This document shows, piece after piece, positions 1-64,000 of a stretch of DNA of 64,000 nucleotides; the stretch's first letter is position 1; each line of letters opens with the position of its first letter. The translations under genes were made by a program, and so were the position numbers. The stretch comes from Sphyrna mokarran (Eukaryota): positions 52,266,001-52,330,000 of the forward strand of contig JAGIQG010000008.1 of NCBI GenBank assembly GCA_024679065.1. The letters run 5' to 3'. The notes under the pieces were generated by a model that was not told where the DNA came from, ran no database searches, and saw nothing but the letters and a program-made list of their open reading frames with translations.

Positions 1-1605
1 TATTATGCTGGCTGCTTTTCCCGAAGTAAGTGTAAATAGATGGGAGGCCAGTTCATGTGATGGACTGGGCTACGTCCACAGTTCTTTGTAGTTTCTTGCT
101 GTCTTAGAGCAGAAGCCATACCAAGCTGTGACACATCTGGGAAGAATGCTTTTTGTACAGGATGTGGACGTCATGGGCTAGGGCAGCAATTATTGCCTGT
201 CCCTTAATTGCTCCTGAGGAGACAGTGGTGAGCTACAATCCATGTGGCATAGGTATACTGCAGTACTGTTAGGGATTTTGATGCAGCAAAAGTAAAGAGA
301 CTATAGCTGGGATTTTCTGCTTCTGTTTTTATAGGGTGGGAATAATGATGATGAAAATCCCATGAGAAGACCAAACCGTGTTTCACGCCGATATAAAGGT
401 ATGATGCGATTGCTTTCGGCCCCCACCAGAAACATCATTACATCATCTATATGATATCAATCTTCCACATACAAGGAATACAGTGGAAAGTATTGTTTCT
501 TGTGAGCTACGTAGACAGAACAAGCCATTCGTGAAGTTCTTAGGGGAGCACCTGGTGCATCCCTCAGAGTAGAGAACATCACGGCTGGGAATTAACCAGA
601 TACTTGCCCTGGCACTCTCCCTGGCTCTGTTCAGGCAGTCCCAGGTGGCTGTATCGGACGGGGGGGACGCGGGCAGGGAGGTGGGATGGGGTCTTCTGCT
701 TTTATTTTTGTATACAAGGGTGGCCTTTAAAAGAGGTGCTCCAATCTTTAAAAAAACTAAGTTGATGGCAAGGTGAGCTTAATCAGAGCTCCCTGGCAAT
801 ATGGCATCATGGGACCTGGCCCTTGGATTTTCTTTCTCTAAGTTCCTAATAATACACCGGAGAAAGCAGCTGTTGGCTCTGGCAGCTTGAACACTGATTT
901 TCCCACCCGCTGCCACACTGCTAAAAGAAGAGAAAATTACATCCTATATCCTCCACCCATCGGATATGAGTTATTTACAAGAACAGCCCACACTAGGGCA
1001 GTTGTCAACTTGCAAACTGGTTGATCAACTAAAATTTTATGCACCAAACACTGCATGATTCCTTTTACAGAGCGCACTGCTGTAGTATTTATAACCAATG
1101 TTTTTCATATTTGCAGACATGTCTCTGAACTCTGAATGGACAGATGTCCCTTCATTATAAGTCAGAAATCTAGCTTGTGCCTCAAATTTGCTTCCTATGC
1201 ATTTCTCCATGTTTTTTGCAAAAATTACCTTTTTGGCCTTACTCCTTAATCTAATGTCAAGACTGAGACTAATATACAGCACACGAGTAAAAAGCATTGT
1301 GACTAGTACAATTTGTTTGGATTGATTTTCTGCTTCAGTATTCTCTAACGTGTGCCATTTCTTCAGTAAGCTGTTCATCACATAGTGATCCTTTTAAGCC
1401 ACACTTGAGGCCATTATTGACTGTTTTCTTAGTCAATCCTGGAGTTCATTTGCCTATTATTCCTGTTCCAATTTTGTTGTCTACTGAATAAGCAAATCTG
1501 CTAAAGGTGCTTTCATCCTCAATCTGTCTGCTTGGCTGGTACTCTTTTGAGGCATCAGACCTTTGACCCAACAGGTCTGCCACTCAAAGAACTGAACATA
1601 ACAGT

Positions 1606-2050
1606 ATAAAAACTAGGAGCAAGATTCAGTCATTTGGCCGCTCAAGCCTACTCTGGCATTCAATAAGATCATGACTGATCTCTTTGTGGACTCAGTTCCA
1701 CTTATCCGCCCACTCACCATAACTCTTAATTCCTTTACTGTTCAAAAATCTGTCCCTGCCCTAAAAATATTCAACAAGGTAGCCTCAACTGCTTCACTGG
1801 CAGGGGATTCCATGGATTCACAACCCTTTGGGTGAAGAAATTCCTCCTCAATTTAGTCCTAAATCTGGTATTTTGAGGCTACACTTCCTAGTTCTGCTTT
1901 CACCCGCCAGTGGAAATAATCTCCCTGCTTCTATCATATCTATTCCCTTCATAATTTTATATATCTCTGAGATCCCCCTTCATTCTTCTAAATTCCAATG
2001 AATATAATCCCAGTCTACTCGGTGCTCCTCATAAACCACCCCTCTCTATT
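1606..2050 (-). mobile_element. CR1 LINE 3' fragment
   Basis: Similar to the 3' end of 42881-44435 (gtgaagaaattcctcctcaa, gatccccctt). Confidence 0.85.
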
Positions 2051-2529
2051 TCAGAATTCAGTCTGGAAGGAAAGGTTAGTGTCAAACTGGTGATGTTTTA
2101 ATCTGCCTGCTCTGTGTACTGCTCGTGGATGTTAGGTTCACAGATGCTATGGCATTATGGAATCTGATGTAGTTCATGTCAGAAGTATACCTGCATGTCA
2201 TGGATACCATTTTGGAACCTCTTAGTGTTTAAACATGGAAGCTAATATGTCCAGTTTCATCTCTCTTTTCTAATAAAAATAGGCCAGCTCATAAAAGTTG
2301 AAGTTGGATGAAATTGTGATTTTTTTTAAAAAATTCATTTTGTGGGTACCACTGACATGTCCAGGATTTACTGCCCATCACCAATGGTCATTGAAAAGCT
2401 GCCCTCCTGTGACATATACAATCCAGAATTCCAAGATTTGCCCACAATGAAGGAATGGCAAAATGTTAACGTGAATGTTAAGGGTTACTACAAAAAGCAA
2501 GCTGCACCCATAAAGAAAGGCTCATTGGC

Positions 2530-2790
2530 AGACAGGGCATAATTTTAAGGTGAGGGACAGGAAGTTTAGAGGTTTTTCTTTAGAGAATGGTGGGAATTTG
2601 GAATACCCTGCCTGGGAGGGTAATAGAGGCAGGAATCCTCGTAACTTTTAAAAGGTACGTGAATGAGCTCTAGAAATGTCAATGTTCAAGGCTGTGGGAC
2701 AAATGCTGGATTAGTATAGGTATAATGTAGTTTTGTTGGTGCAGACTCAATGGGCTGAAGAGCTACTTCTATGTGAGTATATTACTCTGA
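2530..2790 (+). mobile_element. CR1 LINE 3' fragment
   Basis: gggcataattttaagg...tggaataccctgcctg...tgggctgaag; same type as 32345-32710. Confidence 0.7.
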
Positions 2791-4894
2791 AACATCAAAA
2801 GCTGCAGTGAGCACAAGGTTGGCGTTTGATTTCGCTGTTGGACAAAGGGTAACTGGGGGCATGAGTGACATCTCCTGGCAGTGAATTAAATTGTGTTGAA
2901 ATCTTGACTTCCCAGTTTGATACAAACACACATGAACATAAGGTACTTAACAGATAGATTACCTTGATTTTACTTGCTAGCGAGGGGAATCAGTTCCTGA
3001 CACAATGGGTCAAGAGAAGAATATCATCCTGGTTCTACAAGTCTGCAGCTCACAGTCAGCTGGACACAATCAAATCAAAGGTGTTTCAAATGACATACTT
3101 TACATATTGATCCAATAGTAAAAAATACTGAATCACCCTGATCTCTGAGATCACGATACCTCTTGGGATACCCCAATACATCATCCTAAGCCTATCTCTA
3201 GTCTCTTAGTCAGACATCATGTCTCTATTTTTGATAGCAGCCTCACAAAGTACCTTCTCTAAAACAGTCTCACACGGGCATCCTTTAATTGATAAACAGG
3301 GCCTACTAAAGCCATCAATATTTTATGGCCTTGTCAGTGAAGTTAACTGAATCTCTAAGGGATGTGGTCAATTCAACTTGCCTTCAGGATATTTTTCAAC
3401 TATAGCCCTGATAAGTTTTGTTTATTGCCAACATAATGAAACATATGTATACATTGCTTATCAATTCAATGACTGAGCTTTTGATCACTATCTACAGTTT
3501 CAAGGTGTATCATTACATTACCGTTAATTTTGTCAGTTCCCACTAAGTCCTCTACTATAACTCTTTTGTTGGCTAAGACATTAATGTCTTTCTGCTTCTG
3601 TTTTGATTAGAAACTGTGAAGGCAGCTCCATTAAAGCTCACTCAGTTATCAGTTATTTCTGACAAGGTGTCTGGTAAGGCAATTAAGTCTCCTTCATGGC
3701 ATTGTAATTCCAATAGTTGGGTGCACTAAAGGATTGTATCAAATATATGTCTGATATCAAAAGGGCACTCTGTAACTGTGCATCTAAGTTTCTTTGTTTA
3801 ATTTCTAAAAATGTATAGAAGACATATTTATATGTATGGATTAAATGAAGGTATTACATGTACCTTTAAAACTACAAAGTGTTTAAAATGCCTCATTACA
3901 ATTAATAACAAACATGCTGCCCATTGATAGAGTGAATTCTCCACGTTGATTAAACAAAAGCCTTAACTGAGTCTACCAATCTTACAGTAGCCCTTTTCTT
4001 TTAAATCTTTCTGCAATCGGAACAGAGACAAGGGGACATACAGTTTAACTGATGTGTTAGTCATTTTATTCAAAGTTATATAATGGGCTTGTCATTATAT
4101 TCTGGTACTGTACTGTGAAGGATGATTGTTTGTGCTTAAGACTCCTGATGTACAAACAATGTATTTCTGGCTTCCTGATGCACAAAAGTTGAAAATCAAA
4201 AAAGATTATAAACACAGGAATATGCACAGTGATATACAAGCATTTAATGTTGCCCTGCACCTCGGAGAAGCCTAGAATCTTTGTAAACTCTCACAAATAT
4301 TCTGCCTGAATCCTCATGATAAGATGAAATGAGAAAAATTTACCTTGCTTTTCTATGGAGAGCCACAAGAAATTCCTTTATTAAATATTCTGGTTTGTCA
4401 GAGTATTACAAACCACGAGTTATCACTGATACCTCCAGCTTCAGTCTGGAAACAGCCAGAAAGCTTATAAACATGGTCACTTGCAAAGTGGCAAATAACA
4501 ACGTGGTCCTTAATTGCCCTACACTGAAGTTGGTCATCCAGCTACTGCAATTGGCAGATTACAAAGAGAACCACCTCAGTAAAGCACAGAAATCTAAGTT
4601 AAGTGGTTGTCACTGAAGGTCAGGTCTGTAAATACGGTTTTGATTGCACTGGTTTTTGAACACTAAGCGAGCTTTCAAGATTACAAATGCTTAAGACTCT
4701 CACTATGTAATGTACAAACAATTACTCTTGACCCGCATGCCCTGTGGATTTTGTTGAAACTCAGTTTCAGCACCTTCAGTAATTTTGAGATTGAAGTTGC
4801 CAATTAATTTTCAAATTGATAATTTTGCAATTGTCTTTACATTTTGCATGACCAAAAATCTTTAGAAAGCAGCTTCCAAACCCACAACCATTTC

Positions 4895-5180
4895 CATCTT
4901 GAAGGACAAGGGCAGCAGATTCATGGGAACACAGCCACCTACAAGCTGCCCTCCAAGTCACTCACCTTTCTGACTTGGAACTATATTGCTGTTCCTTCAC
5001 AGCCGCTGGGTCAAAATATTGGAATTCCCTCCCTCACGGTATGGTGGGTCAACCCACAGCACGTGGACTGCAATGTTTCCAGAAGGCAGCTCACCACTAT
5101 CTTCTCAAGTGCAACTTGGGATGGGCAGTAAATGCTGGCCAGCCAGCGACACTAATGTCCCACGAATGAATGAAAAAAAT
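4895..5180 (+). mobile_element. 3' tail of the second-family LINE
   Basis: Matches 12380-12665 and 41270-41543. Confidence 0.75.
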
Positions 5181-8100
5181 TGTTTTGGAGAAGCAGTGGA
5201 CACTGTAAATACAGATTGCATCTTCTACTTGTGTTACATCTTTGATGTGATATCAAGGCACTCCATAGGGGCATTATAAAACAATATATGACAACAGACC
5301 ACATAAGGAGATGACCAAAAGCTTGATCAAAGAGGGAGATTTTAAGGATGTCATAAAGGAAAAAAGCGACGTAACAAGGTGGAGAGTTTTAGACGGAGGG
5401 AATTCCAGAGTTTAAGGCCTCAGCAAAATGCATGCTGAAGTTTACCTTCCTCAGCAGTAACTAACTGAAAAGTATTTCCAGTTTTTTGGCACTTTCAAGA
5501 AACAGTTCTGTTACATCAGCTGTGTTAGCTAAAGATACTCTTGCTTAATGAACAAAAACACCATGTGTGAGCGACATGTATGTTTACAATACAGTAATGG
5601 ATAGTAATAAATTATTATATAAAAATAAATAATAAATTGGTCATAAACTATTCAGAGGAGGTGCCACTCTACTCAAGGAAAGTCACCTAGAGTGGACAAG
5701 GCAGATTGCAAAGAATATAGAAGAAGTCTGGTGACCCTCAACCAAGAGCAGACAGAACACAACAGTAACAAGATTGGAGAAGTCAGTACTCTGATCAACT
5801 TAACTGTCCAGAGTTGGTATTTGTAAGAACACATTGTGCCTGCTGCCTTACTAAGTAGTATTTTTAATACGACTTGTCCTTCTACTTACTAGACTTATTA
5901 CAGCTTATACAAAATGCCTCATATCCCAAGGCACCAGTGACTAGTCAGAACTAAACATCTCATAAGTTCGCTCTGACTTACACTGAGACCCCCTCACAAG
6001 CTCCAGGAGGCATGACTGCAACCAGATCCATGTTATGAGAGTATCCACATCCTTTATTTCTGTTGTTAATGCTATCACAACCTTCGACTCTTTTCCAGGC
6101 GCATATCTGATAACGTTGCTTTCTGATGTGTCCAGGCTTTGGAAACGTGGGGCAAAATCATCTGGAAGGTCTCAGCTGCCTGCTGGAGAGCTGGTGAGAC
6201 TCCCACATCCTTTGAAGATGTGAAGGAGATTTTAAATGACCCAGTAGCTACTCTGCCGGGCTTTTCTTGTGGCAATTGAGTCTCTTTCAGACATTCTGGG
6301 ACGTAATTAACTTATGTTGTTTCGACCAGTACTTGTACAAAATTAAGCAAGCACATTAGTGTTCAACAAATCATCAAAGTCAATTGTAAAGAACAGTGGA
6401 AAGTAGAAGAAGTGCCAAAATCAGGTAAGTGTTATTGTGACATTTTGTGTTCATTAAATTGGAATAAAGGAGCCTGCAAGCACATTAAAATGTACTTAGC
6501 AACATCCAACAGAATAAGATACAATTCTGAATCAATCACAGATAAATCTGAATGAGTGACAATTGCAATTTCATTGTACACCACACTGGGGGTGGATATA
6601 AACACAAAGCTGCAAGACAAATCTATTCATATTCCCAGCTGTATTCCATCTGAAATGCTGAATCCCAATCTTTAACAACCTTTCTGAAACATATTCAGCA
6701 GCCAAACCCATCACCCAAGGCAGCAATAACAAGGTGAACCTTACTATGAACGGCATTCAATTAAGAATCGAGAATTTATGTAACCAAATTAAAAGGACAC
6801 AGCCTCCTGACGGTTGAGAGTCCATGTTCAGCCAATTAGGGCACCCCCTCCTAAATCCAAATCTCACCACTGGATAAGGGCAACAGTGAGTGGGCCAGGT
6901 GAGAGTGTTCAGTGCCACTTCCATTTCAGGCTAAATTACCCCAGACAAGAACTGAATGCACAGAATTGTAACCTGACCCTTTGCTAAATCTTACACTTGC
7001 TGATCACAAAGCATGGGGAAACTGTGAGGAGTGTGGCTCTGTGACACAGGGAGGATGAAACTGTGTGGCAATGTATTACTAGAGATTTCATCGCAATAAC
7101 TTGCCCGATGCAATGGATTATAATCCTAGCATTTTTGGGGGGCTAATTTGGATCAGGATTCTCGGATGATCACTGTCAGTTCGGGTCAAGAAAGATAGTC
7201 CTCACAGGCACTTAAGTGTGTCTAAAGAACTGATCTAACTCTCCTCATTGGAAAGGAATTGCCAGAGAATATTACTGTCCTCCGCATAGCTTTTTAAACA
7301 AATTTTAGCTGGATTATAATAACCAGGATATTGTACAGGTTGAAACATCTCTTATCAGCAATGTACTTATCTACAGGTGAGTGTATTGAAACAGGTTTCT
7401 GAGACAATATATTTTCTAAATGATATAAGAGTTTATTAAAGAACTGGACATGCATTTCATGTTTGATAGCAATTTAATTGCAACAGTTAATATTTCTGGG
7501 AAAGATAACAATGTTGCTTCTATTAGAGAATCCAGTTCTTTTTAATGTCACAGAGATAGTTAAGACATCCATCAATATTCAAAGTAGCATCTACATTAAA
7601 TCCCTGAGCAGAATACTACCAAGTCTCACAAGATATCTCTATCCCAATTAAGAGGAAAACTATTTTCATCACATTATAGCACATCCTTGCCTTGAGACTC
7701 ACTGGAGTGAATTCAACAAATCTAAGAATCCTACTGTGCAGCTCAATATTCATACACTAAAAGAGCTAAACCAGCAGGAAACATGTTGAGCACAAATTTA
7801 TTTTTGTCAACATTCTTCAAGCAAACAGGAACTAGAGAGGTTGTTGGAGTTTCAAAATTAGTGTAATGATCATTTTGTATCCTGAATCAATATGTTACTT
7901 CATATAATAAACTAACATGGCCAGATATCATTTTGAACTATTACATTTTAAATACTAAACAAATTATTACATTATTGAAAACTAGACAGATTAGTCAAAT
8001 AAAAAGCCTTTATTGTGAGACAATTAAAGAAAAGCAATGAATCAATAGAGCATTAGTAAGGTTGGTAATACAACCTGTAGCACAAAATTTGTAATGTTTT

Positions 8101-10114
8101 ATGTTTTATAATTACGTGAAATTAACACTTAATTTGAAATAAACTGACCATAAATCATGGTAATTATAAAATGACGTCTAACAAATCAGTCTTGGAAGAA
8201 TGTCTTGAAGACCTTTGATACATTATATTCTTGACAAGCTACATTCAATCAGATAATGAACAAGACTTTATTCAAGCTGCCTCATTTTATTTTAGTGAGG
8301 CTTTGTATTAAAACAGCAGGAAATTACAAATCAGTTGAGAGAGAACGTGTCGGCATAATGGACAAATAATCCAGAAACTAATTCTTAGGAACATAAGTTC
8401 AAATCCCACCATGACTGCTGGTGGAAAGACTTAGTGAGTGTTAGATCAACCATGACCTTATTAAATGGCAGGCTCAAAGGGCTGAATGGCCTGCCCCTAT
8501 TTCTTATGGTCATATGTTAACCAATTACAGTTTGACACTTAAGCTACATTTCTTTTCTTGAGTTAGCCTAGCAGAAGCCATTTCCTTAAAGTTGAGTCAA
8601 CTGCATAATTAGATAAAACCAATAAAGTTAGATCTTGTCTCATCATTGATAAATTATGGATCAATTAATTATTTCCAATATTATCTTTCAAGTACAAAAT
8701 AAAGATTTTGAGAAGCCATTTTTGTTTCCATGTTATCCATGTTTTGGGATTATTGTTTTAAATTTCTGGTTTGATCAATCCAGGGAAGTTGTGAGAAGTC
8801 TATTCAATTGTTAAAGTTAAGTTTGCTCTTTTCATTGTTAATTTATATTTTCATAGAATCATAGAACCCTACAGTGCAGAAAGAGGCCCTTTGGCCCATC
8901 GAGTCTGCATCGAATTTTGTTGCTTATCTCTCTGATTTGTTATCTTTCTACTTTTTAATGATTAATAAATTTCTGAATTTAACATTTGAAGTGTTCATCC
9001 TTGTTGGATTAGAGAACAGAATTTGATTTACAACTGGGAATTTATTGCAAATAATACGTAAACCATAAATTCAATCAGAAGTTGCGGTTAGTGATCACTT
9101 CATTGCAACAGCCAGTTTCTAGGACTCAATTAACAAGTTATTTCAGAATATCCTTATGGTTATCCATTGTTAGATTGTAGTGCCTTACAATTATTGGTGC
9201 CTTGCTGAGTTGATGTAAAAGCAAGTTCTTTTGACCAACACATCCATCGTTGTGACACATTGCCTCCCTGCACTAATTGAAAAGTTAAAAAAAGATTCAT
9301 TACCCAAATGGATGATACTTGACTGTCAACGAAACAGCCCTTTCCCCCATTGTTCACTTTTTGATGTCTGATAAAGAGAAATGTTTAAATTGCAAAAATT
9401 TCTCACTTTTTAAAATCTCCCTGTTTAATTTTTCTCCAAAGCTGCACTGTCCTGGAAATTGGTCTTCAATTCCTTAGGACTCCAGGCCAGTCTTGAAGGC
9501 TTGCAACCGTACACAGAGAAAAAGGACTTGTACAAATAAATTCTAACTCTGAGAGAATGTTGGAGCCTGAGGAAATGCAGAAAAGTGATTCACCTATATT
9601 ATAACTAAGTCCAGTATATAAAATAATTCAGATAATGGTTAATTAACTATCTCTAGCAGGTTCAGTTAAAATAGTGATACTAACATTGAAGGGTTTTGAA
9701 TTTTCAATTAATGTCTGACATATATAAATAAGAATCAAATAATGAATAAACAAAAGAATAAAGATAGATGGAAACAAGGAGCATAAAAAAATTTAAAGAA
9801 CAGCCCCTAATATTAGTTTAATTTTATTTCTACAATTAGATTAATACATATAGCATGATTAGACAGGGACAACAGTGCAGATGGTGTTCACTGCGACGTT
9901 ATGGGAGTTTGTGTGATCTCTGATGCAGTATGTGCCTGCATCTTGAGTAGAGAAGATAACCAATTGCCCAGGTCACTGACTAGCTTATTTGAGCTTATGA
10001 AATAGCATACTTGGCATTGTGAGGGTGGGGCGGGGCAGGCAGGGGGGCAAATTGACATAATTTTTTGTCTGACACCTAACCCATACGCTTTCAGAAAATT
10101 GCAGAGCTGGAGGC

Positions 10115-11615
10115 AATATGGATTGTTTATTTTATTGAAAGGTTGCTGAACGTTGCAAGTTGAACGAACTTAGAGCCAAACTCACTTTCCAAAGAGAACT
10201 GAAGGATTGCTGTGTGCTCCGTTTCACAGAGACCTGGCTCACTCCTGCTTCACCAGACAATGCCTGACAACCAGAGGGCTTCTCAATCCATTGAATGGAC
10301 CATACAGTGGCCTTAGCAAGGCTAGGGGAGGTGAGTGCTTGCTTCTTAATTAACACCTCGTGGTACCTAGACATAGCAACACTGGCAACTTTTGGTTCCT
10401 CAGACCTAGAATACCTGACACTAAAATGCTGCCTCAACTACTTTCCACAGGAGATTACCTCCGTTATCCTGATAGCAATTTACATCCCACCCCATGTGGA
10501 CATGAAGATTGTGCTGGACAAAATACGCACCACTGCGAATAACCTTGAGATGAAACATCCCGAAGCCTTGTTTATTGTACCTGGGGACTTCAACTAGGCA
10601 AGCTCAGGAGTGTTAACACCAACATGTCTCCTGCTCCACCAGAGGCTCAAACATCCTGCTACACAAATACCAAATGTGCCTACAGTTCTACTGCCCACCC
10701 TCACTTTAGCAAATCAGACCACAGGGCTGTGCTCCTGCTCCCAGCTTACAAGCAAAAGCTGAAGTGGGAGAATCCATCAAAGAGAGTCGTGCAATGTTAG
10801 TCTGCACTTCTACAGGGCTGCTTGGAGTCAATGGACTGGTCAGTATTTAAAAACTGTGCAATCACCCTGAACGAGTAGCTATTACAGTAACTGACTTCAT
10901 TAGTAAGTGTGTAGAAGACTATGTGCCAAAGAAGCAAATCCATGTGCTCCCCAGACAAAAAACATGAATGAACAGTGCTATCTACTGAATCATAGAAACC
11001 CTACAGTACAGAAAGAGGCCTTTTGGCCCATCAAGTCTGCACCAACAACAACCCTAACCAGGCTCTGTCCTCATATCCCTACATATTTTCCTGCTAATCC
11101 CTTTAATCTACATATCTCAGGACACTAAGAGGCAATTTGTTAGCAAAACTAATCAACTTAACCTGCACATCTTTGGACTGTGGAAGGAAACGGAAAACCC
11201 GGAGGAAACCCTCACAGACACGAGGAGAATGTGCAAACTCCACACAGACAGTGAGCCAAGCCGGGAATCGAACCCAGGACCCTGGAGCTGTGAAGGATTT
11301 GGCATGTCAGCTACAACTCTCAACAACTTTTACAGATGCACCATAGAAAGCATTCCCTCTGGTTGTATCACAGCTTAGTATGGTTCCTGTTCTGCCCAAG
11401 ACTGCAAGGAACTACAAGTGGTTGTGAATGTAGCCCAATCCATCATGTAAACCAGCCTCCCATCCATTGATTCTGTCCACACTTCCCACTGCCTCCGCAA
11501 GGTAGAGAGCACAATTAAGGACTGCATGCACCCCAGACATTCTCTCTCCTTCAGGAAAAGGATGCAAAAGTCTGAGGTCACATACCAAATCAACTCAAGA
11601 ACAGTTTCTTCCCTG
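10115..11615 (+). mobile_element. Rex1/Babar-like LINE relic (APE endonuclease plus 3' end, RT deleted), interrupted by a SINE
   Basis: FTETWL, CFLINTSW, LEYLTLKC..YFPQEITSVILIAIYIPP and HPEALFIVPGDFN. The 3' part (ttttacagatgcaccatagaaagc...) also matches 1-160 on the minus strand. Confidence 0.8.
10988..11293 (-). mobile_element. HE1-like V-SINE
   Basis: tRNA-derived B box (gggttcgattcccggc), V domain (gtgtggagtttgcacattctcc...gggtttcctccggg) and CR1-type tail. Confidence 0.88.
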
Positions 11616-12665
11616 CTCAGCTCCAGGACATCATTGTAAGATTTTCTCAGGGTAATGTCCTAGGCTCAACCATCCCCAGGTTGCGTCATCAATTATCTTC
11701 CTTCCATCATAAGGTCAGAAGTGGGGATGTTCACTGGTGACTGCACAATGTTCACTATCATTCACGACATCTCCAACATTGAAGCAATATCTAAGGTGGT
11801 ATTTTACAGCCTCACTTGACCTGAGACCAGAAAATCCCACCCAAATGTCAACGGACTTTCCCACGGCGTTAATGTCCGAATGCAAGACCTCGACAACATC
11901 CAGGCTGGGGCTAATAAGTTGTAGTTTATTTGTGTCACACTAGTACCAGGCAATGATCATTTCCAAGTAGGGAAGATCTAATCATTACCACCATTGAATT
12001 CCCCCACTAACAACATTGTGCAGGTTACCATTGACGAGAAACTAAACTAGACTAGCCATATAAATATCGTGGCTACAAGAACAGATTGAAGGCTAGGAAT
12101 CTACGGCAAGTGACTCACCTCCTGACTCTCTAAAGCCTATCCAGTTTCTACAAGCGGAGAGTGTAATGGAATACTCTCCACTTGCCTGTATGGGTGCAGC
12201 TCCAATAACACTCAAGAACCTCAATAACATCCAAGATAAAGTAGCCCACTTGATTGCTACTCCTTTCACAAATATTCAATCTCTCCACCACCAACAAAAA
12301 GATATAACCGTGTGTACCATGAACAAGATGCAGGAACTCACTAAGGTTCCTTCAGCAGCACCCTCCAAACAGATAACTGCCATGATCTGGAAGGATAGAA
12401 CAGCAGAGGCCTGGGAATATTAACACATGGAGGTTCACCTCTAAATCATTCACCATTCTGACTTTGAAATGTATCACTGATCCTTCACTGTCAATGGCTC
12501 AAAATCCTGGAATTCCCTCCCTAACAGCACTGTGTGTATGTACATCTCAGCAATTGCAGCAGGTCAAGAAAGCAGCTCACCACCACCACCTTCTCAAGGG
12601 CAATTAGGGGTGAGCAATAAATGCTAGCCTATGGAGCGATGCCCATATCCAGTAAATAAATTTTA
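11616..12665 (+). mobile_element. CR1/L2-clade LINE, second family, RT to 3' end
   Basis: ctcagggtaatgtcctaggc (PQGSVLGP-like), MEYSPLAxM, and tail ttctcaagggcaattaggg..gcaataaatgct. Confidence 0.8.
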
Positions 12666-13549
12666 AAAATATAAAAATACTGGAGCATTCAAGGACTAGC
12701 AGCAATGCAGTAAGAAATTGAGTTGCAGTTCAAAGAAACAAACCTTATTAATAATGAAGCTTTGGCTGAGTGATTAATTTATGGTCTTGTAATTCACAGA
12801 TCAAAAGGAACCACAAGTCCAAATATAAAGGCTTATAGAATTGGACATGAAACTGTTACTTGGTACATTTAATTGACTAGAGGGTAAAGGTATTAACATG
12901 GGAACATTATATCTAGTGCTCTGGTACAACATGAGCATGCCTATGTGTTTGAAATGTTGGGATAATTCTGTGGTACAGAAATGATATAGACTGTAATCCG
13001 GTATATCTTTCGTATAAGATTTCAGGGACCAGGGTATGGTATTTAAACTTTGCTTATTTTTGTATTTAATCTGAGCAAACAATGAAAGATTGTTTTGGAA
13101 GAGGTCTGTTTTAAATGTAATTATTTTTTTCCCCGCTCGATTTGATTTTCTTGATGTCAGTGGTATGTACTTGTGGAAGCATTAGTTTGCTTCAAGCACA
13201 TTTCAAACTCAATGCCCATAAAACACAGGCAAGGTTAAGCAAAGCTTGTGCTAGGATAACTGGGAAAGGGCTTGCATTTATGTTGTGAATTATCTCAAAG
13301 CGGTTCATAATCAATTTGTCTTTGAATTTCCTTCATTGACTTTATGTGGGCAAATAGAGAAGGCAATTCGACAGAAGGCAGCACATTGGCTTAGCACTGC
13401 TCCAGGGACCCGTATTCAAATCTGGCCTCAGATGATGGACTGTGTGGAGTCTGCATGTTCTCTCTGTGCCTTCTTGAACTGTTGCAGTCCATGTGGTATA
13501 ATTTACATCCATAATGCTTAACGTATTTGTAATGAAGATAAATCAAGCA

Positions 13550-13830
13550 GACGATGGCACAGTGCTTAGCACTTTTGCCTCAAAGTGCCAGGGACTGAGG
13601 TTTGATTCCTGGCTTGGATCACTGGCTGCATGGGTTTCCTCTGGCGCTCTGGTTTTCTTCCACTGTCCAAAGATGTGCAGGATAGGTGGATTGGCTATGC
13701 TAAATTGCCCTTAGAGGCGGGGGATTAATAGGGTAAATAGCAGAGTTACGGGGATAGAATCTGGGTGGGATTGTTGTTGGTGCAGGCTCAAAAGGCCAAA
13801 TGGCTTTCCTCCTTCACTGAAGGGATTCAA
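13550..13830 (+). mobile_element. HE1-like V-SINE
   Basis: tggcacagtgcttagcac A box, B box and partial V domain. A second head fragment lies at about 13375-13468. Confidence 0.82.
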
Positions 13831-14317
13831 TGTCATAGCAGTGTCCCACTGACTTAAACTGAGAGAACTGACTGACTATTGGCGTTAAAGAATGTAGATC
13901 TTCTTCACTGAACACGAGATCTTAATGTTGTCATCAGGAGGTCTCATCTGAGCTACAGTACCATTCCCAAATACTGCACTGTTGCATAGGAGCATAAGCT
14001 TAGTTTCCAAATCCTGGAGTGGGGACTTTCAGGACAGAAATGTTACAATGAAGAAGGCACCAGCTCGCCAAAGGAGCATCTTGATTTAGTGCCATTCTCT
14101 TACCTTTTCCCCAAACCCCTGACCTGACTAAAGTGCATGTGGACTGCAGTAGTAATCCATAATAATTATTAGTTCAAAAGCTGATAAATTGTTTTCTTCC
14201 AATTTGTAACGCTGTACAAGAGGACATTATGGATTGATTACTGCTTTAATTTCAGTAATAATCCCTGGCTGCCTAATAGATGCACCAATGTACTCAAGAG
14301 GCAAGTTGGAAAGCAAA

Positions 14318-14600
14318 TGGGTGGTACAGCGGTTAGTACTGCTGCTTCACAGCACCAGGGACCTGGGTTCAATTCCCAGTTTGGGTCACTGTGGGTACGG
14401 AGTCTGCACATTCTCCCCGTCTCTGCAGGAGTTTCCTCCAGGTGCTCTGGTTTTCTCCCACAGTTTTAAAGATGTGCTGGCAAAGTACATTTGCCCAAAC
14501 AGGCACCACCACAGTGTGGTGACTCGGGGGATTTCACAGTAATTTCATTGCAATGTAATATAAGCCTTACTTGTGATTAATATATAAATTTTTCAAACTT
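14318..14600 (+). mobile_element. V-SINE with an alternative 3' tail
   Basis: HE1-like head and V domain, then gggatttcacagtaatttcattgcaatg..agccttacttgtga. This tail is shared with 49872-50130 and 61280-61390. Confidence 0.8.
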
Positions 14601-15373
14601 TAAAACAGCTTCAGATTCCAGATTTAGGAAAGTAGTACACTTCCTTGCAATGGAGGCACGAGGAGGAATTTTTTCAAGCAGCAAACGCTTATGATCTGGA
14701 ATGGACAGCGTGGTGGAATTGGATTATTATTTGAAAAGCAATGATGTGTCAGGCCACCATGAGAAGATGGGGAATGGTCTCCTTTAGCTTTCCAGAGTCG
14801 AGATGTATGGTTATAATAAATCACATGTCCATGTTCCATCCTGCACAGATATGTAGAAAGACTGAACCCCTGGCAAACAAATGCTTGGACAGAAATGTAA
14901 ATTGAAATAGAACATCACCCAGAAACTGGTCTCATTTGTTTACCAACTCCAGAAGCTAGAGATTGGGTTTAGAAACATGATCCTCTGAGTCAAAATGCAT
15001 TGTTAATACCAGGTAGGATTTTTTTAAATGTAAAATATCATATAAAAGGCTCAGATTTGTTAAGGGATTAAATAAACCACGAAGGCGATAAACCATCTTT
15101 CAACCTACATACATTTGTGTTTGATTAAAAACTTTGGTTTTGCAAATCTCTTAATTTTTAAGATATGACTATTTATTAGGATGTAATTTGGCAAGTTCTT
15201 TCCCAGTTCTCCAAGCTCTTTGCAAGATTATCCATCACCCATGCGTGTACCTACCTTGTTCTGAAGCTTCCACCAATCTAAAATCCTATCTTAACTCCAC
15301 AGGAGAGAATCCCAACTTGCAAGCTCTAAGCACCTTGCCAATACCCAGCCCCTCTCAAGGCTGATGAGGTCAG

Positions 15374-15429
15374 TTTACTATCAAATAAATCGGTTGGATT
15401 TAAAACTGATGTTGTCAGACTTCGTACTC
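15374..15429 (+). mobile_element. Tiny fragment of the same Penelope-like family
   Basis: tttactatcaaataaatcggttggatttaaaactgatgttgtcagacttcgtact, flanked by aggtcag at 15367-15373 and 15430-15436. Confidence 0.6.
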
Positions 15430-15924
15430 AGGTCAGCTACAATCCAGGCCTTCATGTCAAAACTGCTTAAGCAGCAGAAAGTAGCCTGAGATATGCGCTT
15501 AGTCATGAATAAGCTGTACAGCTGGCGTACCTCTGACAAATTGCAGGGTGGAAGCATTTAAACATTAATGAATCTGTATCATTTGTCATCAGACTTGACT
15601 CCAAATGTCACAAAACATATCAATGAGTTCTTTGGCCTAAGTATCTTAGAATTACAATGGTTCCAGGGATGTTTAATTATGTTAAAGACACGGTATTGTC
15701 TTTGCGTTGATTATGTTAAAGACACGGTATTGCCATTGTTTTCAGCCTTGTATTCTGCTGTTGTGACAATGTAGTTTATCATCCTGTTGGCTCTTGTTGC
15801 CTTTGATGTTTTTAATATTTCAATCACAGTGATGTTGCATATTGAAAGCATTTCAATAGGAAATCAAGGCAAATCCTAAACAAACAGCTTGACTAAGCTT
15901 CCCCATGCTTAGTAGAAAGGGCTA

Positions 15925-17225
15925 AAGGCACTGGATACTGTAAAGACCATGGACCCTGACAATATTCCAGCAGTTAGACTGATTCGCCGTGTTAAATTGA
16001 CCCTTAATGTCAGGGGAACTAGTAGGATAAAGTAGGAACTAGGGGGTTACAGAGATAGCGACTGGCTGGGATTGTTATCAATGCAGGTTCAATAGGCTGA
16101 ATGGCCTCCTCCTGTACTGTAAGGATTCAGATATTCTAGAGATGAGGTGAGATTGACATCGAGGCAGCATTTGGCCAAGTATAGCATCAAGGAGCCCTAG
16201 CAAAATAGGAGTCAGTGAAAATCAGGGGAAAATTCTCCACTAGTTGGAGTCATGTGGCACAAAGGAAGATTGTTGTCTTAGTTGCAGGTCAATCAGCTCA
16301 GTTCTAGGAAATCACTGCAGGTGCTCCTCAGGGTAGTGTCCAAGGCCCAACTATCTTCAGCTGCTACATTAATGACCTTCCTTCCATCATAAGATCAGAA
16401 GTGGGGATGTTCGCTGATAGCTGCACACATTAGCAATTCCTCAGATACTGAAGCAATATCTAATGTTGAAATGCAGCAAGACTTGGGCAACATCCAGACT
16501 GGAGCTGAGAGGTGCAAGTAACATTCATGCCACACAAGTATATGACAAAAACCATCTCCAAAAGCAGAGAATCTAACCATCATCCCATGACATTCAATGG
16601 CATTATTATCATTGAATTTCCTTCCCAATCAATATCCTGGGGGCTACCATTGATCAGAAACTGAACTGGACTAGCCATAGAAATACTATAATTACCAGAG
16701 CAGGTCAGAAACTAGGAATCCTGCAGCTATTAACTCACCTGAGTCCTCAAAGTATGTCCACCATCTACAAGGCACAAATCAGCAGTGTGATGGAATATTC
16801 TCTCCTTGCCTGGATGAATACAGGTCTAATAACATTCGAAGAGCTAACACTATCCAGGACAAAGCAGCCTGCTTGATTGGTTCATTAAATCCCTTCACCA
16901 CTGACGAACAGTGGCAGGCATGTATATTATCTACAAGATGCACTGCAGCAACTCACCAAGGTTCCTTAGGCAGCACCTACTAAACCCATAACCACTATGA
17001 TCTAGAAAGACAAGGATAGTTGATGCCTGGGAACACCACACCTGGAGGGTACCATCCAAGTCACTCTCAGTTCTGATTTAGAAACATATCACTCTTCCTT
17101 CATTGTCCTCCCTAACAGTGCTGAAGGTATACCTACACCCCAGGAATCGAAGCACTTCAAGAAGGCAACTTACCACCACCTTCTCAAAGGTAACTTGGGA
17201 AGGGCAATAATTGCTGGCTTAGCCA
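15925..17225 (+). mobile_element. CR1/L2-clade LINE, second family (HE1 SINE piece inserted at about 15975-16135)
   Basis: cctcagggtagtgtccaaggcccaactatcttcagctgc and ttcgctgat (FAD). Same 3' tail as 11616-12665. Confidence 0.8.
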
Positions 17226-17229
17226 GTAA

Positions 17230-17640
17230 TAAGAACATAATAGGAGCCGGAGTAGGCCATCCAGCCCCTCAAGCCTGCCCCACCATTCAATAAGCTCATG
17301 GCTGAACTGCAATGGTTCAGTACACGTTCCCGTTTTCTCCCCATAACCCTTAATTCCCTTGTCAATCAAAAACCTGTCCATTCTTGACTTAAATATATTC
17401 AGCAAGGAAGCCTTCACCACTTCAACAGGCAGAGGAATTCCAAAGATTCGCCACCCTTTGTGTGAAGAAATTCCTCCTCAACTCTGATCTGAACTACCTG
17501 CCCCCTAATTTTGAAGTTGTGCCCTCTTGTCCTGCTATCCCCTCTTATCCCCTTCATTATCTTATATGTCTCTATAAGATCCCCTCTCAGCCTTCTAAAC
17601 TCCAATGAGTATAAACATAGCCTATTTAGTCTCTCCTCAT
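17230..17640 (-). mobile_element. CR1 LINE 3' fragment nested in another LINE tail
   Basis: EFRRLRGDLIETYKIMKG and a cataagaac-type tail. Confidence 0.9.
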
Positions 17641-17829
17641 GTAATACCTACATCCAGTAACTAAGTAAAAAAGGACAACATCTGTGCTGAGTATTTCCAA
17701 TGTTTTCTGTTTATATTTCAGGTTAGAAAAGAGGGAGAGTTAACTCTTCACATCAAAATAACCTTTCATCAGAACTTTCAGCCCTAACTAAGGTGATTTT
17801 GTTTCATTGACATTCAATTTGAAGGACTT

Positions 17830-18183
17830 TGGAGGCAGTGGTGTTGTAGTAATGTCATTAGACAGAGATCAGGTAATGCTGTCGGGAACCAGGTTCAAAT
17901 CTAGATAGTAAAATTTGAAAACAAGAAGAGCTAGAATTAAAAATCTAATGATGATAATGAAACCATTGTCAATTGTCATAAAAGTCCATCTCGTTCACTA
18001 ATGTCCTTTAAGGAAGGAAATCTGCTGTTCTTACCTGCTCTGGTACAGCCTACATGATTCCAGGCCCATAGCAATGTGGTTGACTCTCAACGTTCCTCTG
18101 ATGTGGCCGAAAAAACCACTCAGTTCAAGGGCAATAAGGGATGAGTAACAAGTGCTGGCCTATCCAGCGACGCCCACATCCCA
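17830..18183 (+). mobile_element. tRNA-derived SINE sharing its tail with the second-family LINE
   Basis: ggaggcagtggtgttgtagtaatgtca A-box region, ggttcaaatc B box, tail aagggcaataagggatg..tgctggcc. Head fragments also at about 8345-8425 and 48535-48635. Confidence 0.7.
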
Positions 18184-20259
18184 TCATTGTTGAGGAAGAG
18201 ACAATTATGTTCCACATTTATTCTAAATCAATTGGTATTCATTATGTCTTATTTTCCATTGGTTATTTAAATCAAAACCATGCTTTGATGGCACTGGCTT
18301 CATCACCTTTCAAAGTCAAGGGGATAAGTGATATGCTGAGGAAGCCAATTACATTATATTTTATACAAATTGATCTCTCCGCACTGCCAAGCAGTCCAGA
18401 GATTGGATATGCAGAGGTACTTTCCAGTTTAGAGACAACGAGGGCTTTTCAAAGTAGCTCTGGAAATAAGTGTGAAAAAAGGTTTCCTAAGCAACAGTTG
18501 TGAATTTCTTCTCCCCTTCCACTTACAGTGACATATTGTACACATTCAAGGTGTAAACTGAGTGCTGGAAACAGCCCTCACACATCCGTTTTATAAGTAT
18601 CAGTCATTATTGAGAATGGTACCATTCTTGCCCAAGTCAAATGATTTGGCATGAAAGTCTCATTTGCAGAATTTGAGCACATAATCCAGGTGAGCACTTG
18701 AATGCAAAGCTGAGAGAGTTATTGCTGCACTGTCAGAGGTGTCAGGTTTCTGGTGAAACATTAAACTCAAGTCCAACTGCCCTCTGAAGTGGACATAAAT
18801 TATTCCCTGGTGCCGTTCCGGAAAAGAAGCCTGGAGCTCTCCCATATATCCCTCAATGTTTCTTTTCTTTTACAGAATGAGGGTGTAGCTGGCTACGCCA
18901 GCATTTATTGCCCATCCCTAATTGCCCTCAAGAAGGTGGTGTTGAGCTGCAGTCCCTGAAGTGTAGGTACATGTAAAAAATGATAGGTATGTAGTTAATT
19001 TGCTCAGCTAAGTGGATCTCATTCAAACTCTACAGCTCAAGTTCTTGATTGTGCCAAATCCATTCATCAATCACTCCTGTGTTCACTGACCTACACTGGT
19101 TCATCGTCCAGCAATGCCTCAATTTTAAATTTCTCACCCTTGTTTTTAAGCTGCTGTATGGGGCTGGATTGGGCTGACACCATAACTCTCAGACCAATCT
19201 GTACTGCTGTAATTCTGGCCTGTTGAGCATCCCTGAGTTTAATCATCTGGTGGCCATGCCCTCAGCTGTCTAGGACTTAAACTCTGGAACTCCCTCCACT
19301 TCTTTACCTTGCTTTGAAATTAGCTTTTTTGCCCTTCTTTTTCTCTCTCTTTGACCAAGTCTTTGTCTATCTTGATTCAGTGTCAAATTTTGCTTTATAA
19401 CATTCTTGAGAAACACTTTGGCACATAGTACATTAAAAGTGCAAAATAAATAAATGTTGTATTTCATTGCTGTTTGCAGGACCTTGCTGTGCACTAATTG
19501 GCTGCCACATTTCCCACAATTCAATAAAATACTTAACTGTCTGTAAAGCAGCTAGGGCTGGCCTGGGGTCATCATGGAGCCAGGAACTGATCATTTATAG
19601 TACAGAAGGAGGCCATTTGGCCCATCGGCTCACGCCAGATTTCCAACTTCAGCCTAACCCAGCTAAGGGCTCTCTTCTCTCAGTGTTCTAACTCAGTCTC
19701 AACATGAAACAAAAGTGACTTAGAGGTCGATGTAAATTGCCACAATATGATCGTCTCAAAATGACTGATACATCATGAGGAACTTTACATTGCTACAGAA
19801 TTAAGTACATGGATGTACTGGGCAAGAAATGACCGAGATCCATCAAGTTCACTTTCTACAATCCTAGCTGTTGCTTGATGTGCTAATAATGAATTGTTGA
19901 CAATTCACGGCAATCTGTCTCTATCAATTAATCTCCGATAGATGTGCCATGTTTCCTCACATTATAACAATGACTACATTTCCAGAGAACTTTGTGTGCG
20001 CTTAGGGCCATCCTGAAAGAGGTCACTTAAATGCAAGTTCTCGCTTTCTTTCCTAATGCAGATGGACACCATTTTATACCGGGGGAAAAAAAATGCTTGG
20101 ATATGCCAGTGTGTGTCAAGGATTTTACTTCCACAAGGTTAACAGCAGTCAAGTACATGTGTGATGTCAGAGAGGAAGCTTCAATAATTAGACATGCAAT
20201 TGAGTTCATACCAATTTTGATGAATTAAACAGCTCAACTTGCTGGTTCAGCACATTGCA

Positions 20260-23200
20260 TGGCTTCTCTTCTGGTGTTTAATCATAAGATATTGTATGTG
20301 CATAAATTTAAATACAAAAAGCTTGTATGTCTACCAGCGTACAATTTTGAGAAACAGGAAATGAAAAGCAATTCAATCAAATGGTGGCTGATGGTGAGTC
20401 TTCATAACACACTTACCAAAGGATTTCGGTTATGAAGTTATTCATTCAAATCGGCATATGATTCGGAATAAACCAACAACTGAACAGTTAAGCTGTTCAA
20501 GATACATTGTATATTTATCAGCTTAAATGCAAACACTTTGCAAATTAATGAAATGCAATAAACACAACTTTGTCACAAAATGGAGGACTGCACCAATGTA
20601 CCAACTTCAAAGCAGTTCATACAGAATGCCCTGTATAATCTCCAGCCTCTTTTGGATCTGGCAGGATTATCAATAAATGTTAATGAATTACAAATGCTGC
20701 CAGACTTGCTGAGTTTTTCCAGCATTTTTGATTCTTGTTTCAGATTCCAGCATCCGTCATATTGAGACGGGGTCCAGATTTTGCAAGAGTAAGTAGTGCC
20801 TAGAGTCTAGAGATTGAACAGGAGGATAGGATCCAATGGTTAGACATAATCAACATAAGAATGTAAATAGGAGTAGGAGTAGGCCATATAGTCCTTTGAT
20901 TTTGCATTATTCAATTGAATCCTGGCTGAATTTCTGCATCAACTTCACATTCCCACCCTATCCCATATTCCTTCACTTTCGTCACTCTAAAAGCCTTTCA
21001 ACTCAAAGGATTCAGCACAAACTTTGTCACATATTACCGTGCATCACACTTCCAGTTGATGGACAGAAAGTCAAGTTCCTGTAAAATTCCTGGGATGCGC
21101 GATGGTACGAAACGTCCTTGTGTTTTTCTTGTACAGTAGCTTTCACCTGAGGTGAGACCAAATATTCCAGTCCTGTTCCCAGAGACCCATCAGAAAATAC
21201 TCAATGTCCCAAGCTTTGTGACGCTTCTCATTTCAATTTTGTATAACCTCTGCATTTATAATGAATAGGCTCAGTGTACGTATAATGCATATAATGCACG
21301 CCAACACTTCATTATCTTCTACACATATAGCAATAATGGCATATATTATAGCTTTAATACTTATTATTCATAAATAAATTATATATTTAATGTAAAAATA
21401 GAGATACTTAAACATGTTTGCAATAGAACTGCAGTTTAGATGGCAAGGTTCACAGATAACATTTAGATTAAATGAAAAATCTAAACCTTGCATGACCCAA
21501 CAATAGTCATTTATTTGCCAGTGTGATTAACACTTTCAGCGCTGCCACTTTGATTTTATCACCGTGTTAAGATTTTGCATTATGCTTTTGTTCAATCTGA
21601 CTTCTGAAAGACTGGCGTGGTTTTGAAGCTTTCTACCTTCAAATTCGTCAGGGGACGAAAGTCGAAAGGTTGCAGATTTACTATCAAATAAATCGGTTGG
21701 ATTTAAAATTGGCGTTGCCAGATTCTTACTGAGTTTACCCCAGTCCAACGCCGGCATCTCTACATCGTGGTTTTGAAGGCCAGAGCAAGGAGTCTGTGGT
21801 GCGAATTGGGCAGGTGGAGGATCGGTGTGGGAACAGCTTGCTGGTGGGCTGGTTGAGAGCTGATGAGAAATGGCAGGAATGTGAAGGAATCAGCAGAGAT
21901 GAGATGATCCACCTCTTGGGAATGATTTCTGCAGTATCACAGTGCCATGACAGAGATTTGCCAGCATGTCCAATGACAATAGGTACGAGCCAGATTTAAA
22001 AGCGCTACTTTTTAAAAAGGCTACAGAGGAAGGATTCTAAGACCATGGAAATGACAACATCATTTTCATATTGCCATTGCTTTGCAGATGTGGAAACAAA
22101 TCCTCGTTAAATAGGGGATATTTCTAATGCTATCTATGGGAGCCCATTAGCATTGATCTTAACCACTCTGTTAAAGCAAAACAATTCTGGCAATTTTTTT
22201 CACTCCCTTCTTGAAGCTGTTGACCATCTGCCAGTTCTACTGGGGTACTCTAAGAACTCTGTCCAATGTACATTTATTCATAGTGGAGGCAATGGTGAAC
22301 TTAGCCCTTCAAGTTTCAAAGACCAACCCTACCAGATGCTAGCAAAGTTCAACAGAGGACATTCAGGACCGCAGGTGGCTGTTCCTTTCCATTTTGTGCA
22401 GAGCTACTGTAGATCCAGATACTGACCTTCAAAAAGAAATAATTCTTTTTCCTCTTTAATTTCAAGTACCTCGAGGGAAATTTACCCATTAGTAAGAATG
22501 CTGCCAATTCTGTCTTTAAAACAGTAATTCATATTTCTTTGTACATGTTTTATTACAGAGAACTCAACATGATGAGTTAACGTATGAGGAATCAGTATGA
22601 GAACTGAGATCAATAACAGTGGATCATCAGGACTACTGTCCATTCGTCGCAAGACAGGCAAATCAGAAAGGCTCTTCAGCTTCTCACTGCTCATTCATCT
22701 GGAGAGATCAATGACTCCACAACCTTCTTTATCAGTGTCCTATCTGGAAGAGTAACACTTCCTTGCTCCTGCCATCAAACTCAAATTGGTGTACCCTTGT
22801 TTCAGGCATGTGAACTGAAGTTGGTTCTAAACTTACACTGTCGTTTTTCCTAGTCACCAAAGACCCTTGAGCTCGGGTGATCACAGTTCACCCCATGGGT
22901 AAGATTTTAACAGAGTCTGGACAGAAAGCAGACCCTGGCAGTCTCACAACTTTCACTCATGTTGCTCTTAAACCGGAACATGCTCCTTTTGGCTTCCATG
23001 AACTTGTTGTCTGCCTCATCCTTCGATGACGAGTCTTACTCCAAATATCTCCACTGTGTTGGCTTGTCCAGAAAAGAAACAATTGTGATTATCGGAGGAT
23101 AAGCACCCACATGCTGAACACGGTCATTTGTACTAATTGATTTGTAAAGAATGTTGTGCTTGACTCATTTTGATATATCTGCAAAGGGCCTGCAAGGATA

Positions 23201-23697
23201 TAGAGCAGAAAGTCACACACTCTTATCAATCAATTTGATTTGATACTGACTGAAGCAAAGAGACACATTGTGGAATTCTTTACTGCAACTAGTTTCTGAG
23301 TATTTGGTAAATAATTTATTTTTTGGTAAACAGGGGAATGGATTAATTAAGTTCTGTCAGAGCTTGCCTTGTTCAAGCCAAGAGAATCACTGCAGATGGG
23401 TTAAGATGGGTGGTAGGGGTTGCAGTTATTTGGCAACACCAAATAAATGAAGGAAGGAATTCACTAAATGAACCCAAGAGGCTGAAGAAGTTGCAATACC
23501 CAATTGCAACGCAAATATTTGAGTTTAGGTGAATCGCAACAACTTCCTGTAAAATTATGTTCATGATCAACATATCCTGGTTTCCTTCACAGTAGAAAAG
23601 TTCTTTTGTCACTCTGGACATCCAGGACTCTATGGGAACCAATGTATTTTCCCCTCTTGCCCTGTCACATGGAAGTGGAGAGCAAGCCATTCTTTTG
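20260..23697 (-). other. TMTC1: Putative TMTC1 3' UTR (end uncertain)
   Basis: Repeat-poor, AT-rich sequence directly after the stop. Candidate poly(A) signals on the minus strand: AATAAA at 21510-21515 and ATTAAA at 20277-20282, the latter preceded by TTTTTGTATTTAAA. The end point is inferred. Confidence 0.4.
21629..21765 (+). mobile_element. Short Penelope-like insertion
   Basis: 13-bp direct repeat cgtggttttgaag at 21616-21628 and 21766-21778. Same family terminus as 28235-28560. Degenerate hammerhead pieces in both orientations. Confidence 0.75.
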
Positions 23698-23859
23698 TCA
23701 CCTTGTGCTTGGTTCAAGAGGGTTCTGCTCATCTTTTCTTTCTCCTTGCAACTTCTTCTCCAGGCGGTCCAGTTTACCAAGGTTTTCTCGCAGAATCTTG
23801 CTATTTGGTACAAGCTCTAGGGCCTTCTCGTAATATTCACGTGCCGCTTTATAGTCACC
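23698..23859 (-). CDS. TMTC1: TMTC1 last coding exon including TGA stop
   Basis: ctcgcag|GGT GAC TAT. Encodes GDYKAAREYYEKALELVPNSKILRENLGKLDRLEKKLQGERKDEQNPLEPSTR*, matching the TMTC1 C-terminal TPR (ALxLVPxSKxLxENLxKLDRLEK). Confidence 0.95.
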   Translation of the reverse strand, partial: GDYKAAREYYEKALELVPNSKILRENLGKLDRLEKKLQGERKDEQNPLEPSTR

Positions 23860-24005
23860 CTGCGAGATTAGAACACCAAGATGGACATTAAATGAAGCCA
23901 CAGATTAGAAACCAAGAACACACACAAACAAACAAAAATTGTACTTGGACAGATAAACAGCAGATAGACCCGATGTAAACAAACAATATACATGGTGGGT
24001 AATAC

Positions 24006-24408
24006 CATAGAACCCCCATAGTGCAGAAAGCAGCCATCCAGCCCATCAAGTCTGCACCAACTTTCCAAAACAGCATTTTATCCAGGCCCACCCTCCGCCC
24101 TATCCCCATAATGCCGCACATTTCCTATGGCTATTCCATCAAATCTACACATCTTTGGACACTAAGAGGCAATTTAGCATGGCTATTCAACCTTACCTAT
24201 ACATCTTGGGACAGTAAGGGGCAATTTAGCATGGCCAATCCACCTAACCTGCACATCTTTGGACTGTGGGAGGAAACTGGAGCACTTGAAGGAAATACAT
24301 GCAGACAAGGGGAGAATGTGTAAATTCCAAACAAACAGTGATCTGTGGCCAGAATTGAACCAGAGTGGTTCTTGGTGTCCTGAGGCAGTAGTTCTAACCA
24401 CTGTACAA
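24006..24408 (-). mobile_element. HE1-like V-SINE with an internal tandem repeat
   Basis: Repeated acatctttggacactaagaggcaatttagcatggc unit, plus V domain and head. Confidence 0.88.
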
Positions 24409-24754
24409 CACAGCTTGACTTTCAACCTTGAACTTTGAACCAATATCACTAGTGTCATGTCCCAAATGTAAAGGCCTTGCACTCTTGCATGTTAACTTAC
24501 TGCAGACAGTAGCAGTTAGTTCAGCATCATTACTAAAATTTAACATCAGGTTAAGACGAAAACAAACATTGGTCAAAGTAGAAGATGATGCATACAGTAT
24601 CTGGTCAAGCTATACTCCATTTCCTTTCACTTCTAGGAAGATCCATAATTCATGTGCATAGTCACACACATGTGCAAGCACATACAACACATATATACAG
24701 ACCCACAAATATAGTAATCCATACAAAATGTAAATATGCAAACATACAAATTAG

Positions 24755-26040
24755 CCTCAAGAGTAGGCCATTCAGTCCTTCATGCCTGCTCTACCATTTA
24801 ATAAGATCATGGTTAGGCTGATTGTAACCTCAAACCTGCATTCCTGCCTGTTTCCAACAAACTTTCACGCCCTCGCTTATCAAGAATTTATTCACCTCTA
24901 TGCCAAAAATACTCAAAGACTCTGTTTTCTTTTGAGGAAGAGAGTTCCAAAGATACTCAACCCTCAGAAAAAAATTCTCCTCATCTCTTGTCTTAAATGG
25001 GCTGCCCTTTTTTTTTGAAAGCAGCTTGGTTCTACATTCTCCCATCATGAAACATCCTCTCCATATCCACCTGTCAAAATCCTTCAGGATTTTATATATT
25101 TCAATCAAGTCTCCTCTTACACATCTAAACTCCAGTGGATATAAGTCTAGTCTGTCCGACAGATCCTCACAAGACAACTTGCCCCATTCCAGGCATTAGT
25201 CTAGTGCCACTAACCTGAACTGTTTTCAGTACATTTACGTCCTTCCAATGCAGTACAGAGGACTGCAGATATGGTTTCACCAATGCCCTGTGTAAAATCT
25301 GAATTTGACATCTATTCACTAAGCCTTTAAAAACATAAGTAATTGGAGCAGGAATAGATCACACAGCCACCAGGTCTGTTCCGTAATTCAATACAATCAG
25401 GGCTGATCTTTGCCTCAGCTGCACTTACAAGCTCCCCATAAACCAAAGATCTGTCTATCCCAGCCATAAATGTATTTAGCGATGAAACACCCACAACCTT
25501 CTGGGGTAGAGAGTGCCAAAGAACTATAATCCTTTGAGTGGAAGCAATTGTCCCCATTTCAGTCCTAAATGATTGTCCCCTTACTCAGAGATGATATCCA
25601 GACTTTGCAGCCAGCAGAACCAAACTCTTAGAGTGCTTCAATGAGATGGCCTCTCATTCTTCTAAACTCCGAGGAAAATAGACTTAATTTACTCAGCCTC
25701 TCATAGGACAATCACCTCATTCTAGGCATCTATCAAGAGAACCTTTACTCTTACCACCTTCAATGCAAGTATATCCTTCCTTAAATATGGAGACAAAACT
25801 ACAAAGTATTCCAGATGTGATTGCACCAACGCGCTGGACAGTTAAAGCAAGACTTCTTTATTCTTGTAGTTAATCTGCTGACAAAAAAGGCCATTTGCCT
25901 TCCTAACTACTGTACTTGCAGATTAACTTCCTGAGTTCTTTCAACGAGTACATCCAAGGCCTTCATCATTTTAAAAAACATTGGCTTTTTTGTTCTTACA
26001 ACGTAAGTGAACAACCTTACGTTTCCCCATATTATAATTC
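24755..26040 (-). mobile_element. Two adjacent old CR1 3' fragments
   Basis: LYPLEFRCVRGDLIEIYKILK (24830-25177) and TQRIIVLWHSLPQKVV (25327-25557). Confidence 0.85.
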
Positions 26041-26161
26041 ACCTTGCTAGCAGAGACAAGGGAATAACTGATGAAAAACGTGCGGATTGTAAAGTGTTTG
26101 ATAAAACTTTTTCAGTTGTTTCAGTAACATTGCCAAGTTGAAGCATCCTTTTCCTACTGAC

Positions 26162-26239
26162 CTTTATGTGCCTGATGCCTCCCATGTTCATCCAAGCCTG
26201 GGACAGATCTGGACTCAATTCTACCGCCTGCTTATAGCT
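26162..26239 (-). CDS. TMTC1: TMTC1 penultimate coding exon
   Basis: acacag|AGC TAT...ATA AAG|gtcagt. Encodes SYKQAVELSPDLSQAWMNMGGIRHIK. 78 nt, phase 0 to 0. Confidence 0.95.
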
Positions 26240-26349
26240 CTGTGTGTTTGAAAACAGAAAAACATACAAAACACACATTTCAGAATCAGAGCAGAAATTC
26301 TGAATACAGAAAGATAAATCTGAGATCCCTTTCTGCCCACAGACATGCG

Positions 26350-26640
26350 GGATTTCCACAACCTGCCCCTACCTCACTACATCCCATCAACATCTACCCA
26401 AAATCTGCCAACCCACCCTCCAATGTTCATCATTGTCCTTCAAACTCCATCTAACTCTCCAATCTCTCAACCACTCTACCTCCCTCCACCCTCCCTCTTT
26501 CCCCATCATCTCCTTCATCAACCTTCATATTTACCATTTTCCAATTCTCCCCATCCTCCCTCCAACCTTCTCCCCAACTCCCTCTAACCTTCCCCCTAAC
26601 CCTCCTTTCTACCTGCCCCCTCCATCCAACTTCCTGTCCT
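26350..26640. repeat. C/T-rich low-complexity tract
   Basis: Degenerate CCT/CCA/CCCT runs; G-rich on the TMTC1 sense strand. Confidence 0.8.
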
Positions 26641-26994
26641 TTTGGCACCTTGCTCTTGGGCCTTGATTAAAAGATTTACATTTGGCAATGCTGACTTTCT
26701 TATTTTGTTACTAATCTTTCTTCCTTCTCTGCCAGCTCATGCTAAAGTTCTCCATCTGGTATCTCACCCAACTGCCCTTAGATAAATGCAGAAAGTGCTA
26801 ACCAATTGATTGGGGTATTACAATCGGACGTGGTCTGTTCCTCACCCAATACCTTAACAGGAGTAACTGGACAGCGATTCGAAGCATGAAGCGTTCTCTC
26901 TCTACTCGAGGATTCAGACTTGGTAACTGTCTCTAGTTTAATGGCCAATTCAGGGAAGGATTTTGTTGTATCATTGAGGAATTATCCTTCACTA

Positions 26995-27370
26995 AGTTGT
27001 TAGTCTTGACTGAATGGCTGGACTCTTATCTCCAACATCAGAGGAACAGCCATTTAAATCCCATTCTGAAATCTTCAGAATTATATCTAGGCTGGTACAC
27101 CAATCCAGTACTGATGCAATGCTGCAAAAGCAGGAGTACTGGATTTTGGATGTGGATGTAGAAAATCCAAGTACACAATTCATAGAAGAGCAGGGGAGTT
27201 CTCTCTGGTGGCCCAGCCAATATTTATCCTTCAAATAACGTCACACTATCTGGCTATTATTACGTTTGTGTTTCTGGGAGCTTGCTGTGCACAAATTGGC
27301 TGCCACATTTTCTATATTACAACACTTCAAAAAGTATTTCACTGGTTATGAAGCACTTTGGAGAATCTTG
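26995..27370 (+). mobile_element. Deu-domain SINE (SacSINE1/AmnSINE1-like)
   Basis: gaagagcaggggagttctc..ggtggcccagccaatatttatcc and cttgctgtgcacaaattggctgcc. Related decayed copies at about 18620-18856, 19445-19570, 37205-37494 (minus) and 62630-62960 (minus). Confidence 0.72.
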
Positions 27371-28234
27371 AAGGATCTGAATAATCCAAGTTTATTTTTT
27401 CAGAATAACTGCACAGTGTACTGTCAGTGCAGAGAGTTTCATTCCAGAGACTCTTTCATTGTGTCAGCCGAATCTGCAAAGAGGCAGAATGACCTTTCAG
27501 ATTCCGAGATGACTGATTTGATGCAGGCAACATACAGCTCAATCTCATTGACAAGTTAATGGACTTCAGTGAGGGTAATGTTAGAAGCACCAGCGATATA
27601 AAGAAAGCACCTTTCTTAACCACTGACATCTTACTGGCAATCGTACAGCCAATGACATACTTTTCAAGGGTAATCACAGATGCCATGTAGGAATAGCAAC
27701 CAATTTGCACACAGAATCTAACCATCTTTCCTTGATATTCATTGGCAAGTCCATCATGGAATCACCTACTGTGGGTTGTTACCACTGAGCAGAAACTAAT
27801 CTGGTCTGACCATTTCAATACTGTGGCTTCAAGAGCAGGTCAGATCTGGAATTCTGCAGCAAGTAACTCACTTTTTTATTCCCCAAAGCCTGTCACCATT
27901 CATAAAGCGCAAGTTAGGAGTGTGATGGAATACTCTCCCTTTGCCTGGATGAGTACAGTTCCATCAACATTCAAGAAGCTCAACACCATCCAGGACAAAG
28001 CAACCTGCTTAGCACCCCATCCTCCACCTTCAACATTCATTTCCACCATGAGTGATGTACATTAGCAGCTGTGTGCGCCAGCCTCAAGATGTACTGCAGC
28101 AACTCACCAAGGCTCCTTAGACAGCATCTTCCAAACCCACAACCATACCCGTCGAGAAGGGCAAGGGCAGCTGATGTGTGAGAACACCATGGTGTTCCAT
28201 AAGTCATTCAACATCCTGATTTGGAAATATATCA

Positions 28235-28560
28235 GTGAGAGGTCTGACAACATCAATTTTAAATCTAACCGATTTATTTGATAGTAAACTTGCAAGCTTT
28301 CAGCCTTTGTAGCCTTCCTCAGGCGAATGAGGTGTAACCGATTTATTCGATAGTAAACTTGAAAGCTTTCGGCCTTTGTAGCCTTCCTCAGGCAAATGAG
28401 GTGTTCAGACCAGAATACCTCATTCACCTGAGGAAGGCTACAAAGGCCAAAAGCTTGCAAGTTTACTATCAAATCCATCGGTTGGATTTAAAATTGGTGT
28501 TGTCAGACCTCTTACTGAATTTACCCCAGTCCAACGCCGGCATCTCTACATCATGACTAC
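28235..28560. mobile_element. Fold-back Penelope-like (pLTR-derived) insertion with three hammerhead motifs
   Basis: Exact 15-bp direct repeat tttggaaatatatca at 28220-28234 and 28561-28575. Inverted arms, with a 69-bp tandem duplication in the left arm. Ends with the family terminus ...tttaccccagtccaacgccggcatctctacatc. Confidence 0.8.
28290..28395 (-). ncRNA. Tandem minimal type I hammerhead ribozyme motifs (candidate dimeric hammerhead)
   Basis: Minus strand reads UUGC-CUGAGGA-A-GGCU-ACAAA-GGCC-GAAA-GCUU (28395-28363), then UCGC-CUGAGGA-A-GGCU-ACAAA-GGCU-GAAA-GCUU-GCAA (28326-28290). Both have the CUGANGA and GAAA cores and a palindromic AGCU stem III. Confidence 0.6.
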
Positions 28561-29799
28561 TTTGGAAATATATCACCATTCCTTCACTGTCACTGGATCA
28601 AAATCCTGGAACTCCCTCCTTAACAGCACTGTGGGTGTATCTACACCACATGGACTACAGCTGTTCAAGAAGGTGGCTCACCATCACCTTCTTAAGGACA
28701 ATTAGGGATGGCCAAACCAGTATTGCTCAATCTTAAATGCCACCTTCCAAGACAGCAATGTGATAATGACAAGATGAGTTGTTATTCTGACGCTGATTTA
28801 GGGGTGAATATTGACTAGGACACAGTGTGTGTCTCCAAAATTCTACAGGTCCTGGAAATCTAAAATAAGAACACAAAATGGTGGGAATACACAGCAGGTT
28901 TGGCAACATCTGTGGAGAGAGAAGCATAGCAAACATTTCGGATTGTGATCTTTAATCAGAAAGATGACTTAAATTCAACCGTGGCACTTTCACTCTGACC
29001 TGTGAGGGGAGGTGGGGTCTTGGTTTAAAACTTCATCCTCTGCCCAGTGCTCCTTTAGATTGAAGTGTCAGGCTGGGTTTGTGTCTTCAAGTCCTGGCGT
29101 AGGGTTTGAACCCACAGTTTTGGGTCAGGGGCAGAAATGTTACCATCTGGCCATAGCTGACCATCCCCACTGCAGATCTGTATTCGAGTCAAATCTGCTG
29201 AACACACTGTTTACAGTGACACCTACTGGAATGCTTGCAGCTTTGAACAGTAAACGAAGACAGGAGTAAACACAGTTGTCCGGCCTTTTCGAGTCAATTA
29301 GTCTCCAACATCTTGGAGAGCATTTTTGTTGAGTTAACAAACTCAGAACATGAAGGAAAGAAAATAATGGGGAAAGGATGTTAAGAGAAACATAAATTAA
29401 GGAAACACGTGAACAAGAAGCAGGAGTAGGCCATTCAGCCGCTTAAGACTCTCTTTATTCTTGTACTGTAATCCCCACTCATTAAAGACCAACACAACCT
29501 TTTCTGATATGCTTCCAACACATTTACATCCTTCCTTACATAAGGTGACCAAAACTGTACCAATTCTCCAAACATGATCTCATTAGTGTGCTCTAGAACT
29601 GAAGCATAACCTCTACATTTTTGTATTCAAATCCCCTTACAATAAGTAAATTCTGAGCTTTCCTAGTTATTTGTTGTATATACATACCAGCTTTTTGTGA
29701 TTCACGCACCAGCACACCCATAGTTCTAACACATTTCATAAATTCAATATTTAGACCCAAATGATAGAATGTGTGATAATTGTTAGATAAATAGGGCAC

Positions 29800-29922
29800 C
29801 TCAAATGCCACATCCAGCCGGTTCAGTTCTCTCAAGAGATTTCCTTCTGAAAAATAAAGTTCTGCAAGGATTTTTGGGTCTTTGGGTTTCATTTGGACAG
29901 CCTTTTTCACAGCGACAAGTGC
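29800..29922 (-). CDS. TMTC1: TMTC1 coding exon
   Basis: acccag|GCA CTT...TTT GAG|gtgccc. Encodes ALVAVKKAVQMKPKDPKILAELYFSEGNLLRELNRLDVAFE. 123 nt, phase 0 to 0. Confidence 0.94.
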
Positions 29923-30029
29923 CTGGGTGGAGAGAGGGACAGATTGTGAGCACTCATCTCTTTGTCACTGAATAATTAAGAAATTACAAACAACTACATA
30001 ATAAAGAATCCAAATTCTAAGCATAAGTG

Positions 30030-30530
30030 CACACATACAAACAAGCACATGTATAAAAACAGACACACATATAATAAGAACATAAGAAATAGGAGTAAAA
30101 ACATAAGAAATAGGAGACACATGCATATACAGACACACAAATGCACTTAAACATGTGTGCATAAATATGCACATAAACACATGCTTATGAACACACACTG
30201 GCACTCACACACATGCAGACACACAAGCATGAACAGAAATACAGTGATATATGGATAAACAAAGACTTCAAGAATATTTATGTATATACAGACACGTGCA
30301 GGCACACACACACACAAACAAACACACTGATATACATGCACGTAAACACATATTCAGATATACACGTACGTGCATAAACATAAACAGCTAAACATATCTA
30401 TATGAACACAGACACACACAGACACATGCAAAAACAGACATGTATAAACACAGTGCAGGTACACATGCAGAAAAGACATCTGAAATTCACACACATTATC
30501 AGACACATACAAAAACAGACAATGCACACC
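30030..30530. repeat. Degenerate (CA)n-rich simple repeat
   Basis: acacacat/acagacac units with two embedded cataagaaataggag CR1-tail motifs. Confidence 0.85.
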
Positions 30531-31540
30531 AAGGATAATTAAACTACTGAATATTGATCATTACATTTATTTCCACCTGCATAATAAAGAATGTTTCTTG
30601 GCAGTCTGCACAGTTCATGATTTTATTTATTTTTCTCATTCTCCTATCAGTGTACTCCCTTCATCTTTGGCAGGACTGAAAGCTCCATTGCTTTATCACT
30701 AGGAGAAGAGATCCCACAGTCTAGCCCCATGTTGTCCCCATGGTGAAACATGCCCACTTTTGGGAGGGAGGGGAAGAGTGTAAAATCGTATGGACTGGAT
30801 TCTCCTCCAGATTACCATCTGTCCCGACTTGGTAGTGATTGTGCAAGGGGAAAGACAAAGTCTCAGAGGGGAAGCCCATCCTTTCCCCACTTTAAACCCT
30901 TAAGTGGCTACCTTAAGATCTTTTCTGCTCAGCCTTGAACAACAGTTCAGTGCAGAAATAAACAAAGTTTGATCTCAGGTGGGAATGGGAGCTCCATCAG
31001 AAGCTCCCTTCTAATAGTGATCAGGGAGGGAGGGGAGGGGGCTGGTCCTCCCCACGTTGGTGACTTATGGACATCCCTCCCCCAACCTGGTCTATTCTCC
31101 AAGAATCTCCCTTGCGACTCACAAAATATTTCCAACCCTCCCTATCCTGGTACCCCTGCCATTTAGCTCTCCTCAGGTTCCTGGGACTGAGTTCCATTTA
31201 TCTCCCTGCAGTACCTCCTCCAACCACTGTAGTGCTATGCCTGGAGGGATTGGAGAGCTATCTTTCGAGTGAGGGCAGAAGTCCCAATTTATGCCAGTCA
31301 ACATTTGATAGAGCATAGATTAGCAATGTGACAGCTGGAGTTGGTGGGAATGTGTTCCCCACTAATATTTGGATGGCAAGGATCCTGAAAATTGAGGCCA
31401 ATATAAATTTGATGTGAAATGCAGAATCTTATTATGTTTCCATAAAACCACTGCAACAGTTGTTCACTTCATTCATAGGCTGGTTAGCAGTTGTCGGCTA
31501 CAATACATTCAGGCACGTTTTAATAAGGATTGATCCTTAC

Positions 31541-31678
31541 CTCCTTGTGGTTGCCATTTTTGCTGTGAATAACAGACAAGAGGCGTTGACACTCCAGGCA
31601 ATCACTTCTTTCACTCGCTACTTGATTAATGAGTTTCTCAGCTTCTCTGGCTCTGCCAGCCACAGACAGGACTTGGGC
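31541..31678 (-). CDS. TMTC1: TMTC1 coding exon
   Basis: ttgctag|GCC CAA...AAG GAG|gtaagg. Encodes AQVLSVAGRAREAEKLINQVASERSDCLECQRLLSVIHSKNGNHKE (CLEC.RLLS motif). 138 nt, phase 0 to 0. Confidence 0.94.
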
Positions 31679-32344
31679 CTAGCAAAAAAAATTGAGTAAA
31701 TGCAGTTAAAATGCACCATTCCTGTCTTAGAGAATACAGTAAGAAGTCTCACAACACTATGTTAAAGTCCAGCAGGATAGAATCATAGAATCCACAGTGC
31801 AGTACAATCTACAGTCAGTACAATCTACTGTGCAATCTACACTCATTTGGCCCATCAAGCCTGCATCTGAATTGCTACAATAAAAGTGGTGCCCTTTTTC
31901 AAGGCTTCGCAATCTGATCAACACTAACTTGGACGCTGGGGAACACTTCCTCAGGACTAAACACTGTACATTAAACATCTGGTACTATTTCTAAATAAAA
32001 GAAAGCCTCACATTTAAATAGCACCTGAAACGTCCATAGACATTTCACTGGAGTATTATCCAACAGGATTTGACACTGAGCCACACAGATATCCAAGGAT
32101 GTAGACTTGGATAAACGGGTAAGTTTTAAGCAGCAACACAAAGGAGGAAAAATTTCAGGAAGAAATTCCAGAACAGATTTTGTATCTTGGATTTTTGAAA
32201 CTGGGAAATGAAAAGTGATTCCAAGGTTTTACACTGGTAGGTTTTTATCCCTGTTTACAACTACAAATCCCCGACTTGTTACAAAAGAAGGATGGCACGG
32301 TGGCACAGTGGTTAGCACTGCCACGTCACAGCACCACAGGAGTC

Positions 32345-32710
32345 ACAGACTTAGTCACATAGCACAGAAAAAATCCTTCAGCCTTTCGAGACTGCACCAA
32401 CAAACACCATCACTAAATGTGCGCTAATCCCATTTTCCTGCATTTGTCTCAAATCCTTGAATGTTATGATATTTCAAGTACTCACACAAATACTTAGTAA
32501 AGATTGTAAGGTTTTCAGCCTGCGCTACCTTCTCAGGCAGTGTATTCCAGATTCTTGCCACCCTTTGAGTAAAATATCTTTTCCTCAAATCTTCTCTGAT
32601 TCCCCTGCCCCTCGCCCTAAAACTACACCCCCTCATGATTGACCCCTCATCCAAGGGGAACAGCTGCTTCCTATTCACCCTGTCCATACTCTCACCTTAT
32701 ACATCTCAAT
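32345..32710 (-). mobile_element. CR1 LINE 3' fragment
   Basis: DRVNRKQLFP...YFTQRVARIWNTLPEKV. Confidence 0.88.
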
Positions 32711-33603
32711 CATGTACCCCTAGTCTGAAGGGAACAATTATATAAATAACATGTATTCTCACTGAAAAACAGTGATGACATTTTGCTATTTCTACAAATG
32801 CGGAGGGATAAGACATCGTGCTTTGTTTTATCCAAAACTGTCGATTCAGAGGAGACACAGCCTGCAATAGACAGAGGGGTAAATTGAAAACCAATTTGGG
32901 AAAATTTTAGGTAAGGTTTGAACTCCTTCAAAACCAATCACTTTATGCCAAGTGGAAGTGGGGCCAATTATTTCAGAGATGGAGTGACCAGGCTCCTCAG
33001 GCAGAAGCAGATGTAGATTTCCCTCAGTGAATACCATTTTGGGATCCCCCATGTGAATAATTTGAAACATGGAATCATAGAATCTTTGTAGTGCAGAAGG
33101 AGGCCATTTGGCCCATTGAGTCTGCACCACTGACTACACCTTGCCATCCCATCAATCATTCTCGTTGTTCCTTTCTGTACTCTTTCATTAGCTGCAATCC
33201 TTTTTTGTACTGTGGTGACATATGAAGCTGCATCAATGATTTACAAAGTGTCAGGGTCTCATTATTCCAGCTCATCTTTTTCTTTAAAGCAAAAGTCCCA
33301 ACATCTAGTTTTCTTTACCAACTGTATTGCTGGCAATTCGCTGTCAGTCAGGACCCCAGATCCACACACATTTATTTCCATGAGTTTCTGTCCCTCTTGA
33401 CAGGTTTTATCCCCATGGGAAGCATTTCACTTTTCTCTCCACAGAATTCCCATCTGCTCCCGCTCTATTAAATTCCCGAGACTATCCAAATCCTACTGGG
33501 CTGTGATCACCACATTTGTCAGTCATGTTTGATTTGTTGAGTTAAGATTTTCTCATTTGTTCCTTTGAGATTTCGCTGCACAGTTTTGTTGCTGTTTGAC
33601 CTA

Positions 33604-33900
33604 CATAGAATCAGTGCAGAAGGAGGCCATTCGGCCCATCACGTCTGTACCAACCACAATCCCACCCAGGTCCTAGACCTGTAACCCGACGTATTTACTT
33701 TGCTAATTTGCCTGACATTACAGTCAATTTAGCATCTTTCCCACGCACCTTTCGACTGTGGGAGGAAACCGGAGTACCCCAGAGGAAATCCACGGGGAGA
33801 ATGTACAAACCCCACACGGACAGTGACCGAGACCGGAATTGAACCTGGGTCGCTGGCGCTGTGAGGTAGCAGTACTAACCACTGTGCTGCCATGCCGCCC
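33604..33900 (-). mobile_element. HE1-like V-SINE
   Basis: Full head (ggcggcatggcagcacagtggttagtact), B box and tail. Confidence 0.88.
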
Positions 33901-34391
33901 CCAGTGAAAGTTTGTTCTTGACTTGAATCCAGGACCTCATGCAAACTCTCCATTTTTACTACCCAAAGCAAGAATCATATCTGGAGACCAACAAGCCATT
34001 GCTGACTGGCGTGAACTGCGAGCAAATAAAAATAAAGACGCAACGTCCAAGTGGGAGCAAGCATGGCAGGAAAATGTACCATTTTGTCCCTTGGTCCAGT
34101 TATCCAACAGTCAGAGGGCACACTGGTTTTGATCTTCAATGGCACTGTTCATTTTGAGAACATAAGCTGATGGAAAGAAGAATTATAAATTTAAATGGTA
34201 TTAACCGGTTAATGAAGTTGAGCAAGGGGGACTGGTTAGTGAATAACTCGGAACACTGCATAACTGAGGAAGTAAAGTCACAAATGCTTAGAGTGAAGGC
34301 AGAAGAGGCATTGAGGGTCCAGGAGAACCAAAGAACATTAGGACTGCTGAAGATCAGAGATGGAGATGAGAATTAAGATTTTGACTCGAAA

Positions 34392-34668
34392 CTGCAGTGT
34401 ACATTTGGCCCATCAAGTCTGCACCAACAACAATCCCATCTAGGCCCTACCTGGTAACCCTGTCTATTTACTCCACTAATCATAGTGACATGGTTTAGCA
34501 TGGCCAATCCACCTAAGCCCACATATCTTTGTGGGAGGGAACCGGAGCACCCAAAGGAAACCCACAGGGACACAGGGAGAACCTGCAAACTCCACAATGA
34601 CCGACACCCAATGCTGGAATGGAACCCAGGTCCCAGGCACTGTGAGGCAGCGGTGCTAACCACCACGG
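34392..34668 (-). mobile_element. HE1-like V-SINE
   Basis: Head, V domain and tail recognisable. Confidence 0.85.
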
Positions 34669-34910
34669 CCAGTGACCATTCAAGAATAGCAAGTTACGAC
34701 AGAGAGATTAACTATGGTATGTAGAATGAGAGTTGTGAATTAAAGGACGGAAGATCCAAACTAAGCTGCTGAGGGGGTGAGAGAATGGGTGAAAGGGAAG
34801 CAGATGTACTGGAGAGAAATGAATGTTTCAGAGCTGGATACATTAAAGTGCAGTGAGTGTTATCGAGTGTCGAGTGAAGAGAGCCTTAAAAGATTTCCTT
34901 AAACACTATA

Positions 34911-35618
34911 CATAGATAGAACATAGAACATAGAACAATACAGCACAGAACAGGCCCTTCGGCCTTCGATGTTGTGCCGACCAAAATAAAAAGCAATGCC
35001 CCTCCTAACTAAACCATTCCCTTCTCATCCATATACTTATCAACTAACCTCTTAAACGCCACCAAACTTGGCGCATCTACAACAGCTGCAGGCAGGGCAT
35101 TCCACTCCCTAATCACTCTTTGAGTAAAGAACCTACCTCTGATATCCGTCCTATAACTCATACCCCTTAATTTAAAGTTGTGTCCCCTCGTGCTAGCTTT
35201 CTCCATCCTAGGAAAAAGGCTATCACTGTCCACCCTATCTAAACCTCTAATCATCTTATATGTTTCAATAAGATCCCCTCTTAGCCGCCTCCTTTCTAAC
35301 GAAAACAACCTCAAATCCTTCAACCTCTCTTCATAGGACCTGCCCTCCATACCAGGCAACATCCTAGTAAACCTCCTCTGTACCCTCTCCAATGCCTCCA
35401 CATCTTTCTTATAATGTGGCGACCAGAACTGCACACAATACTCCAAGTGCGGCCGCACTAGAGTTTTGTACAGCTGCAACATGATGCTGCGGCTCCTAAA
35501 TTCAATCCCCCTACCAATAAAAGCTAAGACTCCATAAGCCTTCTTAACAACTTTATCCACTTGACTGCCTACTTTCAGGGATCTATTGACACATACACCA
35601 AGATCCTTCTGTTCCTCT
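34911..35618 (-). mobile_element. 5'-truncated CR1/HER1-type LINE, relatively young
   Basis: Uninterrupted ORF2 C-terminus (35009-35560: LYKTLVRPHLEYCVQFWSP...LERRRLRGDLIETYK...FFTQRV..WNALP) and a (TTCTATG)n 3' tail. Confidence 0.95.
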
Positions 35619-35760
35619 AGGTATGATATAACTATATATAAGGTATGCTATATATATAACTATATGATATAACTATATGATATAACTATATATAAGGTAA
35701 GCTATATATAGGTATGATATAACCTATCTAGGTATGATAGGTATGATATAACAATATAAT
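35619..35760. repeat. AT-rich minisatellite-like filler
   Basis: Scrambled repeats of aggtatgatataactatatata. Confidence 0.85.
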
Positions 35761-35777
35761 GTATAGTTTCTCAACAT

Positions 35778-36077
35778 CATGGCACAGTGGGACAGCAGCT
35801 AGCACTGTTGCCTCACAGTGTCAGAGACTCAGGATCAATAATGTCCTCGGGCCACAGTCTGTGGAGTTTGCATGTTCTTCCCATGTCTGCAGGGGTTTCC
35901 TCTCTCTGTCTAAAGATGTGCAGGTTAGTTTGATTGGCCATGCAAAACTGACCCTGTCAGGAGATTAGCACGGTAAAGGAATGGGGTTACTGGAATAGGG
36001 CCCGGATGGGATTGTGGTCAGTGCAGACTCAACAGACCAAGTGGCCCCCTTCTGCACTGTAGATTCTACAATTCTAC
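35778..36077 (+). mobile_element. HE1-like V-SINE
   Basis: Head, V domain and attctac tail. Confidence 0.82.
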
Positions 36078-36271
36078 GAACAAGCACATGTCACATTAAT
36101 TAAAACCTTAACACAAAAGGAAAATAGTCTGGATGCCAGAAATCTGTAATATAAACAGCAAATGCTGGAAATTCTCAAAAGGTCAAGTAGCATCTGTGGA
36201 GAGAGAAATTGAGTTAATATTTCAGGTCAACCACCTTTAATTTTTCACATTTCCTTCAGCATTGTACATAC

Positions 36272-36416
36272 CATTGCCAGCTGTAGTTCGCTGTTTGTGG
36301 GCTGCATTGTAATGGCCTCTTTGTAGATACGTAAAGCCTCCTCGTATCTCCCTGTGTTATAGTATAGAGCCCCCAGTGGAGACAGAACATCCACCTTCCT
36401 GGTCACCTCAAGCGCT
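36272..36416 (-). CDS. TMTC1: TMTC1 coding exon (TPR region)
   Basis: ttgcag|A GCG CTT...GCA ATG|gtatgt. Encodes ALEVTRKVDVLSPLGALYYNTGRYEEALRIYKEAITMQPTNSELQLAM; LSPLGALYYNTGRYEEAL is the conserved TMTC1 segment. 145 nt, phase 2 to 0. Confidence 0.96.
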
Positions 36417-37494
36417 CTGCAAACAGGAACAACAGAACACCTTCAACATGCGGCAAACTCCCTGATACATTATTTTTATCACTATCAGGCGCAAGCATCT
36501 CCAGATTACAGTCTGGTTGTCAACAGGTAAGGGAGTAAACTGCCAGTGTGGCCATCTCCCAGCTCCGCTCCAGTGTACAAAGGTCAAACAATTCAAGTAG
36601 TTCTCAATATGGAAGTCACTGCAAGGCCACACAGTGGCTGGGAATCGCCAGTTTAACCGCTGCGGATTTGGGTGTGGGCCTATTACCAAAAGTCAAGAGT
36701 GTTCGGAACAAACAACGTTCACCAAATCAACAGTTTCAATTTACTCCAGATGTTCATTTCGGATTATGAAAACTGGAGTCAAATCAGCCTTTTTTCTGCT
36801 TAATTCAAAGCAGAAATATGCAGCGAACCAGGCAATAGCTGTAGAGAGAGCAGACAAATTCACTCGGGAAACAGACGCATCTACCAAACATTACAGCATT
36901 TAAAAAGGGGACAGGATGAGCGGTGGGGTATATAGGCAGACATAAAAGACAAGAAGACAATCAAAGATAGAGGTTGGGATTTTCCAGCCATTCCCAGTGG
37001 TGGGATCTTCTGGTCCTGTCAAAGGTGATACCCCACCCAGCAGCAGGACAGATGAGCCAAACAAAGCACCATAGACATCGGCGGGACTGGAGGATCCCAC
37101 TGTCTGCCAATGGTGAGCTGCTTCCGACACCAGAAAACATGCTGCTGGGGGCAGAGGTCACGCCGATTTACCTGAAAAGGCCCAAAAAGAAATATCATAA
37201 AAAAGATGGAGATAGAAAAAAAGATTTCTCTTGCACCTTTCATACATACAGATTCCTTCTCAGCCAATGGAGTCCTCCTGTGCTGTAATTCAGTCAATTT
37301 CACATAGCAAATCCCACAGACAACCATGTAATAATGAGCAGATATCCTGCCTTTCTAATGTTGATTGATGGATAGATATTGGCCAGGATGACATGCAATA
37401 ACTTCCCTGTTTTTTTTTAATAATTCTGCCGGGGAGTGTTTCCATCAAGCTGAGGGGGCTGATAGGCTTCAGTTTACTGTCCCATTAAAAAGAT

Positions 37495-38330
37495 AGAAGG
37501 AAATCCCACAACACCAGTTTAAAGTCGGAACAGGTTTATTTGTAGCAAAAGCTGCAAGCTTTAGGGGCAGCCTGTCCCTTCGTCAGGTGGCTGGGAACTC
37601 CCAGATTATTTGTTGCAACTGTACAGGGTACTGGTAAGGCCGCAGCTGGAGTACTATGTGCAGTTTTGGTCGCCGCATTGCAGAAGGATATATTGGCCTT
37701 GGAGGGAATGCAGAGAAGGTTCACTAGGCTGATACCGGAGATGAAGGGGTTAGCCTATGAGAAGAGATTGAGTAGACTAGGTTTGAGTAGACTAGGTTTG
37801 TACTTGTTGGAGTTGAGAAGGTTGATGGGGGGACCTTATAGAGACATATGAGATAATGAAGGGGCTGGATAGGGTAGAGGTAGAGAGATTTTTCTTGATT
37901 AGAAAGGATAGCAGTACTAGAGGGCACAGCCTCAAAATAAGTAAAGGGGAGCAGTTTAGATCAGAGTTGAGGAGGAACTTCTTCACTCAAAGGGTGGTTA
38001 ATCTTTGGAATTCTCTGCCAGTTGAAGTGGCGGAGGCTTCCTCGCTGAATATATTTAAGTCATGGGTAGATAGGTTTCTAATAAACAAGGGAATTAAGGG
38101 TTATAGGGATAAAGCGGGAAAGTGGAACTGATCCACTTCAAATCAGCCAGGATTTTACCGAATGCAGGGCAGGCTCGAGGGGCTAGATGGCTTACTCCTG
38201 CTCCTATTTCTTATGTTCTTATGTTTTATGTTCTTATTTACTACAAATAAACCTGTTTGAACTTCAAACTGGTGTTGTGGGATTTCTTTCTGTTTTACCC
38301 CAGTCCAATGCCGGCATCTCCACATCATGA
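37495..38330. mobile_element. Fold-back Penelope-like insertion split by a CR1 3' fragment
   Basis: Flanked by ccattaaaaagat (37482-37494) and ccatcaaaaagat (38331-38343). The left arm carries a mutated hammerhead (37553-37589, minus). The right arm (about 38240-38330) ends with the family terminus. Confidence 0.7.
37612..38236 (+). mobile_element. CR1 LINE 3' fragment (same subfamily as 42881-44435)
   Basis: KDILALEGMQRRFTRLIP and RRNFFTQRVVNLWNSLP. Tail (ttcttatg)n. Confidence 0.93.
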
Positions 38331-38448
38331 CCATCAAAAAGATGACATAGAGTGGACTTCCACAGATAGCCTTTCATTCCTTGCTTTCTGACTTTGTCTC
38401 CCAAGATCATTTAGGTTCCCCATTTAGAGACTGTGTGTGTTAAAGGTG

Positions 38449-38450
<2 letters not shown>

Positions 38451-38479
<29 letters not shown>
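38451..38479 (+). repeat. Poly-G run (29 G) followed by a G-rich tract
   Basis: Direct count. Confidence 0.95.
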
Positions 38480-39519
38480 AGAGAAGAGGAGGAGGAGATG
38501 CGGCAAGGGGCCGTGTGGGTGCAGCCGGATGGAGGGGGAGAGGTGTGGCAGGGTGTGTGGGGGAAGCACAGCAGGAGTGCGGTTTGGAGTGTATATGGAC
38601 AGTGAAGTCAAGAGGATTCTGCAACTCTCCCTCATCTTACTTCAATTCAGTTGCTTATTCTTGTCCACTTGCCACTTCTTCCTGTCCTGTGGGATGCTGC
38701 CCACCTGATTTTTAACCTCTTTTGTTCTCTCTATCGTTGATGACTAATAAGCCCAGCACTTTTGTTTGTTTTAGATTTGCAGCAGTTGCAGCATTTTGTA
38801 TTTACCTGATCTCTTGCTGATGTCGCTTCAACCTCTATTTGTCAGTATAAACTCAGAGGGAGTTTAATGAACCAACACCTCTTTCAAAAATGGTACAATT
38901 AATTTTTCAGTGTTTATCCATTGCTATATTTTTTAAATCTCTCTCATTTCCTTCCTCTCCTCCTGTGCAGCCGCACGCAAGAACTCCTGGCCAAGTGGAT
39001 GTTTAAAATTTGATAACCAGTGCCTGCATGTAGCCTGATCCTGTGCTCTCCATGAGCCTGGACCCTGGCCAGTATTATCCCTGCACGAGGGCACTGAGGT
39101 GATTGCAGTAGTCCGATCAATTCCCTGATTGAGGTCAGAGATCTGAAGCTATGACTTTCCAGGTCCTGTTTGTGCCAGACAGATGGAGGAAGTAGGGCCT
39201 TCTGTATTTTTAAAAATATTAGCTTGGAATCAATCACCAAATATTGTGGATAACAATATGGAACTCATTACCACGGTTTCCTCCAAAGAGGATTGGAATG
39301 GATAATGCAATTCCAATTAACTCCTTTTGGAAAGAATTGGATAAATATAGAGTTATGGATGGTATTGAGTGCTGGACACCAATGGGACTGCTAATCTATT
39401 TGTGAGCAGCACTGGGAAACAACAGAAGACCAACCCTAGAATGTGAGCAAATTTAGCTAATACAGTTCTTGCTGCTGTTGGGAGGTGAGAAGGAATTCTG
39501 TGGAATTTTGTCCTCCAAA

Positions 39520-39836
39520 TGGCAATGTGACACAATAGTTAGTATTGCTGCCTCACAGTGCCAGGAACCTGAGTTCAATTTCCAATTTGGGTCACTGTCA
39601 GTGTGGAGTCTGCATATTCTGCCCATGTCTGCATGGGTATCCTCTGGGTGCTCCGGTTCCTCCCACAGTCCAAAGATGTGCAGGGTACGTGGACTGACCA
39701 TGCTAAGTTGCCCCTCAGCGTCAGGGGAACTAACTAGAATAAATGGATGGGGTTATGGAGATAGGGTCTGGATGAGATTGTGGTCGGTGCAGACTTGATG
39801 GGCCAAATGGCCTCCTATTACACTAGGATTCAATGA
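39520..39836 (+). mobile_element. HE1-like V-SINE
   Basis: Head, V domain and tail. Confidence 0.86.
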
Positions 39837-41159
39837 TGCTATAAGATTAGAAGAGTCAGAGTGAGTCAATGACATGTCATGGAGGCAGAGAAGCAGAATT
39901 CTGTCAGTGTTTGACAAGTACAAAAAATTACTGGGTTTTGACAAACTCTCCTGAGTTTGTACAGCAGCTACTCAAACACTTGCCATATACTTATACCACA
40001 TGATGGTTTGAAGAGTTTAACAGAAACACACACACTGGTTAAGTATCAGTGTATGGAAGATATCCCAGATTCTGTCAGGCTTACTGCTAATGTTGCTGGG
40101 AGGAACTTCCCTTTTGTTTTGTCAACAATTGTTTAACTCCCTCATGTTCCACATTCCTTTGCTGTGTTTGAACTTTCTCAGCTCGGGCTCTCTCACAATG
40201 TCTTATTATCATAGCTGCACAGATTGAAAATATCTGAAAACAGCTCCTGCAATGAAAGAGATGTCTGGACCACTACATCCCTGGTTCAACTCTTCATTTG
40301 TGCCACATTAATTGATGCGAGATGGGCTATTTCCAGCTCGGGAATGATCCCTGCAGGCCTCATGTCCAAATGGCCATTTCTTGCCTGTGAGGCCAGATGG
40401 TGGGTGCTGAATGGCTAATCGACTGCTGGGAGCATCACCCAGCCTTGTCCCAATCTCTGCATCCCCGATTCCACCCTCCCAGAAAAATTACCTGTGTTCA
40501 CATTTGACAAAAAACACAGATGCTGAAGACAACGCTGTATTTACTGCCCATCGCCAGTTGTACTGAGGAGATAGGAAAGGCTCTTGATTCATAAAGATTG
40601 TTTTAAACAAATAAGAGGCTCATTGAACTACTTCAGTGAAGTTACATTAACCCATCTTTACAATGCTGCATTGTGCTTTTCCTGTTCTCTGTTACATATT
40701 AAAGGGACACTGTCCCCCACTTCTCAAGTCACATGTATGCCCACAGTAGATAGGAATGGAGGTCAGCCATCTGCTCCACAGTTTGGTTCCAACACAGAAG
40801 CAGGCCATTCAACCCATGCTTGGTAAATCTCTGCGGGATCATTTTGCCGAGTTCCATTGTCCCACCTTTTCTGCACAGCCCTCTAAGTTTTCTCTTTAGC
40901 TAATTCTGTTTTGAAAGCCCCAATTGAATCTGCATCCACCATATTATTAGGCTGTGCATTTCAGCTCCTAACCACTAACTGCATACAAAAAATTCCTCAT
41001 CTCACTGTTGCTTTTTTAGCCATAGACCTTCTACCAGCTGTTCTTTGGTTCTTGATTCTTCTGCTAAAGGGAGCAGAATTTTTCCCTATCTAGTCGGTGC
41101 AGAATCCTCAGAATTTTGAATACCTCTACCAAATCTTCTAAGCAGAACAGCCCCAGCCA

Positions 41160-41543
41160 TATTAGCCATTCAATCCCTCCACTATCCATGACAGCAGTGT
41201 GTACTATCTACAAGATACACTGCAGAAATTCATCAAAGATTTTTAGACAACACCTTCCAAATCCTTGACCACTTCCATCTAGAAGGACAATCAGTAGATA
41301 AATGGCAAGTTCTCCTCCAGGGCACTCACCATCATGACTTAGAAATATATCGCCATTCCTTCACAGTCGCTGGATCAAAATCCTGGAATTCTCTCCCTAA
41401 CAGCATTATGGGTCAACACACAGAACATGGACAGCGGAGATTCAAGAAGACAGCTCACCATCACCTTCTCAAGGGCAACTAGAGATGAGCAATAAACACT
41501 GGCCAGCCAGTGATTCCCATGTTCCACGAATGAATTAAAAAAA
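41160..41543 (+). mobile_element. 3' tail of the second-family LINE
   Basis: tactatctacaagatacactgcag...ttctcaagggcaactagagatgagcaataaa. Confidence 0.78.
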
Positions 41544-41670
41544 CATCTGATTCAAAGCCAAGCAAACCAACAATGTGAACTGAAACATTGAGAAAAAGCA
41601 GATTCAGAGGACCAAATGTATAGAATTCCTTCCCGTCTTTCACCAAAAACACAGCACTTTGGCACCTTAC

Positions 41671-41806
41671 CGTTTGTACCAGGTTTCGGCCTCCTTGTTC
41701 TTGTTAGCAGAACGCAGCAGTCGACCAAGGTTCACCATGGCAACGTAATGTTTGGGATTTAGCTGAATGGCGTGTAAATAATGAGCTGAGGCTCCATTCG
41801 TATCTC
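41671..41806 (-). CDS. TMTC1: TMTC1 coding exon (TPR region)
   Basis: ttgtag|GA GAT...TAC AAA CG|gtaagg. Encodes (G)DTNGASAHYLHAIQLNPKHYVAMVNLGRLLRSANKNKEAETWYK(R). 136 nt, phase 1 to 2. Absent from the supplied ORF track. Confidence 0.95.
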
Positions 41807-42880
41807 CTACAAAATTCAATGATTCCAAAGATCAGTAAGTAGAGAGGCAAAGGCAAGTTGCTCAAACTGAGCAGAGGACTGTAGAGGCTGGGTCTTTAAG
41901 CACATTCAAGACTGAGATAGACTTAATCCTTAATCAGTAGGGTTACGGGGATAAAGTGGGAAAGTGGAATTGAGGATTACTCCATTGAATTAGTCATGAT
42001 CTCATTGAATGGTGGAGCAGAGTTGATGGGCCGAATGGCCTACTTCTGCTGCTATATTTTCTGGACAAGATGGTGGGAGCAAAGTCAATAATAATCAGCA
42101 ATATAAGAAATGGATAAATACTCAAAAGAAAACAAAGAAAATGAAATGGGCAAAGAGGAAAGATTAGGGGATTCAGACTATTCAGACATCGTTAATCAAA
42201 GCACAGGCACAATGAGTTGGATGGATTCTATCTGACAGGGTTCAGCCAAGCTTTTTAGGTGTAGGGTTGATAACCCTTCCTCTGAACTATCAAAACCTGA
42301 AAAATTATCACTGTTTTTTCCTCCATAGTTGTTGCCAGGGTGGCTGAGTGTTTTTCCAGAAATGATGTTTTGGGACAATTGCCATCTATCTCAAGCTAAA
42401 TGTTTATCTGCCGTCACCAAGAACCGACAACGGATCAGTCATTGAGACTTCTGACTCATTTTGCGGCCAGTCTCCCAGCCTGGACCACTGCCTATAAGCT
42501 CACAATTTGGTGTACCAGCACAGTGTGCTAAGAGTGTTGAATGTCATTTAATGATCACAGTGAATGCTCAGTTGTTACTGGGGGGAGAACCAAGAGAACT
42601 TAAATGCTTCCCTCACGAGGAAGGAGATTGGTTGTCAAATCTCCCCAAGGCACACACACTTCTAACTGACATGTTTGAAACTGGAGCCTTCGCTCACAGA
42701 CCTACCTGGGAGCGGGTCTTCACCACCCACTCCACCTCTCCCCTCCCAGGTATATGTCTCAAGACATTAGTAGAGAGGAGGATCTTCTTCAGAAAGTTAA
42801 AAACTCATGCCTTTCACCACTTGGACCAGCATTCAAAATCAAGCCAAAAGGATGAAAGTCTGGCAGGAACGGTCATAGGA

Positions 42881-44435
42881 AGAACATAAGAAATAGGAGC
42901 AGGAGTAGGCCAGCTAGCCCCTCGAGCCTGCCCCACCATTCAACAAGACCATGGCTGATCTGAAGTGGATCTGTTCCACTTACCCACTTTCTCCCCATTA
43001 TCCTTAGTTCCCTTGTCTATCAGAAACTTATCTATCTGTGACTTAAATACATTCAGCAAGGTAGCCTCCACCACTTCAGTGGGCAGAAAATTCCGGAGAC
43101 TCACCACCCCTTGAGTGAAGAAGTTTCTCCTCAACTCCAATCTAAACTGCTCCCCCCCCCCACCTTATTTTGAGGCTGTGCCCTCTAGTTCTGCTATCCT
43201 TTCTAAGCAAGAAGAATCTCTCTACCTCTACCCTATCTACCCCTTCATTATCTTGCAAGCCTCTGTAAGATCCCCCCTCAGCCTACTAAATTCCAACGAG
43301 TACAGACCTAGTCTATTCAATCTCTCCTCATACGCTAACCCCCTCATCTCCAGTATCAGCCTAGTGAAACTTCTCTGCATTCCCTCCAAGGCCAATATAT
43401 CCTTTCGCAAATGCAGCGACCAAAACTGCACACAGTACTCCAGTTGTGGCCTCACCAATGCCCTGTACAGTTGCAGCAAGACCTCCCTGCTTTTATATCC
43501 TATCCCCCTCACTATAAAGACCAACATTCCATTCGCCTTCTTGATCACCTGCTGCATCTGCAGGCTGGGTTTTTGTGACTCGTGCACAAGGACCCCCAGT
43601 CCCTTCGCACCATAGCATGCTGCAGCTTTTTGCCCTTTAAATGATAATCTCTCTTACTATTATTTCTACAAAGTGGATAACCTCACACTTGCTCCATCTG
43701 CCAGTTCCTCGCCCACTCACTCAGCCTATCCAGATCTCTCTGCAGACTTTCCATGTCCTCCACGCAATTTGCTTTTCCACTCATCTTCGTGTCATCAGCA
43801 AATTTCATTACCTTACACTCAGCCCCCTCCTCCAGATCGTCTATGTAAATGATACACAGTTGAAGCCCCAGCACTGATCCCTGCGGCACTCCACTAGTCA
43901 CCAACTGCCAACCAGAATAGCACTCATTGATTCCAACTCTCTGCTTCCTATTAGACAACCAATTCTCTATCCATGCTAACACTTTACCCCCAACTCCGTG
44001 CACCCTAACCTTTTGCAGCAACCTTTTGTGAGGCACCTTATCAAACGCCTTCTGAAAATCTAAAAACACCACATCCACCGGTTCCACTCTTTCTCCCACA
44101 TTAGTCACATCCTCATAGAAATCCAATAAATTTGTCAAACACAACTTCCCCTTTATGAATCCGTGTTGTGTCTGCTTGATCAAACTGTTCTTTTCTTGGT
44201 GTCTTGCTATTTCTTCTTTGATGATGGATTCTAGCATTTTTCCAACTACACACGTTAAACTAACCAGCCTATTGTCTGCTACCTTTTTTAAACAGCAGCA
44301 TAACATTAGCTGTTTTCCAATCTTCCAGCACTTCCCCAGAGTCCAGCAAATTTTGATAAATAATTACTAAGGCATCCGCTATCACTTCTGCCATTTCTTT
44401 CAGAACCCTGGGATACATTCCATCCGGTCCCGGGA
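42881..44435 (-). mobile_element. CR1 LINE fragment (RT domain to 3' end)
   Basis: ORFs with QHGF, LDFQKAFDKVPH, GVPQGSVLG, KFADDTK and LVRPQLEYCVQFW. 3' tail cctatttcttatgttct. Frameshifted. Confidence 0.95.
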
Positions 44436-44817
44436 CCAGATGGAATGTGATTCGTGGCCAATATCAAACTAATGTAAGTTAATATGGGCCAACAGCCCAA
44501 AACTGCCTCAAATTGGCATCAATAATACAATCTCACACAAGGATTACTGATATGGGAATTGGAACAATATTCAACTGGCACCCATAGACCATTCCCCAGA
44601 AGGCATCACCAAGGAAGTGTTGGATTGCAGGAGTAAGAGATTTCAAAAAGGCTTCTGATATTCATTCTCCATTTCCCACAGGAAGAATGGAAACCCAGGC
44701 AATTACTGAAGCTGGCCTGAAGAGTGGTAGCCCAGCATTTGCCTCAGTGAGTGAAGATAAGTCCAAATGATAATACGTAGTCATTACGTGTCGGGTAACA
44801 ATGATTCCATTGCTTAC

Positions 44818-44920
44818 CTCGGTCAACTAGGAAGACGCCATAGTTGTTGTGGAGGTCAGAATTCTCAGGACAGTTATCAATGCCACTCACGTAGATGTCA
44901 TCAGCCTCTCCAAATCGTTC
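44818..44920 (-). CDS. TMTC1: TMTC1 coding exon (TPR region)
   Basis: ttcaaag|GAA CGA...GAC CGA G|gtaagc. Encodes ERFGEADDIYVSGIDNCPENSDLHNNYGVFLVDR(G). 103 nt, phase 0 to 1. Confidence 0.95.
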
Positions 44921-45469
44921 CTTTGAAAAGATGGGGATGGGTTGTATGGAGATAGTCAATTATTTTATAACTCTAAACATGGGAAAGTTTTACTCCTGAT
45001 CCCACTGAAAGAGCAGCAACATGTCTTATGGGATTAAGATTGGATGTGTCTGTGATCTCTCTCCTCCAGTAGATAAGGCCCTCAATAAAAAAGCATTTTA
45101 CCTGGCACTATTCACATCCTTGCTGTCAGGGAGGAATTGCCAAATCTAGTAATAGATTAAGTTTAGGAAATGAGCCAAGCTCTCTTCACATGAGACACTT
45201 GCAACCTCTGGTTGGACCTATTTCTGGAGATGTTGTAATATGATCTCCCTCCTCTGACCAACCCAGCCCTCAATCTCTTGTCATTGGTTACCTGCCAAGT
45301 TCTTCCTCTTGGTTCACCAACTTCCCACCCAAAAGAAAATCAAACAGACATTTTATTACATAACTGGATTGTTTGTAATTGTCAACGACAAAGTGATTCC
45401 CATCCCCAATTTGTTTTTTTCAAAGTGAACACTCAAAATGAACAAGTACTAGGAGGGCAGGAATTAGCA

Positions 45470-45746
45470 ATCATAGTTTGAGGATAAGGAATAAACCTTT
45501 TAGGACTGAGGTGTGGAGAAATTTCTTCACCCAGGGAGTGGTGAATGTGTGGAATTCACTACCATAAAAGTAGATGAAGCCAAAACATTGTGTGAATTCC
45601 AGAAGAAGTCAGATATAGCTCTGGGGGCTAAAGGGGGATGGGGGGAAGTCAAGGTATTGAATTTGATGATCAGCCATGGTCACAATGAATGGTGGAGCAG
45701 GCTCGAAGAGCTGAATGGTCTACTCTTGCTTCTACTTTCTATGTAA
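45470..45746 (+). mobile_element. CR1 LINE 3' fragment
   Basis: aatttcttcacccagggagtggtgaatgtgtggaattcactacc...ggagcaggctcgaagagctgaatggtctactc. Confidence 0.8.
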
Positions 45747-45994
45747 GCACCATCTTTTTGAATACCTTACATCATCTGTCCCAGGTTTCTCACATCAGTG
45801 TCCTGAGGAATTAAACTAGACTAAATCTAAAGAATTGTCAGCCCTACTCCAACTGCCTCTCATACGAACATGCAACCCATGTCAAGATAGATTCCAAATG
45901 GTCTGACAGTCTAAGCTGCTGCTATTGTCGATGGGATTCTTGAGTTTGATGGCATGCAGCACATGGCCAATAGCAAGATTAATTACTCAATTAA

Positions 45995-46210
45995 TCCCTC
46001 GAGTAATTGACCCTTCGACCCTGGAAAAAAGACTGACTACACATACTATCCAAACCTGTCATAATCTTGTAAACCTCTTTCAGGTTTCCCATCATCTTCC
46101 AAAGAAAACAATCCAAGTTTGTTCAACCTTTCTTCATAATCCATATCCTCCAAACCAGGCAACATCCTAGTAAATCTTTTCTGCACTTTTTCTAATGCAT
46201 CAACATCCTT
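45995..46210 (+). repeat. 216-bp direct duplication of 46959-47174
   Basis: Manual alignment: same length, 6 mismatches, no indels. Confidence 0.92.
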
Positions 46211-46689
46211 GAATACTAGCTTCAGTAGATTGTGCCGTTGCTCAAGCTCAAAGGCAAGCCCATGAGCATCAACACTAAATAGGGTGGGGGTCCCTTTGGA
46301 TCAGCACAGACTAGCAATGTAACCTGACATCGCCCAATAAATTGCATCATCCAACAACCCCGACTCCATCTCCTTTCCATATCTCTTAATCTCCTGCAAC
46401 CTCCAGGAACTCAGTGCTCCTCCAATTCCAGCGGCAACTATGACTTCAGCTACGTAGGCCCTAAACTTGGGAATTCCCAAATCTCTCATCTTTTCCTCTT
46501 TCTCCTTCTTTTAACCATACAATTCACCAAGCTTATTGTCCTAGTGTCACTTTTGTTTAGGTTGGTGTGAACATTTACGTAATGACACATTTCTGAAGTG
46601 CCTATTATACAAAAGGTGTTACAAAACAGCACGGTGGCACAGTAGTTAGCATTGCTGCCTTACATCACCAGGGATCTGAGTTCAGAAAT

Positions 46690-48240
46690 AAAAACAGTAT
46701 AGCACAAGAACAGGCTTTTTGGCACACCAAGTCTGACACAGTTACCTCACCAATATAATATTTTCCCCAGTCTACGTGGTCCATATTTCTCTATTCCCTA
46801 CCTATTCATGTATCTATCCAGATGCCTCTTGAACGTTGTTATAGAATCTGCTTCCATCAACTTCGCCGGCAACATGTTCCAGGCATTCACTACCGTGTGT
46901 GTGAAACATTTGCCCCTTACATCTCTCTTCAACTTTCCCCCTCTCGCTTTCGACCTACTCCCTCGAGTAATTGACCCTTCAATCCTGGAAAAAAGACTGA
47001 CTACACATACTATCCAAACCTGTCGTAATCTTGTAAACCTCTTTCAGGTCTCCCATCATCTTCCAAAGAAAACAATCCAAGTTTGTTCAACCTTTCTTCA
47101 TAATCCATATCCTCCAAACCAGGCAACATCCTGGTAAATCTTTTCTGCACGTTTTCTAATGCATCAACATCCTTCCGGTAGAGTGGCAACCAGAATGGTA
47201 CACAATATCCAAATGCACCTAATCAAAGTCTTATAATAACTGCAACATGATTTTTCAATGCTGTATTCAACATCCTGAAAGCATGCCATATGCCTTCTTG
47301 ATTACCTTGTCCAAGTGAGTTGGCACCTACAGGGAACTGTGTATCTGCAAACCTAGATCCCTCTATTTACTAATATCTCTAAGGGCTCGACCATTTACTA
47401 TATACTTTCCTCCTTCAGTAGCCCTTCCAAATTGCACTGCCTCACATTTGTCTGGGTTAAATTCCATCTATCATCTTTCTGCCAGGTCTCCAGCAAATTT
47501 CTATCCAGCTGTATCATCTGACAAACTTCCTCACTATCCGCTATTTCCCCAGATTTTGTATCATCTGCAAATTTACTAATCAAACCACCTACATTTTCCT
47601 CCAAATCATTGATATATATCACAAACAACAGAGATCCCAGCACTGATCCTTGTAGGATATCACTTATCACAGACCTCCAGTTAGAAAAGTACCCTTACAC
47701 TGATACCTCTCTGCTTTTTGTGGCCAAACCAATTTTGAGTCCATCTTACCAGCTCACTTTGGATCCTGTATGATTTCATCTTCTGTAGCAGCCTGCCATG
47801 AAGGATTGAAGGATTTACTAAAATCCAATATACAACATCCACTTCCCTGCCCTGGTCAATTTTTCTTGTCACTTCCTCAAAGAACTCAATCAAATTTGTG
47901 AGACATGACCTCCCCTTCACAAAACCATGCTGCCTATTGTTAATAAGCCCATTCTCTTCCAGATGTGATTATATCCTGTACCTAAAAACCTTCTCCAATA
48001 ATTTCCCCACCACTGACGTAAGGCTCACAGGCCTGTAATTTTCCAGATTGTCTCTTCTGCCTTTCTTAATCAGAGGAACAATGTTAACTACTCTCCAATC
48101 CTCTGGTACCTCACCTGTGGCTAAAGAGGACAAAAAGATTTTGGCCAAGACCTCAACAACTTATACCCTTGCCTCTCTCAGTATTTTGGGTTAGTGCCTA
48201 TCCAGCCCTGGGGACTTGTCCACCTTAAAGTTTTTCAAAT
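46690..48240 (-). mobile_element. CR1/HER1 LINE fragment, decayed
   Basis: KGRSCLTNLIEFFEEVT, QGSVLGSLLFVIYINDL and KFADDTK in broken frames. Confidence 0.92.
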
Positions 48241-48244
48241 TCAA

Positions 48245-48483
48245 ATTCAATTCCGGCCTCAGGTGAATGTGCGGAGTTTGCATGATCTCCCTGTGTCTGT
48301 GTGGGTTTCCTCCCACACTCCAAAGATATGCAGGTTAGGTTGATTGGCTATGCTAAATTGCCGCTTAGCAGGATTAGCTGGATAAATACGTGCATTTATG
48401 GGGATAGAACCTTGATGAAGTTGTTGTCAACGCAGTCTCGATGGGGCTGAACAGCCTCCTTTTGCACCGTAGGAATTTTATGA
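48245..48483 (+). mobile_element. HE1-like V-SINE, partial
   Basis: V domain and tail. Confidence 0.78.
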
Positions 48484-49147
48484 TACAAAGAAAGCCAAAG
48501 GGCTATATTGGGTGTTTCGATTTTACACTTAGTAGGGGAGGTAATGGTGTAGTGGTATTGTTACTGGGTTAATAACCCAGAATAATGCTCTGGGTACCTA
48601 GGTTCAAATCCCATCACAGCAGTTGGTAAAATTTTTATCTATATAGCTGTTGGGGCCATTTCATTAGATTTGTTCAAGTGGGAGCTGGACGTGGCCCTTG
48701 TGGTTAAAGGAATTAAGAGGTATGGAGAGAAAGTGGGAGTGTGATACTGAAAGTGCTTAATCAGTTATGATCATATTGAATGGTGGTGCAGGCTCAAAGG
48801 GCTGAATGGCCTACTCTTGCCCCTAGTGTTATCTATGTTTGAAAATTGTTGTCTGGTTCAGGACAGCACAAATGGTGTCTTACCCCACTTTGTCAATAGG
48901 CGGAGCCATATTCCATATTTTTGACACGACCTACTTGAATTTCCTGGAGTCTAAAAGTCTCAGACACATTAGAGCTGCCCTTTCTTGAAGTTTCCACTAT
49001 TTCAGGCAGCACGGGCCATCCGAATCACAGAATAATAGTCACTGCATTAAAACAATTCTCTGGATCTTTTACCCCTGCATTTCTCCTGATTTAATCCATC
49101 AAGATTCCACAACTCTCATAAACCTCCTCTGTTTGAAAGAAAGCAAT

Positions 49148-49291
49148 AAGAAATTTCAAAACACCAGGTTAAAGCCCAACAGATTTATTTGGCAGCAAAA
49201 TCCACTACCAAATAAACCTGTTGGACTTTAACTTGGTGTTGTGAGACTTCTTACTGTGTTTACCCCAGTTCAACACAGGCATCTCCACATC
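49148..49291. mobile_element. Fold-back Penelope-like insertion (hammerhead part deleted)
   Basis: Flanked by gaaagaaagcaat (49135-49147) and gaaagaaggcaat (49292-49304). Inverted arms acaccaggttaaagcccaacagatttatttgg and ccaaataaacctgttggactttaacttggtgt. Family terminus present. Confidence 0.75.
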
Positions 49292-49871
49292 GAAAGAAGG
49301 CAATCCCAGCTTCTCCAGTCCCCCCACAAATAAATAATGGTGCCAGCACTCGAGCACTCCAATAAAATGTAGCTTTCAAAGGTAAAACAGCTGACTTCAG
49401 TCAGCAGCCCTCACTGAGCACTACAAAACATCAAAATTAACTGGGCCAGTTAAAGCCTTTGTCCTTGGGTCAGTTAGGTACACGTTCAATGAACCGTAAC
49501 TTCAAGGGCCGTACATGATGTTTAAATGCACGTTCCACCGACTAGTGTACCCTGATGGGTTGCTGATTCTAACATGTCTTGTTCTGGTTGAGGATTCAGC
49601 TTTGAATTAGCCCTTTCCAAACCTCTAGGCCCATAAAGTTCAGATGGAAAACAGCCAATCTCGGTTCAGATTCGCATAAGTGGTGGAACAGTCAGCAAAA
49701 TCTCTGATGTTGCATGTGGTTGATCCACAGCATAAGGATACCTAACTTCACTGACACTAGTAGATAATGTAATGTCAATGCATTGCAAGTCATTGAGGAT
49801 CATTTGCTGTGATGCAGAGTAAAATCATACTAAACATACCCACACACACCTATAAGCACACACACTCAAAT

Positions 49872-50130
49872 ACAGTGCCAGGGACTTAGGGTTCAATTCC
49901 AGGCTTGGGGTCACTGTCTGTATGGATTCTACATGTTCTCCCTGTGTGTGTATGGGTTTCCTCCGAGTGCTCCAGCTTCCTCCCACAATCTAGAAGACGT
50001 GCTGATTAGGTGCATTGGACATGCTGAATTCTCCCTCAGTCTACCCGCACAGGTGCAACTAGGGGATTTTCAGAGTAACTTTATTGCAGTGTTAATATAA
50101 GTCTACTTTAACTGATAAACTTAAAAAAAA
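49872..50130 (+). mobile_element. V-SINE with an alternative 3' tail
   Basis: B box gggttcaattcc, V domain and actaggggattttcagagtaac tail. Confidence 0.8.
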
Positions 50131-51124
50131 CTTTAAACAGACACATGCATATCCACACACGCGCGCACACCCTCATACAAGCAAACACATACATGCATCT
50201 CCATACACATACATGCATGTACAAACACCATGTAATAAATTTGTATATCCACAATAGTCAGGTTATTAAGGTAAGTTAACAGGAGCCAATGAGCTTTCAA
50301 TAGATTGATGGTACAACTGTACCATATGGTAAATTATTCCTGGCTGTTGTTTCTGGAACCTATAAAGAAGTGTTTCATGTTGATGCCTCAAGAGATAGCG
50401 TCACATAGAAACCCTGCTAACAGAAGCACAGAAGGAGAGGTCTGGTAGCCGTAAATGAAGGTGAAAACTCTTGCTCTGTAAATGCTCCAGAGTGACCAAT
50501 ATTTGGAATGTACAAAGAGAACAAATGTCCTAAATCCATTTAGATACAATTAGACAATATATTGGAAGAACCAAGTTATTCCTTTCTTAAATAAATGAGC
50601 TAAGGGAGGCCCATTTATTGTCCCTTGATTTCTGCTGGAATACGATCGATTAGCCAACATTAGTGCAGTGACTTCCATAATACCAAGAGCCTCTAGAAAT
50701 TTGAGAGAAGTCTCATCTTGATATAGTTCTGTATGGAAAGTGCTCATAACAGACAAAAATAGAGGGAAAGTATATCAATTTGAAGTAATGGGAAATACAT
50801 GATGACCCTTGGGTATCATGGGGAAAGTGGATGATCAGAGTGGGAGGAATGGGGAAGTAAGCAGAATGTCTCTGGAGTTCTGCTGGTCATAAGGTGCTAT
50901 ATCTTTTAAGTAAAGTTTGACACCAAAGTCACCTCTATCTGCAGGCTTGCTAATCAAAGTCCTGGGCCAGGCAGCATAGGCACTGTTGATGGTGAACCAA
51001 CAGATGGGACAGGTGAGAGGCGACTGACTGCATCTGCACTGGTAGGTCATATGGTTTAGGCTCATAATAAAAATCAGAATCAAGTTCATCGTAGTCTCTT
51101 TGCTTCAATTACACCATGACCTAC

Positions 51125-51233
51125 CTGTTCAGCTAGCAGAGCTGCTAGGCTGGAGTAGGCATCTGCAAACTGGGGACCAAACCTCACAGAGTCATGCAGC
51201 AATCGTTCAGCTTCTAGTAGCTTCTTCTGGGAT
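51125..51233 (-). CDS. TMTC1: TMTC1 coding exon (TPR region; 8th from last)
   Basis: ttgcag|A TCC CAG...GAA CAG|gtaggt. Encodes SQKKLLEAERLLHDSVRFGPQFADAYSSLAALLAEQ, matching the recalled human TMTC1 SQEKKEEAITLLKDSIKYGPEFADAYSSLASLLAEQ. 109 nt, phase 2 to 0. Confidence 0.93.
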
Positions 51234-53353
51234 CTGCAATAGAGGAAATTTGGCTTCATTAGTTTTGGTCGAGCCTACTTGTTTTTTTGACAAGCAGTGC
51301 AAGCACCAGCGTCCAGGCTAATACAGGACCACAGGACTCAGTTTCAAGTAGGCCTGTACTTTCAGACACTAAAACACTTATATGCCCGTAGTGCTCCTCT
51401 TACATTTTGGAGGTATATAAAGGGAGAGAGTAAGAGAATGTATAAGAGATATTGATGGGGAGAGAATGCTGAGAATAAAGGGGATGAGAGATGGAGGAAG
51501 CAGATCAACGTTAAACTCCATGTTTGCCACAAATCCTCATTTTAAGTACTAGCACTGGAGTCACAACTTTTGAACTGATGTTTCCCTTTTGTTGCTGATG
51601 CACGACAGAAATATTTTGATTTGGGTTTAAACATTGTAACTATAAAGCAATCTATTGTGGTGTTCCTCAGCTATCAATGCGTTAAAGTTGGATCCTAGGT
51701 CGCCAGCTGAATTGGAGTTTGTTTAATGGGAGGGGAAGGGGGGGAGAGGGCTGTCCTATAAAATCATTATTACTAATAAGAACTTGTTCACCTCCTTCAG
51801 GTGAAATGCTGCTGTCAATTTATCACCTCAACCAACCAATAATTGACAATATTGGCATTGATCCACCCTGCAGCTCCAGTCAATTCTGGGGAGCTGTCAC
51901 TGTTCTTTCATGTGTCAGAGACTCAGTGAAGAAATTGTTTCAGTCTCAGAACACTTTCCTTTCAAAACTTGACTGAAAATTCAATCTGTCACTTTTAACA
52001 GTTGAAGAAATGGCACATAGTGATTTCAACTGTTAGATTTTGAGGCAGTGATTCCTGTGGGACTCATCCACACGCGGTCAGTGCAGGCACAACAATTCCA
52101 GCAACAACTATTTATTCTCCTTGTTCTCGGGTTCTGTGCCCAAAGGCAGGTCCGATCCAATAGCACCGTGACCTTCACCATGTATAGGGGACAAGGATGC
52201 AGATGTCAAATCCACCCCACTAGAGTGGGAATCGAACCCTGTGACATCGGCACCAATCTGATCCACAACAGCCTAACAGTCAAACAGCCCTCGCAAGGAG
52301 TCTGAGTTGTTGTGGAAACACACACTTTTATGTGCATGTTGTTGTGATGATAGAAGCTCCAACTTTCTTTTCACCAGGAGTCTCTCCCACTCTTACCGCC
52401 AGCCACTGGCATGTTTGGAAGGATTTCCATGTTGATACTCAATTTGTTTGGCTGCATTATGAACCCACCTTCCATGGTCATTAGGTCCTGAAATGGGGCA
52501 TGAGCCCAGAGTTCCTGGTTCAGACTGCACTATAAGACTCTCTCCACAACAGCCATTGTAATAGAAAAGTATTTATTTTCTTTTTGGAAATGCACATTAT
52601 TTTGCACATCAAATAGCCACATGTCTCTCTCATCTGATCATTCATTGATTTCGCATCTACTTTACCAGTAGACTTTAAATCCTATTTTACTTGCACTTTG
52701 GCTCTTTTCTATGACACATGTATGACCATGCATAGCTATCTTGATGTAGCCTTGCTGCATGTATAGATTTGTTCCCATGTTCATTCACTTGCACATTTTG
52801 ACCCTTACCCCGACGCAAGCACATTTCCTCCACTTCTCCTTTTCTCTCCCATTTCCTATTCTTCACCATCATGTCTTTCATTTTTCTAACCCTGGGTGAA
52901 ATGGGGATTATGGAAGGGGTAGGAAGGACACAGAAGGAGTATATGGGGTAGTGCGGGTATGGGGGATATGAGGCGGAACAGGGGAAAAAATGGGGAGCAT
53001 TGGCAATAGGTTTCAAACTTATCAAAAGATATTCTTTCTACTCTTCTCAAAAATTTCACAAATTCACTTAGCTGGCAGAGTTTATAGAGGCTTTTACAAG
53101 AATCTAAAAGGCAGTGAAATCTGATTTTCCATCAGGAGGTTAAGTTGCTGACCCAAGGTCAATTAAGTCAATGTTGGATCACAACCTGACTCAATTCCCG
53201 ACCGAATGAAAGTGGTGAGCCCCAGGACTCCTTGGGAAAATACAAAACTGCAGCCTCCACTTTGGCCCTCCTGAATCTGGCTTGTTCCAAGTGTGGAGAT
53301 CAAAACTCACCTACTGCCATCAGATGCAACTCAATGCGAATGTTCCTGACTGT

Positions 53354-53530
53354 AATGAAAACAGAACATTCCGGAAATACTCAGCAGGTTTGGGCAGCAT
53401 CTGTGGAAAGAGTGTTGACATTTCAGGTCTATGACCTTTCATCAGAACAGTACTTGTGAAACGTTAACTCTCTCACAACAGATGCTGCCGGGCACCATGA
53501 GTTTTTCCATCACTTTCTGTTTTATTTTAT
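53354..53530. mobile_element. Fold-back element of a second Penelope-like family
   Basis: Left arm aaaacagaacattccggaaatactcagcagg...gcagcatctgtgga is inverted relative to right arm cagatgctgcc...gagtttttccatcactttctgtttt. A hammerhead motif lies between them. Related fragments occur near 17675-17776, 20690-20756, 28845-28961 and 36128-36240. Confidence 0.6.
53413..53449 (-). ncRNA. Minimal type I hammerhead ribozyme motif
   Basis: Minus strand reads UGUU-CUGAUGA-A-AGGUC-AUA-GACCU-GAAA-U-GUC-AACA: 4-bp stem I, 5-bp stem II, GUC cleavage triplet, minimal stem III. Confidence 0.65.
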
Positions 53531-54399
53531 TCATTAGTGGGACATGAGCAGCATTTACTTCACTGTCAGGGAGCTAACTGCACTAGTAACTAGAAAAGAA
53601 ATCAAGAATTTACTTTGTGTGGTCAGCAGTTAGAACAGCATCATTAAACTGCCAATGTTGAAACACTCCCAGTCAAGCATATATTTCTAATTTTTCTAAA
53701 GTTCTTTTTCAGGTTGCTGGCAAGGCTTGCATTTATTGCCCAATCTAAAATGTCCTGAGGTAATGGTGGTGGACCGCCCTCTTGAACTGTTGCCACCGTT
53801 ATTGTTATTCTTTGCAAACAGTCTGAGAGGCATCGACAGATAGCAGTTCAGAACTAATCCACATTGCGAGGCACCAAATGTACAGGTCAAACCAGGTAAA
53901 GACCTCCTAAAGGTGTTTATACCAATCTGACCACCAGACAGTGACCAATTTTCAATTGATGACAAGTTTTAATATCTCCAGATACTGCAATGCCTGCTCT
54001 CCTGCCAAACACACTTGGCTAAAACTGGGAAGTTCATCTTAGTGTGAATTGATTTTTGCCAAAAGGCATCAGCTTGCTGTTTCTCAGGAGAGGGGGAGGG
54101 GAGTTGACAGGCAAGCTGTGAACACAGCCACACCCCATGGAAAGGAGCCAGCTCTGCACCTGCACTTTCTGACTCTGCAATTAGGCTCATTCCCACCAAG
54201 GCTTTGAGTCCCACAGACCTGCTAAACTGACACAAAGTCGGAGGGGAGGATTGCACACTCACACCTGGAGCACTCATTGTACCTTACCAGGGAAGAAAAC
54301 AAAAAATCCTGCAACCACTGCAGGTAAGATGGAGATAAATACACCAGGTCAGACATTATGGCAGAACAGGGTTGGTAACATTTTTTGATCTCAGTTCTG

Positions 54400-54965
54400 T
54401 TTTCTCACTCTATTTCCATTTAAAAGATATATCAGCGTCTGACCCTGCACCATCCCCACCACTCAAAACACTCCACACAACTCTATCCATTCATAGCATG
54501 CTAGAGAAATATCATGAACCATGACTTCACCATATCCACCAAATCCATTGGCAAGAAAGACAGTGCAACACAAGTATCTTCTTCCAAGTCAACTTGTCCA
54601 CATCAAAGCGCTAACCACACAAAACCAGCTCCACTGAGGTAGGACATGTCATTTGTGTGCCTGACACCAAGACCCCTGAAAGAAAACTGCTCCACTTGGA
54701 ACTCAGTCACAGCAGGAAACTCCAAGAAACGCTAGGATGTCCTCAAAAATTCTCTGAAAAGGTCAAACATACCCACTGACTCATAGGAGGCCCTGGCTTT
54801 TGTGACTGATCAAAATAGAGAAGATTCATTCAGGAAGACACCAAACACTCAAAAGACAATGTCAGGAATGTGCAGAGGCTTCGCAGCAAATGCCTAAACC
54901 ATTCAAGCACCACTTGCCCCACAGATGATGGAATCTTCAGTTCAGGCTTTGGACTTATCAGGGTA
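54400..54965 (+). mobile_element. RTE-clade LINE 3' relic
   Basis: Broken frames recall the RTE C-terminus QLxWxGHVxxMPDxRxPKxLLxxEL...KRxxDVLKxSLK (aaccagctccactgaggtaggacatgtc...cctgacaccaagacccctgaaag). Confidence 0.65.
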
Positions 54966-56651
54966 ATGACTTTAATGAGGTCCACAAGTATGACTCCCTG
55001 ATTGACCCAGTTAATGCTGTTAAATCTGGGAGCCCTGCAGAGGTATATAATAGTGTCAGCATTACCAACACTCATGGTCTATAATCTACACACTTGTAAA
55101 TAAATCTGGATTTGGTAAAGGATCACTGGCCTCATGTGAGTTATTTCAATCAGCCTCTTCCTAAACTACTGAACCAAGCAAGTCCTCCTCAATCCTGAGG
55201 GACTCCCTAAGGCGATGACACGGAATTGACAAATGAAGTACTGTCCCTGTCCTATCATTCTGAATCTGTTCTTTGCGGTATATTTGTTAGATAATAAATG
55301 CCAAAACCAGCCCCATTCGGCACTAGAATTCCTGGAAATTTCAGCACCATCCAATTTCTCATGGTCTGAATACTGAGTTTATTTTTCATCCTGCTCTAGT
55401 TTAATTCTCCTCCCCACTATCTCTTATGAAGCTTGAGTTGCCAACACAACAGTCAGGAATCTCCTAATTTACTTCTGCCAATGAACCCAGAGAAAGATTA
55501 TTAAAAACAAAATTCTTCTTCATCTCATTTTCTGAGCGTCTTTGTTTATTAAGTATAAAAACATTATACCAGGTGGGGAAACCAGCTTTTTCATAAACAA
55601 TCGAGAATTACGTAAACATGTAGCCAAGAAGCTGTCTGCCTTACAAAAGAAGGAAGGTGATGACCTCTGAAGGTGGATGTGTGGTGACCATTGATGAGGA
55701 CGGGGCAATCTGTTAAGCCAGTATTCATGAGTCTTTCTCTATGCCAGCATTTTATCTTACAAACGAGAGATTAAAGCCTAACCTGTCTCCTCTCTTCACA
55801 GTCTCCTTACCCAGACTTTTGAGCACAGGGTTGAATTTTTAACAAATTCCCTCCCTCCCTTGACTTTACTTATCCCTTGAACTGAGCAATAATATGGGCC
55901 TTCTGCCCAGGTACTGTCTTGCCGCCATCTCCTCTGGTACGTTAATTGCTTTCAACACATCTGCTTTTTTGCAAGTTCATACTTCCCAAGGCAAGGTTTG
56001 CCACAAATGTTTTGCGTCTCTCAGCAACCAATTGTTCTGACCAGTTGTGCGCTTGAGCTGATTTCAAACTGTGCAAACATAAAGCGATCAGAACTATGCT
56101 GCAGGCCTTTTAAGAATGGGCTTTTAGGGATTTTATCTTTTTATTTCAAGAAAGCGTTAGAATTCAACGAGACTCGACGGATGTAGAGTCTAGTTGTTCT
56201 GATGTCTTTGTTTGTTGCTTCAGGAGGGTAAAGGATGTTAGTGCTCAGGATCGAAATGCTTTTTTCCATTTTAGTAGTGGTGAGTGATCATGATTTATAC
56301 CCAGGTCTGATATCGTAACCAGCCGAAGGAATAAGCTTTCATTAACTCAACTCCAATGAGTGTTGTAACTCTAGTGCTCTAATCCTTCCCTTTTCTCTAT
56401 CCTGAGACTTACCATGGTTTCCTTCCCACACCAAGCTAGGCCGAGACTAAAAGCTAGACAAAGGGGAGTGGGGAAGGTGCGTTTCCACGGCTTCAATTCA
56501 TTGGAAATGGAGCAACTTGCATTTCTATAGTGTCATGAATGGCCAGAAAACTGCTCTCTGAGGAGGGTTTCAGTGGATGATACTCTGAAGTAGCGTTGGA
56601 ATTACTGACATTGAAGAGGTGGATATAGATGGTACTTGGGACAGAGAAGGG

Positions 56652-56931
56652 ATCACAGAATCCCTACAGTGCGGAAAGAGGTCATTCGATCCATCGAGTC
56701 TGCACCAACCAGGCTCTATTCCCATAACCCCACATATTTGACTCTGCTAATCCCCTGACACTATGGTCAATTTAGCATGGCCAATCAACCGAACCCACAC
56801 AGCTTTGGATTGTGGGAGGTAACCAGAGTGCCCAGGGGAAACCCACACAGACACAGGGAGAACATGCAAACTCCACACAGACAGTGACCCAAGCCAGGAA
56901 TTGAATCTGTGAGGCAGCAGTGCTAACCATG
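56652..56931 (-). mobile_element. HE1-like V-SINE
   Basis: V domain and tail recognisable. Confidence 0.85.
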
Positions 56932-57589
56932 ATGTGACTTGAAGTTCCGCCTGGGGCTGATCAGAGTGATGTGCATCACTCACACAAACCTGAAACATTG
57001 GCTGGGGGTGGGATGGAAGTCAGTTCCAAGGATGAAGTTTGTGGTTAGGGCTTCAATCTTTACAATACTGCGCTGGAAGTAAAAGGCTATGGTTGGTCTA
57101 TCAGTCAGACTGCACAGGGCCCATGAGAGAGAGAGCTGGGTGTCGTGTGCCAATGGTCTTGTCAAAAAAAAAGTCACCACATAGCAGCACATTAATGAGG
57201 AAAAGGAGGAGGGGTTAAGGATAGGTAGCTAGGGAGTCTCAACAATATGTTACAAAGCTGGAAAAGAAGCCATCGTTGTAGATGCTTTCATTGTAATCAA
57301 TTAGAGATTAGCGTAAAAACGCTCCCTTCCAGTTGAACCACCTGCTCGTCCTGTCCTTCATCCAAAAATCCTTGCACATTATAGGAAACTTGAGTTCAAT
57401 TAGCTTATGAGCAACTTAATGGTTTGCCAAGTTCTCAACTACAGGCTCTGACACAACAGTTTCATTCATCTAGTTCCAGAATACACACAGGAAACATGCC
57501 ATGGTTTATTAAGATTTTATTTAAGTTTGGCCCCAGTAACATTAAGCCAGAGTTTAATCCACAGGACAACATTATCTCCTTTTTTACAT

Positions 57590-57770
57590 TTATTCTTGGG
57601 ATGTAGACTTTGCTGGCAAGTCCAGCATTTGTTGCCCTTCCCTAACTGCGCATGAGAAGGTGGTGGTGAGCCATCTTCTTGAACTGCTGCAGTCCATGTA
57701 GTGTATATACATCCACAGTACTGATGGGGAGGGAGCTCCAGGTTTTTGATCCAATGATGGTGAAAGAATG
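57590..57770 (-). mobile_element. 3' tail of the second-family LINE
   Basis: Reverse complement of the same tail (gagaaggtggtggtgagccatcttcttgaactgctgcagtcc). Confidence 0.75.
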
Positions 57771-58184
57771 GCGAAAAAGTTGCAAACTAGAATGGTGCAG
57801 AGAGGAATGTATGATGATATTCCCACATACTATTAAGCCTAGATATGACTCATGATCACTCATCAATACTAAAATGGAAAAGCATTTCAATCCTGAGCAC
57901 TAATATCCTTTACCCTCCCTAAGCAAAAAATAAAGACATCAGGACAAATAGACTCTACCTTACATCTGTCAGGTATTGCTGAATTCAAATGGTTTCCTGA
58001 AATAAAAATATAACATCCTAAAAGCCTATCCTTAAAAAGCTTGCGGTACAATCCTGATTTCTGGGACTCACATGTTTAGAAGGTGCACTCTCACTATCAC
58101 CTCTGTGATAGTGAGAGTCGAGCTCTCAAATAAAAAGTGAAGCTTTATCAAGGAACTAATACTGCGTGTCCTTGATAGGTATGT

Positions 58185-60232
58185 TCCTGGCAGACACGGA
58201 GGAAATGGCCGAGTGAGGGAACCATGGTTCACAAAGGAGGTTGAATGTTTTGTCAAGGGGAAAAAGGAAATGTATGTAAGGATGAAAAAGCAAGGTTCAG
58301 TTGAGTCGTTTGAGGGTTACGAGGTAGTAGGAATGAGTTAAAAAAAAAGGCTTAGGAGAGCTAAGAGGGGGCATGAGAAGTCCTTGGCGGGTCAGATAAA
58401 GGAAAGCCCTCAAGCTTTTTGTTCTTATGTGAGAAATAAAAGAATGACCAGGGTGAGGTTAGGGCCAGTCATGGATAGTAGTGGGAACTTGTACATGGAG
58501 TCAGAAGAGATAGGCGAGGTGCTGATGAATACTTTTGTTCAGCGTTCACTAAGGAGAGGGGCCATGTTTTTGAGGATGAATGTATGATACAGGCTGACAG
58601 GGTGGAGGAGATAGAAGTTCTGAGGGAAGATGTGTTAGCAATTTTTAAAAACCTGAAGGTCATTAAGTCCCCTTGGTCAGTTGAGATAAATTCTAGGATA
58701 CTTTGGGAGGCAAGGGATGAGATTGTGGAGCCTTTAGCTCTGATCTTTAGATCCTCACTGTCCACAGGGATTGTACCAGAGGACTGGAAAGTGGTGAATG
58801 TTGTTCCCCTCTTCAAGAAAGGAAACAGGAATGAGAAATAGGAATGATTCTGGTAATTATAGGCCAGTTAGTCTTACTTCAGTGGTTGGTAAGTTAATGT
58901 AAAGGGTCCTGAGATATAGGATTTATGACCATTTGGAAAGATGCAGTTTAATCCGGGATAGGCAGCACAGTTTCATGAGGGGTAAGTCCTGCCTCACAAA
59001 TTTGACTGAATTCGTTGAGGAGGTAACTAACTGTGTAGATGAGGCTAGAGCAGTTGATGTTGTATACGTGGATTTTAATAAGGTGTTTGATAGTAACACA
59101 TTAGTGTTAGTAAGGTTCTCCATGATAGGCTCACGAAGAAAGTAAGGAGGTGTGGGATAGAAGGAAATTTGGTCAATTGGATAAGTAACTGGCTGTATTA
59201 TAGAAGACAGAAAGTGGTGATAGAGAGAAAATTTTCAGACTGGAGGCCAGTTACCAACGGTGTACCGCAGGAATCAGTGCTGGGTTCTCTGCTATTTGTG
59301 ATTTTTATCAATGACTTGGAAGAGGAGGCTGAAGGGTGGGTTAGTAAATTTGCTGATGACACCAAGATTGGTGGAGTAGTGGATGAGGTGGACAGCTCTT
59401 GCAGGCTGCAAAGAGACATTAATAGGATGCAGAGCTGGACTGAAAAGTGGCAAATGGAGTTTAACACTGACAAATGCAAGATGATTCATTTTAGTAGGAC
59501 AAACATGAATGTGGATTACAGGGTCAACAGTAGGATTCTGAGGAATATGGAGGAACAGAGAGATCTCGGGGTTCATATCCATAGATCTCTGAAGGTTTCC
59601 ACGGAAGTGGATAGAGCCGTGAAAAAGGCTTATTAACAGGGGGTTTGAGTTTAAGAGCCATGGGGTTATTCTGCAACCATACCAGACCTCGGTGAGACCA
59701 CATTTGGAATATCGTGTGCAGTTCTGATCATCTCACTATAAGAAGGATGTGGAAGCATTGGAGAGAGTGCAGAGGAGATTTACCAGGACCCTGCCTGGTT
59801 TGGAAGGTAGGTCTTATGAGGAAAGATTGAGGAAGCTGGGGCTTTTCTCTTTAGAGTAGAGGAAGATGACAGGTGACTTAATAGAGGTTTATAAGATTAT
59901 AAGGGGGATAGATTGAATGGACGTGCAGAGACTATTTCCTCGGGTGGATGTAGCTGTTACTAGGGCACATAACTTTAAGGTTTATGGTGGGAGATATAGG
60001 AGGAATGTCCGAGATAGATACTTTACTCAGAGAGTGGTTGGGTGTAGAATCCACTGCTGTGATAGTGGAGACGAACACTTTAGGAACTTTCAAGCGGTTA
60101 TTGGATAGGCACGTGGAGCACACCAGAATTATAGGGAGGGGATAGCTTGATCTTAGGTTTGGACATAGCTCGATACAGCTTCGGGGCCGAAGGGCCTGTA
60201 CTGTGCTATACTGTTCTATATTCTATGTTCTA
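58185..60232 (+). mobile_element. CR1/HER1 LINE fragment (linker, RT, 3' end), decayed
   Basis: PEDWKVVNVVPLFKKG, KSCLTNL, GVPQESVLG, KFADDTK. Tail ttctatattctatgttcta. Confidence 0.95.
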
Positions 60233-63200
60233 GGTTTGACAACAGCAACCTATGCTGCAGAACGTAGCCAGCAGCAAGACAAAAATAAATCTATTTAATG
60301 AGTAGTCCAAATCAAATTAGAATTCTGCCCAGAAATCACAAAAAGACAGATCTCACAATACTGGATCACGATTGCCTGTGAAAAGTCCATGCCCAATATC
60401 ATTTTTCCATGAGGGATTCCTCAGTTATCTTGCAGGCAAAATCCTAAACTAGATTCTCATTTCCCTCTCTCATGAACCAGCCAATTAACATGGAGTACAC
60501 ATAATCTCTTTAAGATTTTAGGAGCACGGATAAGGAATTAGCCGCGACCGCATGTATCAGATTATATGATGTGCTTTAATGCAATACTTATATTACACTG
60601 CAGAACACATGGTTACTCCTGTCACAGATACAGACTTACACTGCAGTGGGGGCAAGTGAAATGTCATCTGAAGAATAGTGGGAGAATTAACAAGGAGAAC
60701 AGGAATTGGAGGAAGTTGGTATACAGCTGCTCTCCCAAAACTGGGTCAGTGAATTAAAATCACTTCCCCAGCGCAATCAGCTTCTGCTACTAAACCGCCA
60801 GTGCTTCATCTATCATCTTCAACCACTTGAATTTATAAAGAGCCTCTCACATTGAAAGACATCTAAGGATACTTTACAGAGGCATATGGATAACAATAAA
60901 TAAATGAGGAAAAGTATCAGCTGGTGTGACCAAAGTCCAGTCAAAGAGGTGACCTGAATTTTAAGGAGTGTCTTGAAGGAGACAAGATGGGTTTGAGGAG
61001 GAAATCTCAGATAATGGAACCTCGTTAGCTGAAAGTGAAGGATGCCAATGGCATGGTGAAATTGAGACATAAATGGAAACACACTAGAAACCCTTGGGAA
61101 ATTTCAAAATCACAGCTGCTGCTCTTGATGGTGTGGAAAGCTTACCTTATGGCTGGATCTGACCAATGTAACACAACTCAAAAGCATCAGCTGATACAAC
61201 ATGGAAAACTGCCATTTGCCACACCAATTCTTACCACAGTCTGAAAGCTGTGCTAATTTGGTGCATTAACCATCTAAATTCTCTCTCAGCATACAGGAAC
61301 AGGCGCCATAGTGTGGCAACGAGGGGATTTTCATTGTAACTTCATTGCAGTGTTAACCTAAGACTACTTGTGACACTAATAAATAAACTTCTTGAGAAAA
61401 TTCACGAGGGCCAGAGAAGGGATGCCCAATGATAGCTCAAGAGTAGAAAGAGCTATTCAGTATTCATCCACCATTCAATTATGTGCTGACTGATCTACAC
61501 TCAATTCTATTTACCCAGCTTTGCTCCATATCCCTACATTCCCTTACCACACAGAAATGTAATTGTCTGGGCACTGAATCAACTGATTCAACATCCACAG
61601 TCTTTTGGGGATAGAGTGACAGATTACCATTATCCGATCTGAGAGAAAGTGCTTCTTAATTTCATTTCTGTAGGACATGGCTCCAATTCTAAGATCCATC
61701 CCCTTGCTCCTGATTCCCCAACAAAGGATCGTAATGGATTCCTTTATTATTTAAACACTGGAATCAGATCACCACTTAAATCTCCTGATAGTTTGTGCCA
61801 ACTCTCTCATAACTGAACCATTAAAGTCCCAGTATTATTCTGATCAAGCTACACAGGGCCCATGCCAAGGCAAAGGTGTTGTGCTTAAGGCTAAAAGCAA
61901 TACCCAGCTGACTAAGGCTATGTACAACTGTCCTCTGTGCATCACTTTCAGAGTCCGCGCACATTGGCCACGTTGTGAAGAGGCGGGGGTGTTTTTTCTG
62001 TGGATCTTTGACACCAGTTCAAGGTGGTTACATACCCACAAAACATCAGTTCCTGCTAGAGAGGAGAGGAAGACAAGTAGGAGACAGGCAAAAATAAACA
62101 AATATGTTATTCCATTGGGCAAACATATCAACCTTACTCCAGATGAGATCCTGACTACAAGAAGGATCAGAACAACGGGCCCAAAAGCCACTCATATCCA
62201 TTATTATATATTCCATTCCAACTGGACCCGTTACATCAGACATCAACTCAAAAAACTGGTGAAAGCTGCATCTAAAACACTGGGGGGAGATGGGGGCGGA
62301 AAAATATATTCCCCTCTTCCAATTAGGATCATCAGCTCGTACAAAGCATAACAGTTTTGATACATGGCTTTCTTTGTTGCAATGCATGCTGGGATAGGCC
62401 AGCCTCCATAGCTGCTTGCAGCGTAGAAAATCAAGAGAGAAGATTTTCCATCTAACAGTGGAAGTGATGTTTTGTGCGTACACCATTTCACTAAGGTGAG
62501 ATATCTATCCACTCATTCGCTACCTCACCCTAAATGGCTGGTGATGGTGAGTGAGTGTTGCTGGTAAGTGCTGCTGGAGTGTTGAGCCATGGGAAGTGCA
62601 AGATATAGTTCTAATGTAGGAAGCACGGTGACTAATTTGCACATAGCAATGAAACACACAGCACATTCACCTATTTTATGATATTGACAGGAAGATAAAT
62701 ACTATACTGGCCAGAATGCTGGTCAGTACACCACTGCTCTTCTTCCTTAGTGGTGTGGGATATTTGGCATCCTCGTGAGTGAGTTAGTGAGGTCCTGGTT
62801 TAACTGGTCCCACCCAAAAGGCAACACCTCTGGCAGGCCAGCATTCCCTCAGGAATGCACTGGAGAGTCAGTATGGATTAGTCTCTGAAATAGGATTTGA
62901 ACCTGTGATCCACTGACTCAAAATGCAGACATGTTGTCCACCGAGTCACAGGTGACACCTATGATGGGGAATTAGGGGAAGGGAGAGCAAAACCATCCAT
63001 GGAATGAATAGTTCAAATACACAGAATGCTGTGTATAAACACCAATAAAATGCAATCTTTTAACACTGAGTCCCCAGCATCTGCTGACCTTCTGTGAAGA
63101 TGATGTTCAAATTGCCAGATGACATGGGACTGCTTTATGGGCTGTTAGTCACCTTTAGTGAATGAAATGAATGAGTGATTAGAGTGACTTGGAATCGACT

Positions 63201-63722
63201 CAAGCAGCTGAAAAAGCAAGAGAAATCAAAAAAAAAATCTGCCATGGGCCATGTTCAACAAATCAATTGAAGCTGGGAATAAAACTGCCAATCTGGATTC
63301 TCTGCTAAATAAACTGCACAGTGCCTCTGCTGAATAAAACGTCAGCCTCAAGTCTATGCGAAATAAGTAAGTGAGCCCAAAAGCAAAGCTCTCCTTCTAT
63401 CAGCTTCTGTTTGTTCTCTTGCCAGCTCTGCTCTGTGTTACAGTTCACAAGGTGGTCACTGCCAATGAGAACTCTATTCACGAGTCTCAATAATAATGCT
63501 GAACTGGCAATTTGACCTTGGAAGGCATGCGGCTCCACGCGCATCTCTGACATGGAAGAATGGGACAGCTCAAAAGAAGTAACCTGTCCATGCGGGCAGT
63601 GAGATCAACTCTAGTCAGCTGTTGTCCCAAATGTCAGCAAAGCCCTAGCAGTAGATCATTTGATTCACTGAAAGATGGCTAACTGCCCATGAAGCAGACC
63701 CTTGTCACCCTGGCTATTTGAA

Positions 63723-64000
63723 CATGATGTGGACATGCCAGCGTTGGACTGGGGTAAACATGGTAAGAAATCTTACAACACCAGGTTAAAGTCCAATAGG
63801 CTTATTTGATAGCACAAGCCACAAGCTTTTGCCTCTTCATCAGGTGAGCAGGAGTTCTGTTTGCAAACAGGGCATATAAAGACACAAACTCAATTTACTG
63901 AATAATGGTTGAAATGCGACTCTTTACAGGTAATCAAGTCTTAAAGGTACAGACAATATGAGCAGAGAGGGTTAAGCACAGGTTAAAGAGATGTGTATTG
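63723..64000 (-). mobile_element. Penelope-like element end, running off the window
   Basis: Reverse complement of the family terminus (gatgtggacatgccagcgttggactggggtaaac). Hammerhead remnant CAC-CUGAUGA-AGAGGC-AAAA-GCUU-GUG at 63820-63846 (minus), followed by further sequence to the window edge. Confidence 0.7.

Follow-up and report, generated by a model that had tools for sequence, protein, structure and literature searches.

Our analysis of the 64-kb window, the whole stretch of Sphyrna mokarran DNA under study, indicated that the insertion at 28235-28560 is, with a probability of about 85%, a decaying and inactive Penelope-type end in an intron of TMTC1, with its hammerheads predicted to be locked in a long hairpin. 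As the first-pass annotation had described, the insertion measures 326 bp and is bounded by an exact 15-bp TSD, whose two copies of TTTGGAAATATATCA are 100% identical. The plus-strand portion (28413-28555) forms a complete element end consisting of a hammerhead, a spacer of about 60 nt and a 37-nt tail, and the minus-strand tandem portion is a second, inverted copy of this end that stops at the tail base. The antisense copy that had been singled out as a special built-in feature is therefore the main, tail-bearing arm, and the same head-to-head arrangement recurs in four TSD-flanked insertions of the window. The inverted portion holds a tandem with a period of 69 nt (28266-28334/28335-28403; 94% identity, 2.0 copies in TRF) whose units differ at 4 of 69 positions, and both units bear the annotated series CUGAGGA-A-stem II-GAAA-GCUU on the minus strand, the TMTC1 sense. 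The main arm is complementary to either tandem unit; it pairs best with unit 2 and its flank (28232-28333 with 28417-28518; 102 nt, 92%, an 8% difference) and less well with unit 1 (28336-28406 with 28413-28483; 71 nt, 89%, arms 6 nt apart), a preference that had been missed, and the left-arm match reaches 3 nt into the TSD, starting at 28232. The inverted third copy does carry the mutated GAAA (G12A), and the arm that holds it is longer (28413-28518) than the 28424-28460 stated in that annotation. Coordinates are collected in Table 1.

Table 1. Positions of the insertion's parts, of the predicted cleavage site and of the surrounding host features (window coordinates).
Feature	Position	Strand	Details
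TMTC1 exon downstream of the insertion	26162..26242	-	tblastn
High-copy host repeat interrupted by the insertion	27848..28715	.	
Left TSD, 15 bp, derived from host repeat	28220..28234	+	
Inverted (left) arm, 3' part, ending at the family's tail-less end	28235..28265	-	
Tandem unit 2 (3' unit in TMTC1 sense)	28266..28334	-	C3 28322, G12 28301, H17 28294
Predicted scissile bond of the composite site, after CUU	28293..28294	-	pair table, structure only
Tandem unit 1 (5' unit)	28335..28403	-	C3 28391, G12 28370, intact G10.1-C11.1 stem II
Head-to-head junction, 6 nt between the inverted arms	28407..28412	.	
Main (right) arm, antisense to TMTC1, third hammerhead copy inside	28413..28518	+	
Third hammerhead core in main arm	28428-28456	+	G12A at 28449
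37-nt tail, on main arm only	28519..28555	+	family end at 28554-28555
Right TSD, 15 bp	28561..28575	+	
TMTC1 exon upstream of the insertion	29800..29925	-	tblastn

The insertion belongs to a high-copy shark repeat whose end is most likely the 5'-truncated pseudo-LTR (pLTR) of a Penelope-like retroelement (PLE). Four TSD-flanked, head-to-head insertions of the family were located in the window (21629-21765, 28235-28560, 37495-38330 and 49148-49291), with a TSD of 15 bp at 28235 and of 13 bp in the other three, including one mismatch each at 37495 and 49148. The tail lies on the right arm in all four, and three of them have left arms that stop at a common tail-less site. Further copies at 15372-15428, 31733-31776 and 63723-63847 have no recognised inverted partner, and within the window only the insertion at 28235 contains a tandem among the copies of this family. 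The insertion at 49148 (144 bp, spanning 49135-49304 with its TSDs) is inverted head to head yet contains no hammerhead, which indicates that inversion is independent of the ribozyme. At 21616-21778, a 137-bp insertion of the same subfamily has an inverted arm with a degenerate core in which GAAAGCUU is completed by target sequence; its main arm carries a different stem II, and its left arm is atypical and partly target-like. The older head-to-head insertion at 37482-38343 has a left arm with a TMTC1-sense hammerhead that has lost G12, and its two arms stand apart with about 650 bp of other, LINE-like sequence between them. A single tail-bearing minus-strand copy at 63723-63850, with roughly 150 bp of probable pLTR sequence in front of it, combines a perfect short stem I with G12A and a shortened stem II.

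The assignment to PLEs rests on architecture and motif, since no RT or GIY-YIG ORF could be tied to the family. Four of the five features tested as defining an EN+ PLE end insertion were present, and the traits seen include a head-to-head inverted 5'-truncated copy, a one-sided 37-nt tail and a TSD. PLE insertions are described as typically truncated at the 5' end and partly in tandem, with an inverted copy next to them and a tail of 30-40 bp on one side (Craig 2021, PMC8557442). Insertions of EN+ PLEs as portrayed in PMC3846280, PMC8557442 and PMC11167929 resemble ours in the inverted 5'-truncated copy, the 30-40 bp tail at one end, the TSD and the placement of the tail end, some 100 nt downstream of where the hammerhead cuts; ours differs from those accounts in having no ORF, a TSD of 15 bp rather than 8-10 bp and a 69-nt duplication in the inverted arm. 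Among 40 ORFs selected from the 190 window ORFs of at least 72 aa, none matched Pfam. The main arm forms a 48-codon open frame running through hammerhead and tail (28410-28553), and this frame is broken by stops or frameshifts in other copies; reading it as the start of a PLE ORF was rejected as unproven, because no long protein was found and the only hit was an unnamed 104-aa singleton, which looks like the translation of another repeat copy. That the repeat derives instead from some other retroelement family, equipped with a minimal hammerhead and twin-primed inversions, would fit both the lack of PLE coding sequence tied to it and TSDs of 13-15 bp, which exceed the 8-10 bp given for Adineta PLEs (Arkhipova 2013, PMC3846280). 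We consider such an origin extremely unlikely, given that the inverted arm duplicates the 3' part rather than continuing upstream of it, that the 37-nt tail is one-sided and that the hammerhead has all PLE-type traits. Our literature search found no dedicated study of shark hammerhead ribozymes or of Penelope repeats in shark genomes, and tandem hammerhead elements are listed for one chondrichthyan (Li et al. 2026, bioRxiv 10.64898/2026.07.22.740005).

Sequencing contigs agreed with a repetitive family. When contigs of four out of 24 listed sequencing runs (X1-X4) were placed on 28000-28800 at 80% likeness, the summed contig depth of X1 over 28324-28458 reached 56,345-225,084 against 8-18 for single contigs, a sum that is not a copy number and nonetheless marks a high-copy repeat. 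Hundreds of X1 contigs leave at 28554-28555 into unrelated flanks, placing the family's end there. Letter shares were drawn from 40 shown of 123 differences and are biased towards the window's letter, because each contig was placed on the best-fitting of three copies; with this bias, and among the differences listed, relatives carrying G12 at 28449 accounted for 62% of the depth in X1 and 31% in X2, those with C11.1 at 28302 for 58% and 88%, those with C2.3 at 28394 for 39% and 84%, and those with C17 at 28294 for 36% and 25%. A different but still pairing stem II stands behind the same core at 37556-37586, at 21655-21664 and at an X1 joint of 28301-28383, an observation that is qualitative only. 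With differing stem II sequences that still pair and with relatives that keep G12 and C11.1, the family-wide loss of conservation named beforehand as refuting the hammerhead interpretation was not seen, and the motif is a genuine PLE-type minimal hammerhead. A steep drop in depth at 28294-28302 might have reflected truncation at the cleavage site; this reading was rejected, as the joints at 28301 show different stem II sequences there. In X3 and X4, cover was almost absent over 28243-28485 and heavy on the tail, a gap that proves nothing. Joints from 28287/28288 to 28477 and from 28330 to 28484 were seen in X1 and X2 (depth about 170-215 in X1), weak at 80% likeness; they fit an inversion of other copies at different breakpoints, and they suggest that certain short hairpin-shaped derivatives, their inversion points fixed, may have multiplied as units. 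A 22-nt pattern had 0, 1 and 3 loci in public prokaryotic, viral and metagenome collections, sequences that share the pattern only and were rejected as chance, and the tail pattern had 0 and 0 loci in public collections.

The hammerhead core pattern CTGANGAN{8,22}GAAAGCTH had three matches in the 64-kb window against 0.04 expected, a number reached in none of 100 shuffles, and two of the three are tandem units 1 and 2. When G12 was relaxed, six matches were obtained (0.25 expected), all six inside insertions of this repeat family. The core C3UGANGA9 ... G12AAA15.1 ... U16.1H17 is complete in both tandem units and fails in the plus-strand copy through G12A, a change that can shift the metal preference to Zn, so that the copy need not be wholly dead with every ion (PMC7151607). 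As the first-pass annotation had stated for PLE-associated minimal type I hammerheads, an extra nucleotide follows A9 (between A9 and 10.1) and stem III (15.1/15.2-16.1/16.2) is palindromic, its AGCU/AGCU pairs allowing a dimeric stem III; G10.1-C11.1 is present as well, and these traits match the motifs in PMC4209133. The G10.1-C11.1 pair is G-C in unit 1 and a G-U wobble in unit 2 (28314/28302), the latter overlooked in the first reading. Compared with the minimal type I hammerheads of metazoan PLE pseudo-LTRs (PMC4209133; Lunse et al. 2016), our motifs are alike in the core, the extra nucleotide, G10.1-C11.1, the palindromic stem III with its need for a dimer, the many truncated dispersed copies and the close pairs of motifs on opposite strands. 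They are unlike those described there in belonging to a shark family, in having a 4-bp stem II, in the spacing of two motifs only 69 nt apart in cis and in the damage to each copy, which leaves only the cross-unit junction complete. Rfam placed no hammerhead at gathering score in the window, and none of the eight rows obtained at E up to 10 in 28100-28700 was a hammerhead; the miRNA-family rows in that interval score well under the gathering thresholds and are explained by the hairpin alone.

A double-hammerhead junction is built from the core and the 5' stem I strand of one unit and the cleavage strand of the other. The annotated pairing of UUGC in unit 1 with GCAA in unit 2 was right in topology and in the position of the cut, as judged from the pair table. 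Junction 1 combines the unit 1 core with the cleavage strand of unit 2 (GCUU/GCAA), placing H17 at 28294 and N1.1 at 28293, and its elements are a 6-bp stem I (CG, GC, UA, UA, UG, AU), a 4-bp stem II (GC, GC, CG, UG) and a stem III of AU, GC, CG and UA. Unit 1 cannot pair with its own cleavage strand because its own N1.1 is U (28362), and the stem I of the unit 2 type amounts to 2 bp, a C-A mismatch and 3 bp, against the 6 bp formed across units; a short helix I of 4-5 bp is among the traits that define the PLE-type motif. Junction 2 has the G10.1-U11.1 wobble together with C-U and C-A mismatches in stem I. The composite junction, as modelled, is structurally valid, with every structural element present. 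GCA occupies 1.1-1.3 in three independent insertions of the window.

The tandem could alternatively be a copy of a small non-LTR retrozyme with a 69-nt monomer, amplified through a self-cleaved circular RNA and inserted together with its inverted arm. By the working definition that Li et al. 2026 apply, two consecutive units with complete cores qualify; their family consensuses measure 51 to 972 bp, with one chondrichthyan represented, and TRF finds the array here. Like animal non-LTR retrozymes (PMC7229834; Li et al. 2026), it consists of two tandem hammerhead-core units, derives from a pLTR and is intronic, as are about 44% of the retrozyme copies in Xenopus tropicalis according to these sources. 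Nevertheless, this origin appears quite unlikely: the array has only 2.0 copies, no other family copy in the window is tandem, and on both sides it is flanked by single-copy-per-arm pLTR sequence, which a 69-nt circle would not carry. The tandem also departs from the retrozymes described in these papers in its very short 69-nt unit, its minimal motif without a stem III loop, its two units and the antisense arm over the tandem, and it lacks the canonical type I hammerhead in repeats of 150-450 bp used as the criterion by Cervera 2020 (PMC7229834). Embedding of the tandem in ordinary pLTR sequence favours a local duplication.

The differences among the three copies point to decay at CpGs. Ten columns vary, and four of the ten lie in two CpGs, each of which changed twice independently (2.3/2.2 and 11.1/12). 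U2.3 of unit 1 (28394) lies at a CpG and UCGC is common among relatives; the perfect UUGC/GCAA stem I at this locus thus probably stems from the conversion of this CpG cytosine to U and not from a feature of the family, whose own stem I, with position 28291 (N1.3) outside the 40 differences listed, may be perfect or carry a C-A mismatch. One junction received both damaging changes and the other the improving one, a split that by our arithmetic arises by chance about 1 time in 4 and is thus no sign of selection; selection would also produce it. The 11.1/G12 dinucleotide is damaged in four of the six family copies that show it (28302, 28449, 37563 and 63830), and where it is a CpG, its loss may be how such motifs usually become inactive. 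The hammerheads are likely decaying neutrally.

Folding was treated as an equilibrium nearest-neighbour prediction, which leaves out Mg, tertiary contacts, proteins and editing. In the bare tandem (28260-28410), constrained partition functions placed junction 1 at 6.5 kcal/mol above the ensemble, a predicted cost due mostly to a local CCUCA/UGAGG hairpin that takes up the core of each unit. Mg and tertiary contacts could overcome this margin, so the excised tandem might cut weakly in vitro. With the main arm included, the predicted cost of junction 1 rose to 62.1 kcal/mol at 37 C and 73.6 kcal/mol at 20 C; adding as much as 340 nt of flanking sequence on both sides left the cost unchanged, and only 30 nt of the main arm already cost 26 kcal/mol. 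In the growing TMTC1-sense RNA, the core of unit 1 was predicted to be paired with the arm until unit 2 is complete, after which the core of unit 2 is paired instead, so that the core of one unit was arm-paired with a probability of 1.0 at all eight transcript lengths and at three temperatures. Because junction 1 needs both units and one is always arm-paired, it is predicted never to form. The suggestion that the inverted copy, being transcribed first, sequesters the tandem thus gained support from the model at every length. The proposal that a composite site may survive held in part: its structure is complete, whereas cutting in TMTC1 pre-mRNA is unlikely on these predictions. Published observations describe low activity of minimal hammerheads as dimers (PMC4209133), eight of nine predicted Xenopus dimers uncut (bioRxiv 10.64898/2026.07.22.740005) and an anole hammerhead that was cleaved only in the presence of the element's protein, could be dispensed with for insertion in vitro and left no RNA-seq ends at its site (PMC11167929).

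TMTC1 lies on the minus strand, and eight of its consecutive exons were placed in the window by tblastn, with matches 95-96% identical to a TMTC1-like protein of Mustelus asterias; one exon peptide gave a 92-94% match to shark TMTC1 proteins. The tandem hammerheads are sense-oriented in the intron, 1.2 kb below the upstream exon. This position would fit a scenario in which the composite site is live in the pre-mRNA and the inverted arm acts as a switch, the freed tandem cutting the intron and modulating TMTC1 output. Editing or helicases might bring about the release, as might the element's protein or a transcript whose start lies between the arm and unit 1; the junction has a complete core, G10.1-C11.1, a palindromic stem III and a 6-bp stem I, an intronic ribozyme modulates the maturation of Cpeb3 mRNA (PMC10919898), and the anole PLE hammerhead is protein-assisted (PMC11167929). 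We regard a live switch as very unlikely in view of the 62 kcal/mol penalty with sequestration at every transcript length, the core-masking hairpin present even in the bare tandem, the arm's status as a routine insertion product, the pattern of CpG decay and the CUU triplet, which, in agreement with the first-pass annotation, belongs to the weakest triplet class (PMC8879150). Sense orientation of a ribozyme motif in an intron of a protein-coding gene is shared with CPEB3 (PMC10919898) and with amniote intronic hammerheads; unlike host-retained intronic ribozymes described in that literature, ours is a TSD-flanked member of a high-copy repeat that shows CpG-type decay and is predicted to form a blocking hairpin. 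On the features seen here, the locus gives no hint of a host-retained intronic ribozyme of the CPEB3 kind.

A decaying Penelope-type end can be accounted for by the following sequence of events. The element's protein would have nicked both target strands 15 bp apart, and two cDNAs, primed from the tail end and from an internal tail-less start site, would have been joined 5' to 5'; fold-back self-priming, proposed in PMC3846280, is an alternative to joined cDNAs. In an anole PLE, both target strands are cut and extended, and the tail lies between two RT start sites (Frangieh 2024, PMC11167929). The 69-nt duplication would have arisen at or soon after insertion, in keeping with the 4/69 differences between units and the 8% over 102 nt against the arm. 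Later CpG deamination presumably struck three positions: 11.1 (unit 2), G12 (main arm) and 2.3 (unit 1). The change at 2.3 would have converted a C-A mismatch into a U-A pair and so created, by chance, one complete double-hammerhead junction. This junction is predicted to form only in RNA that lacks the main arm, and in the pre-mRNA the arm would pair first with unit 1 and then with unit 2, resulting in no cleavage and an intronic hairpin of about 100 bp.

It is quite unlikely, on the present evidence, that the 69-nt duplication gave birth to a cis double hammerhead whose site is still competent and which the inverted arm makes tolerable in TMTC1. If it did, head-to-head insertion would be a built-in safety catch genome-wide, under which sense intronic dimers would survive mainly beneath an antisense arm and could be released by editing or unwinding. 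Masking, if it proved to filter intronic ribozyme dimers genome-wide, would help to account for the thousands of self-cleaving motifs that vertebrate introns tolerate. As a decaying Penelope-type end, the locus joins known parts (the element end, a minimal hammerhead, an inverted arm, a tail and a TSD) in a lineage little described for such elements, and it has modest value as a compact natural construct for testing cis dimeric cleavage and antisense masking.

The insertion interrupts a host repeat that is itself abundant, and two paralogues of this repeat (12096-12612 and 16715-17207) lack the insert and continue uninterrupted through the site. No contig of the four sequencing runs spans the whole insertion stretch, and joints from 28232 to 28579 across the insertion were found in 7, 4 and 6 contigs of X1, X3 and X4, respectively. 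These joints are probably host-repeat paralogues; because the flanks are a high-copy repeat, orthologous and paralogous contigs are indistinguishable. TMTC1 introns in the window contain broken frames at 35009-35647, 43683-44363, 46801-48160 and 59097-59636, which we take to be LINE-like reverse transcriptases. Positions 20683-20811, which weakly resemble (83% over 18 aa) the alternative C-terminus found in the TMTC1-like protein of Mustelus, are possibly an alternative last exon of TMTC1.
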